Source of the DNA: Bacteroidales bacterium
Lineage (GTDB): Bacteria; Bacteroidota; Bacteroidia; Bacteroidales; AUK083
Length of the DNA: 64,000 nt
Assembly: GCA_021158345.1 (NCBI GenBank)
Contig: JAGGUV010000093.1
Span: 57 to 64,056, forward strand
Direction of reading: 5' to 3'
The notes under the pieces were generated by a model. That model was not told the DNA's origin. It worked only from the letters and a program-made list of their open reading frames with translations, and did no database searches. Shown here one piece after another: positions 1-64,000 of this stretch (position 1 is its first letter; each line of letters opens with the position of its first letter). The position numbers were made by a program, and so were the translations under genes.

Positions 1-63
1 AAGTTAAGCCCACTAGCGCCGATGATACTGCATTTATTTGTGGGAAAGTAGGTAGTCGCCAAA
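1..63 (+). rRNA. rrf: 5S ribosomal RNA, 3' portion (gene starts upstream of the window)
   Basis: AAGTTAAGCCCACTAGCGCCGATGATACTG...GGGAAAGTAGGTAGTCGCC matches by eye the conserved 3' half of bacterial 5S rRNA (cf. E. coli ...GAAGTGAAACGCCGTAGCGCCGATGGTAGTG...GAGAGTAGGGAACTGCC). The 3' end is uncertain by a few nt. A hairpin terminator follows. Confidence 0.8.
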
Positions 64-74
64 TACTTATTAAT

Positions 75-105
75 CCCGGTAATTTATTTTACCGGGATTT
101 TTTTT
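75..105 (+). terminator. rho-independent terminator after 5S rRNA
   Basis: Stem CCCGGT (75-80) / ACCGGG (91-96), 10-nt loop, then T-run 98-105. Confidence 0.7.
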
Positions 106-210
106 GCCTTTTAAAAAAAAAATTAATTTTTTAAATCATAGATTCATAGCTTTCTATATTAATATCATAGAAAACTTGAAACAAAAATCCTTATAATTTA
201 ATTTAAATAT

Positions 211-218
211 TAATTTTG
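211..218 (+). promoter_or_regulatory. Bacteroidota sigma-A type -7 box (TAnnTTTG)
   Basis: TAATTTTG lies 38 nt upstream of the TTG start at 256. The consensus is established for Bacteroides/Flavobacterium promoters. Confidence 0.4.
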
Positions 219-255
219 TATATACATTGTATATAAAATTTTTTACAAGCGCATT

Positions 256-2598
256 TTGAATAAAGTAATAATCAGCATAAAAATAATAATTACAATCACT
301 TTACTGACATTAATGTCATGTGTATCGAGTGATAATATTAAAAAGGGCAAATATTTACTGTCGTCCAATAAAATAATTATTGATAATGCAAAAGTAAAAT
401 CAGAAGACCTAAACAGTTTTATTCAACAAAAACCAAACAAAAAACTTTTTGGTTTATTAAATGTAAAAACATGGATATACCAAGTTTCTAATAAAGGGAA
501 ACAAACAAAATTCAAAAATTGGGTTAAAAATAAATTTGGGGAAAAGCCTGTTTTTTACAACAAAAATCTTACAATAGAATCAGAAAAACAATTAAAGAGA
601 TATCTCTTTTCAAAAGGATATTTCAATGCAAAAATAACTTCAAAAACAAAATTAAAAAAACGTTCTGCAAAAGTAAAGTATTTTATAAAAGCAAAGGAAC
701 CATATAGAATTCAAGAAATAAAATATTCTGTAAAAGACAGTCTTTTAAAGGATTTCGTTTTAAAAGATTCAAAAAACACATTAATAAAATCAGGCGATAA
801 TTACGATGCAAAAATTTTAGCAGCAGAAAGGAATCGCATTTCAAACTATTTAAAAGAAAACGGATATTATTATTTTTCGAAAGAATATATTTATTATAGT
901 GTTGACAGTGCTATCAATAATCATCAAGTTAACTTGACTATAAACATTGAAAATTTAAGAATTAAAGATAAAGAAGAAAAAAAATATATAGAAAAGCTTC
1001 ACAAACGATACCGCATAAATAACATCTATATTTATCCCGCATACAATCCTTTGCAGGCAGACACAATAAAATATGATACTATTGTTTTAAAAAGGAATCA
1101 GCTGACTACTACTCTCCCGTCAAATTTATTTTTGCTAAACAGGGGCAAACTTCGTTTAAATAAAAACTTACTTAAAAATAAAATAAATTATTATCCCGGT
1201 GATTTTTATAATATTAATAAAGTATTACAAACACGTAAAAATTTAACAGATTTAGACATTGTTAAATTTGTTGACATAAACTTTGAGGAGATAAAAAACC
1301 AAAACACTGATGATAACAATTATCTTAATTCGAAAATAAAAATCATACGCAGACCTGTAAGCTTTTATTCAATAGAAACCGATGGAACAAATAAAGCAGG
1401 AGATTTTGGAATATCTGCAAATGTTATTTTCCAGAACAGAAATCTTTTTAAAGGAGGTGAGGTTTTAAACATTAAGTTTAAGGGTGCTATGGAGATGAAG
1501 CAAATAAATAATTCCGGAGGTTTAGAGGATGAATTTTTGTTTTTCAACACTATTGAAACAGGAATGGAAGTCAGACTTACTATTCCTAAACTTTTTGCCC
1601 CGTTAAAATCAAGAATTTTAACGTCAACATTCCTTCCAAAAACAACATTTATTACAGGATATAACTATCAGAAAAGACTTGATTATACAAGATATATTTC
1701 AAATTTTACTTTTGGTTATAAATGGAAAAACTCATTACCAAAAACTCATTTTCTTTATCCTATAGATTTTAATTCTGTTAAGATTTTTAAGACAGAAGAA
1801 TTTGACGAAAAATTACAAACTTTTGACAAAAAATATCAAGAACAGTATTCAGATCACTTAATATTAGCATTAAGGTATAGTTATATTTTCAACAATCAGC
1901 AAATAAAAAAAGGTAATAACTTTCATTATCTGCGATTAAACCTCGAATCTTCGGGTAATGTTCTGAGTTTGGGGAATAAACTTACAAGTTCAGAAAAAGA
2001 TGAAGATGGCAATTATTCATTTTTAAATATAAAATTTGCTCAATATATCCGTACTGATGCTGACTTCAGATATTATCATTATTTTACTTCCGACAATTTA
2101 ATTGTATTTAGGTCAGCCATAGGTATTGGAATACCTTATGGAAATTCAAAATCATTACCTTTCGAAAAAAGTTTTTATGTTGGAGGTGCTAACAGCATGA
2201 GAGGGTGGCAAATAAGAGCTTTAGGCCCCGGAGCATACAATGATACCAGTATGATTAAATATGACAATATTGGTGATATTCTTATTGAAGAAAATATTGA
2301 ATACCGTTTTCCTATTTATAATTTTTTAAAAACAGCTATTTTCTGTGATGTTGGAAATATTTGGTTGTTAAACAAAAGTAATGACTTCCCCGAAGGAGAA
2401 TTTAACACTAAAAATTTTTATAAACAATTAGCTGTTGATGCAGGTATGGGAATTCGCTTTGATTTTAACTTTTTTATTTTGCGTATTGATGCTGCTTTAC
2501 CAATAAAAAAACCTACTGCTGCTGATAAATGGATTAACATTAAAAAAGCATCTTTTCAAGATATTGTATGGAACTTCGGTATTGGATATCCATTCTAA
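256..2598 (+). CDS. Omp85/BamA-TamA family outer-membrane protein (surface antigen D15 barrel)
   Basis: 780 aa with a TTG start. N-terminal signal with lipobox-like LTLMSC. C-terminal Omp85 barrel signature ...SFYVGGANSMRGW... and aromatic C-terminus ...FGIGYPF. Confidence 0.8.
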   Translation: MNKVIISIKIIITITLLTLMSCVSSDNIKKGKYLLSSNKIIIDNAKVKSEDLNSFIQQKPNKKLFGLLNVKTWIYQVSNKGKQTKFKNWVKNKFGEKPVFYNKNLTIESEKQLKRYLFSKGYFNAKITSKTKLKKRSAKVKYFIKAKEPYRIQEIKYSVKDSLLKDFVLKDSKNTLIKSGDNYDAKILAAERNRISNYLKENGYYYFSKEYIYYSVDSAINNHQVNLTINIENLRIKDKEEKKYIEKLHKRYRINNIYIYPAYNPLQADTIKYDTIVLKRNQLTTTLPSNLFLLNRGKLRLNKNLLKNKINYYPGDFYNINKVLQTRKNLTDLDIVKFVDINFEEIKNQNTDDNNYLNSKIKIIRRPVSFYSIETDGTNKAGDFGISANVIFQNRNLFKGGEVLNIKFKGAMEMKQINNSGGLEDEFLFFNTIETGMEVRLTIPKLFAPLKSRILTSTFLPKTTFITGYNYQKRLDYTRYISNFTFGYKWKNSLPKTHFLYPIDFNSVKIFKTEEFDEKLQTFDKKYQEQYSDHLILALRYSYIFNNQQIKKGNNFHYLRLNLESSGNVLSLGNKLTSSEKDEDGNYSFLNIKFAQYIRTDADFRYYHYFTSDNLIVFRSAIGIGIPYGNSKSLPFEKSFYVGGANSMRGWQIRALGPGAYNDTSMIKYDNIGDILIEENIEYRFPIYNFLKTAIFCDVGNIWLLNKSNDFPEGEFNTKNFYKQLAVDAGMGIRFDFNFFILRIDAALPIKKPTAADKWINIKKASFQDIVWNFGIGYPF

Positions 2599-2619
2599 AC
2601 AATTTAATAAAAAACAGGT

Positions 2620-4059
2620 ATGACTTCTGAAAATATTAAAACTCTATTTTTAAACAAATTACCATATAATCCTACATCAGACCAGGAATTTTTAATAGAT
2701 AAAATACCGGAATTTTTAAATGATGATGGCAATAAAAAATTATTCTTAATAAAAGGTTATGCAGGGACAGGAAAAACAACATTTGTAAGCACATTAATAA
2801 AAATACTACCATCTTTAAACAAAAAATCAATTCTTTTGGCACCAACAGGCAGGGCTGCAAAAGTTTTAGCAAACTATTCAAATAAAGTTGCTTTTACTAT
2901 TCATAAAAAAATATATAAAATAGGCACCTTAAAAAATGGGAATATAAGTATCGACCTGAAAAAAAATTATCACAAAAACACTGTTTTCATTGTTGATGAA
3001 GCCTCAATGATACCTGACAGGTTGGGATTTAACGATTCAAATCTTTTTTCTCAAAGAAACCTGCTTGAAGATTTATTCGACTACGTGTTTCAAGGTAAAA
3101 ATTGTAAACTAATATTAATTGGTGATAGTGCACAGCTACCTCCTGTTGGCTTGGATATTAGTCCGGCAATAAATATTGAATACTTAAAAGCTCATTTTTT
3201 TGATATTTCAATTGATTCTTTTGAATTAAAAGAAGTGGTACGACAATCAAAAGATTCAGGTATATTGTCAAATGCAACAAATATTCGTAAACTGATTTCT
3301 AATAATTTTATTAAACTGCCTTTTTTCTTTTTAAAAAAACATACAGATATACAAAGAATAACAGGCGAAGATTTAGAGGATCTTTTAAACGATGCATATT
3401 CATCAAATGAAATTGGTAAAAGTGTTGTAATTTGCCGTTCAAACAAAAGAGCAAATATTTTTAACCAGGAAATTAGAAGAAGAATATTATATAAAGAGGA
3501 TGAAATTTCTGCAGGAGATTTTATGATGGTTGTTAAAAACAATTATTTTTGGCTACCTTCGGATTCAAAAGCAGGATTTATTGCCAATGGTGATATTATT
3601 GAAATACTAAAAATTAAAAATATTTCAGAATTATATGGCTTTCGTTTTGCTGATGTTACAATAAGATTAGTTGACTATCCTGATGAAGGCAATATTGATA
3701 CAAAAATTTTATTAGATACAATATCAACAGATGCACCTGATTTGAAATACGAGGACAGTAAAAGATTTTTTAATGAAATAATGAAGGATTATATTGATAT
3801 ACCTCAGAGGAAAAAACGTTATGAAAGTTTAAGAAACAATCCATACTTTAATGCTTTACATATAAAGTTTGCTTATTCACTAACATGCCATAAAACTCAG
3901 GGTGGTCAGTGGGACACTGTTTTTGTTGATCAAGGTTATGTTAATGAAAATATGATAAACAAAGAATATTTACGTTGGTTATACACAGCAATAACGCGAT
4001 CTGTAAAAAAACTTTATCTGTTAAATTTCAATGATAATTTTTTTGAAACTACTTTTTAA
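2620..4059 (+). CDS. RecD/TraA-like superfamily-1 DNA helicase
   Basis: Walker [10 protein letters not shown], Walker [20 protein letters not shown], and C-terminal ...[12 protein letters not shown]... typical of RecD-like helicases. Confidence 0.8.
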
Positions 4060-7000
4060 TTGGTTTGGATTTTACTTCTACCTGTTCAAAAGCTTCAATA
4101 ATATCACCAACTTTAATATCATTAAAATTTTCAATATTTAAACCACATTCATAACCTGCTGCAACTTCTTTAACATCATCTTTATATCGTTTTAAAGAGC
4201 CAAGTTTACCAGTGTAAACTACAATACCATCACGAATAAGACGAATATTTGAGTTACGGTTTATCTTACCATCTAAAACCATACATCCGGCAATAGTACC
4301 AACTTTAGAAATTTTAAATATATTTCTAACTTCAATATTTGCAATAATTTTTTCTTCAATTTCCGGTGAGAGCATACCAATAATAGCAGCTTCTATTTCT
4401 TCGATAGCTTTATAAATAACAGAATATAATCTAATGTCAATTTGTTCTTTTTCAGCTAATTTGCGGGCTCCGATAGAAGGACGTACTTGGAATCCAATAA
4501 TAATAGCATCAGAAGCAGAAGCAAGCAAGACATCAGATTCAGTAATTTGACCAATAGATTTATGAATAATTCTAACCTGAACTTCTTCGAGTGAAAGTTT
4601 CAACAATGAATCCGATAAAGCTTCAACAGAACCATTAACATCACCTTTAACAATAATATTTAATTCTTTAAAATCACCAATAGCAATACGACGACCAATT
4701 TCGTCAAGTGTAATATGTTTTTGTGTTCTTAATCCCTGTTCACGTTGTAACTGCAATCGTTTATTAGAAATTGCTTTAGCTTCATGTTCATCTTTCATAA
4801 CATAAAAAGTATCACCAGCCTGAGGAGCACTGTCTAATCCTAATAACAATAAAGGAGTAGAAGGACCTGCTGTTTTAATTTTTTTATTTCTCTCGTTATA
4901 CATAGCTTTGACCTTACCATAACAAGAGCCGGCTAAAACAATATCACCAATTTTTAAAGTTCCGGTTTTAACCAATAACTTAGCAACATAGCCTTTACCT
5001 TTATCTAAAGACGATTCAATAACAATACCTTTAGCATGTTTATTAGGATTAGCCTTTAATTCAAGCATTTCGGCTTCAATAATTACTTTTTCTAAAAGCT
5101 CTTTAATGCCTTTACCTTTTTTAGCAGATATTTCCTGGCATTGATAATCTCCACCCCAATCTTCAACAAGAATATTCATATTAGCAAGACCTTCTTTAAT
5201 AACATCAGGTTTTGCATTAGGTTTATCAATTTTGTTGATAGCAATAATAATAGGAACACCTGCAGCTTGTGCATGATTAATAGCCTCCACGGTTTGAGGC
5301 ATTATTTTATCATCAGCAGCAATAATAATAATTGCAATATCGGTAGCTTGAGCACCTCTGGCACGCATAGCAGTAAAAGCTTCATGTCCAGGTGTGTCAA
5401 GGAATGTAACTTTTTCTCCTGTTTCAAGTAATACTTCATAAGCACCAATATGCTGAGTAATACCTCCTGATTCACCGGCAATAATATTTGTTTTTCTTAT
5501 GTAATCTAAAAGAGAAGTCTTTCCGTGATCAACATGTCCCATCACAGTAACAATTGGTGGTCTTGGTAATAAATCTTCCTCTTTATCTTCTTCGTCAGAT
5601 AGTTTTATTGATTCTTGTACATCAACACTAACAAATTCTGTTTTAAACCCGTATTCTTCAGCAAGCAGATTAATGGTTTCAGCATCTAATCTTTGATTAA
5701 TAGACACAAACAAACCAAGGGATAAACAAGTAGAGATTATTTCGTTAACGCCAACACTCATCATTGTTGCAAGCTCGCTTACAGTAACAAATTCAGTAAC
5801 CTTTAATGTTTTCTTTTCTTTTTCAACTATTTTTTGTTTTTGTTTAGCTTTATCAATAATATTATGTCGTTTATCTCTTCTATGTTTTGAAGCTTTCGAT
5901 TTTCCTGTGGAACTTAAACGAGCCAAAGTAGCTTTAATTTGTTTTTGAACTTCTTCCTCTGATAGCTCATGCTTTTCAAAAATTTTTTTAGGCCTTTGAC
6001 CTTTTTTTACAAATTTTGATTTGTTTTTTTGTTTTTCATTATTTTTTTCACCTAAAACAGGCTTAGCAGGTTTGGGAGTTTTTTTAATTCTTTTTCTTTT
6101 TCTTTTATTAGCCTTTAATTTATTGTCAGAAGAAGATGCAACAGGTTTTTCCTTTTCAGGAAGAAGAATTGAACCTAAAATTTTTGGTCCTTTAATCTTT
6201 TCTACTTCTGTTTTAATAAAATTATCTTCCTCTTTTTCTTTAGGGGGAATAACAACTTTCTGCTCCTGTTTTTCTTCTTTTGGCAAAGAAGTTTCAATTT
6301 CTTTTTTTAATTTCTGCGTTGATTTTTTCAGGGGTTTTTCTTGAACATTAGTTGCTGCAGATATTTTTTCTTTTTGTTTTTTAATAGGTGCTTCCTTTTT
6401 CCCCTGTTTCTGTTTTATAGATTTCTCAAATTTTTTTTTAGCAGATTTTTTAGTTTTCTTAAAGTCATCAATATTAATTTTATCAACGATTTTTAATTGT
6501 TTAGCACCTTCCTTTTTTTCTAGAGTTATTTTTTTTGTTTCTTCCTTAATTTCTTTTTTAAAAGTATCTTCAACCTCAGCAGGTTTCTGCTTAACATCTT
6601 CTTTCTGAGTGATTTTTTCCTCAGTTTCAACATCTAATTTCTTTTCTTCAACCTTTTTCTCAACTTTTTTAGTAACTATTTCTTTTTCCTTAGTTTCAGG
6701 TGATTTTTTTTCAGGAATAATTTTTTCGGTTTTTTTCTTTTCGGATATTTTTTCTTTTTCTTCTGGAATTATTTCTTTTTCTTCAGGTTTTATTTTTGCT
6801 TTTTCAACTTTTGCCTTTTCAGTTTTTTCCTCTTCAACTTTTTCAACAGCTGTTACCTTTTCCTTAATTTCAATATCATCATTAAAATTATGGAATATGT
6901 CATTAATAAATATATCTTCCTGTTCTTCTTCAATTTTATTTAATGCATCAAGTTTATCCTCAAGAGTTATTGTTTTGTGATCTGAATAATCAAGGTCAAT

Positions 7001-7201
7001 CTTGTGAGATTCTTCTTTTACGTATTTCTCGGTTTGATATTCAGTTACAAGCATAGCATATATCTCAGGAGTTAATTTTGTATTAGGATTACTATCAATT
7101 GTTATTCCTTTTTTATTAAGGAAATCAACAATTGTAGAAATACTTACATTAAATTCTCTTGCAGCTTTACTAAGTCTAATTATTTTTTTTCTTTCAGCCA
7201 T
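4049..7201 (-). CDS. infB: translation initiation factor IF-2
   Basis: 1050 aa. IF2 N-terminal domain, long Lys/Glu-rich linker, GTPase motifs [27 protein letters not shown]. Conserved rimP-nusA-infB order. Confidence 0.97.
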
Positions 7202-7258
7202 ATAAATAAATAAAATCTATAACTCTAAAAAAACTAATAGTTTGTAAATATAAAATAT

Positions 7259-8500
7259 TTATTCAAACTCTGCTTTAAGTATTCTTAAAACTTCTAAAAT
7301 AGTTTCTTCTTCAAGATCTGTTCTGTGTATTAAATCTTTAACACTAATTTCTAAAACACTTTTTGCTGTATCACAGCCAATATTTTTTAATTCGTCAATA
7401 ATCCACTGATCTATTTCATCAGAGAATTCTTGAAGATCGACATCTTCATTTTCAGCGGAACTATCCACATCACGATAAACATCAATTTCATAACCTGTAA
7501 GTTTACCTGCTAACTTAATATTATAACCACCTTTACCAATTGCTAAGGAAATCTGATCAGGTTTTAAATAAACTTCAGCTTTTTTGTTTTTCTCATCAAT
7601 TTTAATTGAAGAAATTTTAGCAGGGCTTAAAGCTCTTGTAATATATAAAGTTGGATTATTTGTATAATTAATCACATCAATATTTTCATTACCTAATTCA
7701 CGAACAATACCATGAATTCTTGAACCTTTCATTCCAACACAAGCTCCTACAGGGTCAATTCTGTCATCATACGATTCTACAGCAATTTTAGCTCTTTCAC
7801 CCGGTTCTCTAACAATATTTTTAATAGTAATTAAGCCGTCAAAAACCTCAGGCACTTCAATTTCAAATAATTTTTCAAGAAATACAGGAGAAGTACGCGA
7901 GAGAATAATAACAGGATTATTATTTCTCATATCAACCTTAGAAACAACAGCACGAACAGTATCACCTTTTTTGAAATAATCTGAAGGTATTTGTTCTCTT
8001 TTTGGCAGAACAAGTTCAATATCATCATCATCTAATATTAATATTTCTTTTTTCCAAATCTGATACACATCACCTGTAATAATATCACCAATTTTATTTT
8101 TATATTTTTGATAGATGTTATTTTTTTCAAATTCATGAATTTTTGAGACAAGAGTTTGACGAATATTTAAAATTTCTCTTCTTCCAAAATCAGACATTTT
8201 TAGTTCTTCAGATGCTTCTTCTCCGATTTCAAAATCAGGTTCAAGTTTAATTGCCTCTGAATATGCAATTTGGGTATTATTGTCTTCAACTTCTCCATCT
8301 TCAACAATTTCTCGATATCTTAAAATCTGAAGGTCTCCTCTGTCGATATTTACAATGATATCAAAATTTGCATCATCACCATATTTCTTTTTAAGCACAA
8401 GCCTAAAAACCTCTTCGATGATACGCATCATTGTTTCACGATTGATATTTTTAAATTCTTTAAACTCTGAAAAAGTCTCAACTAAATTCATATGTTCCAT
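7259..8500 (-). CDS. nusA: transcription termination/antitermination factor NusA
   Basis: 413 aa with S1 and KH domain motifs (GACVGMKGSRI, AIGKGGYNIKLA). Lies between rimP and infB. The start may instead be the ATG 9 nt downstream (MNLVETF...). Confidence 0.95.
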   Translation of the reverse strand: MEHMNLVETFSEFKEFKNINRETMMRIIEEVFRLVLKKKYGDDANFDIIVNIDRGDLQILRYREIVEDGEVEDNNTQIAYSEAIKLEPDFEIGEEASEELKMSDFGRREILNIRQTLVSKIHEFEKNNIYQKYKNKIGDIITGDVYQIWKKEILILDDDDIELVLPKREQIPSDYFKKGDTVRAVVSKVDMRNNNPVIILSRTSPVFLEKLFEIEVPEVFDGLITIKNIVREPGERAKIAVESYDDRIDPVGACVGMKGSRIHGIVRELGNENIDVINYTNNPTLYITRALSPAKISSIKIDEKNKKAEVYLKPDQISLAIGKGGYNIKLAGKLTGYEIDVYRDVDSSAENEDVDLQEFSDEIDQWIIDELKNIGCDTAKSVLEISVKDLIHRTDLEEETILEVLRILKAEFE

Positions 8501-8541
8501 TTTACAACATTCTTATAAATTGAACAAAAATATTTAAATTA

Positions 8542-8991
8542 TTATTTCTGCCTTTTAAAAGATATTACAGGTTTTGCCTGTTTAATATCAGTAAAAGAAA
8601 TTTTTAATTCTATATGCGATTTGTTTTTAATGTTTTTTTGCAAAATAATACTTTTATCGCTTACTTTTAATAAAACACCTTTTAATATCAAACCATCATT
8701 TAAAGTTACACTAATTTCTCTTCCAATATTTTTCTGATATTGTCTTTTTAATTTAAAAGACTCAGTAATACCAGGAGAGGAAACTTGTAATTCAAAATCT
8801 TCCTTGTCCCTGTCAAGATTAGATTCAATAAATCTGCTAACCTGAACACAATCATCAATAGTTAATTGTGTATCGCTATCTAAAAAAACAGATATTTTGT
8901 TAGTTGCACTGATTTTAATATCTACGATAAATTTATCAGAATTAACTAACTTTTTTTTAACAAGGGATTCTATGTAATTTTTGTCTATCAT
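8542..8991 (-). CDS. rimP: ribosome maturation factor RimP
   Basis: 149 aa directly upstream of nusA in the conserved operon order; ...LQVSSPGI... motif. Confidence 0.8.
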   Translation of the reverse strand: MIDKNYIESLVKKKLVNSDKFIVDIKISATNKISVFLDSDTQLTIDDCVQVSRFIESNLDRDKEDFELQVSSPGITESFKLKRQYQKNIGREISVTLNDGLILKGVLLKVSDKSIILQKNIKNKSHIELKISFTDIKQAKPVISFKRQK

Positions 8992-8995
8992 TAAT

Positions 8996-9020
8996 AAAAA
9001 GAGGGGGCAAAGCCCCCTCT
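8996..9020 (-). terminator. intrinsic terminator hairpin between tRNA-Gln and rimP
   Basis: Minus strand reads GAGAGGGGGC-TTT-GCCCCCTCTTTTT. The stem is 8-9 bp and GC-rich (9000-9020), followed by a T-run (8996-9000). The rimP ATG begins only 4 nt after the T-run. Confidence 0.7.
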
Positions 9021-9098
9021 CATTCTTATCTTATTATAAAAACAATATAAAAATATATTATTTTTTGAAGAATGCCCTCTATAAGAGAGCTTTTTTTG

Positions 9099-9171
9099 TT
9101 GTCCGACCAGGGCTCGAACCTGGACTCTTTTGAACCAAAATCAAACGTGTTGCCAGTTACACCATCGGACA
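9099..9171 (-). tRNA. tRNA-Gln (anticodon TTG)
   Basis: Hand-folded cloverleaf: acceptor TGTCCGA/TCGGACA, D-arm GTGT/ACAC with a GG loop, anticodon stem TTTGA/TCAAA with loop TTTTGGT (anticodon TTG), T-arm CCAGG-TTCGAGC-CCTGG. CCA is not encoded. Confidence 0.88.
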
Positions 9172-9188
9172 ATTTGCTTTTAGGTCTG

Positions 9189-9196
9189 CAAAAATA
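9189..9196 (-). promoter_or_regulatory. -7 box (TAnnTTTG) for tRNA-Gln
   Basis: Minus strand TATTTTTG lies about 18 nt upstream of the tRNA 5' end. Confidence 0.45.
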
Positions 9197-9458
9197 TACA
9201 ATATTTTTTAAATCGAAAGTATTTTAAAAAATATTTTTCAAAAACATGCATATTTTTCTTAAAGTTTATAATATCAGGCTATCAAGCATACTTTTTATAT
9301 ATATAATTATCAATATTTTTTTAGATATCAGAATAAACTTATGAAATAATTAAATAATTAAAACACAAACATAAAAAAAATTTATAAATTGCAAAAAATT
9401 TGTAAATAAATAAATAATTCATTTTTAACATATTAAAAACAATATAATTAATTTTAAA

Positions 9459-12400
9459 ATGAAAAATTATAAAAGAGCAAATAATATTATTGGATGGGTA
9501 ATATTTTTTATTGCAACATTTGTATATTTATTAACTATTGAACCAACAGCAAGTTGGTGGGACTGTGGCGAATATATCTCTACTGCATTTAAACTTCAGG
9601 TAGGTCATCCACCTGGAGCGCCTTTTTTTCAGTTACTTGGTAGATTTTTTTCTTTATTAGCCTTTGGTAACCTCTTACACGTTGCTAAAATGATTAATAT
9701 AATGTCTGCGCTTTCAAGTAGCTTTACTATTTTATTTTTATTCTGGACAATAACAGCTTTAGCAAAAAAAATAGCATTAAAACAAGGTGAGCTATCTAAA
9801 GCTCAACAATATATTATTTTTGGTAGTGGTATTGTAGGTGCTTTAGCTTACACTTTTTCAGATTCATTTTGGTTTTCTGCTGTTGAAGGCGAAGTATATG
9901 CAATGTCGTCATTTTTTACTGCATTCGTATTTTGGGCGATATTAAAATGGGATGAAGTTGCTGATGATAAAAATTCAACACGATGGCTTATCCTAATTGC
10001 TTATTTTATAGGTTTATCAATTGGTGTACATTTATTAAATTTACTTGCAATACCTGCTATTTCGTTTGTATTCTATTTTAAAAAATACAAACCTTCATGG
10101 AAAGGAATAATAATTACAGCTGTTATTTCTATCCTTATTCTTGCATTTATTATGTATGGTGTAATACCTGAAATAGTTAATTTATTTGCTAAAACAGAAT
10201 TGTTATTTGTCAATTCATTAGGTTTTCCTTTTAATACAGGTACAGTATTTTTCGCTTTAATATTAATAGGTTTTATTGTTTTCGGGTTATTATTTACAGG
10301 TAAAAAAGATTCTAAAAAAATTATTTCTACTGTATTCATAATTTTATCGTCAATATTCACTTTATTAATTTTTATTGCAAGTTCCTCAGCAGGCAATTTT
10401 TTTATTCGTCTGATTATATGTTCTTTATTAGTACTCTTTTTCTATAAATTTCAAAAGAAAAAAGCAATCCTAAATTCAATTATACTTGGATTTACATTTC
10501 TTCTTATTGGTTATTCTTCATTTTTATTAATAATAATACGTTCAAATGCTAATACACCTATAAATGAAAACAGCCCAAAGGATGCTATTAGTTTGCTCTC
10601 ATACCTGAATAGAGAACAATACGGTGACTGGCCGTTATTTTACGGACCTTATTATAATGCTCCTTTAGACCAGAAAAAACCTTATTTAGACGGCACCCCT
10701 ATTTATATTAAGGATAATAAAACAGGTAAATATGTAATTACTGACGATAGAAAATCAACTATATCAAATTATGATTCAAGATTTTGTACTATTTTTCCAA
10801 GAATGTGGAGCTCACAAAAAAAAGAACACGAAAGAGCTTATAAATACTGGGGAGGAAAAGGCGGTATTCCTATAAAAATTGAAAAAGATGATGGTTCAAC
10901 ACAAACCATTTATAAACCTACATTTGGTCAGAATCTAAGATATTTTTTTAATTATCAGATAGGACATATGTATGTCCGTTATTTTATGTGGAATTTTGTT
11001 GGCAGACAAAATAATATCGAAGAAGGCAATTATAGTGTAAAAAATGGCAACTGGATAAGTGGTATTAATTTTATAGATAAAATGAGGGTGGGAGATCAAA
11101 AAAATCTACCTGAAAATATGAAAAATAATGCACATAATACTTTTTATTTTTTACCATTAATTTTAGGATTAATAGGTCTGTTTTATCACATTAAAAAAAG
11201 TCCTAACGAATCTCTTGTTGTAGGATTACTTTTTATTATGACAGGCTTGGCAATAGTTGTTTATCTTAATCAATATCCTTATCAGCCTCGTGAAAGAGAT
11301 TATGCTTATGCAGCTTCGTTTTATGCTTTTGCAATATGGATAGGACTTGGCGTTTTAGCAATTTTTAATTTCTTTAAAAAGAAACATAAAACACCTTTAA
11401 CTGCAATTTTAATAAGTGCTGTATGCCTTGTTCTTGTACCTGGGATTATGGCACAACAAGGCTGGGATGACCACGACAGATCAGGAAAATACGCAGCACG
11501 TGACTTCGCTGCTAATTATTTAAACTCCTGTGAACCCAATGCTATTCTTTTTACTAATGGTGATAATGACACTTTCCCTCTTTGGTATGCCCAAGAAGTT
11601 GAAGGTATTAGAACTGATGTAAGAGTTGTAAACTTTATGCTGGCTTCAGGTGACTGGTATATCCACCAACTAAGTAAAAAAGTTTATGATTCCGATGCTT
11701 TGACTTTCACCTTAACTCCTGAACAATATAATAAAGGTGTTAACGAAATAATTCCATACATCAATAGAAATGTTAAAGGATATTTTGAACTTAAAGATGT
11801 TATAAATTTTATTGCTAACGAAAATACTAAGTTGCCTATTTCGGAGAATAAAAAAATAAATTTCATACCAACAAAAAAATTAAAGTTAGTAATTGACTCT
11901 GCCACTGTAGTGAATAATGGTATTGTGCCAAAAAATATGGCAGATAAAATTGTTAAAGAAATTAAATGGGATTTAGGTACTAACTACATATATAAAAATG
12001 GATTAATGCTTTTGGATTTAATTGCAACAAACAATTGGAAACGACCAATATATTTTGCAAACCCATCTACATTATCAAAATATCTTGATGTAGATAAATA
12101 TTGTCATCTCGAAGGTGTTGTATATAAATTTATGCCTGTAAAAGCAACTACAGGTTATTTAAAAAGCAGAGGAGGTATTTCTGTTGACAGATGTTATGAT
12201 ATTCTTATGAATAAATGTAAGTGGGGAAATCTTAACAGCCCTGATGTTAATGTTGACAGAGAAAGTTATAGAAACTCATTTATTCCTAAACAAGACTACT
12301 TACGTCTTGCAGATGCTTTGTTAGAAGAAAATAAAAATGATTCTGCCACTGCTGTTCTTGACAAATGTCTTGAATTTTTCCCGGGTGAGAAATTTCCTTA

Positions 12401-12677
12401 TGATGTATTTATGTTGCCATTTGTAGAAGCCTATTACAAAGCCGGAGCTATTGATAAAGCTAATAATTTAGCTGAAAAAATGGCTAATATTTATGATGAA
12501 GATATCAGATATATTAATTCGTTAAGCCATAGGATTGCTAATGGCTATTCTGAAGATGTTCAACAGGCTTTTGGAATTTTGCAAAGACTATCACAACTGA
12601 CTAAACAATATAAACAAGACAAATTACATAAAAAAATTGACGATATGTTTAATTCAAATCTTAAATTTTTAAGATAA
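9459..12677 (+). CDS. DUF2723-family polytopic membrane protein (GT-C/PMT-like glycosyltransferase fold) with C-terminal helical-repeat domain
   Basis: 1072 aa with many TM helices. The N-terminal motif TASWWDCGEYISTAFKLQVGHPPGAPFFQLLGRFF is characteristic of DUF2723 proteins. Confidence 0.7.
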   Translation: MKNYKRANNIIGWVIFFIATFVYLLTIEPTASWWDCGEYISTAFKLQVGHPPGAPFFQLLGRFFSLLAFGNLLHVAKMINIMSALSSSFTILFLFWTITALAKKIALKQGELSKAQQYIIFGSGIVGALAYTFSDSFWFSAVEGEVYAMSSFFTAFVFWAILKWDEVADDKNSTRWLILIAYFIGLSIGVHLLNLLAIPAISFVFYFKKYKPSWKGIIITAVISILILAFIMYGVIPEIVNLFAKTELLFVNSLGFPFNTGTVFFALILIGFIVFGLLFTGKKDSKKIISTVFIILSSIFTLLIFIASSSAGNFFIRLIICSLLVLFFYKFQKKKAILNSIILGFTFLLIGYSSFLLIIIRSNANTPINENSPKDAISLLSYLNREQYGDWPLFYGPYYNAPLDQKKPYLDGTPIYIKDNKTGKYVITDDRKSTISNYDSRFCTIFPRMWSSQKKEHERAYKYWGGKGGIPIKIEKDDGSTQTIYKPTFGQNLRYFFNYQIGHMYVRYFMWNFVGRQNNIEEGNYSVKNGNWISGINFIDKMRVGDQKNLPENMKNNAHNTFYFLPLILGLIGLFYHIKKSPNESLVVGLLFIMTGLAIVVYLNQYPYQPRERDYAYAASFYAFAIWIGLGVLAIFNFFKKKHKTPLTAILISAVCLVLVPGIMAQQGWDDHDRSGKYAARDFAANYLNSCEPNAILFTNGDNDTFPLWYAQEVEGIRTDVRVVNFMLASGDWYIHQLSKKVYDSDALTFTLTPEQYNKGVNEIIPYINRNVKGYFELKDVINFIANENTKLPISENKKINFIPTKKLKLVIDSATVVNNGIVPKNMADKIVKEIKWDLGTNYIYKNGLMLLDLIATNNWKRPIYFANPSTLSKYLDVDKYCHLEGVVYKFMPVKATTGYLKSRGGISVDRCYDILMNKCKWGNLNSPDVNVDRESYRNSFIPKQDYLRLADALLEENKNDSATAVLDKCLEFFPGEKFPYDVFMLPFVEAYYKAGAIDKANNLAEKMANIYDEDIRYINSLSHRIANGYSEDVQQAFGILQRLSQLTKQYKQDKLHKKIDDMFNSNLKFLR

Positions 12678-12776
12678 TTAATCTTGGTTTTGTGAATGTT
12701 TTATTCTAAACAAAAAAAGGAAATTTGTAATCTATAAAGATTTAATTATAAATTTTCTTTTTCTATTTATTTTATT

Positions 12777-12985
12777 GGTACTACCACGAATTTAGTGGAA
12801 TGTTGACAAATGCGAAAATGCTTAAATGCGAAAATACAAAAACAAAATATTGTCTATAACAAATCCTTCATTAACTGATATTTAATTGTTTTTAAATATT
12901 TAAGCATTAGACATTTAAGCATTATAAGTAAGCTGTTTGATAGAATCACAGAAAAATTATTTTCCATTAAAATAACAGTAGAACC
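12777..12985 (+). mobile_element. MITE-like non-autonomous element, copy 1 (209 bp)
   Basis: Ends are GGTACTAC...GTAGAACC (8-bp TIR, 7/8). Perfect 8-bp direct duplication ATTTTATT at 12769-12776 and 12986-12993. No ORF. A homologous inverted copy lies at 30723-30928. Confidence 0.8.
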
Positions 12986-13021
12986 ATTTTATTAAATAAG
13001 ATTTTTAATGGATATATAATT

Positions 13022-14362
13022 TTATTTAAAGGAATAACATATTCCAAAAGAACAATTAAAAATATAAGGATAATATTTTATTATAGTTTTTTTATTAATG
13101 GATGACAAATAATATTTAAAACTTGGTTCAAGTACTAATGACATATTATTGTAAATATTATACTCAAGCCCTAATCCAACAACACCATTATAAATAAATG
13201 ATTTAAGTCCGCCGGCTCCGTCAAGTTCAATTGACTCATTGTCTTTTTCGAGATATGTATTATTATTAATTAATACACCAGTACTTATTCCTCCAATAAT
13301 ATTAAACTTAAATGATTTATCGATAACTGTATATTTTACTTCAAAAGGAATTTCAATATATTTTAATTTCTGAGTTAATCCAAGGTCTGACAGATATTTA
13401 AAATTAGTGCCATCAATTAAAGTATCAGTATCAACTTTGGAAGAATTAATAATACTCATTTTACTATTACTAATTTTAATGTTTCCAATAGAAGTAGGAA
13501 TATTTATTGAATTATCCGGGGACTTATAAGAAACAATCTCATTATTTTTTTGTCCTAAAGATGAAAAGTTAACACCTGACAAAAAGCTAAAATTACTTTT
13601 AGTATTATAACGTATTTTCAAACCATAAGAAAAAGCATATAATCCTTTTTCATTTTCGTTAAACTCTTGTTTTAAAGCCACAGTACTATAGCTAACATCA
13701 TTAAGCTCAATATTTCTGTATGAGTATCCTGAAGTAAAATCTCCAACAACAGACCATCTGATAATTTCAGGTTTATTAATCATTATATCTTCAGAAATAA
13801 AATCATAAATAACATATTCAGATCTTTTATTAATCTGTTGTATTTGAATTAAATTTGAATTGTTTAATAAATTGACTGCAACAATCTGTTTTGGTAAATT
13901 TTCAATATTGCTAATCCTTAACTGAATTTTAGTGTTAGAATTTTTACTATTGGCAATTAATTTTTTATTGATATTTTTTTTATCTGAAGGAGTTATTTTT
14001 TTGGCAACAGCAAATTCTTTTTTTGAGACTTGTAGTTTTTTTATGTTTTTCGGTTTGTCAGATTTTTTATTAGTATTATATTTATTTAAAATAAGACTAT
14101 CTTTTAGAATTGATTTTTCAATGTTATTTTCTGATATTTTTTTATCAATATTGTTATCAGGGACAAATAAAAATATCATAGAAAATGTAAATAAAATAAT
14201 CACAGAAGCAGCAATCCATTTTATTCTGTTAATTCTTCTCCGTCTGACATCAAAAATAAGTTCTTCTTTAATATCTTCCCAGATATTATCAGAAGGTTTT
14301 TCTGAAAAATTTTTTAATTTTTCAGAAAACAAATTATCAATATCATTTATTTTATTTTTCAT
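13022..14362 (-). CDS. putative anti-sigma factor with single TM helix and C-terminal outer-membrane beta-barrel-like domain
   Basis: 446 aa. Its start overlaps the stop of the upstream ECF sigma gene by 11 nt. N-terminal cytoplasmic segment, then TM (WIAASVIILFTFSMIFLF). The C-terminal half has alternating beta-strand-like sequence ending in ...FGICYSFK. Confidence 0.5.
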   Translation of the reverse strand: MKNKINDIDNLFSEKLKNFSEKPSDNIWEDIKEELIFDVRRRRINRIKWIAASVIILFTFSMIFLFVPDNNIDKKISENNIEKSILKDSLILNKYNTNKKSDKPKNIKKLQVSKKEFAVAKKITPSDKKNINKKLIANSKNSNTKIQLRISNIENLPKQIVAVNLLNNSNLIQIQQINKRSEYVIYDFISEDIMINKPEIIRWSVVGDFTSGYSYRNIELNDVSYSTVALKQEFNENEKGLYAFSYGLKIRYNTKSNFSFLSGVNFSSLGQKNNEIVSYKSPDNSINIPTSIGNIKISNSKMSIINSSKVDTDTLIDGTNFKYLSDLGLTQKLKYIEIPFEVKYTVIDKSFKFNIIGGISTGVLINNNTYLEKDNESIELDGAGGLKSFIYNGVVGLGLEYNIYNNMSLVLEPSFKYYLSSINKKTIIKYYPYIFNCSFGICYSFK

Positions 14363-14924
14363 TATTAAAATGTTTATCAGACTTTGATAAATAATATTTT
14401 TTTACTTTTTTCTTTAAAATATTTCTGGCTCTTGAAAGATTCGATTTTGACGTGCCTACTGATATTTTTAGCATTTGACTAATTTCAGAATGCGAATAGC
14501 CTTCAATAGCAAAAAGGTTAAAAACCATTCTATATTGAGGCGAAAGCTCCTGAATAAACACTAACAATTCTTTTGCTGACAAGTCACTTGCTAATTTTTC
14601 ATCGATAAAAACATCATTATTTTTCATTGTATCTATGTCAACAGAATACAAATATTGTTTTTTACGTAATTTTTCAAGCGCTGTGTTTACTATAATTTTT
14701 CTTATCCAACCTTCGAAAGAACCTGTATTTTTATATTTTTTTATATTTTTAAATATTTTTATAAACCCCTCATGTAAAACATCTTCAGCATCAGAACGAC
14801 TTTTAGTATAATAAAGACATACTCCAAATAATCTTTCAGAAAAAAGTTTAAACAACTTCTCCTGACTTGAAGTATTATTTTTTTTACACCCCCTTATTAT
14901 CTCTTCTAAATATTTCTGATCCAC
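14352..14924 (-). CDS. ECF-type RNA polymerase sigma-70 family factor
   Basis: 190 aa with a GTG start. Region 2 (...DAEDVLHEGFIKIFKN...) and region 4 HTH (...YSHSEISQMLKISVGTSKSNLSRAR...). Confidence 0.85.
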   Translation of the reverse strand: MDQKYLEEIIRGCKKNNTSSQEKLFKLFSERLFGVCLYYTKSRSDAEDVLHEGFIKIFKNIKKYKNTGSFEGWIRKIIVNTALEKLRKKQYLYSVDIDTMKNNDVFIDEKLASDLSAKELLVFIQELSPQYRMVFNLFAIEGYSHSEISQMLKISVGTSKSNLSRARNILKKKVKKYYLSKSDKHFNNEK

Positions 14925-14959
14925 TAAAAAAAATGTTATTATTATTTTAAATTATAATA

Positions 14960-14967
14960 CAAAAATA
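14960..14967 (-). promoter_or_regulatory. -7 box (TAnnTTTG) upstream of ECF sigma operon
   Basis: Minus strand TATTTTTG lies 36 nt upstream of the GTG start. Confidence 0.4.
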
Positions 14968-15029
14968 ACAGTATTTAATGAATCATTTACCTTATAAAAC
15001 AATTTATTATATAAAAATATTTTACTAAT

Positions 15030-15129
15030 GATGTAATTTTTAGTTAAAAGGTTGCGTTATAATGATTAATTTTTCTATTATCAATAAAAAAAATTATATA
15101 AACGCAACCTTTTGCAGCCACATTACATC
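15030..15129. promoter_or_regulatory. bipartite inverted repeat (GATGTAAT-N8-AAAAGGTTGCGTT / mirror) in a divergent promoter region
   Basis: Left arm 15030-15058, right arm 15101-15129. The 13-bp inner blocks and 8-bp outer blocks are perfectly complementary; the 8-nt spacers differ. Confidence 0.6.
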
Positions 15130-15184
15130 TATATCTATAAATAAATTATAATAATATTTTTAATCAAAGAATATATTATTGCAA

Positions 15185-15472
15185 ATGAAAATTTTAAAAA
15201 GAATAATTACACCGATTTTAATTTTATGTATAAGCTTTTTGCTAATATCTTTTAACGTAAAAAGCGACAACTCAAGTTTAAAAAATCTTATCACACCACA
15301 CAAAACCGTTCAAGAAAGTAATATTGTTTCAAACAATTCAGAGACTATCAGCCTTACAGAATTAAATATTACAACAAAAATACTAAATCATTGGTCTCCA
15401 TTATTATTGGTAATATTATTTATGCTTTTTATTTTAAGTATTAGACCAATTACTTCAGAAAAAAAACAATAA
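15185..15472 (+). CDS. hypothetical small secreted/membrane-anchored protein
   Basis: 95 aa counted from the ATG at 15185. N-terminal signal-like MKILKRIITPILILCISFLLISF and C-terminal hydrophobic helix. A strong terminator at 15498-15532 follows. Confidence 0.4.
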   Translation: MKILKRIITPILILCISFLLISFNVKSDNSSLKNLITPHKTVQESNIVSNNSETISLTELNITTKILNHWSPLLLVILFMLFILSIRPITSEKKQ

Positions 15473-15497
15473 TTTTTTTATTTAAAAGAATATTAAA

Positions 15498-15532
15498 ATA
15501 GCATAAACCTAATGTTTTATGCTATTTTTTTT
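15498..15532. terminator. rho-independent terminator between convergent units (strong on the plus strand)
   Basis: 10-bp perfect stem ATAGCATAAA (15498-15507) / TTTATGCTAT (15516-25), 8-nt loop, T-run 15526-15532. The minus-strand side is also T-rich. Confidence 0.7.
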
Positions 15533-15709
15533 ATGTTCAATTTTAAATGAAATTATTGTTGCATAACGACCTGCATAATAAGCTATCAGTAAGGCAATAA
15601 AAGAATATTTAAATAAATTGTCAGTATTTCCAAAATTATTAATCAGAAATAAAACAATAGAAATTAATATTATAAAACCTATATCTATTAAATTTCCTTT
15701 TTTAAACAT
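15509..15709 (-). CDS. hypothetical small membrane protein (doubtful)
   Basis: 66 aa with two hydrophobic helices, downstream of lgt. Its last 8 codons overlap the terminator hairpin and T-run, which lowers confidence. Confidence 0.3.
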   Translation of the reverse strand: MFKKGNLIDIGFIILISIVLFLINNFGNTDNLFKYSFIALLIAYYAGRYATIISFKIEHKKNSIKH

Positions 15710-15724
15710 AACTTATTTTTTAAT

Positions 15725-16531
15725 TTAAAGATTTTTTTGAATTGTCTTTTTCTTTTTATTAATAACTATCAAAATTAAAAAGCCAATAGCAATAAAAGGT
15801 ATGCTAAGAGCCTGTCCTAAGTTAAGAATATAATTATTTTCAAAATTAACCTGAACAACTTTTAAATACTCAATAAAAAATCTGGCAGTAAAAATCAGAA
15901 TCAAAAACATGGCAAACAAAAAACCCTGTTTTGGTGCCCCGTTTTTTTTATAATAATGTTTTATAAGGAAAATAAAAATAAACAAATAAGCGAGAGCTTC
16001 ATAGATTTGTGTTGGATGACGTGGTATGTTGGGGCTGACTCTGTCGAAAATAAAAGCCCAAGGAAGACTAGTTTGGATTCCAAAGATTTCTGAATTCATC
16101 AAATTCCCCGTTCTGATTAAGACACCGGCCAAAGCAACCACAACAACAATTCTGTCTAATATCCAAAAATAAGGCATTTTGTATTTTCGTGAAAACAAAT
16201 ATAAAGCCAATAAAATGCCAATAGCAGCACCATGACTTGCAAGACCTCCCTCCCATACTTCTAAAAATTTTATTGGATTACTTAAATAATAATGAGGTTC
16301 ATAAAACAAACAATGTCCTAAACGAGCACCGATGATAGTACCTAAAAACATATAAATTAACAGACTGTCGAGAAGTTTTGCAGGTATCTTTTCCTTTTCA
16401 AACATTTTTTTAATGATAATGTATCCAAAATAAAATGCCAAAGCAAACAACAAACCATACCAACGTACTGATAAACTGCCTATATGAAAAATCTGTGGAT
16501 TTACATTCCAATGTATATAATCTAATACCAT
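15725..16531 (-). CDS. lgt: prolipoprotein diacylglyceryl transferase
   Basis: 268 aa polytopic protein with motifs GGLASHGA and HPTQIYEAL. Confidence 0.9.
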   Translation of the reverse strand: MVLDYIHWNVNPQIFHIGSLSVRWYGLLFALAFYFGYIIIKKMFEKEKIPAKLLDSLLIYMFLGTIIGARLGHCLFYEPHYYLSNPIKFLEVWEGGLASHGAAIGILLALYLFSRKYKMPYFWILDRIVVVVALAGVLIRTGNLMNSEIFGIQTSLPWAFIFDRVSPNIPRHPTQIYEALAYLFIFIFLIKHYYKKNGAPKQGFLFAMFLILIFTARFFIEYLKVVQVNFENNYILNLGQALSIPFIAIGFLILIVINKKKKTIQKNL

Positions 16532-16555
16532 AATTTTAAGTTTAAATTAAACAAA

Positions 16556-16563
16556 CAAATTTA
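16556..16563 (-). promoter_or_regulatory. -7 box (TAnnTTTG) upstream of lgt
   Basis: Minus strand TAAATTTG lies 25 nt upstream of the ATG. Confidence 0.4.
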
Positions 16564-16575
16564 ACAATTTTAATA

Positions 16576-17673
16576 TTAAAAAAAACAATTTTTTATTCTT
16601 TCATCCAAGAGCTGCATATTATTTTCCACATTTAAACCAGAATATTTATCAAAATTCTTCACAGCTTGAAGAATATTTAATTTTTTTTGGAGCTGAAAAT
16701 AAAATAATTTTTTTTCAGATAAATACTTTGCAAGATATTCCTGTTCAGTTTGTCCGGGAGTAGGAATAAAAATTGCCTTTTTTCCAAGACAAGCCATGTC
16801 CATTATACTTGAATATCCTGAACGACAGATAATTGTTCTCGACAGCCCAATGTATTTCAGCAAATCATTAGTGTTAAGATGAGAAAATATTTTAATATTT
16901 TTTATAGTAACATTTAAAGTCTGTTTTTCAGTTATACCCTTAACAATAACAGCTTTGAGATTTGTCGTCTTTAATTGGGAAATAATTTTTTCCTGAAAAA
17001 TTGTCCTTTGAGGTTCAGGACCTGAAAGTATGGCTAAGATATCATATTTTTTTTTAATATCTGTTTTAGGAATATTTTTTTTAAAGGAGTTAAATCTTGA
17101 TAAAGGGCCAATAAAGTAGCAATTTTCTTTAAGTTTATACTTGTGAGATAAATCTCCTGATAAATTATTGTCATTATTTTTATAATCAGGAATCCAACAT
17201 TCATTATACTTTGAAATATTAAACTTATTAAATTTATAAAAAATATATTCTAAAAACTTAAAAAACTTTGGACATTTAACAATTATCTGGTGAGTCATAA
17301 AAATTGAGAAGACATTTTTGTTCCATAATCCATAACGATTATCTGAGACAACAATATCAATATTATATTTTTTTATAATTTTTTTTAGAGTCTTATGCTC
17401 TTTGATAATACTAAAAATAAATACGGGGGTATTAAATAACATTTTCCATATTAGAGTATTACTTTTGGAATATTTAACATCAAAACCAGGGAATATAATA
17501 TTTTTGATATCAGGAAATTCCTCACTAAAAAAATGCAGCGGGCGTTTTTCAGCAGCAATAATTACGTTAAAATCTTTCTCAAGAAATTTTTTAATAATAG
17601 GCACACAACGTGTAGCGTGTCCCAATCCCCAGTTTAAAGGGCATATTAAAACATTTTTTCTTTTATTATCCAA
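16576..17673 (-). CDS. GT-B fold glycosyltransferase (family 28 / MGT-like)
   Basis: 365 aa. N-terminal ...CPLNWGLGHATRC... and C-terminal ...ICRSGYSSIMD...PTPGQTEQE... resemble MurG/UDP-glycosyltransferase family C-domains. Confidence 0.6.
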   Translation of the reverse strand: MDNKRKNVLICPLNWGLGHATRCVPIIKKFLEKDFNVIIAAEKRPLHFFSEEFPDIKNIIFPGFDVKYSKSNTLIWKMLFNTPVFIFSIIKEHKTLKKIIKKYNIDIVVSDNRYGLWNKNVFSIFMTHQIIVKCPKFFKFLEYIFYKFNKFNISKYNECWIPDYKNNDNNLSGDLSHKYKLKENCYFIGPLSRFNSFKKNIPKTDIKKKYDILAILSGPEPQRTIFQEKIISQLKTTNLKAVIVKGITEKQTLNVTIKNIKIFSHLNTNDLLKYIGLSRTIICRSGYSSIMDMACLGKKAIFIPTPGQTEQEYLAKYLSEKKLFYFQLQKKLNILQAVKNFDKYSGLNVENNMQLLDERIKNCFF

Positions 17674-17693
17674 AACTTATTATAAAATTTCAT

Positions 17694-17701
17694 CAAATTT
17701 A
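17694..17701 (-). promoter_or_regulatory. -7 box (TAnnTTTG) for the glycosyltransferase gene
   Basis: Minus strand TAAATTTG lies 21 nt upstream of the ATG at 17673. Confidence 0.4.
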
Positions 17702-17714
17702 TTAATAAAATTTT

Positions 17715-17722
17715 TAATTTTG
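17715..17722 (+). promoter_or_regulatory. -7 box (TAnnTTTG) for dprA
   Basis: TAATTTTG lies 21 nt upstream of the TTG start at 17743. Confidence 0.4.
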
Positions 17723-17742
17723 ATTAATAAAACTATAAAACA

Positions 17743-18831
17743 TTGTTATATAAAATAGCACTAAGTCTAATCCCTTTAGTAGGAGATATTACAGCGAAAA
17801 AATTAGTTTCTTATTGTGGCAGTCCCGAAGCTGTGTTCAGGGAAAAAAAATCAAATCTAAGCAGGATTCCTAATATTGGCAATGTACTTGCCAACAGTAT
17901 AGTACATCAGGATGTACTTAAAAAGGCTGAAAAGGAGATACTTTTTATTGAAAAAAACAATATTAAAGTTTTGTTTTATACTGACAATGAATATCCCCAT
18001 CGATTAAATCATTGTATTGACAGCCCAATACTGCTTTATTACAAAGGCAATGCAGATTTAAACATCAAAAAAATAATTAGTGTTGTTGGGTCACGTAATG
18101 CAACATCATACGGCAAAGAAAAATGTGAAGAAATAATAAAAGGTCTTTCAAATCAGGATATATTAATAATCAGCGGGCTGGCATATGGAATAGATGCATG
18201 TGCACATAAATCGTCATTAGACAACGGAATGAAAACTGTAGGAATATTAGGTCATGGATTAGATAAGATTTATCCTAATCAAAACAGAGAATTAGCAAAA
18301 CGCATGATAGAAAAAGGAGGTCTAATAACAGAATTTATGAGTAAGACTATACCAAACAGAGAAAATTTTCCAAAACGGAATAGAATAATTGCCGGTATGT
18401 CGGATGCAGTAATAGTTGTAGAGGCAAGAAAAAAAAGCGGAGCTATAATTACTGCTGATATTGCTAATTCATATAACAGGGATGTTTTTGCAGTGCCAGG
18501 CCGTATTAACGATGCTCTTTCGTATGGTTGTAATAATTTGATAAAAACCAACCGGGCTGCATTGCTACAATCAGCTGATGATATAAAATATATTATGGGC
18601 TGGGATGACAATATTAAAAACAATAAATCTATACAAAATAAATTATTTGTAGAATTAAATCCTCAAGAAAAAATTATTGTTGAGCTTTTAAAAGGGAAAA
18701 GTGATTGTGGTATTGACTGGATTTATCTTAATTCAAAACTTTCTATGAGTAAAGTTTCAGCATTATTATTAAATCTTGAATTTAAAGGTATAGTAAAAAC
18801 TTTACCCGGAAAAAGGTACAAATTGTTATAA
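17743..18831 (+). CDS. dprA: DNA-processing protein DprA (Smf)
   Basis: 362 aa with ...SGLAYGIDACAHK..., ...VVEARKKSGAIITA... and ...PGRINDALSYGCNNLIK... Confidence 0.9.
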   Translation: MLYKIALSLIPLVGDITAKKLVSYCGSPEAVFREKKSNLSRIPNIGNVLANSIVHQDVLKKAEKEILFIEKNNIKVLFYTDNEYPHRLNHCIDSPILLYYKGNADLNIKKIISVVGSRNATSYGKEKCEEIIKGLSNQDILIISGLAYGIDACAHKSSLDNGMKTVGILGHGLDKIYPNQNRELAKRMIEKGGLITEFMSKTIPNRENFPKRNRIIAGMSDAVIVVEARKKSGAIITADIANSYNRDVFAVPGRINDALSYGCNNLIKTNRAALLQSADDIKYIMGWDDNIKNNKSIQNKLFVELNPQEKIIVELLKGKSDCGIDWIYLNSKLSMSKVSALLLNLEFKGIVKTLPGKRYKLL

Positions 18832-18881
18832 TTATTTTTCAACTTTCCCCTTTAGCTTAATTCTAAAAGCATAAAATAAAT

Positions 18882-21377
18882 TTACTCCTGAAAATAAATT
18901 CTTTTTACTCTTCTGGAAATATTTGTTAAAACTTCATAAGGAATGCTCTCTAATTTATCTGCCATATAATTAATAGATTGATTTTCTTTACCGAAAACTA
19001 TTACCTCATCACCTTCCTTAGCATCAATATCAGTAATATCAACCATGCACATATCCATACAAATATTGCCGACAATATAAGCAAATTTATTATTTATCAA
19101 AAAGTGAAATCCTGTTTTACTAAGGCTTCTTTTAAGTCCATCAGCATAACCGACAGGTAAAACAGCAATTTTCATATTTTTTTTAGCAATATAATTTCTA
19201 TTATAGCCAATACTTTCGTTAGCATTTAAAAATTTTATCTGGGATATTACTGTTTTTAAAGTACTTACTTTTATTAATTTGTTCTGAACTTCTTTAAAAG
19301 GAGAAATGCCATAAAGGCCAATACCTAATCTAACCATATCAAATTGAGCTTCAGGGAATCGTGTTATTCCGGCAGAATTAAGAATATGTAATAATACTTT
19401 ATGATTAAAATGAGGCAATAAATAATCGGTCATTTCTTTAAACAAGTCAATTTGATGTTTTGTAAAATCATCTAAATTTTTATCATCGCTGCCAACAAGG
19501 TGAGAAAAAATTGACTGAACATAGATATGTTTACTATTTTTTAATAATGATACAAGCTCTTTTAATTGATGTTTTTCAAACCCTAAGCGGTGCATTCCAG
19601 TGTCAAGTTTAAGATGAATTTTCACACCTTTAGTTTCGGGCAAGAGATTTTTTTTAATACTGTCGTTAAGGAGTTTAAGAATTCTAAAATTGTATATTTC
19701 AGGTTCAAGATTATATTTTATGATAGAATCCATGCTGTCAGTTTCAGGATTCATAACCATAATAGGCACAGTAATTCCTGATTTTCTTAGGTCAACACCT
19801 TCATCGGCATAAGCCACACAAAGATAATCGATATGATAAAACTGAAGAATATTAGCTATTTCAAAGCTACCGCTACCATACGAAAAAGCCTTAACCATAG
19901 CCATAATTTTTGTTTTATGGGATATTGCAGATTTATAAAAATTTAAATTATGTATTAATGAGTCAAGGTTTATTTCAAGGACAGTTTCGTGAGTTTTTTT
20001 TTGTAATAGTCTGCTGATACGTTCAAATTTAAAATGCCGTGCTCCTTTTAATAATATTGTTTCATTATTAAAAGAAGATAAAGACATTTTATTTAAAAAT
20101 TCTTCGGTGGATTCAAAAAAATATTTTTCAATTTTAAATTTATCACTTTGTTTTTTTATAGCCTTACCAATACCAATAATTTTTTTTACATTTTTCTTCA
20201 AAAGTAAATTTGCAATGTCAGCATAAAGCACATCATCATTTCTTGTACTTTGTAATACATCCGAAATAATAATGGTTTTTTTAACGTGTTGGTTTTGCTG
20301 ATCCAAAAAATCAAGAGCTATACTAATTGAATTTATATCAGAATTATAATAATCGTTTATTAAAGAACAATTGTTTATACCATCTTTTAATTCCAGACGC
20401 ATAGCAATTGGAGTAAGCAATTTCATCCTTTTGTCAATAATATCGTTGTCATATCCTAACAATAGCATTAAAGCCCAACAATGAATAGCATTTTCAATAG
20501 AAGCATTATCAATAAAAGGAATATTAATATCTATCTCTTTTAGTTTATAAGATGCTTTTATTAAAGTTGAATTATCATTTTTAATAATTTTTTTAATGAT
20601 AAGTTCAGAATTCGGGGATTTGCCCCATGAAAATATTTTTTTATTCTTAAACTCAATATTTTCAGAAATAATACTATTTATTTCTTTATGGTCAGAACAA
20701 TAGATAATGGTTTTAACATTTGAAAAAAGTTTTAGTTTTTCATTAATTTTCTGAGAAAGGCTATTAAAATTAACATCATGAGCATGTCCAATATTAGTAA
20801 AGATGCCAATATCAGGGAGGATAATTTTTTGAAGTTTTTGCATTTCACCGGGCATAGAAATTCCGGCTTCAAAAACAGCAATATCATTATCAGGACACAT
20901 CTGCCACACAGAAAGCGGTACGCCGATTTGAGAATTATAACTCTTAGGACTTCTGATAATATTTTTATCAAAACACATCAGTTGGTAGAGCCATTCTTTA
21001 ATAATTGTTTTACCATTGCTGCCTGTAATGCCTATAACAGGAATATTGAATTTTTTTCTATGCCATTGTCCCAAAGATTGTAATGCTTCGAGAGTGTCTT
21101 TTACAAGTATAAAATTACTGTCAATATATTTGTCAATATTATCCGGTGCTGATGATACAACAAAATTTCTTAGTCCGTTTTTATAAAGTTCATCAATATA
21201 TTTATGACCATTATTTCTTTTGGAAATTAAAGCAAAAAATATAGAATTTTTAGCAAAGAACAAACGTCTGCTATCAATAATTATATAATTTATAATATTA
21301 TTTTTCCCGGATTTTTTTATTAATTCACCATTAATGATTTTTACAATTTTCGAAATATTATAATAATTAAACATCAT
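18882..21377 (-). CDS. bifunctional UDP-MurNAc-tripeptide--D-Ala-D-Ala ligase (MurF) / alanine racemase (Alr)
   Basis: 831 aa. N-terminal Mur ligase (GITGSNGKT) is fused to a C-terminal alanine racemase (PLP-lysine region AMVKAFSYGSG, ...PVGYADG...). Confidence 0.9.
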   Translation of the reverse strand: MMFNYYNISKIVKIINGELIKKSGKNNIINYIIIDSRRLFFAKNSIFFALISKRNNGHKYIDELYKNGLRNFVVSSAPDNIDKYIDSNFILVKDTLEALQSLGQWHRKKFNIPVIGITGSNGKTIIKEWLYQLMCFDKNIIRSPKSYNSQIGVPLSVWQMCPDNDIAVFEAGISMPGEMQKLQKIILPDIGIFTNIGHAHDVNFNSLSQKINEKLKLFSNVKTIIYCSDHKEINSIISENIEFKNKKIFSWGKSPNSELIIKKIIKNDNSTLIKASYKLKEIDINIPFIDNASIENAIHCWALMLLLGYDNDIIDKRMKLLTPIAMRLELKDGINNCSLINDYYNSDINSISIALDFLDQQNQHVKKTIIISDVLQSTRNDDVLYADIANLLLKKNVKKIIGIGKAIKKQSDKFKIEKYFFESTEEFLNKMSLSSFNNETILLKGARHFKFERISRLLQKKTHETVLEINLDSLIHNLNFYKSAISHKTKIMAMVKAFSYGSGSFEIANILQFYHIDYLCVAYADEGVDLRKSGITVPIMVMNPETDSMDSIIKYNLEPEIYNFRILKLLNDSIKKNLLPETKGVKIHLKLDTGMHRLGFEKHQLKELVSLLKNSKHIYVQSIFSHLVGSDDKNLDDFTKHQIDLFKEMTDYLLPHFNHKVLLHILNSAGITRFPEAQFDMVRLGIGLYGISPFKEVQNKLIKVSTLKTVISQIKFLNANESIGYNRNYIAKKNMKIAVLPVGYADGLKRSLSKTGFHFLINNKFAYIVGNICMDMCMVDITDIDAKEGDEVIVFGKENQSINYMADKLESIPYEVLTNISRRVKRIYFQE

Positions 21378-21411
21378 ATATTAAAGACAATAAAAAAATG
21401 ACAAAAGAAAT

Positions 21412-22557
21412 TTACGAATTATCATTTTCAAGTTCTTGCAGCTCTTTATTTTTTAAATTATTTTTATTATTATTGAACTCCGGTATTTCTTCCTTAAGAA
21501 CATTTTCGTGCATTTGCTCATAAGCTAAACGTTTACGATAAATATCACAAGCAAGATAAATAGCCTGTCTGAAAGAATCGGGATAAGCTTTATTTTTACC
21601 TGCAATATCATAAGCAGTACCATGACCTGGTGATGTTCTGACAATAGGCAAGCCTGCTGTAAAATTAACACCATTTTTATCAGAGAGTGTTTTAAAAGGT
21701 ATTAATCCCTGATCGTGATACATTGCTAAAACACCATCGAATTTTTTATATGCACCGGAACCAAAAAAACCATCAGCAGGATAAGGGCCATAAACAATAA
21801 TATTATTATCAAAGGCTTTATTAATAGCAGGGATAATAACATCATTTTCTTCATTACCGATTAAACCATCATCGCTAGCATGAGGATTTAACCCTAAAAC
21901 AGCAATTCTGGGTTTTATTATATCAAAATCTTTTATTAACGAATCGTTTAATACATTTATCTTCTTTAACAATAAATCCTGTGTAATATGAGAAGAAACA
22001 TCTTTAATGGGCAAATGTCCTGTAACAACACCCACTCTTAACCCTTCATTGACCATTAACATTAAAGTGTTATCAGCATCAAATTTCTGAGAAAGATATT
22101 CTGTATGTCCGGGAAAATTAAAATCCCCGGCTTGAATATTTTTTTTATTAATAGGTGCAGTAACCAAGACATCAATTAAATTTTTCTTTAAATCATCAAC
22201 AGCAGCTTCAAGCGATAAATAAGAAAGTTCTCCTGCTAATGAAGTAGATTTTCCTGATTCAATTTTAATTTCCTTATTAAAATAACAATTGATAAGATTT
22301 GAACGCCTATGATTTATAGTACTCGCATTTTTAATTATATTAAAACTAAAATCATTTATTTTGAGTGTTTTTCTGTAATATGATGTCACCTTTGAATTGC
22401 CATACACAACAGGAGTAAATAATTCTATAATTTGAGGATTGGATAATGTTTTTAATATAATTTCATATCCTATTCCGTTGATATCGCCGTGAGTAATACC
22501 AACAATTATTTTTTTATTTTTTTTGTCTTTTAATTTATTATCTGAAAGTTTGTTCAT
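21412..22557 (-). CDS. pdxA: 4-hydroxythreonine-4-phosphate dehydrogenase
   Basis: 381 aa with GDINGIGYEI, PGHTEYL and HGTAYDIAGK, plus a short Lys/Asn-rich C-terminal tail. Confidence 0.9.
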   Translation of the reverse strand: MNKLSDNKLKDKKNKKIIVGITHGDINGIGYEIILKTLSNPQIIELFTPVVYGNSKVTSYYRKTLKINDFSFNIIKNASTINHRRSNLINCYFNKEIKIESGKSTSLAGELSYLSLEAAVDDLKKNLIDVLVTAPINKKNIQAGDFNFPGHTEYLSQKFDADNTLMLMVNEGLRVGVVTGHLPIKDVSSHITQDLLLKKINVLNDSLIKDFDIIKPRIAVLGLNPHASDDGLIGNEENDVIIPAINKAFDNNIIVYGPYPADGFFGSGAYKKFDGVLAMYHDQGLIPFKTLSDKNGVNFTAGLPIVRTSPGHGTAYDIAGKNKAYPDSFRQAIYLACDIYRKRLAYEQMHENVLKEEIPEFNNNKNNLKNKELQELENDNS

Positions 22558-22666
22558 TTTCGTTATTTATTTTTTACAAATATAATAAATACTAATAATT
22601 GATTTAATAATTGTTAATATTAACATTATTGTTTAATGTTTGAAATCAAAAAAATTTTATCATCTA

Positions 22667-24112
22667 TTAACTATTATAAGCAAAGTCTTTAAGATAATAA
22701 TAAAAGAGTCTCACACCAACGCCTGTTCCTCCGGCAGTGAAATAATTATATTTTTTATCAAGAAAAGCAGAGCCTGCAATATCGAGATGAATAAAAGGTG
22801 AATCGGTGAAATGCTCAAGAAATTTACAAGCTACAATAGCACCGGCATCAGGACCACCAAGATTTTTTATATCAGCAATATCTGATTTTATTGCTTCATC
22901 ATACTCGTCCCATAAAGGAAATTCTACTAATCGTTCATTAACAAAAAAAGATGTTTGTTTTAATTTATCAAATTCTTTATCAGCATGAGAATTCATTGCA
23001 ACAATACCGTATTTTCCTATTGCTCTGCTGGCAGCACCTGTTAAAGTAGCAATGTCAATCACAACTTCAGGATTATATTTGTCAGCATACGACAAAGCAT
23101 CAGCAAGCAACATTCGGCCTTCTGCATCTGTATTAACAATTTCAACAGTTTTACCATTGTGCATAGTAATAACATCACCCGGGACATAAGCATTATTATT
23201 AAGTCTGTTGTCAGTGCAAGGCATCAGACCAACGACATAAACAGGCAATTTTGCTTTGGCAATAGCATACAATGAGCAAGCCACAACAGCAGCCCCTGAC
23301 ATATCACATTTCATACCATCAAGAAAGTTCCCTGTTTTAATATTGATGCCGCCTGTATCAAAAACAACACCTTTGCCAACTAATACTACAGGTTTTTTGT
23401 TTACAGCATTGTCAGGTTTCCACTCAAAAACAGTAAAAGTAGGAGGGTCGATGCTCCCTTTATTAACTGCAAGTAAACCACCCATTTTTAAAGCCTTAAT
23501 TTTTTCTTTATTAAAAACTTCAACTTTTACATTGAGTTCTTCGCCCATTTTTACTATCTCATCAGAAAAAATTTGTGCATTTAAATACATCACAGGTTCA
23601 TTAATAAGGTCTCTGCATTTGCATACACTAAGCAAAACATTATTCAATTCAAAAATTTTATCATCGGAAATTTCATCAGAAAAAACCAAAATCTTTTCTA
23701 AAGTATTTATCTTTTCTCTCTTCGATTTATATTTTAAAAATTGATAATTCCCTAGATAAATGCCTTCGATATAAGCAGAAATTATTTCAGTTTCAAAATA
23801 TTTATCAATTAATGTAATTTTTTTAATGTTATTTTTATTTAATAAATCAACTAATGTACTACCGTAGATACGGGTTTTTTCCAACAACTTATTTCTCTCT
23901 ATTTTTTCATTATTGATAAGCTGAATAAAAACCCATCTATCATATTTATTAACAGATACTAAATCTTTTTTAAAAAGAACAATCTGTTTCTTTACGTAAT
24001 TATATTCCTCGTCAGTTAAAATATCTTTATTTAAATTGTCTATAGACGAAATAATAAAAACCAAATTGTCGTTGGCTTCAAATCTTTTTACTTTATTAAT
24101 AATATCATTCAT
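22667..24112 (-). CDS. pepA: leucyl aminopeptidase (M17)
   Basis: 481 aa with VGKGVVFDTGG and NTDAEGRMLLADAL signatures. Confidence 0.92.
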   Translation of the reverse strand: MNDIINKVKRFEANDNLVFIISSIDNLNKDILTDEEYNYVKKQIVLFKKDLVSVNKYDRWVFIQLINNEKIERNKLLEKTRIYGSTLVDLLNKNNIKKITLIDKYFETEIISAYIEGIYLGNYQFLKYKSKREKINTLEKILVFSDEISDDKIFELNNVLLSVCKCRDLINEPVMYLNAQIFSDEIVKMGEELNVKVEVFNKEKIKALKMGGLLAVNKGSIDPPTFTVFEWKPDNAVNKKPVVLVGKGVVFDTGGINIKTGNFLDGMKCDMSGAAVVACSLYAIAKAKLPVYVVGLMPCTDNRLNNNAYVPGDVITMHNGKTVEIVNTDAEGRMLLADALSYADKYNPEVVIDIATLTGAASRAIGKYGIVAMNSHADKEFDKLKQTSFFVNERLVEFPLWDEYDEAIKSDIADIKNLGGPDAGAIVACKFLEHFTDSPFIHLDIAGSAFLDKKYNYFTAGGTGVGVRLFYYYLKDFAYNS

Positions 24113-24144
24113 AATTATAAAAAATTAAACATTTAATAAGATGG

Positions 24145-24152
24145 CAAAATTA
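24145..24152 (-). promoter_or_regulatory. -7 box (TAnnTTTG) for pepA
   Basis: Minus strand TAATTTTG lies 33 nt upstream of the ATG. Confidence 0.4.
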
Positions 24153-24249
24153 TAATTTATTCTATAGTTTTAAAATTTCAAGAATAAATCTTAATATAAA
24201 ATTAATATTTAAATAATATAATATTAAACTTTGTTATATATCAATGATT

Positions 24250-24257
24250 TACATTTG
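24250..24257 (+). promoter_or_regulatory. -7 box (TAnnTTTG)
   Basis: TACATTTG lies 25 nt upstream of the ATG at 24282. Confidence 0.4.
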
Positions 24258-24281
24258 TACCAGATAAAAAAAACAAAACTT

Positions 24282-24638
24282 ATGAAAAAATTTGCATTAA
24301 TATCATTAATGGTCTTATGTATAACAGGCATAACATTAGCAATAAATTTAAAAGACATTAGAAAAGACAGTCAAAACAAAAACAGAGCTTCTATTAATGG
24401 GATGGTTACTGATTTAAAAACAGGTGAAGCATTAGCAGGAGTATCAGTAAGTATTGAAGGGACTGACATAAAGGTATATACTGATTTTGACGGAAACTTT
24501 GAATTTAAAAATTTAGAATCAGGCACATATAACATCATTTGTTCATATATTTCTTACAAAAAAAGTTTAATTGAAAATATTAAAATCAATTCATGCCAAA
24601 ATAAAATTATTGAGACCAAACTACAACCCTCAAAATAA
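24282..24638 (+). CDS. stand-alone carboxypeptidase-regulatory-like (CarboxypepD_reg) domain protein
   Basis: 118 aa counted from the ATG at 24282. Signal peptide, then ...INGMVTDLKTGEALAGVSVSIEGT...YTDFDGNFEFKNLESGTYNI..., the same domain found at the N-terminus of the TonB-dependent receptor at 25620-28460. Confidence 0.6.
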   Translation: MKKFALISLMVLCITGITLAINLKDIRKDSQNKNRASINGMVTDLKTGEALAGVSVSIEGTDIKVYTDFDGNFEFKNLESGTYNIICSYISYKKSLIENIKINSCQNKIIETKLQPSK

Positions 24639-25156
24639 AAAAACACAGGCAATATTTTTTTAGTCGGGAAAATTTTCCTGACTATTAATTTAATACAAAC
24701 AGAATTAATACATTATATATCTTTAATACAGGGATTATCAAACTACCTTGAGGCAGAGCCATAGATTAAATTGAGTTTGCCTCGCAAACATATTTATTTT
24801 CTACCCTGAGGGTCGGGGAATTAAACCACATATTGATTAAATATTTGGTCACATCATCAGGCAACACGAAGGGAAGATAAAATATTAATTATGTAGAGAA
24901 TTAAACAAGACTAAAACGATTTTTTTCAGGAACAGATTTGATAATAAATTATCAAAATATAAAAAAAATAAAAAAATTAGCTTAAGTGTTAAGTGTCAAT
25001 ATATTAAAATTTTTATCTAATTTTTCAGGTGTCAAATGTTTTTCTTGTTGGATCAGAAAATCTGAATTTATCGTTAGTGATTATAAGTAGTTTATTATTT
25101 ATAAAATATCATTATGCACCTTATCAGACTTGACACATTTATACTAAAATCAACAT

Positions 25157-25612
25157 TTAATATTTTCGTTTATTAATAAAATTCCCTTGTTTATCCCACA
25201 TTATCCATGTTCCCGATTTTTTGCCTTCAAGATAATACATTTCATAAAGTTTTACACCTTTGTCGCTCCATACATACCAATAGCCATTTTTAAAATCATC
25301 CTTATACCTGGCTTCAGCAACTTTACACCCCTGTTCATTCCAATTTATCCACAACCCATCTTTTTTGCCATTTTTATAGGAATGCTGTTCTTTTTTCATA
25401 CCATTTTTATAATATAAAATTACTAAGCCATTCTCAATACCATTTTTAATATTTAGTTCAATTTTTTTATTTCCATTATCATAATATTCTATATGCTTAC
25501 CTGTATAAAGCATATTATCCTTGTAATAATGTCCATTTTTATATTCTAAACTTTGACAAAAAATTATTTTAACACAAAATAATAAGATTATTAAAATAAA
25601 ATATCGTTTCAT
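25157..25612 (-). CDS. secreted MORN-variant repeat protein (YwqK-like)
   Basis: 151 aa with a signal peptide and repeated YxNGxKxxExxYKNGxxxG units. Confidence 0.6.
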   Translation of the reverse strand: MKRYFILIILLFCVKIIFCQSLEYKNGHYYKDNMLYTGKHIEYYDNGNKKIELNIKNGIENGLVILYYKNGMKKEQHSYKNGKKDGLWINWNEQGCKVAEARYKDDFKNGYWYVWSDKGVKLYEMYYLEGKKSGTWIMWDKQGNFINKRKY

Positions 25613-25619
25613 ATAATAA

Positions 25620-28460
25620 TTAATTTAAAGTATAAATAAATTTTAAAGAAAAAGTTCTGCCTTTATTATAAGATGAGAACAAATACTTATTGTTTTTCCA
25701 TGTAGAATTTTCATTCCATCTTGTATACGATTTTTTTAATTTTTTGTTAAGCAAATTATCAGCAGATAACTTAAGCATACAATTTTTACCAATATTTTTT
25801 GAGACATTAAAATTTAATGAACCATAAGGTTCTTCATATACATTTGGTGTTCCGCCTAAAATAACAGATATCAGCCTTTTGCCCGTAATATTATAACTTA
25901 TGTTAGCTTTTAAATTCAAAGTATCATTTACATAGCTTAATATGGCATTAACAACATAAGGTGATTGCCCATACATAACTCTTGTTTCAGGATAATCCGG
26001 TTCTGTAGCATGAATAACGTTTAATTCTTTTTGGTCAAGGTTAACATACGATTTAACAAAAGTAATATTAGCACCTATTCTGTAATTTTTTAAAGCATCA
26101 ATAAAATCAAGTTTTTTTCTAAACTCAGCTTCAATACCAAGGAGATTTGCATTATCAACATTTCTCCAGGTCAATTCATCATTACCTGCTTCAGGATTAA
26201 AAGTACGCTCAATAGGATTGATAAAATTTTTATAAAAAGCACTTATTGCAATTATTTCAGATGGTTTGAGAAAACATTCCCATCTTAAATCAATATTATT
26301 AATAACAGTTCTTTTTAAATCTGCATTACCAACATTAACATAATCTCCCTGAAAATTGAAAGAAGCATAAGGTGCTAATTCCCGAAAAGAAGGACGAGCA
26401 ATAGTTCTGGTAATTGCTGCTCTGAGATTTGACTTTTTATTGATTTTATAATTAATATTTAATGCAGGCAGCAAATCTTTCTTGTTGTCAATATTGCCTT
26501 TCTTTTTGCTCGGATTTTTACTTTCACAATTAATATCTGTTGTTTCAAGTCTTGCACCTGCAATGATATTTAATTTATTTGATAATGGAATATTTACCAT
26601 AATATAAGTAGAAATAACAGATTGATTAGCATTATAGCTGTTTGTTTTATCCTCATCAACAGAATTTTGCACATAAATACCGTAAAGTCCCGTAACAGTG
26701 TTTATGCCTGCCTTACCAATATTATTATCAACAAAATAATTATTAATATTTCCTGAATACATTTCTGGTTGTTGAGAAGTAAAGCTAAATTTTTTTTCGT
26801 CAAAATTACGATTTTTATAAATATATAAAGCTCCAAATTTTAAATCTGACTTATTTCCAAAATAATTAAATGGTAAATTAAAATCAATTTTATAATTAAA
26901 ATTATATTCGTTCATATTTCTATAATAACGTGTAGGGTCAGAATATTCGGAAGTATTGATAGAATATGCTTTTTCGCCTATTTTATCAGGATAATAACTA
27001 TTTGTAAAAAATCGCAAATCAGGCTCAAGCTGAGAAGATAAAGTATAAGAGCAAATCCAATTGATTTTTAAATATGCAAAATTTTCTAAATAATGTTTCC
27101 CTTTTAACTGCAACGAGTTAAAAGTTCTTTTAACGGATTTTAACGACCTTGTTTCTCTAAATCTACCAGTCCCATCAGAAGCAACTTCCCCGATCATATA
27201 TCGAGCTGAAGAATTAATATCTTGATTTTTAATATAATTAAAACCAATATTATTATTATCAGACATTTTATAACTTATATTTAATAACAAACCCCATAAT
27301 ATACCAGTTTTTCCTTTTGTGTCATTATAATATGATTCATTATTTAAATTATTGGAATTGCTGCCTATTAATCTATATCTGCTTTCAACACCATCATTAT
27401 AATAAGAATATTTTTTTCTATAATTAAATCCCGCAATATAACCTAAAGGCTTACCTAAAAATTTTATTTGATTTCCAAAAGATAAAGAATAACTATTATT
27501 TAAAAAAGAATATTTTTTTTTAAGTGCCCAGTTATTATTAAAAGAGCGGGTTATGCTATCAAGTCTGTCATTGTCAACATATAACTCCGGGATATCATTA
27601 TTAGCAATAGAAGGAATATCATGTAAGACATTATCGAATTTCAAAAAGCCAAGTTTTTCTCCTTCACAAGTCAGAAAATTTTTATTTAAGCTTGAATTTG
27701 TATTATATCCGAGAGAGGAGGAAAATTTTAAGGTAAACTTTTCAGGAAAATCTTTAGTAACAACATTAATATACCCACCTGAAAAATTACCTGGCAAATC
27801 AGGTGTAAAAGTTTTTTTCACAATAATATTATCAATAATATTAGAAGGGAATAAATCCATTTGAACAGAATTTCTTTCCGGATCTAAACTAGGTATTTCA
27901 GCTCCGTTAAGAGCTGATTTGTTATACCTGTCACCTAAACCTCTGACATAAACATATTTTCCTTGTCCCACAGATATGCCTGTTATTCTTTTTAAAGCAG
28001 AAGCTGCATTATTATCACCGGTTTTGGAAATTTGCTGAGAAGATATTCCATCAATAATATTAAAAGTTTTTTTTTGCATCATTAATATTGATATTTCACT
28101 ATTTCTCGTAGCTTTTGCTCTTATAACAACCTCATCAAGTTTGATACTAACAGGATTAAGGCTAAAATTCAGAATATTAGTTTCATTGGATTTAATTTTA
28201 ATATTTTTTATTATTTTGGTTTCATATGAAATAAAAGAACATTTTACATCATAAATATTTGGTTTAATTTTTTCAATAAGATAATTTCCGTCAAAATCAC
28301 TTGCCCCACCATTATAAGTGCCAACAATAACAACTGTGGCACCTATTAATTCTTCGCCTGTGCTTTTATCAATAATTTTTCCTGTTAATACGGCATTCTG
28401 CGCAAGAGATAAAACTTCTATTTTTAACAGGATAATTATAAAAAAAAAGAATTTATTCAT
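25620..28460 (-). CDS. TonB-dependent outer-membrane receptor with N-terminal CarboxypepD_reg domain
   Basis: 946 aa. Signal peptide, CarboxypepD_reg domain, plug region (...RITGISVGQGKYVYVRGLGDRY...) and a long beta-barrel. Confidence 0.85.
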   Translation of the reverse strand: MNKFFFFIIILLKIEVLSLAQNAVLTGKIIDKSTGEELIGATVVIVGTYNGGASDFDGNYLIEKIKPNIYDVKCSFISYETKIIKNIKIKSNETNILNFSLNPVSIKLDEVVIRAKATRNSEISILMMQKKTFNIIDGISSQQISKTGDNNAASALKRITGISVGQGKYVYVRGLGDRYNKSALNGAEIPSLDPERNSVQMDLFPSNIIDNIIVKKTFTPDLPGNFSGGYINVVTKDFPEKFTLKFSSSLGYNTNSSLNKNFLTCEGEKLGFLKFDNVLHDIPSIANNDIPELYVDNDRLDSITRSFNNNWALKKKYSFLNNSYSLSFGNQIKFLGKPLGYIAGFNYRKKYSYYNDGVESRYRLIGSNSNNLNNESYYNDTKGKTGILWGLLLNISYKMSDNNNIGFNYIKNQDINSSARYMIGEVASDGTGRFRETRSLKSVKRTFNSLQLKGKHYLENFAYLKINWICSYTLSSQLEPDLRFFTNSYYPDKIGEKAYSINTSEYSDPTRYYRNMNEYNFNYKIDFNLPFNYFGNKSDLKFGALYIYKNRNFDEKKFSFTSQQPEMYSGNINNYFVDNNIGKAGINTVTGLYGIYVQNSVDEDKTNSYNANQSVISTYIMVNIPLSNKLNIIAGARLETTDINCESKNPSKKKGNIDNKKDLLPALNINYKINKKSNLRAAITRTIARPSFRELAPYASFNFQGDYVNVGNADLKRTVINNIDLRWECFLKPSEIIAISAFYKNFINPIERTFNPEAGNDELTWRNVDNANLLGIEAEFRKKLDFIDALKNYRIGANITFVKSYVNLDQKELNVIHATEPDYPETRVMYGQSPYVVNAILSYVNDTLNLKANISYNITGKRLISVILGGTPNVYEEPYGSLNFNVSKNIGKNCMLKLSADNLLNKKLKKSYTRWNENSTWKNNKYLFSSYNKGRTFSLKFIYTLN

Positions 28461-28482
28461 ATTTTAATAAAAGAATTAAATA

Positions 28483-29952
28483 CTAATCTAAAAAACCTGC
28501 ATGATCAAGTAAAGTCCAACCCTTAGCCCAATTATCAGCATTTGGGTTAAAAGCGCCTTTATAATCAACATTTTGAAAATCTGACGGGTACACGGCTAAA
28601 TTATCGGAGACATCATTTGAAGGTACAGGATTTAAACCTCCTGAACTATTTATTTCAAAAGATATACCTGGGTTGTAAACAACATTATTTGCAATAGTAA
28701 AATAATTTTGCCAATCAGATAAAATATCAGGTTCATAACCATCATCTCCACTTAGTTTAAAAATACTTTGAGCAGTTCCTTCGGCTACTTGCCAAAATAT
28801 ATTATTTTTGACTTCAAGGTTACCATTTTTCCATTGTAAATAGCTGTTATCGCTACCATTTAACCATTCAATATCAACACCTTTAGCCTGATTGACAAAA
28901 ATTGAGTTAGCATATTTACCGCCTGCATTATCTCTAAAAGTTATTAAACGTTTACCTGCGTCAGAGCCACGACCAATATAAGTTACATTATAAATAAGAG
29001 GAATTGAATAAGGTTCTCCAAACTCATTATCTTTAGGTCCGCCATCATGTTCTCCAATTCTGTCACCATTATCAGTGCCCTGAACAGCAAACCAAAATTG
29101 GCCATAGCCTCTAAAACTTTCATCATAATCAAAACAATCGTCTCCATTAAAAGCCGAAATCAAATGGGAACATCGTACAGTACCTCCAAACCATTCAAAG
29201 CCATCATCTTTATTAGCAATAACTTCAACATAATCAATAATAGTACCGCTACCAACACATCCCAAAGTCAAACCATTTATTTCGTTGCCTTCTCCAATAT
29301 CTGTTCCACCATAACGTATAGAGACATATTTTAAAATACCTGAATTATCATAATCATCATTTCCACCATATAAGCCTCTAATTTCAGTAGTAGGTATTCC
29401 TTCAATAGATTTATCAACACTAGGATTATTAGAAGAAGTTCTGCCTAAAAGAATAAGCCCGCCCCAAAGACCTCTTGTGAGAGTAGGCAAATTATCAGCA
29501 AAAACAACTTTTGAAAGAATCTTATTATATCTGATACCATCAGCTTCAGCAGTAAAAATTATTGGGTTATCGGCTGTTCCTTCAGCAATAATTTTGGCTC
29601 CGCGTGCGACAATAAATGCACTGGCATTCTCACCCTGTCCTGATTTACCCTTCAAAATAGTACCCGGTTCAATAGTTAAAATATCACCTTGGTTAACAAA
29701 AACTAAACCATTTGCAACCCATGTTTTATCGTGAGTAAAAGTAATAGTACCTGTACCTTTACCATAGTCTTTTATTGTTACTATTGTCTCAATAGTATCA
29801 TTATCTTCAATCAAATACGTTTCTTTGTACTCAGTATCCTGAATTTCCGGTACCGGTGGCTCATTAGGGTCATCTTTTTTATCACAAGAGGTGAAAGCAA
29901 AAAATAATGCTGCAAAAAACAATGCTAAAAATTTTAAATTTTTCTTTTTCAT
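28483..29952 (-). CDS. conserved hypothetical surface lipoprotein (beta-helix-like), first gene of the receptor operon
   Basis: 489 aa counted from the ATG at 29952. Lipoprotein signal ...FFAFTSC. Repetitive Gly/Asp-rich segments (...GTADNPIIFT..., ...DDGFEWFGG..., ...GDDCFDYD...). C-terminal ...NWAKGWT... No function recognised. Confidence 0.5.
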   Translation of the reverse strand: MKKKNLKFLALFFAALFFAFTSCDKKDDPNEPPVPEIQDTEYKETYLIEDNDTIETIVTIKDYGKGTGTITFTHDKTWVANGLVFVNQGDILTIEPGTILKGKSGQGENASAFIVARGAKIIAEGTADNPIIFTAEADGIRYNKILSKVVFADNLPTLTRGLWGGLILLGRTSSNNPSVDKSIEGIPTTEIRGLYGGNDDYDNSGILKYVSIRYGGTDIGEGNEINGLTLGCVGSGTIIDYVEVIANKDDGFEWFGGTVRCSHLISAFNGDDCFDYDESFRGYGQFWFAVQGTDNGDRIGEHDGGPKDNEFGEPYSIPLIYNVTYIGRGSDAGKRLITFRDNAGGKYANSIFVNQAKGVDIEWLNGSDNSYLQWKNGNLEVKNNIFWQVAEGTAQSIFKLSGDDGYEPDILSDWQNYFTIANNVVYNPGISFEINSSGGLNPVPSNDVSDNLAVYPSDFQNVDYKGAFNPNADNWAKGWTLLDHAGFLD

Positions 29953-29981
29953 AATTTTATAAGTTTTAATTATTAATAGCA

Positions 29982-29989
29982 CAAAAATA
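29982..29989 (-). promoter_or_regulatory. -7 box (TAnnTTTG) for the lipoprotein/receptor operon
   Basis: Minus strand TATTTTTG lies 30 nt upstream of the ATG at 29952. Confidence 0.4.
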
Positions 29990-30060
29990 TTCTTTGATAA
30001 TAAAATATATTTTAAGCTTGAATTAAGTTATTGTTAAATTTTTTAAAAAATTGAAATAAC

Positions 30061-30083
30061 AAAAAAAAATGCTGTAAAGCATT
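30061..30083 (-). terminator. candidate intrinsic terminator on the minus strand inside the ORF-free gap
   Basis: Minus strand reads AATGCT-TTAC-AGCATT followed by about 7 T. The stem is short (6 bp, 2 GC pairs) but the U-tract is long. Confidence 0.4.
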
Positions 30084-30722
30084 AAAAAAGAGTGTATAAT
30101 AAAAAAAAACTAAAAAAATCAATATTAAAATTACTATCTTTAAATCACCTGCTTAAAGTATAATAGCTCATAGTTTAGTCTGAATTATTCGTAGGTTTGC
30201 TATAAACTAATTCAGGTTATCCACAACAAAAAAAATTTTAATTTTGTAAATAAAGCGCAGCAAGATATTAGCTTTTCATATAGTCGTCAGATTAATTCAG
30301 GATTCTGTCTTTTAAGTTTCAGACATCCTGACCCGTATTTTGATTATTAGAGATTTACAATACTTGTTTTCGTAAAATTCATTGTCGCAATTATCGTAAT
30401 AATAACAATTAGAAAAGTCCAAAACCTTGATTATCATCTGTTGCATATAATAATTACGGTGGGGTTGTTTTTTTTGCGATAGTCAATTTTACTATGAATC
30501 AGGAGTTCTGATATTTAGTAATTCATTACTCATCATTACTTCTAAAATCAAAAATCGATAATTGGTGTTCTTAAATCAATTTGTTTATAGCATTGCTACA
30601 TTAGGAATTAATCGGATTAGGTGAATTAATATTAATTTAAAATTTGTGGCATAAAAAAGCCTGCGGATTTATGGACTAAATAGTGTTTGCCAATAATGTG
30701 ATGTTATAACAATTTAAAAAAT

Positions 30723-30928
30723 GGTTCTACTGTTATTTTAATGGAAAATAATTTTTCTGCGATTCTATCAAACAGCTTACTTATAATGCTTAAATGCATA
30801 AATGTTTCAAAACAATTATATTATAGACAACATTTTGTTTTTGTATCAGAACTGTTTTTGTATTTTCGCATTTAAGCATTTTATCATTTTCGCATTTGTC
30901 AATATTCCACTAAATTCGTGGTAGTACC
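30723..30928 (-). mobile_element. MITE-like non-autonomous element, copy 2 (206 bp, inverted relative to copy 1)
   Basis: Plus strand GGTTCTAC...GTAGTACC. Perfect 8-bp duplication TAAAAAAT at 30715-30722 and 30929-30936. Termini are near-identical to copy 1; the centre differs by indels. Confidence 0.8.
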
Positions 30929-31025
30929 TAAAAAATTAAATTTGAGAATTATATTGTATTGATTAACTTTTGATTAGAACAGAAATCTGAAATTTCATTA
31001 ATATGATAGATTTTATAGACAGACG

Positions 31026-31721
31026 CTAAATAAATTTATAGCCTATACCTTTGAAAGTAATAATATGTTCTTCGCCTATTTTCTCTCTTAATTTTCTTAT
31101 ATAAACATCAATAGTTCTGTCACCGACAATGACATCAGTTCCCCATAAACAAGAGTATATTTCATCACGAGTAAAGACTTTTTCCTGTTTGGAAACTAAT
31201 AGTAAAAGAAGTTCATATTCTTTTTTAGGTAAAATTATTATTTTATTTTTAACAAGGACTTCATACTTTTCTTTATCAATAATAATATCACCTCTGTTAA
31301 TAATGTTATCATTAACAGAGATGTCAGATGGGGTAAATGCAGGATTTCGTTTAAGAAGAGCCTTAACCCTGCTTATCAATATTTTAGGTTTTATAGGTTT
31401 AGTAATATAATCGTCAGCGCCGGCATCGAAGCCTGCTATTTGAGAATAATCTTCACCGCGAGCTGTTAAAAATACTATTAATGTATTATTAAGTTTAGGA
31501 ATTTTTCTTAATTCCTCACAAGTTTCAACACCATCAATGTCTGGCATCATTATATCTAAAATTATCAAATGCGGTAAAATTTTATTAGCAATTTTAATAG
31601 CATCTTTTCCATTATTTGCAGTATAAACAAGAAAACCTTCTTTTTTTAAATTATAGCTTAAAAACTCAATTACATCTTGTTCGTCATCTACTAATAATAT
31701 TTTATATCCAATATTTTTCAT
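31026..31721 (-). CDS. OmpR/PhoB-family response regulator
   Basis: 231 aa. Receiver domain (LVDDEQD, DIMMPDIDG) plus winged-helix output (...RTIDVYIRKLREKI...GIGYKF). Confidence 0.92.
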   Translation of the reverse strand: MKNIGYKILLVDDEQDVIEFLSYNLKKEGFLVYTANNGKDAIKIANKILPHLIILDIMMPDIDGVETCEELRKIPKLNNTLIVFLTARGEDYSQIAGFDAGADDYITKPIKPKILISRVKALLKRNPAFTPSDISVNDNIINRGDIIIDKEKYEVLVKNKIIILPKKEYELLLLLVSKQEKVFTRDEIYSCLWGTDVIVGDRTIDVYIRKLREKIGEEHIITFKGIGYKFI

Positions 31722-31724
31722 AAT

Positions 31725-32765
31725 TTAAATAGACTTTTGTAAAGTAAAAGTAAAAGATGAACCAATATTAGGTGTACTTCTAACATTTATTGATTGATTA
31801 TGAGCTTCAATAATATGTTTAACAATAGATAATCCCAGTCCTGTTCCTCCCATTTCACGCGATCTGCTTTTTTCTATTCTAAAAAAGCGTTCAAAGATAC
31901 GTGATAGATATTTTTGTTCAATTCCATAACCGTCATCAGAAACATCAACAATAATATTTTCATCCATATCAAAAAAGTCAATTACAACTTTTCCATTTTT
32001 ACGCCCGTATTTAATAGCATTATCAACTAAATTTATCAATACCTGAAAAATTAAATTTTTGTCAGCTAAAACTATTATAGGCTTTAAATTTTTTTTATAT
32101 AATTTTAAACTGATATTCTTATTAATAGCTTTTTTTTGCATTGATTCAAAAATATCTTCACTTAAACTGATAATATCAAATTTTTGAATATTTAATTTCA
32201 ATTCATTTGTTTCCAGCTTTGATATTGTTTCAAGATCTTCAACTATTAATATCATTCTTTCGACACTTTTTATTGTGCGTTTAAGATACAATTTATTAAT
32301 AGACTCATCTTCTAAACCGCCTTCCAATAAAGTTAAAATATACCCCTGAATATTAAATATTGGAGTTTTTAATTCATGTGCCACATTGCCAAGGAATTCT
32401 TTCCTATATTGTTCTAATTCTTTTAATTTTTTAATTTCCCTTGTTTTATTTAACACCCATTCTGAAACATCTTTATTTGCTTTATCTATGATATTGCTCT
32501 TATTTTTTAAAAAATTTATTTCTTCTTCCTTTGATTCTGTAATTATTTTATAGATAGGCTTAATCTTATTTGATAAATAATAAAAATTTATTTTGTTTAT
32601 CAAAAAAATAGTTAAAAATAAAAAAATAGGTGTAGAGATACTAAAAGTTAATATTTTATTAAAAGGAAGCAGGTTAACAAAAATAAACAAACAACATATA
32701 ACAAATAAAAAAACAGAAAGCAATATTACAGTTTTATTTAATTTATTTAAAGATGTTGTTTTCAT
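31725..32765 (-). CDS. sensor histidine kinase (PhoR-like)
   Basis: 346 aa. Two N-terminal TM helices, H-box NVAHELKTPI, N-box DNAIKY, G-boxes DDGYGI and GGTGLGLSIVK. Confidence 0.9.
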   Translation of the reverse strand: MKTTSLNKLNKTVILLSVFLFVICCLFIFVNLLPFNKILTFSISTPIFLFLTIFLINKINFYYLSNKIKPIYKIITESKEEEINFLKNKSNIIDKANKDVSEWVLNKTREIKKLKELEQYRKEFLGNVAHELKTPIFNIQGYILTLLEGGLEDESINKLYLKRTIKSVERMILIVEDLETISKLETNELKLNIQKFDIISLSEDIFESMQKKAINKNISLKLYKKNLKPIIVLADKNLIFQVLINLVDNAIKYGRKNGKVVIDFFDMDENIIVDVSDDGYGIEQKYLSRIFERFFRIEKSRSREMGGTGLGLSIVKHIIEAHNQSINVRSTPNIGSSFTFTLQKSI

Positions 32766-32824
32766 TTATTTGTGTTTTTTTGTAGTTAATTCATTTATAT
32801 TTTTATAGAAAAACTAAATAACAT

Positions 32825-32862
32825 AAATTTTAAATTTGGGAGTAAGTCCAAATTTAAAATTT
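32825..32862. promoter_or_regulatory. perfect 15-bp inverted repeat in the divergent histidine kinase / PiT intergenic region
   Basis: AAATTTTAAATTTGG (32825-32839), loop GAGTAAGT, CCAAATTTAAAATTT (32848-32862). Confidence 0.5.
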
Positions 32863-32986
32863 TCAAAACAAACTTACAAGTACAAAAAAAAGCATATTTA
32901 TTATTAATATTTTAAAAAAAATTAAATTTAACAATTATTTAATACTAAATTAATTATCTATTAACAATATTAATCTCATCAATGTA

Positions 32987-32994
32987 TAATTTTG
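32987..32994 (+). promoter_or_regulatory. -7 box (TAnnTTTG) for the PiT gene
   Basis: TAATTTTG lies 30 nt upstream of the ATG at 33024. Confidence 0.4.
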
Positions 32995-33023
32995 TAAATA
33001 ATTAGTAAAACTAAAAAAAAAAT

Positions 33024-35267
33024 ATGAATATTTATTTAATTATTGTAGTAATATTATTTACATTAGCAATATCAGATTTAATAGTAGGCGTAAGTAATGA
33101 TGCTGTAAACTTTTTAAATTCATCAATAGGATCAAAAGCTGCACCAAAATGGGTAATACTATTAGTAGCGAGCGCAGGTATACTAATGGGTGCAATTTTT
33201 TCAAGTGGCATGATGGAGGTCGCACGAAAAGGAATATTTCATCCAGAGCAGTTTTATTTCTCCGAAATAATGATAATATTCCTTGCAGTAATGTTAACAG
33301 ATATTATACTTTTAGATACGTTTAACACTATAGGTCTTCCCACTTCCACTACAGTTTCAATTGTATTTGAACTATTAGGCTCTGCTGTAGCAGTGTCATT
33401 AATAAAAATACATTCCTATAATGGGAATTTATCAGATCTAAGCAAATATATTAACTCAGGAAATGCACTGGTAATTATCTCAGGCATATTATTATCTATT
33501 GTAATTGCTTTTAGCTTAGGTGCAATAGTTCAATATATTACAAGATTAATATTTTCATTCAATTATAAGAAGCCTTTAAAATATTTAGGTTCAATAATAG
33601 GGAGTTTTGCTATTACAGCCATCACATATTTTATACTGATAAAAGGGCTAAAAGGTGCATCTTTTATCACAAAAGATATGTTGATATTCATAAATAATAA
33701 TATTTATAAAATTTTGCTTTTCAGTTTTATAGCATGGGCAATACTACTACAAATATTAGTATGGTTATTTAAAGCAAATATTCCAAAAATAATAGTATTA
33801 GCAGGCACTTTTGCACTGGCAATGGCTTTTGCAGGTAATGATCTTGTAAATTTTATTGGAGTTCCTTTAGCAGGATTAGAATCATATAAAATTTTTATTC
33901 ATAATCCCGGTGCAGACCCTGGTCAATTGACAATGGAAGCATTAAAAAATCCTGTACATTCAGATACTTATCTTCTTTTAATAGCAGGAATTATTATGAT
34001 TATCACCTTAATATTATCACGAAAAGCAAAACACGTAACAGAAACAGAGGTAAATTTAGGCAAACAAAATAGTGATGATGAACGTTTTGGCTCTACAGGT
34101 TTTTCACGTCTTATTGTTAGAAGAGCAATCAACTTTAATAATGCCATTATTAAAATAACGCCAAAAAAAATTCAAACAAAAATTTCTGACAGATTCAGTC
34201 TAAAAGCAAACCAAGACATTGAAAATGTACCTGCATTTGATTTAATCAGGGCATCTGTAAATTTAACTGTTGCAAGTATAATAATTTCCTTTGCAACATC
34301 GTTAAAACTGCCTTTATCAACTACATATGTTACATTTATGGTTGCAATGGGGACTTCTCTATCCGACAGAGCCTGGGATAGAGACAGTGCTGTTTATAGA
34401 ATAACCGGTGTACTTACAGTTATAAGCGGCTGGTTTGTTACAGCTTTTATTGCATTTTTTGCATCATTTATTATGGCATATATTATTAATTGGGGAGGCA
34501 TTTATTCTGTTGGCATTCTCGTTGTTATAGGAATAATATACATTTATAAAAGTTATTCTAATTACAAAAAAAAATCTATTAAAAAGGAAAATTTGGAAAA
34601 AGAAGATATCTTTGATTTCACACTTCAGACAAAAGAAGGCATAGATAAAAGCAATTCAAAAATCACAAGCATTCTTCTTAATACCTCAAAGCTATATTAT
34701 TTAGTTTTAGAGGGGCTTTTTAATAATGATTATAAATCTCTTAAAAGACTTGTAAAAGAGGTTGAAGAGATAAATAATAAAACAAAAAAATATAAAAACA
34801 AATTATATAAAACACTTAAACACTTAGATGAGGAGTCAATTAAGTCAGGACATTTTTTTGTTCAAACATTAGATTATTTACGTGAAATTGCACATTGTTT
34901 AACTTATATTTCAACTCCTATTTTCGAACATGTTAACAATAATCATAAACCTATCATTAAAGCACAAAAAGAGGAATTAACTCAACTAAATAATCTCATA
35001 ACAGATTTTATCAACTTTTCGGTTTCCATTGTAAAGAAAAATAAATATACCGACCTATCGGAGCTTATAGATCAGCAACAAAACATTATTGTACTAATTA
35101 ATACAATTAGAAAAAATCAAATTAAACGAATTAAAAAAGAAGAGGTAAATACAAGAAACAGTATACTATATTTTAATATTCTCGAAGAAACTAAAAACAT
35201 GCTTTTATATATCATTAACCTACTTAAATCGCAGAGGGATTTTATAACAGACAACATTAAATATTAA
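33024..35267 (+). CDS. PiT-family inorganic phosphate transporter with long C-terminal helical (PhoU-like) extension
   Basis: 747 aa with duplicated PHO4 signatures GVSNDAVNFLNSSIGSKAA and AFAGNDLVNFIGVPLA, and about 230 aa of soluble C-terminal region. Confidence 0.85.
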   Translation: MNIYLIIVVILFTLAISDLIVGVSNDAVNFLNSSIGSKAAPKWVILLVASAGILMGAIFSSGMMEVARKGIFHPEQFYFSEIMIIFLAVMLTDIILLDTFNTIGLPTSTTVSIVFELLGSAVAVSLIKIHSYNGNLSDLSKYINSGNALVIISGILLSIVIAFSLGAIVQYITRLIFSFNYKKPLKYLGSIIGSFAITAITYFILIKGLKGASFITKDMLIFINNNIYKILLFSFIAWAILLQILVWLFKANIPKIIVLAGTFALAMAFAGNDLVNFIGVPLAGLESYKIFIHNPGADPGQLTMEALKNPVHSDTYLLLIAGIIMIITLILSRKAKHVTETEVNLGKQNSDDERFGSTGFSRLIVRRAINFNNAIIKITPKKIQTKISDRFSLKANQDIENVPAFDLIRASVNLTVASIIISFATSLKLPLSTTYVTFMVAMGTSLSDRAWDRDSAVYRITGVLTVISGWFVTAFIAFFASFIMAYIINWGGIYSVGILVVIGIIYIYKSYSNYKKKSIKKENLEKEDIFDFTLQTKEGIDKSNSKITSILLNTSKLYYLVLEGLFNNDYKSLKRLVKEVEEINNKTKKYKNKLYKTLKHLDEESIKSGHFFVQTLDYLREIAHCLTYISTPIFEHVNNNHKPIIKAQKEELTQLNNLITDFINFSVSIVKKNKYTDLSELIDQQQNIIVLINTIRKNQIKRIKKEEVNTRNSILYFNILEETKNMLLYIINLLKSQRDFITDNIKY

Positions 35268-36511
35268 AAATCAAAGGCATTAATATCTTCTAATTTTGAC
35301 AGGATTAATTCAGTGGCACCGGTTTTCTTTTTTATATAATTTAAACATATATCCGAAGAAGTTTTTAAAAATTTTTTATCAGATAGTAATTTTTTAGTTT
35401 TACTGATAAGCTGTCTACTGTTTTCGACTGGGAATGCACCGCCAAGGTCAACAAGGTCAACAGCTTCCTGAAACCCCTTATAATTAGTACCGAAAATTAT
35501 AGTATTACCAAAAGTGGCAGGCTCTTGAATATTATGAATACTTACGCCAAACCCACCACCAATATATGCTATGGAAGAATATTGATATAATTTTGATAAA
35601 ATTCCAATACAATCAATAATCAAAACATCAGCATACTGAATATTTTGAAGATTTGCATCGGAATATTTAAGAGTTTTAGGCTTCAAACTTTTTATCAGGT
35701 TCTCAATTTTATTATCATTTATTTCATGAGGTGCAATAATAAATTTTATGTTATCGAATCCTGAATTTATCAGGTCAACAATTAAAACATCATCAGGAGG
35801 CCAGGTGCTACCTGCAATAAAAACCCTTTTATCAGAAACAAATTTTTCTATCAAAAGATTTCTTTCGCAATTTTGCGATAATTTGTAAACTCTGTCGAAA
35901 CGGGTATCACCACTAACAACGACATTAGAAATGCCAATAGATTCAAGCAATTTTTTAGATTCTTGATTTTGGACAAAAAATCCCGAAATTTTCTTTAAAT
36001 TTTTTCTTGACCATGAGCCATACCATTTAAAAAAATATTTATTCTTATTAAAAATTGAAGAAGTGAAAAATAACGGGACGTTATTCTTTTTTAATTCCGA
36101 AATATAATTAAACCAATATTCATATTTGACGAAAATAGCAATTTTAGGATTAACAATTTTAATAAATTTTTTAGCATTGTTTTTTGTGTCAAAAGGGAGA
36201 TAAAAAATATAATCAGCCTGAGAATAATTTTTTCTGATTTCATAAGCTGAGGGGGAGAAAAAAGTCAATAATATTTTTTTGTCAGGATATTTTTTTTTAA
36301 TGTTTTCAATTAAAGGACGACCTTGTTCAAATTCGCCAAGAGAAGCACAATGAAACCAGATAATATTATCATTCTTATTTATTTGTGATTTAATATTATT
36401 TAACAAACCTTTTCTGCCCTTAATCATTAAAGAGGCTTTTTTATTAAATATGCTTGCAACTAATATTGACAGATGATACAGTTGAATACCAAAATTATAT
36501 AATAGGCTCAT
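35264..36511 (-). CDS. waaA: 3-deoxy-D-manno-octulosonic acid (Kdo) transferase
   Basis: 415 aa with ...IWFHCASLGEFEQGRPLIE... typical of KdtA/WaaA. Confidence 0.88.
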   Translation of the reverse strand: MSLLYNFGIQLYHLSILVASIFNKKASLMIKGRKGLLNNIKSQINKNDNIIWFHCASLGEFEQGRPLIENIKKKYPDKKILLTFFSPSAYEIRKNYSQADYIFYLPFDTKNNAKKFIKIVNPKIAIFVKYEYWFNYISELKKNNVPLFFTSSIFNKNKYFFKWYGSWSRKNLKKISGFFVQNQESKKLLESIGISNVVVSGDTRFDRVYKLSQNCERNLLIEKFVSDKRVFIAGSTWPPDDVLIVDLINSGFDNIKFIIAPHEINDNKIENLIKSLKPKTLKYSDANLQNIQYADVLIIDCIGILSKLYQYSSIAYIGGGFGVSIHNIQEPATFGNTIIFGTNYKGFQEAVDLVDLGGAFPVENSRQLISKTKKLLSDKKFLKTSSDICLNYIKKKTGATELILSKLEDINAFDF

Positions 36512-36525
36512 AATAAAATAAAATT

Positions 36526-37281
36526 TTAATAGTAATAATACTTCTGATTAGATTTAGAATAAATAGGAATTATCCAGCCTATTTTAAATCCTGAAAGTAA
36601 ATCAAAATATTTAGTATCATATTCCTGCATCAAATTAAAATCATATTTTCTTTGACATTTAGTCCATGCCTGAGTAAATTCAAAACCAACAAAGAAATTA
36701 ACAAATTTTTTATCACTTAAACTCATATACCCAATAAATTCTGAAACTGACAAACCATTTGATAAATGATCATAACCCCGTTTATAATCATCTTTTAATT
36801 GTGGAATAATATTATTTTTATGTTCAAATCTTATTTTATGCTCTAACATTCCAATACTGGAAATAAAAACCAAGCCTGAATTTTTGTTAGAGCCAAAAAC
36901 AGGAAATAATTTTCCAAACTTTAAAGATGTTAAAAAACCACTTTCATACATATACATTTCAGCGTACATACCATTACCATCAATAATAAAGCCTTGTTTT
37001 GTAGAGATACGCTGTAAAATAGAATTGCTGTTCTTAATATTATTACCAAAAAGATAATTCCCGTCAAAACCAAAAAGCCAGTTCGATTTTGTTTTTACCA
37101 TAAAACCACCACCAACACCGGAATTATTTCCATACCTGTCTGCCATATCTCCCCCGGGAATGTCATAGGAATAATTAGCAAATATTAACCCTGTTAATTT
37201 TGATGAATTATTTTCCTGTGCTAATAAGCTACTGCTAATAAAACAAAAAAATATTAATAATAATTTTAATAATATTTTCAT
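36526..37281 (-). CDS. hypothetical outer-membrane beta-barrel-like protein
   Basis: 251 aa with a signal peptide (…SSSLLAQ), Gly/aromatic-rich alternating pattern and C-terminal ...YYYY. Lies 14 nt upstream of waaA. Confidence 0.4.
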   Translation of the reverse strand: MKILLKLLLIFFCFISSSLLAQENNSSKLTGLIFANYSYDIPGGDMADRYGNNSGVGGGFMVKTKSNWLFGFDGNYLFGNNIKNSNSILQRISTKQGFIIDGNGMYAEMYMYESGFLTSLKFGKLFPVFGSNKNSGLVFISSIGMLEHKIRFEHKNNIIPQLKDDYKRGYDHLSNGLSVSEFIGYMSLSDKKFVNFFVGFEFTQAWTKCQRKYDFNLMQEYDTKYFDLLSGFKIGWIIPIYSKSNQKYYYY

Positions 37282-37299
37282 TAATTAAAAATTTTAAAA

Positions 37300-37307
37300 C
37301 AAAATTA
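37300..37307 (-). promoter_or_regulatory. -7 box (TAnnTTTG) for the 36526-37281/waaA unit
   Basis: Minus strand TAATTTTG lies 19 nt upstream of the ATG. A TTTG sits 19 nt further upstream, inside the repeat element. Confidence 0.4.
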
Positions 37308-37315
37308 TACTATAA

Positions 37316-37443
37316 CCTTATATCCGCAAACTAAATCTTATGCAAAGCCGGACTGCACGCCATTGTTGTATATGCTCGCTCAGACCTTTCAAGGGCTAAG
37401 TCTGCGATGTTCTACACTGTGCAACGCCAACACTGACGTACAT
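37316..37443 (+). repeat. GC-enriched intergenic module, copy 1 (paralogue at 50272-50408)
   Basis: Ungapped 71-nt arm (53/71 identical) and 48-nt arm (35/48 identical) shared with the second locus, in the same orientation. Confidence 0.7.
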
Positions 37444-37544
37444 TAAAAATTTCGCCACGAAGTAATTTGCAGATTTAAAGTATAAATATTTTTTGACAAA
37501 GATAATAATAATATTTTTTCTTTGGATATACACACAAATTAAAA

Positions 37545-37552
37545 TACTTTTG
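37545..37552 (+). promoter_or_regulatory. -7 box (TAnnTTTG) for the Wbp-like sugar operon
   Basis: TACTTTTG lies 21 nt upstream of the ATG at 37573. Confidence 0.4.
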
Positions 37553-37572
37553 TACAGTTAAAATAATTTTGT

Positions 37573-38703
37573 ATGAAAGAGATAAGAATGGTTGACTTAA
37601 AAAGTCAATATGAGCATATCAAAGAAGAAATAAATAATTCAATATTTGAAGTAATTGACTCCACAGCATTCATTAATGGACCTGCAGTAAAAAAATTTCA
37701 AAAAAATCTTGAGGAATATTTAAATGTAAAACATGTAATCACTTGTGGAAATGGCACTGACGCATTGCAAGTGTCAATGATGGCTTTAGGATTAAAACCC
37801 GGTGATGAAGTTATCACAACAACATTTACGTTTATTGCCACTGCTGAAGTTATTGCGATTTTGGGTTTAACACCTGTTTTGGTTGATATTGACAAAGACA
37901 CTTTTAACATTGACCCAAAAGCTATTGAGAAAGCTATTACTCCAAAAACAAAAGCAATAGTTCCGGTTCATTTATTCGGTCAGTGTGCTGACATGGAAAA
38001 AATTCAGGAAATAGCCAGAAAATATAATTTATATGTTATTGAAGATGCATGCCAGGCAATAGGAGCAGATTATATTTTTAATGATGGCACAAAAAAGAAA
38101 GCAGGGGCAATAGGTAATATAGGCTGTACATCTTTTTTCCCATCAAAAAATCTTGGCGCTTATGGCGATGGAGGTGCTATCTTTACTAATGACGATAAAT
38201 TAGCGGAAAAACTTAGTGCTTTTGTTAACCATGGTATGACTGTAAGATATTATCACGACTATATCGGAGTTAACTCACGTTTAGACAGCATCCAAGCAGC
38301 TATACTTAATGTTAAATTAAAACATTTAGATTATTACTGTGCTGAAAGAAACAGAGCAGCAAATTATTATAATAATGCTTTTGCAAATAATACAAAAATT
38401 AAAACCCCTGTAAAAGCTGCTTTTACAACTCATGTTTTTCATCAATACACACTATTATTGAAAAATGTTGACCGCAAAGCATTGATACAACATTTAAATT
38501 CAAAAGGAATCCCTGCTATGATATATTATCCGGTTCCTCTTCATATGCAAAAAGCATATATTGACCCAAGATATAAAAATGGAGATTTCCCTGTTGCTGA
38601 AGAAATTTGTAAATCTGTTGTCTCTCTGCCAATGCATACAGAGCTTGATAATGAACAGCTAAAATATATTACTGATTCAGTTCTTGAATTTATTAATAAA
38701 TAA
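37573..38703 (+). CDS. DegT/DnrJ/EryC1-family sugar aminotransferase (WbpE-like)
   Basis: 376 aa with ...CGNGTDAL... and ...SFFPSKNLGAYGDGGA... Followed by WbpD-like and WbpB-like genes. Confidence 0.88.
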   Translation: MKEIRMVDLKSQYEHIKEEINNSIFEVIDSTAFINGPAVKKFQKNLEEYLNVKHVITCGNGTDALQVSMMALGLKPGDEVITTTFTFIATAEVIAILGLTPVLVDIDKDTFNIDPKAIEKAITPKTKAIVPVHLFGQCADMEKIQEIARKYNLYVIEDACQAIGADYIFNDGTKKKAGAIGNIGCTSFFPSKNLGAYGDGGAIFTNDDKLAEKLSAFVNHGMTVRYYHDYIGVNSRLDSIQAAILNVKLKHLDYYCAERNRAANYYNNAFANNTKIKTPVKAAFTTHVFHQYTLLLKNVDRKALIQHLNSKGIPAMIYYPVPLHMQKAYIDPRYKNGDFPVAEEICKSVVSLPMHTELDNEQLKYITDSVLEFINK

Positions 38704-38709
38704 AATGTT

Positions 38710-39288
38710 ATGACACAAAAGGATTATTTTTGCCACGAAACTGCTATTATTGACAATGGTTGTGAAATTGGCAAGGGCACTAAAATATGGCATTTCTCAC
38801 ATATTATGTCAGGATGTAAAATCGGAGAATCATGTAATATTGGGCAAAATGTAGTTGTATCTCCAAATGTTGTTTTAGGAAAAAATGTTAAAGTACAAAA
38901 CAATGTATCAATATATACAGGCGTTATTTGTGAAGATGATGTTTTTCTTGGACCTTCAATGGTTTTCACTAATGTGATAAATCCAAGAAGTGCTGTTAAC
39001 AGACGAGGACAATATGCTAAAACCATTGTAAAAAAAGGAGCGACAATAGGAGCAAATTCAACAATAGTATGCGGACATAATATTGGGAGATATGCTTTTA
39101 TAGGAGCAGGTGCTGTTGTTACTAAAAATGTTCCCGATTATGCCTTGGTAATTGGTAATCCTGCAAAACAAACAGGCTGGATGAGTGAATACGGGCATAA
39201 ACTTAATTTTGATGAAAATAATATTGCTATTTGTCCTGAATCAAAAGAAAAATATATTTTAAAAAATAATACAGTAAAAAAAATATAA
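38710..39288 (+). CDS. left-handed beta-helix N-acetyltransferase (WbpD/WlbB-like)
   Basis: 192 aa with hexapeptide repeats. ...GPSMVFTNVINPRS... and ...GNPAKQTGWMSEYG... closely resemble WbpD/WlbB 3-N-acetyltransferases. Confidence 0.8.
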   Translation: MTQKDYFCHETAIIDNGCEIGKGTKIWHFSHIMSGCKIGESCNIGQNVVVSPNVVLGKNVKVQNNVSIYTGVICEDDVFLGPSMVFTNVINPRSAVNRRGQYAKTIVKKGATIGANSTIVCGHNIGRYAFIGAGAVVTKNVPDYALVIGNPAKQTGWMSEYGHKLNFDENNIAICPESKEKYILKNNTVKKI

Positions 39289-39292
39289 CCAA

Positions 39293-40339
39293 ATGGAATT
39301 AATTACTGATAAAGTAAAATTTGCTGTTGTAGGCTACGGGCATATTGGAAAACGTCATGCAGAGATGATAAATAGAAACCCCGAAGCTGAACTTGTTGCT
39401 GTCTGCGATATTAAACCAAAAGAAGACCTTGACATCGAAAAATACGATGTCCCTTTTTTCTCATCAATTGATGATTTACTTTCGTCTAACCTGGAATTTG
39501 ACGTTGTAAATATTTGTACTCCTAACGGTTTACATGCCGAGCATTCTATTAAGGCTTTGGAACACAAAAAAAATATTGTATGTGAAAAACCTCTTTCAAT
39601 AATAAAAGCTGATGCTGAAAAAATAATTTTTAAATCATTACAAGTATCAAAAAAAGTGTTCACTGTAATGCAAAACCGTTATTCTCCACCATCAATCTGG
39701 TTAAAAGATATTATTGAAAAGCAATTACTTGGCAATATATTTTTTGTTGAGTTAAACTGTTTCTGGAACAGAGATGAGAGATATTATAGCAAAGGAGACT
39801 GGCATGGAAATCAAAAACTTGACGGAGGCACACTTTATACACAATTTTCACACTTTATTGATATAATGTACTGGTTGTTTGGCGATATCACTAATATCAA
39901 AGGTAACTTTGCAGATTTTAGTCATAAAAATATTACAGACTTTGAGGATACAGGAGCAGTAAGTTTTAATTTTGTTAATGGTGGCGGTATGGGCTCTTTA
40001 AATTATTCCACATCTGTCTGGAATAATAATCTGGAAAGCAGCATTACAATTATTGGCTCAAAAGGTACTGTTAAAGTTGCAGGACAGTATATGAACGAAG
40101 TAGTTTATTGTAATATTAAAGATTATGAAATGCCTGTTTTGGAGGAAAGCAATCCCCCTAACGACTATGGCGATTATAAAGGCTCTGCTGCCAATCATTG
40201 TTATGTTATTCAAAATGTTATTGACACTCTTAAAGGCAAATCTTCTATTACTACAAATGCTTTGGAAGGTCTTAAAATTGTTGATATTATTGAAAGAATT
40301 TATTCATTAAGAGACAAAAAATTATTAACAAAAAAATAA
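39293..40339 (+). CDS. Gfo/Idh/MocA-family sugar oxidoreductase (WbpB-like)
   Basis: 348 aa with N-terminal Rossmann FAVVGYGHIGKRH and an EKP motif. Gene context with the aminotransferase and acetyltransferase supports the call. Confidence 0.75.
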   Translation: MELITDKVKFAVVGYGHIGKRHAEMINRNPEAELVAVCDIKPKEDLDIEKYDVPFFSSIDDLLSSNLEFDVVNICTPNGLHAEHSIKALEHKKNIVCEKPLSIIKADAEKIIFKSLQVSKKVFTVMQNRYSPPSIWLKDIIEKQLLGNIFFVELNCFWNRDERYYSKGDWHGNQKLDGGTLYTQFSHFIDIMYWLFGDITNIKGNFADFSHKNITDFEDTGAVSFNFVNGGGMGSLNYSTSVWNNNLESSITIIGSKGTVKVAGQYMNEVVYCNIKDYEMPVLEESNPPNDYGDYKGSAANHCYVIQNVIDTLKGKSSITTNALEGLKIVDIIERIYSLRDKKLLTKK

Positions 40340-40383
40340 TTATCTTTATAAAAATATTTGAAATAAATAGGGGAAATAATAAA

Positions 40384-40421
40384 ATTTTAGAATTTAGATT
40401 TAATTTGGGCAAGCAAGGGAA
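40384..40421 (+). repeat. short intergenic repeat R1 (uninterrupted form of 41501-41591)
   Basis: ATTTTAGAATTTAGATTTAATTTGG+GCAAGCAAGGGAA, just upstream of the galE ATG. Confidence 0.6.
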
Positions 40422-40440
40422 ACAATTAAAAAATAAATAT

Positions 40441-41469
40441 ATGAAAATATTAGTAACAGGTGGCACAGGATATATAGGCTCTCATACAGTTGTTGAACTA
40501 CAAAATAAAGGTTATGATGTAATAATTGCAGATAATCTCTCAAATTCTCATATTGATGTTGTTGACTCAATAGAAAAAATAACAGGTAAAAGACCTGAAT
40601 TTATAAAACTGGATTTTAGCGAAACTGAAAACACGTATAAATTTTTTGAGAGTAATAAAGACATAGCAGCAATAATACATTTTGCAGCATACAAAGCTGT
40701 TGGTGAATCAGTTGAAAAACCTTTGAAATATTATAGAAACAACCTTTTCTCTTTGATAAACATTCTTAATTGTATGAAAGAATTTAATATCAGAAACATT
40801 GTTTTTTCATCTTCATGCACTGTTTACGGGCAACCTGACAAATTACCTGTTTCAGAAAATTCACCCATAAAAGAAGCTTTCAGTCCTTATGGCAATACAA
40901 AACAAATAGCAGAAGAAATAATACGAGATACCACTATCTCAACAAAAAATATTAATTCAATTGCATTAAGATATTTCAATCCCATAGGAGCACATGAAAC
41001 TGCTTTAATAGGTGAGTTACCTCTTGGAGTTCCAAATAATTTAATGCCATTTATTACTCAAACAGCTATTGGAAAACGTGAATTTTTAAGAGTATTTGGT
41101 AACGATTATAATACTCCTGACGGAACATGTATCAGGGATTATATCCATGTTGTTGATCTTGCACAGGCTCATTGTATAGCTGTTGACAGAATGTTGAATA
41201 ACAAAGGCAAGTCAAATTTTGAAATTTTTAATCTTGGAACAGGCAAGGGCTATTCTGTTCTTGAGGTGATAAAATCTTTTGAAAAAGTATCGGGAGTAAA
41301 ATTAAAATATAAAATAGTAGAACGCAGACCTGGTGATGTTGAAAAAGTATGGGCTAATGCTGATTATGCTAATAATGAACTTGGATGGAAAGCCAAAAAG
41401 AGCCTTGATGAAATGACTTTATCAGCATGGAACTGGGAGAAAGCTTACAATAAAAAAAATAATCTTTAA
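40441..41469 (+). CDS. galE: UDP-glucose 4-epimerase
   Basis: 342 aa counted from the ATG at 40441 (MKILVTGGTGYIGSH). YGNTK catalytic motif. The upstream TTG start in the ORF track is unlikely. Confidence 0.92.
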   Translation: MKILVTGGTGYIGSHTVVELQNKGYDVIIADNLSNSHIDVVDSIEKITGKRPEFIKLDFSETENTYKFFESNKDIAAIIHFAAYKAVGESVEKPLKYYRNNLFSLINILNCMKEFNIRNIVFSSSCTVYGQPDKLPVSENSPIKEAFSPYGNTKQIAEEIIRDTTISTKNINSIALRYFNPIGAHETALIGELPLGVPNNLMPFITQTAIGKREFLRVFGNDYNTPDGTCIRDYIHVVDLAQAHCIAVDRMLNNKGKSNFEIFNLGTGKGYSVLEVIKSFEKVSGVKLKYKIVERRPGDVEKVWANADYANNELGWKAKKSLDEMTLSAWNWEKAYNKKNNL

Positions 41470-41500
41470 CTTATAAAACATTATAGATTTTAGATTTATG

Positions 41501-41591
41501 ATTTTAGATTTTAGATTTAATTTGGATACACCCTGTACATTTCACCTTTATACACTTTGCCACAGGGTAAATTACAGGGCAAGAAAGGGAA
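41501..41591 (+). repeat. short intergenic repeat R2, carrying a 53-nt hairpin-containing insertion
   Basis: Same flanks as R1 (26/27 and 12/13 nt identical), interrupted at 41526-41578 by ATACACCCTGTAC...CCACAGGGTAAATTACAGG. Confidence 0.6.
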
Positions 41592-41738
41592 TGATTATAT
41601 TTTAAAATTTGAAACCGGAAATTAGAAATTAGAAAAAAAATTCCTTTTAGTAGTATAATATCTGATTTTTTAATATTACTAATAAAATTTTTATAAGATA
41701 AGTACTTAATAATGAACTAACAACAAAAACATAAACAT

Positions 41739-42803
41739 ATGAAAAACTATAAAAAAATTATTCTTATCACAGGTGGCGCAGGTTTTATAGGCTCGCACGT
41801 TGTCAGACTTTTCGTAAACAAATATCCTGATTATAAAATTGTAAATTTAGATAAACTGACTTATGCAGGTAATCTTGCAAATTTAAAAGATATTGAGAAT
41901 AAATCTAATTATGAATTTGTAAAAGGCGATATTGTAGATGAAAATTTTATCACAGGATTATTTAAAAAATATTTATTTGACGGAATTATCCATCTCGCTG
42001 CTGAATCGCATGTTGATCGCTCAATTTCTCATCCAACTGAGTTTATCTATACTAATATTATTGGGACTGTAAACCTGTTGAATGCTGCTAAATTTATTTG
42101 GAAAGACAATTTTAAAGACAAACGCTTTTATCATATTTCTACAGATGAGGTTTATGGTTCACTCGGAGAAGAAGGGATTTTTACAGAAGAAACAAAATAT
42201 GATCCACATAGTCCATACTCTGCTTCCAAAGCCAGCTCCGACCATTTAGTAAGAGCTTATCACGATACTTTTAAATTACCTACAATAATTTCAAATTGTT
42301 CAAATAATTATGGTGGATATCAGTTTCCTGAAAAATTAATACCTCTTTGCATTAACAATATTAAACATAATAAACCTATTCCTGTATACGGAAAAGGCGA
42401 AAACATCAGAGACTGGCTATTTGTTAATGATCATGCTAATGCTATTGACCTTATTTTTCACAAAGGAAGAATTGCTGAAACTTATAATATTGGCGGCAAT
42501 AACGAATGGAAAAATATTGACCTGATAAAATTATTATGTCAGATAACGGATAAAAAATTAGGTCGTAAAACCGGCACCTCCGAAAAACTGATAACTTTTG
42601 TAAAAGACAGAGCAGGACATGACTTACGTTATGCTATTGACTCATCGAAACTACAAAAAGAATTAGGGTGGAAGCCATCAGTTAATTTTGCTCAAGGTTT
42701 AGAAAAAACCGTTGGCTGGTATCTCGAAAATGAAGAGTGGATGGAAAATATTACATCAGGTGATTATCAAAAATATTATAATGAGCAATATGTTAAAAGA
42801 TAA
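41739..42803 (+). CDS. rfbB: dTDP-glucose 4,6-dehydratase
   Basis: 354 aa with ILITGGAGFIGSH, ISTDEVYG, YSASK. Confidence 0.93.
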   Translation: MKNYKKIILITGGAGFIGSHVVRLFVNKYPDYKIVNLDKLTYAGNLANLKDIENKSNYEFVKGDIVDENFITGLFKKYLFDGIIHLAAESHVDRSISHPTEFIYTNIIGTVNLLNAAKFIWKDNFKDKRFYHISTDEVYGSLGEEGIFTEETKYDPHSPYSASKASSDHLVRAYHDTFKLPTIISNCSNNYGGYQFPEKLIPLCINNIKHNKPIPVYGKGENIRDWLFVNDHANAIDLIFHKGRIAETYNIGGNNEWKNIDLIKLLCQITDKKLGRKTGTSEKLITFVKDRAGHDLRYAIDSSKLQKELGWKPSVNFAQGLEKTVGWYLENEEWMENITSGDYQKYYNEQYVKR

Positions 42804-42811
42804 TTTTTTAA

Positions 42812-43546
42812 ATGAGCATCTTAAATAAAAAAAAACCCGGATTACCATATCTGTCAATTTTAAAAACAGATATGCACTCTCATCTAATACCAGGTATAGA
42901 TGACGGGTCAGGCTCTACAGATGAATCTCTTAATTTGATTTATACCCTGCATAAACTTGGTTTTTCAAAACTTATTATCACTCCACATATACAGGGAGAT
43001 TTTTTTAAAAATACTCCCGGGATAATACTTACAGGCCTGGATGCCTTAAGACAAGCTGTTGAAAAAGAAAAAATTCCAATAACTTTGGAAGCCGCTGCAG
43101 AATATCTTATTGACGATAAATTTATGGAAAAATATAAATCAGGGCGGTTATTAACATTTAATGATAATTTTTTGCTTGTAGAACTTTCTTTTTTTTCTCC
43201 TCCACCTAATCTTTATGAAATTATTTTCGACCTGCAAATAGATGGTTATAAAATAATCTTAGCTCATCCTGAAAGATATTCATACTGGCATAATAATTTT
43301 GACAGATACAAGGACTTAATTGACAGAGGTGTTTATCTGCAAATTAATATACCTTCATTAGGAGGTTATTATCAAAATTACGGAGTAATAAAAACAGCTA
43401 AAAAATTAATTGATAATAATATGGTTAGCTTTTTAGGCACTGACACACATAATATCAATTATCTTAATTCTATTGAAAAAGCTTTAAATGAAAAATATCT
43501 GAAAAAAATACTAAAGTCAAAAAAATTATTGAATTCTTCTTTATAA
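42812..43546 (+). CDS. PHP-domain protein-tyrosine phosphatase (CpsB/YwqE type)
   Basis: 244 aa with N-terminal DMHSHLIPGIDDG and ...ILAHPERY... motifs. Confidence 0.8.
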   Translation: MSILNKKKPGLPYLSILKTDMHSHLIPGIDDGSGSTDESLNLIYTLHKLGFSKLIITPHIQGDFFKNTPGIILTGLDALRQAVEKEKIPITLEAAAEYLIDDKFMEKYKSGRLLTFNDNFLLVELSFFSPPPNLYEIIFDLQIDGYKIILAHPERYSYWHNNFDRYKDLIDRGVYLQINIPSLGGYYQNYGVIKTAKKLIDNNMVSFLGTDTHNINYLNSIEKALNEKYLKKILKSKKLLNSSL

Positions 43547-43551
43547 AAAAC

Positions 43552-43581
43552 ACTTATTCAATGTTTAATAAGTATTTTTTT
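43552..43581. terminator. bidirectional rho-independent terminator
   Basis: Stem ACTTATT (43552-58) / AATAAGT (43567-73), T-run 43575-81, A-run 43545-50 on the other side. Lies between convergent 3' ends. Confidence 0.6.
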
Positions 43582-43622
43582 CAAATTCGATATTTTATCA
43601 TCAGAACTCAAGAAATAATAAT

Positions 43623-44513
43623 TTAGATTAAATCTTCGGTAGCGCTGTACGATTTAATATTTCTGTTAAATCTTTTCATTAGACCTTGCAGAACATTTCC
43701 CGGTCCAACTTCAACAAAAACTTCAGCACCATCACCAATCATATTATTCATCGTTTCAGTCCATCTGACAGGAGAAGTAAGCTGAGCGATCAAATTGCTT
43801 TTAATAATATCAGGATTTGCGACAGGTTGTCCTGTAACATTTTGATAGATAGAACATATTGGTTCTTTAAAAGGAGTAGATTCAATAGCTTTAGCGAGTT
43901 CAACTCTTGCAGGTTCCATGAGAGGAGAATGAAAAGCGCCACCAACTTTTAAAGGTATAGCTAATTTTGCACCGGCTTTTTTCAACTCGGGAATAGCAGT
44001 TTCAACACCTTTAACAGAGCCTGAAATTACAATTTGACCTTTTGTATTATAATTAGCAACTACAACAATATCATCAATAGAATCACAAATACCTTCCACA
44101 ATATCATCCTGCAAGCCCACAATAGCAGCCATTGTTGAAGGTTGATTTTCACAGGCTTTTTGCATAGCATAAGCTCTTTTGGATACTAAACGTAATCCAT
44201 CTTTAAAGCTCAAACTTTTATTTGCTACTAAAGCTGAAAACTCTCCAAGAGAATGCCCTGCTACCATATCAGGGTTAAATTTATCTTTTAAAACCTGTGA
44301 TAATATTACTGAATGTATAAATATTGCAGGCTGTGTTACTTTTGTTTGTTTTAAATCATCTTCAGTACCATTAAACATTACATCAGTAATACGAAAACCA
44401 AGTATTTCATTAGCTTTTTCAAATAAATCCTTTGCCAAAGGAAATTTTTCATATAAATCATTACCCATTCCAACAAATTGTGCTCCCTGACCAGGAAAAA
44501 TATAAGCTTTCAT
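43623..44513 (-). CDS. fabD: malonyl-CoA:ACP transacylase
   Basis: 296 aa with FPGQGAQ and GHSLGEFSAL. Confidence 0.93.
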   Translation of the reverse strand: MKAYIFPGQGAQFVGMGNDLYEKFPLAKDLFEKANEILGFRITDVMFNGTEDDLKQTKVTQPAIFIHSVILSQVLKDKFNPDMVAGHSLGEFSALVANKSLSFKDGLRLVSKRAYAMQKACENQPSTMAAIVGLQDDIVEGICDSIDDIVVVANYNTKGQIVISGSVKGVETAIPELKKAGAKLAIPLKVGGAFHSPLMEPARVELAKAIESTPFKEPICSIYQNVTGQPVANPDIIKSNLIAQLTSPVRWTETMNNMIGDGAEVFVEVGPGNVLQGLMKRFNRNIKSYSATEDLI

Positions 44514-44555
44514 TTCTAATTATTTTTTTAATTAATATTAAAAATATTTTTAATA

Positions 44556-45275
44556 TTATCTTCTATTTCCTAAAAAACGCAGCAAAAATAAAAATAAATT
44601 TATAAAATCAAGATATAAAGTAAATGCACTTAAAATAATTAATTTTTTATGCAATTCATTTTCATATCCTATTCCTGCTCCTATTTTTTTTAATTTTTGA
44701 ACATCATAAGCAGTAAGACCTGTAAATACAACAACTCCAATAAAGCTGATAACATATTCTAAAGAACTGCTATTCATAAAAAAATTGGCAATACTTGCTA
44801 TTATTATACCAATTAAACCCATAAACATTAATGAGCCGAATTTTGTTAAGTCAATTTTGGTTGTATAACCGGCTACAGCCATTACACCAAACATAAGAGA
44901 AGTAACAGCAAAAGTAGTATACACAGTGCTTGATGTGTAAACAAGCAGGATAAAACTCAGACTCATTCCCATTAATACTGAGAAAACACCATACAACAAC
45001 ATTAAAACATTTACAGAAAAACGCCTAAACCCAAAAGTCATTAATAAAGCAAAAATAAATGGCGAAAAAGCAACAAATATGCCTAAGCCGCTTAAACCGT
45101 TTTTGTTTATCAACATACCTATTAATTCAGGTGATGAGATAAAATAATATGCTGTAAAAGCTGTGATAGCTAATGCTAAACCCATCCATAAAAACACTTT
45201 TGACATAAAGGTCTTTTCAAGACTTACTTGTGAAAACTCTTCTTGTTTAGCTACATTATTATTTATTGAAAACAT
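44556..45275 (-). CDS. Bax inhibitor-1/YccA-family membrane protein
   Basis: 239 aa, about 7 TM helices, C-terminal ...FINLFLFLLRFLG... Confidence 0.75.
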   Translation of the reverse strand: MFSINNNVAKQEEFSQVSLEKTFMSKVFLWMGLALAITAFTAYYFISSPELIGMLINKNGLSGLGIFVAFSPFIFALLMTFGFRRFSVNVLMLLYGVFSVLMGMSLSFILLVYTSSTVYTTFAVTSLMFGVMAVAGYTTKIDLTKFGSLMFMGLIGIIIASIANFFMNSSSLEYVISFIGVVVFTGLTAYDVQKLKKIGAGIGYENELHKKLIILSAFTLYLDFINLFLFLLRFLGNRR

Positions 45276-45325
45276 AATTTAAGTATTATTTTAGAAAATT
45301 TTATTATAACTATTTTTTCTAAATC

Positions 45326-45949
45326 TTAGTGTAATTTTGCTCCGATAAGATTCATGAACTCGGCACGGGTTTTCTCGGATTTAAGGAATACTCCTGTAAA
45401 ATCAGAAGTAGTTGTAACAGAATTTTGTTTTTGCACTCCTCTGATTTGCATACATAAATGCTGGGCTTCAATAACTACAGCTACTCCGAGAGGGTCTAAT
45501 GCATTTTGGATACAGTTTTTAATTTGTGTTGTTAAACGCTCCTGAATTTGCAAACGTCTCGCAAAAACATCAACAACTCTCGGTATTTTACTCAATCCTA
45601 CAATATATTTATTAGGGATGTAAGCGATATGAGCTTTACCAATAAATGGCAACATATGATGCTCGCAAAGAGAATATAATTCTATATCCTTTACAATAAC
45701 CATTTGCTTATAATCTTCTCTAAATCGGGCAGTTAATAAAATTTCAGAAGGGTTAACATCATAACCCTGTGTTAAAAATTGTATTGCCTTAGCAACTCTC
45801 ATAGGTGTTTTCAGTAAACCTTCTCTTTCAGGGTTCTCTCCAATAATTTTTAATACTTCGAGATAATGCTCTGCAAGCAACGCACTTTTGTTATTATTAT
45901 AACTGTCAATTTTTCTGTAACCGTTAATATTATTATCTTGTTTTGTCAT
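45326..45949 (-). CDS. folE: GTP cyclohydrolase I
   Basis: 207 aa with ...[10 protein letters not shown]... and ...QIQERLT... Confidence 0.93.
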
Positions 45950-46030
45950 ATAACCGTTAAAAATAAATATCTATACTAAAATATTAATTTCAGCATAAAT
46001 AAAGTCTTGATTTTAAATTATTTGAAATAA

Positions 46031-46414
46031 TTAATTTTTCTTTTCCTGCATTTTAATAACGGAACCATTATTAACATCATCCATATTACAAGAGCCTGAA
46101 AAATTAGCTCCCGGTTCTATTGCAATTTTATTTGTATATACTTCACCTGAAAATTTTGAGCTGGATTTTAATGTCAAAAGTTCAGCTACAGTAATTTTAG
46201 CTTTTATAACGCCCGAAATATCAGCATTTTTACATTTTATTTCGCCTTCGATACTTCCTGATTCGCCTACAATAATTTTACCTTTTGTTATGATAGTGCC
46301 AATTAATGCACCGTCAACTCTAAAATCACCATTAGTGTTTATATCGCCTTTAATTTTTGTACCTACTCCTAATAAATTTACTGATGAAGGCTCAGTTTCT
46401 TTAACTTTTCCCAT
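46031..46414 (-). CDS. bactofilin-family cytoskeletal protein
   Basis: 127 aa with repetitive beta-helical pattern (...IKGDINTNGDFRVDGALIGTI...GSIEGEIKCKNADISGVIKAKI...). Confidence 0.8.
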   Translation of the reverse strand: MGKVKETEPSSVNLLGVGTKIKGDINTNGDFRVDGALIGTIITKGKIIVGESGSIEGEIKCKNADISGVIKAKITVAELLTLKSSSKFSGEVYTNKIAIEPGANFSGSCNMDDVNNGSVIKMQEKKN

Positions 46415-46441
46415 AATATATTCTTTATAAAATTAAATAAT

Positions 46442-49120
46442 TTATTCTTTTTCTGATAAATAAACTTTATCAAAAAACCTTTTATATTGTTCTATATTCT
46501 TGTCTTTATATAATATTTTATAATTATTTTTTGATACAATAAATATTTTATAATCATCTTTTTTAACATCTGAAAATACATATTCATTATCTTTAAATGC
46601 ATTATAATAATCAAAAGCTTTAGCAGAATTTTTAAAACTGCTAATATTTATTATCTGCCATTTATTATTAAGAATAACACTACTTATTGTTAAATTATCC
46701 AGTTTATTATATTTATAATTATAATCGGAAGTTTTTATTTTAACGGCATTAGTATTAACATTTCTTGAATTAACAATTAACACACAAAAATGAATACTTT
46801 CGGGTTCAAATGTATAAGGGAAAATCTCTTCCTCTGTTTTTTCCTTATTATTTTTTTCTTTTTCATCTTGTTTATCACCGTAAAGATATAAAAGTATATT
46901 TTTTGCTAAAGGAGTAACCTCTTCTTTAGGATATTTTTTTACAAAATTTTTCAATAGAATGCCGAGAGAATCAACAGTTGTTAGTTTTCCTATTGACAAA
47001 TCTCTTAAATATTCAAATTTAGAAATTAATTTATTTTTTTTATAATTCAACATAGCATCATCACAATATATTAATACCATATTATATTGTTGACGTTTAA
47101 AAGCATTATATGTTTCCTTATATAAATCTGCTATTTTCTGATTTTTTGATTCTAATTTTTTATAATAATCAGGGTCAAGAATATATTTTGCATAATTGCT
47201 ATCAGGATATTTCGATAGAATTAAATTTTTATAAAAGCTTCTTTTCTCCTGATCAGGCAATTCTCCATACATTTTATACAATTTATAATATGTCCTTAAA
47301 GCATGAACAGTATCATTAGGAAATCTGTCTAATAATGTTTCAAGCATATCAATTGATTTATTAATTTCATTGAGGTCATCAATATAAATAAATCCTAATT
47401 TAAATAAGGCTTCTGCAATTTTATCATTTGATATTTTTAATTTATCTTCAGATAAAGGAATATTTTCAAGATATTTTTTTCTGTTTTTGATAATAGAATA
47501 ATTTGCTCTAACACTATCAGAAGTAATAGAATCTAATGCTTCTGAATCATTCTCCTCTTCAGGCTTGTTAAAAGCAATAATTCGTTTATTTTTTAATCGC
47601 CAATTGTCTTCTAATTTACGATTCCCCCATTTTTTCTTAAATTCTGAATATCCAAAGCTTAATGCAGAAGAATTATAAAAATACCAGCCTCCTCCTGTAG
47701 CGGCTCCAGGGGAACCTTTTACTTTATTTTCAGGGCCAAACATAGAAATGTTTTCCTGTTTTAATCGCGTTTCTTCAAGTTTTCTTATTTCCTCTTTTCG
47801 TTTCTCAAGAATAATTTTATCAATAATTTTATTTCTTTCAGATTCAGGCATTTTTGCAAGCATTTGCAAACTATCCTGTGTTTTAACAACCTTAAGATTT
47901 ATCACAAGATTTGTTAAAATTTCAGTTTTAGTTTTTAGCCTTTTATAATCAGGATATGTTTTAGGCAAAAATTGCATTGTGCTATCATAATATGCTTGTG
48001 CTAAATCATATTCAGGTATTGAAAAATAAATATCTGCAAGTTTTAACGATGAGATAGCCTTTTGATATCTGTTTGTTTTGCTTGTGCTTACAGAAAGTTT
48101 TAAATAATTTATTGCAATGGTATCATTATTATCCTTCAAATAAATATCTGCTAAAGCATAATATATTTGATCGAGATAATTCTGATTTTTACCATCCTTT
48201 AACATCTTTTTCAGAATTTTAATAATATCCTCTTTATCGCCTGATTTTGTATCATATGACTTAGCGAGGTTTATTTTAGCCTGAAAAGCCATATCATAAA
48301 CAGGGTTCATTTTTATTACCTGCCTATAATAATCAGAAGCATCTTCAAAATATTTTTCATTTTGAAATATTTGAGCCAGAATAAATTTAACGCGGATTTT
48401 TAAATCTTTCTTCAGTTTAAATTCCAAGGCATTAAGTAAATGTTTTTTTGATTTATCGTATTTTTTTTGTAATATAAAATGATTGGCATATGTTAATTCA
48501 AGTTCTTTTTGTAAACGGCTGTTAGCCTTGCCTTTATCTATGTTGCTTTGTAATAAATCAAGCCAAGTTTGGGCATTTTTAAAATCACCTTTTTGATTAT
48601 AGGTACGTGCAAGCCATAGCATTGCCTCATAACTGATTGGAGTATTTTTATATTCTTTTATAATAAACTCAAAAGTCCTTATTGCTAATCCATATTCTTG
48701 TTTGTAAAAATAAGATTTTCCAATAAGAAAATAGCTGTCGTCAATCCATTTACAATATTGCTTTCCATGAAATATCATAGAATGATTCTGAATTACTTTT
48801 GAGGCTTTTTCTATACCACGGTCACAATTTGTAACAATAGATTTTGAATCTTTTTTATCACCATAATTATATACTTTAAGTATTTCGTTATAATTATCCT
48901 TAACCTGCTTTGACAGATTTATCACACCCTCTTTAAGACTTTCATTACCATTCCAATAAGCATTATAATGAGAAGTCAAATTGTGGTAAGCTCTTCTTGA
49001 AAATGTATTTTTCTTTGTAGAACAGGATACTAACAAAAATAATATCAGAAAGAAATATATATCATACGATATAAATCTGTATTCCTTTTTTCTATTCAAT
49101 TTACTTAATTTTATTTTCAC
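46442..49120 (-). CDS. TPR-repeat lipoprotein, possibly the SprE/PorW-type T9SS accessory protein
   Basis: 892 aa with a GTG start and lipoprotein signal ...LLVSCSTKKN. Multiple TPR-like repeats. The SprE/PorW assignment rests on size, architecture and N-terminal resemblance only. Confidence 0.55.
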   Translation of the reverse strand: MKIKLSKLNRKKEYRFISYDIYFFLILFLLVSCSTKKNTFSRRAYHNLTSHYNAYWNGNESLKEGVINLSKQVKDNYNEILKVYNYGDKKDSKSIVTNCDRGIEKASKVIQNHSMIFHGKQYCKWIDDSYFLIGKSYFYKQEYGLAIRTFEFIIKEYKNTPISYEAMLWLARTYNQKGDFKNAQTWLDLLQSNIDKGKANSRLQKELELTYANHFILQKKYDKSKKHLLNALEFKLKKDLKIRVKFILAQIFQNEKYFEDASDYYRQVIKMNPVYDMAFQAKINLAKSYDTKSGDKEDIIKILKKMLKDGKNQNYLDQIYYALADIYLKDNNDTIAINYLKLSVSTSKTNRYQKAISSLKLADIYFSIPEYDLAQAYYDSTMQFLPKTYPDYKRLKTKTEILTNLVINLKVVKTQDSLQMLAKMPESERNKIIDKIILEKRKEEIRKLEETRLKQENISMFGPENKVKGSPGAATGGGWYFYNSSALSFGYSEFKKKWGNRKLEDNWRLKNKRIIAFNKPEEENDSEALDSITSDSVRANYSIIKNRKKYLENIPLSEDKLKISNDKIAEALFKLGFIYIDDLNEINKSIDMLETLLDRFPNDTVHALRTYYKLYKMYGELPDQEKRSFYKNLILSKYPDSNYAKYILDPDYYKKLESKNQKIADLYKETYNAFKRQQYNMVLIYCDDAMLNYKKNKLISKFEYLRDLSIGKLTTVDSLGILLKNFVKKYPKEEVTPLAKNILLYLYGDKQDEKEKNNKEKTEEEIFPYTFEPESIHFCVLIVNSRNVNTNAVKIKTSDYNYKYNKLDNLTISSVILNNKWQIINISSFKNSAKAFDYYNAFKDNEYVFSDVKKDDYKIFIVSKNNYKILYKDKNIEQYKRFFDKVYLSEKE

Positions 49121-49142
49121 TAAATACTTAACTTATTTTATA

Positions 49143-49150
49143 CAAAAATA
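49143..49150 (-). promoter_or_regulatory. -7 box (TAnnTTTG) for the TPR lipoprotein gene
   Basis: Minus strand TATTTTTG lies 23 nt upstream of the GTG start. Confidence 0.4.
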
Positions 49151-49412
49151 TTTTATTTTTATTAAAATCAATGAATATTAATTATTATTCAGTTTAAATC
49201 TGATATAAATATCTTTGCTGAGCAAAATGATGTATATAATAAATTGTCTGAATAAAAATTTTGTAATCTGCCCTATTACTAATATTGCAAAACAAAAAAA
49301 TGTTTTAATTTTTTATAAAATTGATAAATTACTAAGATACAAGCAATCTAAAAAAATAATAATTTAATAATATTTAAAAATTTTAAGTTTTTGTGCAAAC
49401 ACAATATTTTTT

Positions 49413-50153
49413 TTATCTTCCTTCAACATCAAGGATTTTTGTTATTTTCTTTAATGTTCTAAGAGTAATAAATATTAACAGTGCAATAATAAATAAAATT
49501 GTCCATGTAGTGAAAATTTTAAATGGACCTCCTATTATTATTTTTTCCTCAACATCTAATAAAAAAATGACAAGAAAAACATTAAAAAATCCATTATACT
49601 CTCTTTTTAAGACATTTTTTAAACTAAATGGCAAATCAGCTTTTTTCCACAATCTGAAATTAGGGGTAAATGTGGGTGTTTTTAAAGTCCAGTCAATATA
49701 TTTTTTCCCAAATTTTTTAATCAGAAATTGTTCTTCGGCAAAAATAATTCTTTCATAATAAAGCCAATACACCAAAACAAAAATTATAATAAAATAAATA
49801 TTTTGAGTAATAATACTAATCCCTAACCACATAAAAAAATTGCCGAGATACAAAGGATTTCTAACTATTGAATAAATGCCTAAAGTGTTTAATTTATCAG
49901 CAATTTGTTTACTTTTATTTCTTCCTGAGGTATTTTTAGGAGTGTGTCCTATAACAATTATTCTTATATATAAACCAAATAAACATACTGCAAGTCCAAT
50001 AAATTTAAATAGCTCCAAATTTTTATGTTTAGAGGCATTTTTTACAGTAAAATAATAGACAAGCATTCCCATTACCAATAATATCACAGGCAATTTACTT
50101 CTATATTTAAACAACCATTTACCACGTTTTTCAAATTCCGTTATTAAAGTCAT
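49413..50153 (-). CDS. ICMT/PEMT-family membrane methyltransferase
   Basis: 246 aa polytopic protein with ...SIVRNPLYLGNFFMWLG... The overlapping plus-strand ORF 49393-49758 is judged spurious. Confidence 0.65.
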   Translation of the reverse strand: MTLITEFEKRGKWLFKYRSKLPVILLVMGMLVYYFTVKNASKHKNLELFKFIGLAVCLFGLYIRIIVIGHTPKNTSGRNKSKQIADKLNTLGIYSIVRNPLYLGNFFMWLGISIITQNIYFIIIFVLVYWLYYERIIFAEEQFLIKKFGKKYIDWTLKTPTFTPNFRLWKKADLPFSLKNVLKREYNGFFNVFLVIFLLDVEEKIIIGGPFKIFTTWTILFIIALLIFITLRTLKKITKILDVEGR

Positions 50154-50271
50154 ATTATTATACTAATTATTATAATTATACTAAGCATAAATTAATAAAT
50201 AAATAAAGATATTCAAATTAAAAACCACAAAAATATAAAAAAATAATTAATAGAAGTCGCCTTAAAATAGT

Positions 50272-50408
50272 CCTTATATCTATAAACTAAATCTTATACA
50301 AATTGAAACTGAATGTCATTGTTGGGAATGCATGCTCAGACTTTTTTTTTGTAATAAGACTTACGCCTGATATGCTCTTAGCTGTGCTACGCCAACATTG
50401 ACGGATAT
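50272..50408 (+). repeat. intergenic module, copy 2 (paralogue of 37316-37443)
   Basis: Same two arms as copy 1, with an 18-nt T-rich spacer. Internal inverted repeat GTCATTGTTGG (50315-25) / CCAACATTGAC (50392-402). Confidence 0.7.
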
Positions 50409-50510
50409 CTCAATTTTTGCATTAATTTATGAATTTAATGATTGTCAAAACATCTTATAATATTTTTTACGATATTTGCAGCATTAATTAAAAAAGTGGA
50501 ACAATAATTT

Positions 50511-51398
50511 ATGTCTGATACTGAAATTAAGAAAGAAAAAAAAAGATGGTATAAAAATCTAAGGAAAAAATATCAGCTTGTAATATTTAATGATGAGACT
50601 TATGAAAAAAAATTATCTTTTCGTATTACACGTTTAAATACTTTTCTAATAATATCTTTTATAATACTGTTTTTTATAGGTATCACAATATACATAATTG
50701 CTTTTACTTCTGTAAGAGAGTATATTCCAGGCTATACTGATGTTAATTTGCAGAAAAAATTATATGCACTTCAACAAAAAGCTGATTCATTAGAAAGAAC
50801 CTTTCGACAAAAAGATTTATACATTCAAAATATAAAAAATATTATTGAAGGTAAAAATATTATTGAAACACCGGCAGAAAATTCAGTACGTGAAATAAAT
50901 TATGACACTATATCCCAAAATCATTCACATGAAGACTCTTTATTAAGAGATGAAATAGAAAACAAGGATAAATATAATTTATATATTTATGATAAAGAAG
51001 ATGAATTTTCACATAATTTGGCATTAAGTAATATAATTTTTTTTACTCCTATTAAGGGAATTATTACAAATGGCTTCAATATAAAAGAAAGACATTATGG
51101 AATTGATATATCTGCTAAAAAAAATGAAGCTGTTAAAGCTACCTTAGGAGGCATTGTAATTTTCTCGGATTGGACAATCCAAACAGGATATGTTATTGCT
51201 ATTCAACATAAAAACAATGTTGTTTCTGTTTATAAACATAATTCTTCATTATTAAAAGAAGAAGGTGAAATTGTTAAAGCAGGTGACCCTATTTCTATTA
51301 TCGGTGAATCAGGAGAACAATCCACAGGTATTCATCTTCATTTTGAACTTTGGTATAATGGCAATCCTGTTAACCCGATAGAATATGTTTCTTTTTAA
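50511..51398 (+). CDS. M23-family (LytM-type) metallopeptidase
   Basis: 295 aa. N-terminal TM anchor, coiled-coil-like region, C-terminal ...HYGIDISA... and ...GIHLHFELW... Confidence 0.85.
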   Translation: MSDTEIKKEKKRWYKNLRKKYQLVIFNDETYEKKLSFRITRLNTFLIISFIILFFIGITIYIIAFTSVREYIPGYTDVNLQKKLYALQQKADSLERTFRQKDLYIQNIKNIIEGKNIIETPAENSVREINYDTISQNHSHEDSLLRDEIENKDKYNLYIYDKEDEFSHNLALSNIIFFTPIKGIITNGFNIKERHYGIDISAKKNEAVKATLGGIVIFSDWTIQTGYVIAIQHKNNVVSVYKHNSSLLKEEGEIVKAGDPISIIGESGEQSTGIHLHFELWYNGNPVNPIEYVSF

Positions 51399-51440
51399 AT
51401 TTATTATTTATTTTATAAATCTTTATATTACAACTCAATA

Positions 51441-52598
51441 ATGAAGAAAAAAATTGGAATATTAGGTTCCACCGGCTCTATTGGAACTCAGGCATTAGAA
51501 GTAATAAAACAACATCCCGAATATTTTACTGCTGAATTTTTAACAGCACAAAATAATGCAGACCTTTTAATAAAACAAGCAATTGAATTTAAACCTAACA
51601 CTGTTGTTATTGGAAACAAAAAATTATATTCAAAAGTAAATGACGCATTAAAATCATACGAAATTAAAGTTTTTGCAGGCGAAGAATCTATTGAACAAAT
51701 TGTTGAAATTAGCTCAACAGATATAGTTTTAGTATCAATAGTAGGTTATGCAGCTTTAAAACCAACTATTAACGCAATAAAAGCAAAAAAACAAATAGCT
51801 CTTGCCAATAAAGAAACATTAGTAGTAGCAGGCGAAACTATTATGAAGCTTTCACAGGAAAATAATGTTAGCATATATCCTGTAGATTCTGAACATTCTG
51901 CAATCTTTCAATGTATTAACGGGGAATTTTTTAATAAAATTGAAAAAATATATTTAACAGCTTCAGGAGGACCATTCATAGGTAAAGACATTAATTACCT
52001 TAAAACAGTTACAAAAGAACAAGCATTAAATCATCCTAACTGGAAAATGGGTAAAAAAATCACTATTGACTCAGCAACATTAATAAATAAAGGATTTGAA
52101 GTAATAGAAGCAAAATGGCTGTTTGATTTAATACCCGAACAAATTGAAGTATTAATGCATCCTCAATCTGTTATTCATTCAATAGTACAATTTGAAGACG
52201 GCTCAATGAAAGCTCAGTTAGGTGTTCCTGATATGAAAATACCAATACAATATGCTTTTACATATCCTTACAGAATAAAATCCGATTATAAACGTTTAGA
52301 TTTTCACAATTATGCAAAATTTGATTTTGGATTTCCTAATACTAAAAATTTTCGTAATCTTGCACTTGCATATGAAGCATTAGAAAAAGGAGGCAATTTG
52401 CCTTGTGTTTTAAATGCTGCTAATGAGATTGCGGTTTCAGCTTTTTTAAATGATAAAATTGAATTTTTACAGATGTCTGATGTTCTTGAACTTTGTATGC
52501 AAAAAATTGATTTTATTAAAACACCGACAATTGAAGATTATTTTATCACAGATATAGAAACAAGAAAAACAGCAAATTCTTTAATAAATAAAAAATAA
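51441..52598 (+). CDS. dxr: 1-deoxy-D-xylulose-5-phosphate reductoisomerase
   Basis: 385 aa with GSTGSIGTQAL, LANKETLV, NHPNWKMGKKITIDSAT. Confidence 0.95.
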   Translation: MKKKIGILGSTGSIGTQALEVIKQHPEYFTAEFLTAQNNADLLIKQAIEFKPNTVVIGNKKLYSKVNDALKSYEIKVFAGEESIEQIVEISSTDIVLVSIVGYAALKPTINAIKAKKQIALANKETLVVAGETIMKLSQENNVSIYPVDSEHSAIFQCINGEFFNKIEKIYLTASGGPFIGKDINYLKTVTKEQALNHPNWKMGKKITIDSATLINKGFEVIEAKWLFDLIPEQIEVLMHPQSVIHSIVQFEDGSMKAQLGVPDMKIPIQYAFTYPYRIKSDYKRLDFHNYAKFDFGFPNTKNFRNLALAYEALEKGGNLPCVLNAANEIAVSAFLNDKIEFLQMSDVLELCMQKIDFIKTPTIEDYFITDIETRKTANSLINKK

Positions 52599-52602
52599 TA
52601 GT

Positions 52603-53913
52603 ATGAACGGATTAATTATGGCAGGGCAGCTTATCTTAGGATTATCAATTCTTGTAATATTACACGAATTTGGTCATTTTATTGCAGCAAAAGCCTTTGG
52701 AATAAAAGTAGAAAAATTTTATTTGTTTTTCGATGCCTGGGGAATCAAACTTTTTAAATTCAAAAAAGGTGAAACAGAATATGGTATTGGCTGGCTGCCA
52801 TTAGGTGGTTATGTTAAAATTGCAGGTATGATAGACGAATCTATGGATAAAGAGCAAATGAAAAAACCTCCTCAACCTTGGGAATTCAGATCTAAACCTG
52901 CTTGGCAAAGACTTATTGTTATGATTGCTGGTGTTGTTGTTAATGCTATTCTCGGTGTTATAATATTTGCTTTTTTACTTTTTCATTACGAACAATATTT
53001 GCCTAATAAACAATTACAAAATGATGGTATATATGCATATAAATTAGCTAAAGATATTGGCTTTAAAACTGGAGATAAAGTTTACTCAATAAATGGGAAA
53101 GAAGTAATTAGGTTTAAAGATATTAAATCTACTAATGCAATTTTAGGATCTACTGTAACAGTTAATCGTAATAACTCTTTTGTTGACATAACAATACCTG
53201 ACACCTTTTATAAAAATTTTAAGAAATCAAATAAACTTTTTATTGAACCTCTTAATTTTCCATTTTATGTTGATAGTGTTATTAAAGATTTCCCTGCTGC
53301 TAAGAGTGGAATAATTAAAGGAGATAAAATACTTAAAATTGATAGTACCCAAATTACAAGCTGGGGACAGTTTACAGAAATTATATCTTCTGAAAAAGGA
53401 AAAGAAGTAAATATGGCTGTGTTAAGAAATAATGATACTCTCAATTTAAATTTAACCATTGATACTTCAGGAGTTATTGGAATCTTTAGATCTCCTATGC
53501 CTTATAAACTAATGAGTTACAGTTTTTCTCAGGCACTAAAGTTTGGATATAAAGATGCTTATAATTTATTGGCTGCAAACATAAAAGGCTTTGGAAAAAT
53601 TATTAAAGGCGAAGAAAAAGCATCTGAATCTATACAAGGGCCTATTGGCATTGCTACAATTTATGGAGGCAACTGGGACTGGCACAGATTCTGGTTTATT
53701 ACCGGTTTGCTTTCTCTAATATTAGCTTTTATGAATATTCTCCCAATTCCTGCCCTTGACGGAGGTCATGTTGTTTTCCTAACTATAGAAGCTGTTACAA
53801 GAAGAAAAATACCGGATAAATTTATGGAGTATGCACAAATTGTAGGAATGGTAATTTTATTACTTCTTATGGTTTTTGCCTTTGGTAATGATATTTTCCG
53901 GCTTTTAAAATAG
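52603..53913 (+). CDS. rseP: RIP site-2 metalloprotease RseP
   Basis: 436 aa with HEFGHF, PDZ segments and NILPIPALDGG. Confidence 0.92.
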   Translation: MNGLIMAGQLILGLSILVILHEFGHFIAAKAFGIKVEKFYLFFDAWGIKLFKFKKGETEYGIGWLPLGGYVKIAGMIDESMDKEQMKKPPQPWEFRSKPAWQRLIVMIAGVVVNAILGVIIFAFLLFHYEQYLPNKQLQNDGIYAYKLAKDIGFKTGDKVYSINGKEVIRFKDIKSTNAILGSTVTVNRNNSFVDITIPDTFYKNFKKSNKLFIEPLNFPFYVDSVIKDFPAAKSGIIKGDKILKIDSTQITSWGQFTEIISSEKGKEVNMAVLRNNDTLNLNLTIDTSGVIGIFRSPMPYKLMSYSFSQALKFGYKDAYNLLAANIKGFGKIIKGEEKASESIQGPIGIATIYGGNWDWHRFWFITGLLSLILAFMNILPIPALDGGHVVFLTIEAVTRRKIPDKFMEYAQIVGMVILLLLMVFAFGNDIFRLLK

Positions 53914-53916
53914 AAT

Positions 53917-53953
53917 AAAAAAAAGGAGGGCAAAATTTTACCCTCCTTTTTTT
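53917..53953. terminator. bidirectional rho-independent terminator
   Basis: A-run, stem GGAGGG (53925-30) / CCCTCC (53941-46), T-run 53947-53. Lies between convergent rseP and yitT-like genes. Confidence 0.75.
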
Positions 53954-54884
53954 ATTCTATTTCTGATTCTACTTTTTCTTTTAAAGATTTAAAGCCTTTT
54001 CCTAATATCTCATTTGCATTGATTACCGTAAGAAAAGCATCAGGATCAATTCTATGAATATAACTCTCAAGTATTGAAAGCTCTCTTCTGTTTACAACGG
54101 TATATATTATTGATTTCTCCTTATTATTATACATTCCTTTTCCTAATATCATTGTCCCGCCTCTATTAAGATCAAATATGATTTTTTTTCTTATATCCTC
54201 ATACTTATCTGTAACAATAAATAAAGTTTTATCATAATTAACACCTTCCAACACCATATCAATAACTTTACCTGTAACAAATATTACTAACCATGAATAT
54301 AACGGTATCTTCCAATCTTTGAATACTATTAATGCTAATAATACAATGCAAGAATCCACTAATATCATCAACTGCCCTAAAGGTAACTTAGTATATTTTG
54401 CAATAATCATAGCAATAATATCAGAGCCTCCTGAAGTAGCTCTGGACTTAAAAATCAATCCTAATCCAAAACCAATCAATGCACCACCAAAAATGCAAGA
54501 AAGCAAAACATCTGCAACTAATGGAGCATCGCCTACAGGTCTGAGATATGTTATTAAATCCATAAAAACTGAAGATAGTACAAAGCCAACTATTGTTTTA
54601 ACACCAAATCTGGGACCTAACACTTTTATTCCGATAATTGTTAAAGGAATATTCAATATCAACCCCCCAAGACCAATAGGTAATCCGTTAGGGGCGAAAG
54701 AAAAAATACCTTTTGTAATATAATGGACAACTATTGCAATACCATAAACACCCCCGGGTACTATCTTATGAGGTGAAATAAAAAACACAAAACCTACAGC
54801 AAGAATAAACGAGCCTAGAGTTATTAAACTATAAGAAATAAACCATTTCTTAGAAAATACTTTATCTTTTTGAATGAAAGCCAT
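53952..54884 (-). CDS. YitT-family membrane protein (DUF2179 C-terminal domain)
   Basis: 310 aa counted from the ATG at 54884. Polytopic N-terminal region plus a soluble C-terminal domain. Confidence 0.75.
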   Translation of the reverse strand: MAFIQKDKVFSKKWFISYSLITLGSFILAVGFVFFISPHKIVPGGVYGIAIVVHYITKGIFSFAPNGLPIGLGGLILNIPLTIIGIKVLGPRFGVKTIVGFVLSSVFMDLITYLRPVGDAPLVADVLLSCIFGGALIGFGLGLIFKSRATSGGSDIIAMIIAKYTKLPLGQLMILVDSCIVLLALIVFKDWKIPLYSWLVIFVTGKVIDMVLEGVNYDKTLFIVTDKYEDIRKKIIFDLNRGGTMILGKGMYNNKEKSIIYTVVNRRELSILESYIHRIDPDAFLTVINANEILGKGFKSLKEKVESEIE

Positions 54885-55169
54885 AATCACAATTTTTAAA
54901 TGAGCTTGCAAAAATAATTTTTTTTTATTCTTTACTAATGTTTAACCATTTTTATTTTTTTGTACTATAAAACAATCTATTATATAAAATAATTAAAGCT
55001 TTAAATATCTTTTTTTATTTTTAACTTAATATTTTTTTGAATTAAAAAAGAATTATTTATAATTTAGCAGCTCATAAAAATCAAAATTTTCTGAAATATT
55101 TGATTTAAGTAGCTGTAAATAAAATATTTCACTCAATAAAATTGTGATTTAACCCTTTTATTAATATAA

Positions 55170-56126
55170 ATGGATAATATTAAAAAAAATATATTATTAA
55201 TAGTAATACTATTTATATATTTTGGTGCTTTTTCACAACAAGAGCCACAATTTACTCAAAATATGTTTAATAATATGTCTATCAATCCTGGTTATGCAGG
55301 TACTAACGATGCTATCAGTGTTACAGCTTTATTAAGACAACAATGGGTTGGATTTAAAGATTCTGAAGGGAATAAAATATCACCTGAGACATATCTTTTT
55401 TCAATTGATGCTCCTATTAATATATTACATGGTGGTTTAGGTGCTACTATTACTCAGGATAAACTGGGATTTGAAAAAAATATTGGTGTAAAATTAGGCT
55501 ATGCTTACCGTTGTAGCTTAGGATATGGAGATTTAGGTATTGGATTGCAAGTGGGTTTTTTAAATAAATCTATTGATTTTTCTAAATTTATTAAAATTGA
55601 TAATGATGACCCTGTTCTTGGTGGACAAAGTGAAGAATCAACAATGGTAACAGATTTTTCTTTTGGATTATTTTATAATATTCCTGGTGAATATTATTTT
55701 GGGATTTCAACATCTCAATTCAGACAAGCAAAAGCAGATATCGGAGAATCTTCTGAATTCTACTTAAAGAGACATTATTATATAACTGCAGGTTATCATT
55801 ATATTTTACCTAATAATCCTTCTTTTGAAGTATCACCATCTTTTTTAATCAAAAGCGATGGCAATACTTTGCAATACGACATAAGTAGTTTACTTACTTA
55901 TAATAATAAATTTTGGGGGGGAATTAGCTATAGAGTTACTGACGCTATTGGCATTTTATTAGGTTTAAACTTTAAAGATATCAGTGTTGGATATTCTTAT
56001 GATATTACAACTTCAAAATTAGGATCTGTTGGCAGTTTGGGGAGCCATGAAATTATGCTCAGATACAATTTTAAAATTGAAGTTGATAAAACTCCTAAGA
56101 CTTATAAAAATACAAGATATCTATAA
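55170..56126 (+). CDS. porP: type IX secretion system membrane protein PorP/SprF
   Basis: 318 aa. Signal peptide, then ...QQEPQFTQNMFNNMSINPGYAG... typical of the PorP/SprF family. Directly upstream of gldK. Confidence 0.85.
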   Translation: MDNIKKNILLIVILFIYFGAFSQQEPQFTQNMFNNMSINPGYAGTNDAISVTALLRQQWVGFKDSEGNKISPETYLFSIDAPINILHGGLGATITQDKLGFEKNIGVKLGYAYRCSLGYGDLGIGLQVGFLNKSIDFSKFIKIDNDDPVLGGQSEESTMVTDFSFGLFYNIPGEYYFGISTSQFRQAKADIGESSEFYLKRHYYITAGYHYILPNNPSFEVSPSFLIKSDGNTLQYDISSLLTYNNKFWGGISYRVTDAIGILLGLNFKDISVGYSYDITTSKLGSVGSLGSHEIMLRYNFKIEVDKTPKTYKNTRYL

Positions 56127-56232
56127 TTTTATTTTTTTATAATAAAACAAATAAATATGCGTTAAAAAAACGATAATAATCTACTAAATATCTTAATGTT
56201 GTAAAAAATATTGTATTTACTAATAAATTTAA

Positions 56233-57597
56233 ATGATGAAAAAATTATTTTTTTATTTATCTATTATTATTTTCATGGGAAGTTGTGGCAACTCTGATAA
56301 TGGTCAATTAGTAGGCGTTAAAAAACGCCCACATTTTTATCAACCTGATCCATATGGAATGGTATATATACCAATGGGGAGTTTTACTATTGGTGCTACG
56401 GGAGAGGACATTACTCATGCTTTTAACAATGAACCTAAAACAATATCTGTTCAAGCGTTTTATATGGATGAAACTGAAATAACAAATAATGAATACAGAC
56501 AATTTGTTTATTGGGTTAGAGATTCCATAGCAAGAAGATTATTGGGAGATATTAATCCTGAAAAATATTTAATTGAAGAAGATCCTAAAACAGGTGAACA
56601 ATATGAACCTCCTTTTTTGAACTGGAAAGAAAAAATAGATTGGAAGAGCGAAGACCAGGATGTCAGGGCTGAACTTGAAAACTTATATTTGCCTGAACGC
56701 GAAAGATATTTCAGAAAAAAAGAAATTGACACAAGAAAACTCTTTTATGAATATTATTATATTGATTTAAAAGCAGCTGCACGTAAAGATTACTCTGTAG
56801 AAGGAAATAATATTAATGGTGCTTTTGCAAATAGACCACAAGGGTTGAAAGACCGCTCTGTTTATGTCAAAAAAGAAACTATTAATATTTATCCTGATAC
56901 TTTAGTTTGGATGCATGATTATGCTTATTCTTTTAATGACCCTTTGACAGAAAAATATTTCTGGCATCCTGCATACGATAATTATCCTGTAGTAGGTGTT
57001 AACTGGAAACAGGCTAAAGCATTTTGTGTTTGGAGAACACAATATTTTAACACTTATCTCTCAAAGAAGAAAGAAGCTATTGCAAGCGATTTCAGATTAC
57101 CTACTGAAGCAGAATGGGAATGGGCTGCACGTGGTGGTTATTCCTTAAATCCTTATCCTTGGGGAGGCCCTTATGTAAGAAATAAAAAAGGTTGTTTCTT
57201 GGCCAATTTCAAACCACAAAGAGGTAACTATATTAATGATGGCGGACTTACTACTGTTATTGTTGCTCACTATCCTCCTAACGATTTCGGATTATATGAC
57301 ATGGCTGGAAATGTTGCAGAATGGACTAATGATGCTTATGATGATGCTACTTACCATATGGGATGGGATATGAACCAAACATATACTTATAATGCTAAAG
57401 AAACTGATCCTCCTTCTTTAAAAAGAAAAGTTATCAGAGGCGGTTCTTGGAAAGACATTAAACATTATCTTAAAGTTTCTACCCGTTCATACGAATATCA
57501 AGACACTGCAAAATGCTATATTGGCTTTAGATGTGTTCAAAGTTATTTAGGAAGACAAAAAGATGATAGCCCTTCACGAGCTTCAAAAATTTATTAA
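56233..57597 (+). CDS. gldK: T9SS/gliding lipoprotein GldK (PorK)
   Basis: 454 aa with lipoprotein signal ...MGSCGN and an FGE-sulfatase/SUMF1-like domain (...RGGSW...). Conserved KLMN order. Confidence 0.9.
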   Translation: MMKKLFFYLSIIIFMGSCGNSDNGQLVGVKKRPHFYQPDPYGMVYIPMGSFTIGATGEDITHAFNNEPKTISVQAFYMDETEITNNEYRQFVYWVRDSIARRLLGDINPEKYLIEEDPKTGEQYEPPFLNWKEKIDWKSEDQDVRAELENLYLPERERYFRKKEIDTRKLFYEYYYIDLKAAARKDYSVEGNNINGAFANRPQGLKDRSVYVKKETINIYPDTLVWMHDYAYSFNDPLTEKYFWHPAYDNYPVVGVNWKQAKAFCVWRTQYFNTYLSKKKEAIASDFRLPTEAEWEWAARGGYSLNPYPWGGPYVRNKKGCFLANFKPQRGNYINDGGLTTVIVAHYPPNDFGLYDMAGNVAEWTNDAYDDATYHMGWDMNQTYTYNAKETDPPSLKRKVIRGGSWKDIKHYLKVSTRSYEYQDTAKCYIGFRCVQSYLGRQKDDSPSRASKIY

Positions 57598-57637
57598 TAA
57601 TTAAAACAAATTTATTTAATCATATAAAAAAAATATC

Positions 57638-58702
57638 ATGGGAATAAACAATTTAGTTAGGACAAGAGGTTTTAAAAATTTTATGGCTAAACTTTATGGT
57701 ATTGGGGCTGCTGTTGTTATGGTTGGAGCTCTTTTTAAACTTCAACACTATAATGGCGCAGGAATAATGCTTATGGTTGGATTAGGTACTGAAGCAACAA
57801 TATTTTTCTTTTCTGCTTTTGAGCCACCTCATGTAGAGCCCGATTGGAGTTTAGTATACCCTGAACTGGCAGGTATGTATCATGGTTATTCTGATGAAGA
57901 AACGAATAAAATAGGTACTAAAAAATCTAATAGAAAAACCGATTCAGTCACCCAAGAATTAGATAAAATGCTTAGTGAGGCTAAAATTGGTCCCGAGCTA
58001 ATCGAAAGTCTGTCAAAAGGCTTAAGAAATCTTAATAACACTACTGCTAAATTATCTGATGTTTCTGATATATCTCTTGCTAACAGTGAATTTATAGCTA
58101 ATATAAAAAATGCATCTGATAATGCTGCTGAATTATCTGATTCTTATAAGAAAACTTCTGAATTATTAAACAAAGACCTTGGCACTTCTGAGGACTATCT
58201 TAATAATATTAAAAATGCCAGTGTTGCTGCTGCTAAGCTTTCTGATACTTATGATCAAACATCAGAATCAATTAAGGCAAATTCAAAAACTTATAAAGAA
58301 GCTCTGGAAAATATAACTAGAAATCTTTCTGCTTTAAATACTATTTATGAAGTTCAGCTAAAAAGCACTGAAAAACAAGCTGATTCTTCAATGAAATTAA
58401 ACGAAAAAATTGCTGCCTTTGTTAACAATATTGATGGTACTATTGAAACCTCTTCAAAATACAAACAAAATTTAGTAGCTTTAAATACTGCTCTTGAATT
58501 ACAATTAGAGGGTTCAACTGAAAATATTGATGCTAACAAAAAATTCAAAGACACTCTTAATAAGCTCTTAATAAATCTAAATGAATCAAGTGAAAGAACA
58601 CTTAATTATAAAGAAAGTATTGATAACTTAGCTAAAAATATAGCTGCACTTAATAATGTTTATGGCAATATGTTAGCTGCTATGAATGTTAATAATAAAT
58701 AA
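57638..58702 (+). CDS. gldL: T9SS/gliding motor protein GldL (PorL)
   Basis: 354 aa. Two N-terminal TM helices (LYGIGAAVVMVGALFKLQHY...). C-terminal ...AALNNVYGNMLAAMN. Confidence 0.88.
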   Translation: MGINNLVRTRGFKNFMAKLYGIGAAVVMVGALFKLQHYNGAGIMLMVGLGTEATIFFFSAFEPPHVEPDWSLVYPELAGMYHGYSDEETNKIGTKKSNRKTDSVTQELDKMLSEAKIGPELIESLSKGLRNLNNTTAKLSDVSDISLANSEFIANIKNASDNAAELSDSYKKTSELLNKDLGTSEDYLNNIKNASVAAAKLSDTYDQTSESIKANSKTYKEALENITRNLSALNTIYEVQLKSTEKQADSSMKLNEKIAAFVNNIDGTIETSSKYKQNLVALNTALELQLEGSTENIDANKKFKDTLNKLLINLNESSERTLNYKESIDNLAKNIAALNNVYGNMLAAMNVNNK

Positions 58703-58715
58703 AATTTAGATAAAA

Positions 58716-60338
58716 ATGGCTGGATATAAAGAAACTCCTAGGCAAAAAATGATTGCCATGATGTATATAGTATTAACTGCACTCTTAGCACTTAATGTAT
58801 CTAAATCTATGTTAGATGCTTTTCTTGTAGTTAATGAAAGTATGGAAACAACAAATAAAAACTTTCAAGAAAAAATTGATGACACATATAATAATTTTGA
58901 AAAACAATTTAATCTTAATCAAACTAAAGTTAAACCATTTTGGGATAAAGCTAAGTTGGCTAGACAATATTCCAACAATATGATTAACTATATTGAAAGT
59001 TTAAAATTAGATATTATTATTAAAGCTGATCATCTTGAAAAAGATACTGCTAAAGCAAAAAAAATATTTGATAATATTTATTTGTTAAAACATAAAGATG
59101 ATTTTGATACCCCCACTCATTATTTTATTGGTAATTCTCAAGATGGTTCAAAAGGTAAAGCAAGAGAATTAAAAAATAAAATTAATGAATTTAAAATTAA
59201 TATGACTAATTTGGTTGAAGATAAATATAAAGATAAACTTAGATTAGGATTAGAAACTGAAGGAGAGTATCAAGATGTTTATGGTAAAAAACAAAATTGG
59301 GAAATGCATAATTTCTATCATACTATTGCTACTGCAGATATTGCTATTTTAAATAAATTTATTGCTGAGGTTCAAAATGCTGAACTTCATGTTCTAAACC
59401 ATTTATATCAAGCTGTTGATGCTGAAACTTTTAAATTTGACGAGGTAAATGCAAAAGTTATTCCTAAAACAAATTATTGCTTTCTAAATGATGATTATGA
59501 AGCTGAAATTTTAGTTGCAGCTTATAACACCAAACAAAATCCCGAAGTATTAATTCTTGAAGGCGTTGACTCTATTACTGCCCAAAATATAAAATTAGCA
59601 AGACCTATTCATGGTGATAAAGGAAAAGTTAAATTGACTTTACCTTCTATAACCGAAGGAAAGAAAAAATATGCAGGTATTATTAAAATGCAATCTCCTA
59701 CAGGTGAAACTAATTCATATTATTTTCACGATTCATATTATGTTGCAAAACCTTCTTTAACGGTTTCTGCAAAAAAAATGAACGTATTTTATGTTGGTGT
59801 TGATAATCCCGTTTCTATTTCTGTTCCCGGAATTGCTAAAGAACAAATTATTACTAATATTACTGGTGGTGGTAGTCTTACTAAAGACCCTAAAAGTGAT
59901 GATTACATTGTAAGAATTCCTAAAAGCGCTAAAAATAAAGCTGTTATTAAAATTAGCGCCAAATTTAATGGTAAAATTAAACCTATTGGTGAAGCTCAAT
60001 TCCGTGTTAAAAGAGTGCCTAATCCTATTGCTTATATTGCAAATAAAAATGATGGTTTGATTGATAAAGAGGCTCTTTTAACAGCAGGTGCTATTATCCC
60101 TCAAATGCCTTCAGATTTTGATTTTGAATTATACTATGTAATTACATCTTTTACTTTTACTACTTCAAGAGGTGGTGATATTATTGAAAAAAGAGCTAAA
60201 GGTAATAAACTCACTTCTGAAATGATGTCAATTATTAGATCTGCTAAAAAAGGACAAAGAATTTGGCTTGAAAATATTATTGCCAAAGGTCCTGATGGAA
60301 ATCGTAAACTGTCTTCTATTAACTTAAAAATAAAATAA
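58716..60338 (+). CDS. gldM: T9SS/gliding protein GldM (PorM)
   Basis: 540 aa with N-terminal ...PRQKMIAMMYIVLTALLALNVS... single TM and a large periplasmic region. Confidence 0.85.
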   Translation: MAGYKETPRQKMIAMMYIVLTALLALNVSKSMLDAFLVVNESMETTNKNFQEKIDDTYNNFEKQFNLNQTKVKPFWDKAKLARQYSNNMINYIESLKLDIIIKADHLEKDTAKAKKIFDNIYLLKHKDDFDTPTHYFIGNSQDGSKGKARELKNKINEFKINMTNLVEDKYKDKLRLGLETEGEYQDVYGKKQNWEMHNFYHTIATADIAILNKFIAEVQNAELHVLNHLYQAVDAETFKFDEVNAKVIPKTNYCFLNDDYEAEILVAAYNTKQNPEVLILEGVDSITAQNIKLARPIHGDKGKVKLTLPSITEGKKKYAGIIKMQSPTGETNSYYFHDSYYVAKPSLTVSAKKMNVFYVGVDNPVSISVPGIAKEQIITNITGGGSLTKDPKSDDYIVRIPKSAKNKAVIKISAKFNGKIKPIGEAQFRVKRVPNPIAYIANKNDGLIDKEALLTAGAIIPQMPSDFDFELYYVITSFTFTTSRGGDIIEKRAKGNKLTSEMMSIIRSAKKGQRIWLENIIAKGPDGNRKLSSINLKIK

Positions 60339-60355
60339 TTTAAAAAATTATAACA

Positions 60356-61216
60356 ATGAAAAGATTATTGATTATAGCATTTATTTTCACCATGACTCTG
60401 GGGTTTGCTGTTAAGACTTATTCTCAACAAATACTTGACACTCCTCCTAGAAATGGTGTTTATGATAAAAAAAGTACTGTTGAAAGGAATCCTCTTCCTT
60501 ATCCATACATTAGGGAAGCTGATGTTATGTGGACTAAAAGAATTTGGAGAGTGATTGATTTAAGAGAAAAAATGAATCAACCTTTCTATTATCCTGAAAC
60601 ACCTCAAAACGATTGGAGAAGTTTGGTAACTATAATTATGGATGCCTTAAAAGAAGGTTCTATTACTGCTTACGATGCTTCTACGCCTACTGATGAATTT
60701 CTTGTGCCTCTTACTTATCAGGAAATTATGAGCAGGCTCGAAAGAATTGATACTGTTCAGTATACAAGGCCTTATCCTCCTTATGATCTTTACGATACTA
60801 TTATCAAAAAAAGTTTCTATCCTTCTGACGTTAAAAGAATCAGAATTAAAGAAGATTGGATTTTTGATAAACAAAGGTCTCAGTTAGATGTGAGAATTAT
60901 TGGAATTTGTCCTGTTAGAGACAGCTATACTGAAAAAGGTGAGTTTAGAGGTTATGATCCTTTGTTCTGGATTTATTATCCTGAAGCAAGACCTATTTTC
61001 GCTAAATGCGATGTCTTTAACAGATTTAACAGTGCGGAAAGAAAATCTTATGATGTTGTCTTTCAAAAACGTATTTTCTCCAGTTATATTTATAAAGAAG
61101 ACAATGTTTATGATAGAAAAATTACAGAATATTCTACAGGCATTGACGCTTTATTAGAATCAGAAAGAATAAAAAATAAAATATTCGATTTTGAAGAAAA
61201 CTTGTGGTCTTATTAA
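60356..61216 (+). CDS. gldN: T9SS/gliding protein GldN (PorN)
   Basis: 286 aa with a signal peptide. Position after gldM. ...WTKRIWRVIDLREKMN... motif. Confidence 0.85.
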   Translation: MKRLLIIAFIFTMTLGFAVKTYSQQILDTPPRNGVYDKKSTVERNPLPYPYIREADVMWTKRIWRVIDLREKMNQPFYYPETPQNDWRSLVTIIMDALKEGSITAYDASTPTDEFLVPLTYQEIMSRLERIDTVQYTRPYPPYDLYDTIIKKSFYPSDVKRIRIKEDWIFDKQRSQLDVRIIGICPVRDSYTEKGEFRGYDPLFWIYYPEARPIFAKCDVFNRFNSAERKSYDVVFQKRIFSSYIYKEDNVYDRKITEYSTGIDALLESERIKNKIFDFEENLWSY

Positions 61217-61239
61217 AAAAATTAATAAGTCTATAAAAA

Positions 61240-61267
61240 CTCCCTGCAGAAAACAGGGAGTTTTTTT
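61240..61267 (+). terminator. rho-independent terminator after gldN
   Basis: Stem CTCCCTG (61240-46) / CAGGGAG (61254-60), T-run 61261-67. Confidence 0.8.
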
Positions 61268-61289
61268 ATGCTTTATACTTTAGTATTGT

Positions 61290-61297
61290 TATATTTG
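61290..61297 (+). promoter_or_regulatory. -7 box (TAnnTTTG) for recG
   Basis: TATATTTG lies 24 nt upstream of the ATG at 61321. Confidence 0.4.
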
Positions 61298-61320
61298 CAT
61301 TAATCTATTAATGTAAAATA

Positions 61321-63432
61321 ATGTCAACTGCTTTTTTTGAAACCCCAATAGAATATTTAAAAGGTGTAGGACCTAAACGTGCAGACCTCTTAAAAAAAGA
61401 ACTTAAAATATTTACTTTCTACGACCTTCTCACTTTTTTCCCTTTCAGATATGTTGACAAAAGCAAATTCTATAATATCAATCAAATTAATAATGATTTT
61501 ACCTATGTTCAGCTATGTGGTAAAATAATTAGCATTGATACAATTGGATCTAATATCAGAAACCAAAGGCTTGTAGCCAAATTAGAAGATAATACAGGTA
61601 TAATTGAACTTGTTTGGTTTAAAGGCTTAAAATGGATTAAAAATTCTCTGACTTTAAACAAAGAATATATTGTCTTTGGAAAACCAAATTATTTTAAAAA
61701 TAAATTTAATATCACCCACCCTGAAATTGAACTCAAAGAAGCTCATAATAACTCTGATTTTAAAGAAACATTCCAGGCTTTTTATTTCTCAACAGAAAAA
61801 CTAAAAGCTAAAGGTCTAAACAGCAAAGGTATAAGTAAATTAATTAAAACACTCTGTTTATCTGCAAAAGGTATTATTCCCGAAACTCTTAATGAAGACA
61901 TTATTAAAAGTCTGAAACTGATTTCAAGAGAACAAGCTTTGCTTAATATTCATCTCCCTAAAAATATTAATCTTCTTAAACAAGCACAAAGAAGACTTAA
62001 ATTTGAAGAACTGTTTTTTATTCAATTACAATTATTAAAACAAAAACTTAAAACCAAACAAACAGTTAAAGGACATAAATTTCTAACAGTTGGAAAATAT
62101 TTTAATAATTTCTATCATAATAATTTGCCTTTTAAACTTACCAATGCTCAAAAAAGAGTAATAAAAGAAATACGTGTTGACACTGGCTCAGGAAAACAAA
62201 TGAACAGGCTGTTGCAAGGCGACGTTGGCAGCGGGAAAACTCTCGTTGCTCTGATGACTATGCTTATTGCCCTTGACAATAATTACCAATGCTGCTTAAT
62301 GGCTCCTACCGAAATTCTGGCTAATCAACATTTTAATACAATTACTAAAATGCTTGAAGGTATTAATGTAAATATTGCCCTTTTGACAGGCTCTACAAAA
62401 ACCACCAAAAGAAATGAAATTTATGAGCAACTCTTAAACAAAAAATTACAAATATTAATTGGCACACATGCTTTGATAGAAGATAAAGTTAAATTTAATA
62501 ATCTGGGATTAGTAGTTATTGATGAGCAACACAAATTTGGTGTGGCACAAAGAGCCAAACTGTGGGAAAAAAATAATATCCCGCCTCATGTTCTTGTTAT
62601 GACTGCTACACCAATTCCCCGTACTCTTGCTATGACAATTTATTCTGACCTCGATATTTCTGTTATTGACGATCTGCCTCCAGGCAGAAAATCCATTAAA
62701 ACTTATCATTTCAAAGACTCTGACCGTCTGAAAGTTTTCGGCTTTATGAAAAGACAAATATTAAAAGGGCAGCAAATTTATATTGTCTTCCCTTTGATTG
62801 AAGAATCCGAAAAATTAGACCTGAAAGATCTTATGGATGGCTACGAAAGTATTGTCAGAGAATTTCCTTTACCTGAATATGCCGTTAGCATTGTACATGG
62901 CAGAATGAAAAATCAGGACAAAAATTTTGAGATGCAACGATTTATTAAAGGCGAAACACAGATAATGGTGGCAACAACTGTTATTGAAGTCGGCGTTGAT
63001 ATACCCAAAGCTTCTGTTATGATAATTGAAAATGCCGAACGCTTTGGACTATCACAACTGCATCAGCTCAGAGGACGCGTTGGCAGAGGCGCCGACCAAG
63101 CATATTGTATTCTTATGACTAAAGATAAACTATCTGAGGATGCTGCAAAAAGAATTAAAATTATGACTTCTACCAATGACGGGTTTATTATTGCCAAAGC
63201 CGACCTTGAGCTCAGAGGCCCCGGCGTTTTTAACGGCACTCAACAAAGCGGAGTTCTTAATCTTAAAATTGCAGACATTGTTAAAGATGAAAAAATCTTA
63301 ATATATTCCAAAAAATTAGCCCTTGAGATTCTTAATGACGACATCGAATTACATAAACCGAAATATCGCCCCCTTGCCGAACACCTTGCTTTCATTAATA
63401 AAAATAAAACCAACTGGTCTGTTATCAGCTAA
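61321..63432 (+). CDS. recG: ATP-dependent DNA helicase RecG
   Basis: 703 aa. Wedge domain plus SF2 motifs GDVGSGKT, DEQHKFG, QLRGRVGRG. Confidence 0.95.
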   Translation: MSTAFFETPIEYLKGVGPKRADLLKKELKIFTFYDLLTFFPFRYVDKSKFYNINQINNDFTYVQLCGKIISIDTIGSNIRNQRLVAKLEDNTGIIELVWFKGLKWIKNSLTLNKEYIVFGKPNYFKNKFNITHPEIELKEAHNNSDFKETFQAFYFSTEKLKAKGLNSKGISKLIKTLCLSAKGIIPETLNEDIIKSLKLISREQALLNIHLPKNINLLKQAQRRLKFEELFFIQLQLLKQKLKTKQTVKGHKFLTVGKYFNNFYHNNLPFKLTNAQKRVIKEIRVDTGSGKQMNRLLQGDVGSGKTLVALMTMLIALDNNYQCCLMAPTEILANQHFNTITKMLEGINVNIALLTGSTKTTKRNEIYEQLLNKKLQILIGTHALIEDKVKFNNLGLVVIDEQHKFGVAQRAKLWEKNNIPPHVLVMTATPIPRTLAMTIYSDLDISVIDDLPPGRKSIKTYHFKDSDRLKVFGFMKRQILKGQQIYIVFPLIEESEKLDLKDLMDGYESIVREFPLPEYAVSIVHGRMKNQDKNFEMQRFIKGETQIMVATTVIEVGVDIPKASVMIIENAERFGLSQLHQLRGRVGRGADQAYCILMTKDKLSEDAAKRIKIMTSTNDGFIIAKADLELRGPGVFNGTQQSGVLNLKIADIVKDEKILIYSKKLALEILNDDIELHKPKYRPLAEHLAFINKNKTNWSVIS

Positions 63433-63609
63433 CATATTTTAATCATAGATTTTACTCTATAGAGTTATTTTTTAGGAATAAAAATGGTATAATATACAAA
63501 AGCAGGCTGTTTTTGTTGCAATGAAAGTTAAATTTTTTTTGAAAATTAAGGGTAAATAAATTGTGTGAAAAAAAATTGGTTTTTTTGTTGCTTAGAAAAA
63601 AAAATGATT

Positions 63610-63617
63610 TATATTTG
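63610..63617 (+). promoter_or_regulatory. -7 box (TAnnTTTG) for tRNA-Val, with TTG about 20 nt upstream
   Basis: TATATTTG ends 12 nt before the tRNA 5' end. TTGTTG at 63585-90. Confidence 0.5.
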
Positions 63618-63628
63618 CAGTCCTCAAA

Positions 63629-63703
63629 GGGAGTTTAGCTCAGTTGGTTCAGAGCACCTGCCTTACAAGCAGGGGGTCACTGGTTCGAATCCAGTAACTC
63701 CCA
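63629..63703 (+). tRNA. tRNA-Val (anticodon TAC)
   Basis: Hand-folded cloverleaf: acceptor GGGAGTT/AACTCCC, D-arm GCTC/GAGC, anticodon stem CCTGC/GCAGG with loop CTTACAA, T-arm ACTGG-TTCGAAT-CCAGT. Confidence 0.92.
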
Positions 63704-63706
63704 CAC

Positions 63707-63740
63707 AAAAGCAGCTATTTTTTTATGTGGCTGCTTTTTT
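63707..63740 (+). terminator. rho-independent terminator after tRNA-Val
   Basis: AAAAGCAGC...GCTGCTTTTTT: stem GCAGC (63711-15) / GCTGC (63730-34), T-run 63735-40. Confidence 0.65.
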
Positions 63741-63898
63741 AGTATCATAGTTATTTTCTCTAAAATATTTCCCAAAATTTGAAATATTAAATATTTTTTT
63801 GTAATTTTGTATGAGACTATTTTATTTTTGAATATTTGGATTAAACAAAAATTGATATTCAGTAAATTAAGGTAGGAGTACATAAAAAAACAAGAAAA

Positions 63899-64000
63899 TG
63901 AGCCGAATCAGAATTTATTTTTCAGTAATAAGTCTTTTTTTATTATTAATTAGCATAAATAGTTGTTTTTCCAACAAAAGTTTTGCTCAGACCTCAATTG
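63899..64000 (+). CDS. 5' end of a hypothetical secreted/lipoprotein gene (runs off the window)
   Basis: ATG at 63899 opens MSRIRIYFSVISLFLLLISINSCFSNKSFAQTSI..., a signal-peptide-like N-terminus. Only 34 codons are visible. Confidence 0.3.

Follow-up and report, generated by a model that had tools for sequence, protein, structure and literature searches.

Two related sequences of little more than 200 bp lie 17.7 kb apart, in inverse orientation, in an uncultured, AT-rich Bacteroidales genome (G+C content 28% in the window, i.e., the whole stretch of 64,000 nt analysed here), and each is bordered on both sides by its own perfect 8-bp repeat. This raises the question of whether both were inserted where they now stand and, if so, which enzyme recognises their ends. 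The earlier note on this DNA described a MITE-like, non-autonomous element and left the family of its parent IS unnamed. The copies, duplications and parent IS described below support the first description and supply the missing name: both sequences are very probably copies of a MITE, whose imperfect ends of ~24 nt would be recognised by the ISL3-family DDE transposase of a 1283-bp IS.

Two Copies With Separate Target-Site Duplications

Reading the sequence directly confirmed every coordinate given before for copy 1 and its duplication, and, together with alignment, confirmed a second copy with a different perfect duplication at the same element boundaries (Table 1). The first and last letters of copy 1 are GGTACTAC and GTAGAACC (in longer terminal reads, GGTACTACCACGAATTTAGTGG at the start and CCATTAAAATAACAGTAGAACC at the end). 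In a pairwise alignment that included the flanks, the likeness between the copies is confined exactly to these boundaries, and end probes of 25–26 nt, with up to three mismatches allowed, both match just two places in the 64 kb, where shuffled sequences lead one to expect none. The copies are ~82% identical, with indels, which suggests that they are either old or derived from different source copies. Compared with the consensus of their subfamily (~235 bp), they differ by indels of ~16–27 nt and both bear deletions, with ~27 nt of the consensus missing from copy 1.

Table 1. Positions of the two element copies, their parts and the genes beside copy 1 in the 64,000-nt window.
Feature	Position	Strand	Basis or remark
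PF11028 gene (formerly DUF2723, now TMEM260-like)	9459-12677	+	Pfam match
TSD of copy 1, left (ATTTTATT)	12769..12776		read directly; identical to 12986-12993
MITE copy 1, 209 bp, ISL3-type ends, no transposase gene	12777..12985	+	sequence, alignment, end probes
Left terminal inverted repeat GGTACTACCACGAATTTAGTGGAA	12777..12800	+	24/24 identical to left end of L133 IS
Direct repeat AAATGCGAAAAT	12808-12819 and 12824-12835
Subterminal inverted repeat, left arm AATGCTTAAATG, within the AAATGCGAAAAT direct repeats	12817..12828	+	reverse complement is 12912-12923
Direct repeat TTTAAGCATT	12899-12908 and 12914-12923
Subterminal inverted repeat, right arm CATTTAAGCATT	12912..12923	+	pairs with 12817..12828 in predicted DNA fold
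Right terminal inverted repeat CCATTAAAATAACAGTAGAACC	12964..12985	+	22/22 identical to right end of L133 IS
TSD of copy 1, right (ATTTTATT)	12986..12993		read directly
Predicted empty site, copy 1			...TTTTCTTTTTCTATTT-ATTTTATT-AAATAAGATTTTTAATGG...
Anti-sigma-like gene	13022-14362	-	no Pfam match; overlaps upstream ECF sigma factor gene
TSD of copy 2, first (TAAAAAAT)	30715..30722		read directly
MITE copy 2, 206 bp, inverted relative to copy 1	30723..30928	-	sequence, alignment, end probes
TSD of copy 2, second (TAAAAAAT)	30929..30936		read directly
Predicted empty site, copy 2			...GATGTTATAACAATT-TAAAAAAT-TAAATTTGAGAATTATATTG...

The two genes beside copy 1 converge on it, as had been described (the 446-aa protein of the window, J7J86_05060, is recorded as a hypothetical protein), and copy 2 lies ~100 nt downstream of a response-regulator gene (31026-31721, minus strand). 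Both insertions are intergenic and are therefore most likely neutral.

Ends and Interior of the Element

Terminal inverted repeats are present as claimed; their length, given before as 8 bp, has to be corrected, and the conservation profile of the family described below extends them to ~24 nt. They start with GGT and are imperfect, with 17 of 24 positions matching in copy 1 and 18 of 24 in the family consensus; in some lineages, the repeat is near-perfect, e.g., where the right end reads CCATTAAATTCGTGGTAGAACC. Further inward, the two internal direct repeats of the original description, AAATGCGAAAAT and TTTAAGCATT, were each found twice, and these two sets of motifs are partly reverse complements of each other. 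The predicted pairing of positions 12817-12828 with 12912-12923 gives the element subterminal in addition to terminal inverted repeats. The statement that the element has no ORF holds for conserved ORFs; taken strictly, chance ORFs of 22–44 aa exist, and these are absent from the sister copies in the subfamily alignment.

The interior of ~160 bp appears to be passenger DNA. It is presumably dispensable for recognition, since neither the ends nor the duplications change in lineages whose interiors are unrelated. A blastn comparison of all MITEs with two full-length IS revealed no convincing likeness between the interiors and the IS, the matches being weak, A/T-rich and 22–55 nt long. Around both copies, a scan for sigma-70 promoters, with a promoter model unsuited to Bacteroidota, scored no higher than shuffled sequences, and a scan for intrinsic terminators gave no excess over shuffles.

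A Family of Copies in Uncultured Bacteria

Left ends of the element are found at more than 130 loci in public genomes and metagenomes. In contigs of bacteria and archaea represented by one genome per species (GTDB representatives), the exact left 22-mer occurs at 16 loci; the hosts are MAGs that carry the labels Bacteroidales, Flavobacteriales, Lentimicrobiaceae, Chlorobiota and Melioribacteraceae, and many of the matches stand at contig ends, as is characteristic of repeats present in many copies. With two degenerate positions allowed, the metagenome scan yielded at least 120 loci. Viral contigs scanned for either end gave no matches.

Complete elements were delimited by matching their right ends to three archetypes, with the flanks left out of account. 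Among the matches listed, this left 77 distinct complete elements, i.e., 76 small ones (71–550 bp) and the 1283-bp IS. The flanking octamers of these 77 elements are identical at all eight positions in 46 cases and at seven of eight in a further 17, while register offsets of −2, −1, +1 and +2 produced no duplication matches at all and permuted flank pairs produced a mean of 0.72 perfect matches (maximum 5). The further copies that the earlier note had named as a check are thus numerous, and their 8-bp duplications are independent of one another. Between about −3 and +10, the targets as reconstructed show a strong A/T bias; they are weakly palindromic, with A favoured at position 1 of the duplication and T at position 8.

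Conservation across 81 elements is near-total at positions 1–24 of the left end and in the last 22–24 positions of the right end, and falls to background level inside. In an all-against-all comparison, the interiors form 18 similarity clusters, of which the type found in the window is the largest in the sample (consensus ~235 bp, as above). The neighbouring genes are different at every locus.

A Parent IS of the ISL3 Family

A full-length IS with the same termini, which had been proposed as a search target, was found. At the locus L133, an IS of 1283 bp is flanked on both sides by AAAATAAT, an 8-bp duplication, and contains a single ORF of 406 aa that begins 53 nt from the left end. The left 24 nt and right 22 nt of this IS are identical to those of the window element, and the last codons of the transposase (P-L-K) together with its TAA stop fall inside the right inverted repeat. 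The 406-aa protein matches Pfam DDE_Tnp_ISL3 (PF01610; E = 8e-65, 219 bits against a cutoff of 23) and HTH_Tnp_ISL3, weakly the ISL3 zinc ribbon, and the NCBIfam equivalog transpos_ISL3 (NF033550; 262.8 bits against a cutoff of 180). Members of the ISL3 family make an 8-bp target duplication and have imperfect, GG-initial terminal inverted repeats of ~15–40 bp. The parent IS shares these traits, with DDE_Tnp_ISL3 scores above the curated thresholds, 8-bp duplications and GG-initial, imperfect repeats of ~24 nt. In the 64-kb window, tblastn with the 406-aa transposase found no ISL3 transposase homologue, in agreement with the earlier observation that the window holds no transposase.

The transposase family comprises 1741 proteins at E ≤ 1e-60, many of them on contigs of ~1.28 kb, which are the IS assembled alone. 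The identical transposase was found on 24 contigs, with the same ends every time; some of these assemblies are chimeric across copies, with the left flank of L142 pairing with the right flank of L143. A relative with 75% identity is present at least three times in a contig of 3.98 Mb, where its ends are GGTTCTACCACGAATTTAATGG … GGGTAGAGCC and its perfect 8-bp duplications AATTAGAA and AAATTAAA. Altogether, full-length IS in L133, L142-L148 and L139-L141 have ends that are identical or near-identical to those of the MITE. Three other loci, L005, L011 and L015, were at first suspected of being long elements and were set aside. In L015, the distant “right end” has four mismatches and no duplication and is probably a chance match, and all that L005 retains is a remnant of the left end, beside gyrB and a gene for a small membrane protein.

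The families IS6/IS26, IS1595 and IS1 also make 8-bp duplications. Mobilisation by one of these, or by another family with GG-initial ends, has to be weighed because the window contains no transposase and because the right end, when read inward (GGTTCT...), bears a loose resemblance to the ends of IS6-family elements; an IS6-like parent had been considered for this reason. However, no full-length element with these ends was found that encodes anything but an ISL3-family transposase, the ends of MITE and ISL3 element agree at 24 of 24 positions on the left and 22 of 22 on the right, and the ISL3 transposase gene itself has its stop codon within the right end. The IS6-like parent was accordingly rejected, the parent ORF being ISL3, and a parent outside the ISL3 family is highly improbable.

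Insertion Sites in Relatives

The contig L138 is syntenic with the region around copy 1, with identities of 86% for the TMEM260-like and 65% for the anti-sigma-like protein. It shows no trace of the element between these two genes, and the flanking intergenic blocks are kept, including the hairpin that follows the stop codon of the upstream gene. The element is therefore not a conserved part of the copy 1 locus. At nearly the same spot, L138 contains an unrelated segment of ~195 nt, so that it offers no clean empty site with a single ATTTTATT. The search for empty sites, which the earlier note had suggested, yielded this relative without the element at copy 1; a clean site with a single duplication was not recovered. 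The ~195-nt segment itself (L138 ~7400-7600, orthologous to window 12760-13000) has TTATTTATA on both sides and no obvious inverted repeats, and no other copy of it was seen among the loci examined; another small insertion, distinct from the MITE, may have hit this A/T-rich spot. No relative with synteny around copy 2 was found, those of the Beta_helix_4 gene (L081, L150-L152) being non-syntenic upstream.

Same-species contigs from two other samples (L137, L096) reach the insertion sites, and both carry the element and break inside it, as expected for a multi-copy repeat; Logan SRR15988955 and JGI Ga0190303 are 99.6% and 99.1% identical to the window, respectively. At the copy 2 site, the same-species Logan contig ends before reaching it. 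Across the same-species contigs of the two samples, no strain polymorphism between filled and empty sites was seen for either window copy. A third copy, truncated at its 3′ end, lies at another locus on L020, a contig from the Ga0190303 sample. Elsewhere, at window position ~18873, the SRR15988955 contig has 663 extra nucleotides (L137 825-1487), a strain-level indel that encodes most of a hypothetical, membrane-like protein of ~221 aa.

These observations also bear on the view that the sequences are conserved non-coding RNA or regulatory DNA native to intergenic regions and were never inserted. Such a view would fit an element that is non-coding and intergenic and whose predicted single-strand fold is better than that of shuffled sequences (z = −3.4 and −2.9). 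However, hairpin-like folding is expected anyway from the terminal and subterminal inverted repeats, neither copy matches Rfam 15 in gathering mode or even at E ≤ 1, the two copies are flanked by separate 8-bp duplications, the same ends enclose ~18 unrelated interiors, the neighbouring genes differ from locus to locus, and the element is absent from the syntenic L138. In the earlier note, a lack of further copies combined with relatives having the same sequence at the site was named as the pattern that would speak for such a conserved element, and this is clearly not the pattern found. The RNA or regulatory reading is thus largely refuted, and its probability is minimal.

That the two copies are the ends of a 17.7-kb composite transposon carrying the genes between them is suggested by their inverted arrangement at this distance with both left ends pointing outward, and is nevertheless scarcely credible, because each copy has its own matching duplication and the outer flanks differ (ATTTTATT vs. 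TAAAAAAT), which indicates two separate insertions, and because synteny with a relative that lacks copy 1 extends over the sigma and anti-sigma genes of the segment and their neighbours.

A Model for Mobilisation and Spread

The MITE is most likely mobilised in trans by an ISL3 transposase. According to this model, the sole functional parts of the element would be the two imperfect inverted repeats of ~24 nt, which would serve as binding and cleavage sites for the transposase, and the enzyme, supplied in trans, would bring both ends together. By analogy with ISPst9, IS1411 and IS31831, the element would probably then move in a copy-out-paste-in manner via a circular intermediate, and inserting it into A/T-rich DNA by staggered cuts 8 bp apart, followed by repair, would generate the 8-bp duplications. 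Circular intermediates have been reported for members of the ISL3 family (bioRxiv 10.1101/2023.06.07.543989; PMC3812183). In L140 (161-2740), two full-length ISL3 copies stand head to tail with 5 bp (ATAAA) between them, an arrangement that resembles a tandem IS dimer or a junction of abutted ends as tied to transposition through circular intermediates; this resemblance is suggestive.

A more far-reaching, rather doubtful idea is that one ISL3 end pair has repeatedly captured unrelated DNA, giving rise to at least 18 separate MITE lineages which, along with an IS that is spreading at present, cross between phyla of the Bacteroidota, Chlorobiota and Ignavibacteriota group. The IS looks active in that dozens of contigs, drawn from different samples, contain the identical transposase. 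If this idea were true, the IS and its MITEs would form an unusually promiscuous transposition system with a broad host range, from which the birth of new MITEs could be understood and which might become a tool for the genetics of Bacteroidota. In a weaker variant of this idea, the conserved interior of the window's subfamily has a function in the host, e.g., as an array of protein-binding sites or as a small RNA.

Comparison With Known Elements

With its small size, inverted repeats, duplications of fixed length, presence at many unrelated sites and an autonomous element with the same ends, the window element has the properties of a MITE. PATEs lack terminal inverted repeats and duplications; they have subterminal hairpins and insert beside a fixed motif of 4–5 nt. 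An IS200/IS605-derived PATE was considered and dismissed, given the inverted repeats and the variable 8-bp duplications present here. Correia elements, RUP, Nezha and ERIC-type sequences are short, non-autonomous, multi-copy and bounded by inverted repeats, and are mostly intergenic; they derive from other IS families (e.g., IS630-type with TA duplication) and have other duplication lengths. Like these, the window element is short, bounded by inverted repeats, multi-copy and intergenic.

The closest counterpart is a 187-nt MITE of Microcystis aeruginosa, which has ISL3-type ends and 8-nt direct repeats and is mobilised by ISL3, and 8-nt repeats were also described for an ISL3 IS (PMC11448079). 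Like the Microcystis MITE, the window element is small and non-coding, with 8-nt direct repeats and the potential to form stem-loops (PMC11448079), and its imperfect inverted repeats match those of an ISL3-family IS (~1.2 kb for the Microcystis IS in the same data). In contrast, the termini differ (GGCTCTTCG... there and GGTACTACCACGAATTTAGTGG here), the hosts are Cyanobacteria there and MAGs of the Bacteroidota, Chlorobiota and Ignavibacteriota type here, and many unrelated interiors occur under one end pair here. MITEs driven by ISL3 elements and flanked by 8-bp duplications have therefore already been described; what sets this family apart is the end sequence, the host range and the many interiors. 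A string search of the literature for the end sequences found no paper containing them.

The parent IS resembles ISL3, IS1411, ISPst9, ISPpu12, IS31831 and ISEc53 in its architecture of Zn-ribbon, HTH and DDE_Tnp_ISL3 domains and its length of ~1.3 kb, and shares GG-initial imperfect inverted repeats and the 8-bp duplication with the named IS of this family. The window element differs from ISL3-family IS in lacking a transposase gene and has just 22–24 nt per end in common with its parent. Since the parent transposase is at most ~34% identical to the named ISL3 elements in the plasmid collection, e.g., ISEc53, the IS lineage is uncharacterised in the sources searched. No concept is altered by these results, which concern a common, ordinary kind of mobile DNA in an uncultured, AT-rich Bacteroidales genome. 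They define a previously unnamed ISL3 lineage, with ends of 24 nt, an A/T-rich target of 8 bp and a large set of non-autonomous derivatives; moreover, they make it possible to annotate such intergenic repeats correctly in uncultured Bacteroidales and related MAGs, and explain assembly breaks at the positions of the element.

Other Features Near the Copies

Directly after the stop codon of the TMEM260-like gene, positions 12713-12770 of the window form a hairpin (GGAAATTTGTAA … TTACAAATTTCC-like), which is kept in L138 (7612-7657) and is probably the terminator of this gene; the insertion point of copy 1 is directly beyond it. Upstream of the ECF sigma factor gene, positions 15030-15129 contain an imperfect inverted repeat of 44 nt (70% identity) with arms 12 nt apart.

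Adjoining copy 2, the 740 nt at 29983-30722, upstream of the Beta_helix_4 gene (28483-29982, minus strand), contain no ORF of 50 aa or more. An Rfam search of this segment gave nothing at threshold, the only match being a weak one to ES173 at 30620-30657 (26 bits, with the gathering score at 90). In relatives, the stretch at this position is just ~300–370 nt long and has different neighbours. In L049 (4317-4514), a MITE of 198 bp from another interior lineage, with the duplication TCTGTTAA, lies ~100 nt from the orthologue of the response-regulator gene beside copy 2, on its opposite side and in a different gene order, which is probably a coincidence.

The longest direct repeat of the window after the MITE is 74 nt long and relatively G+C-rich; its two copies (37316-37389 and 50272-50345) are 76% identical and 13 kb apart.
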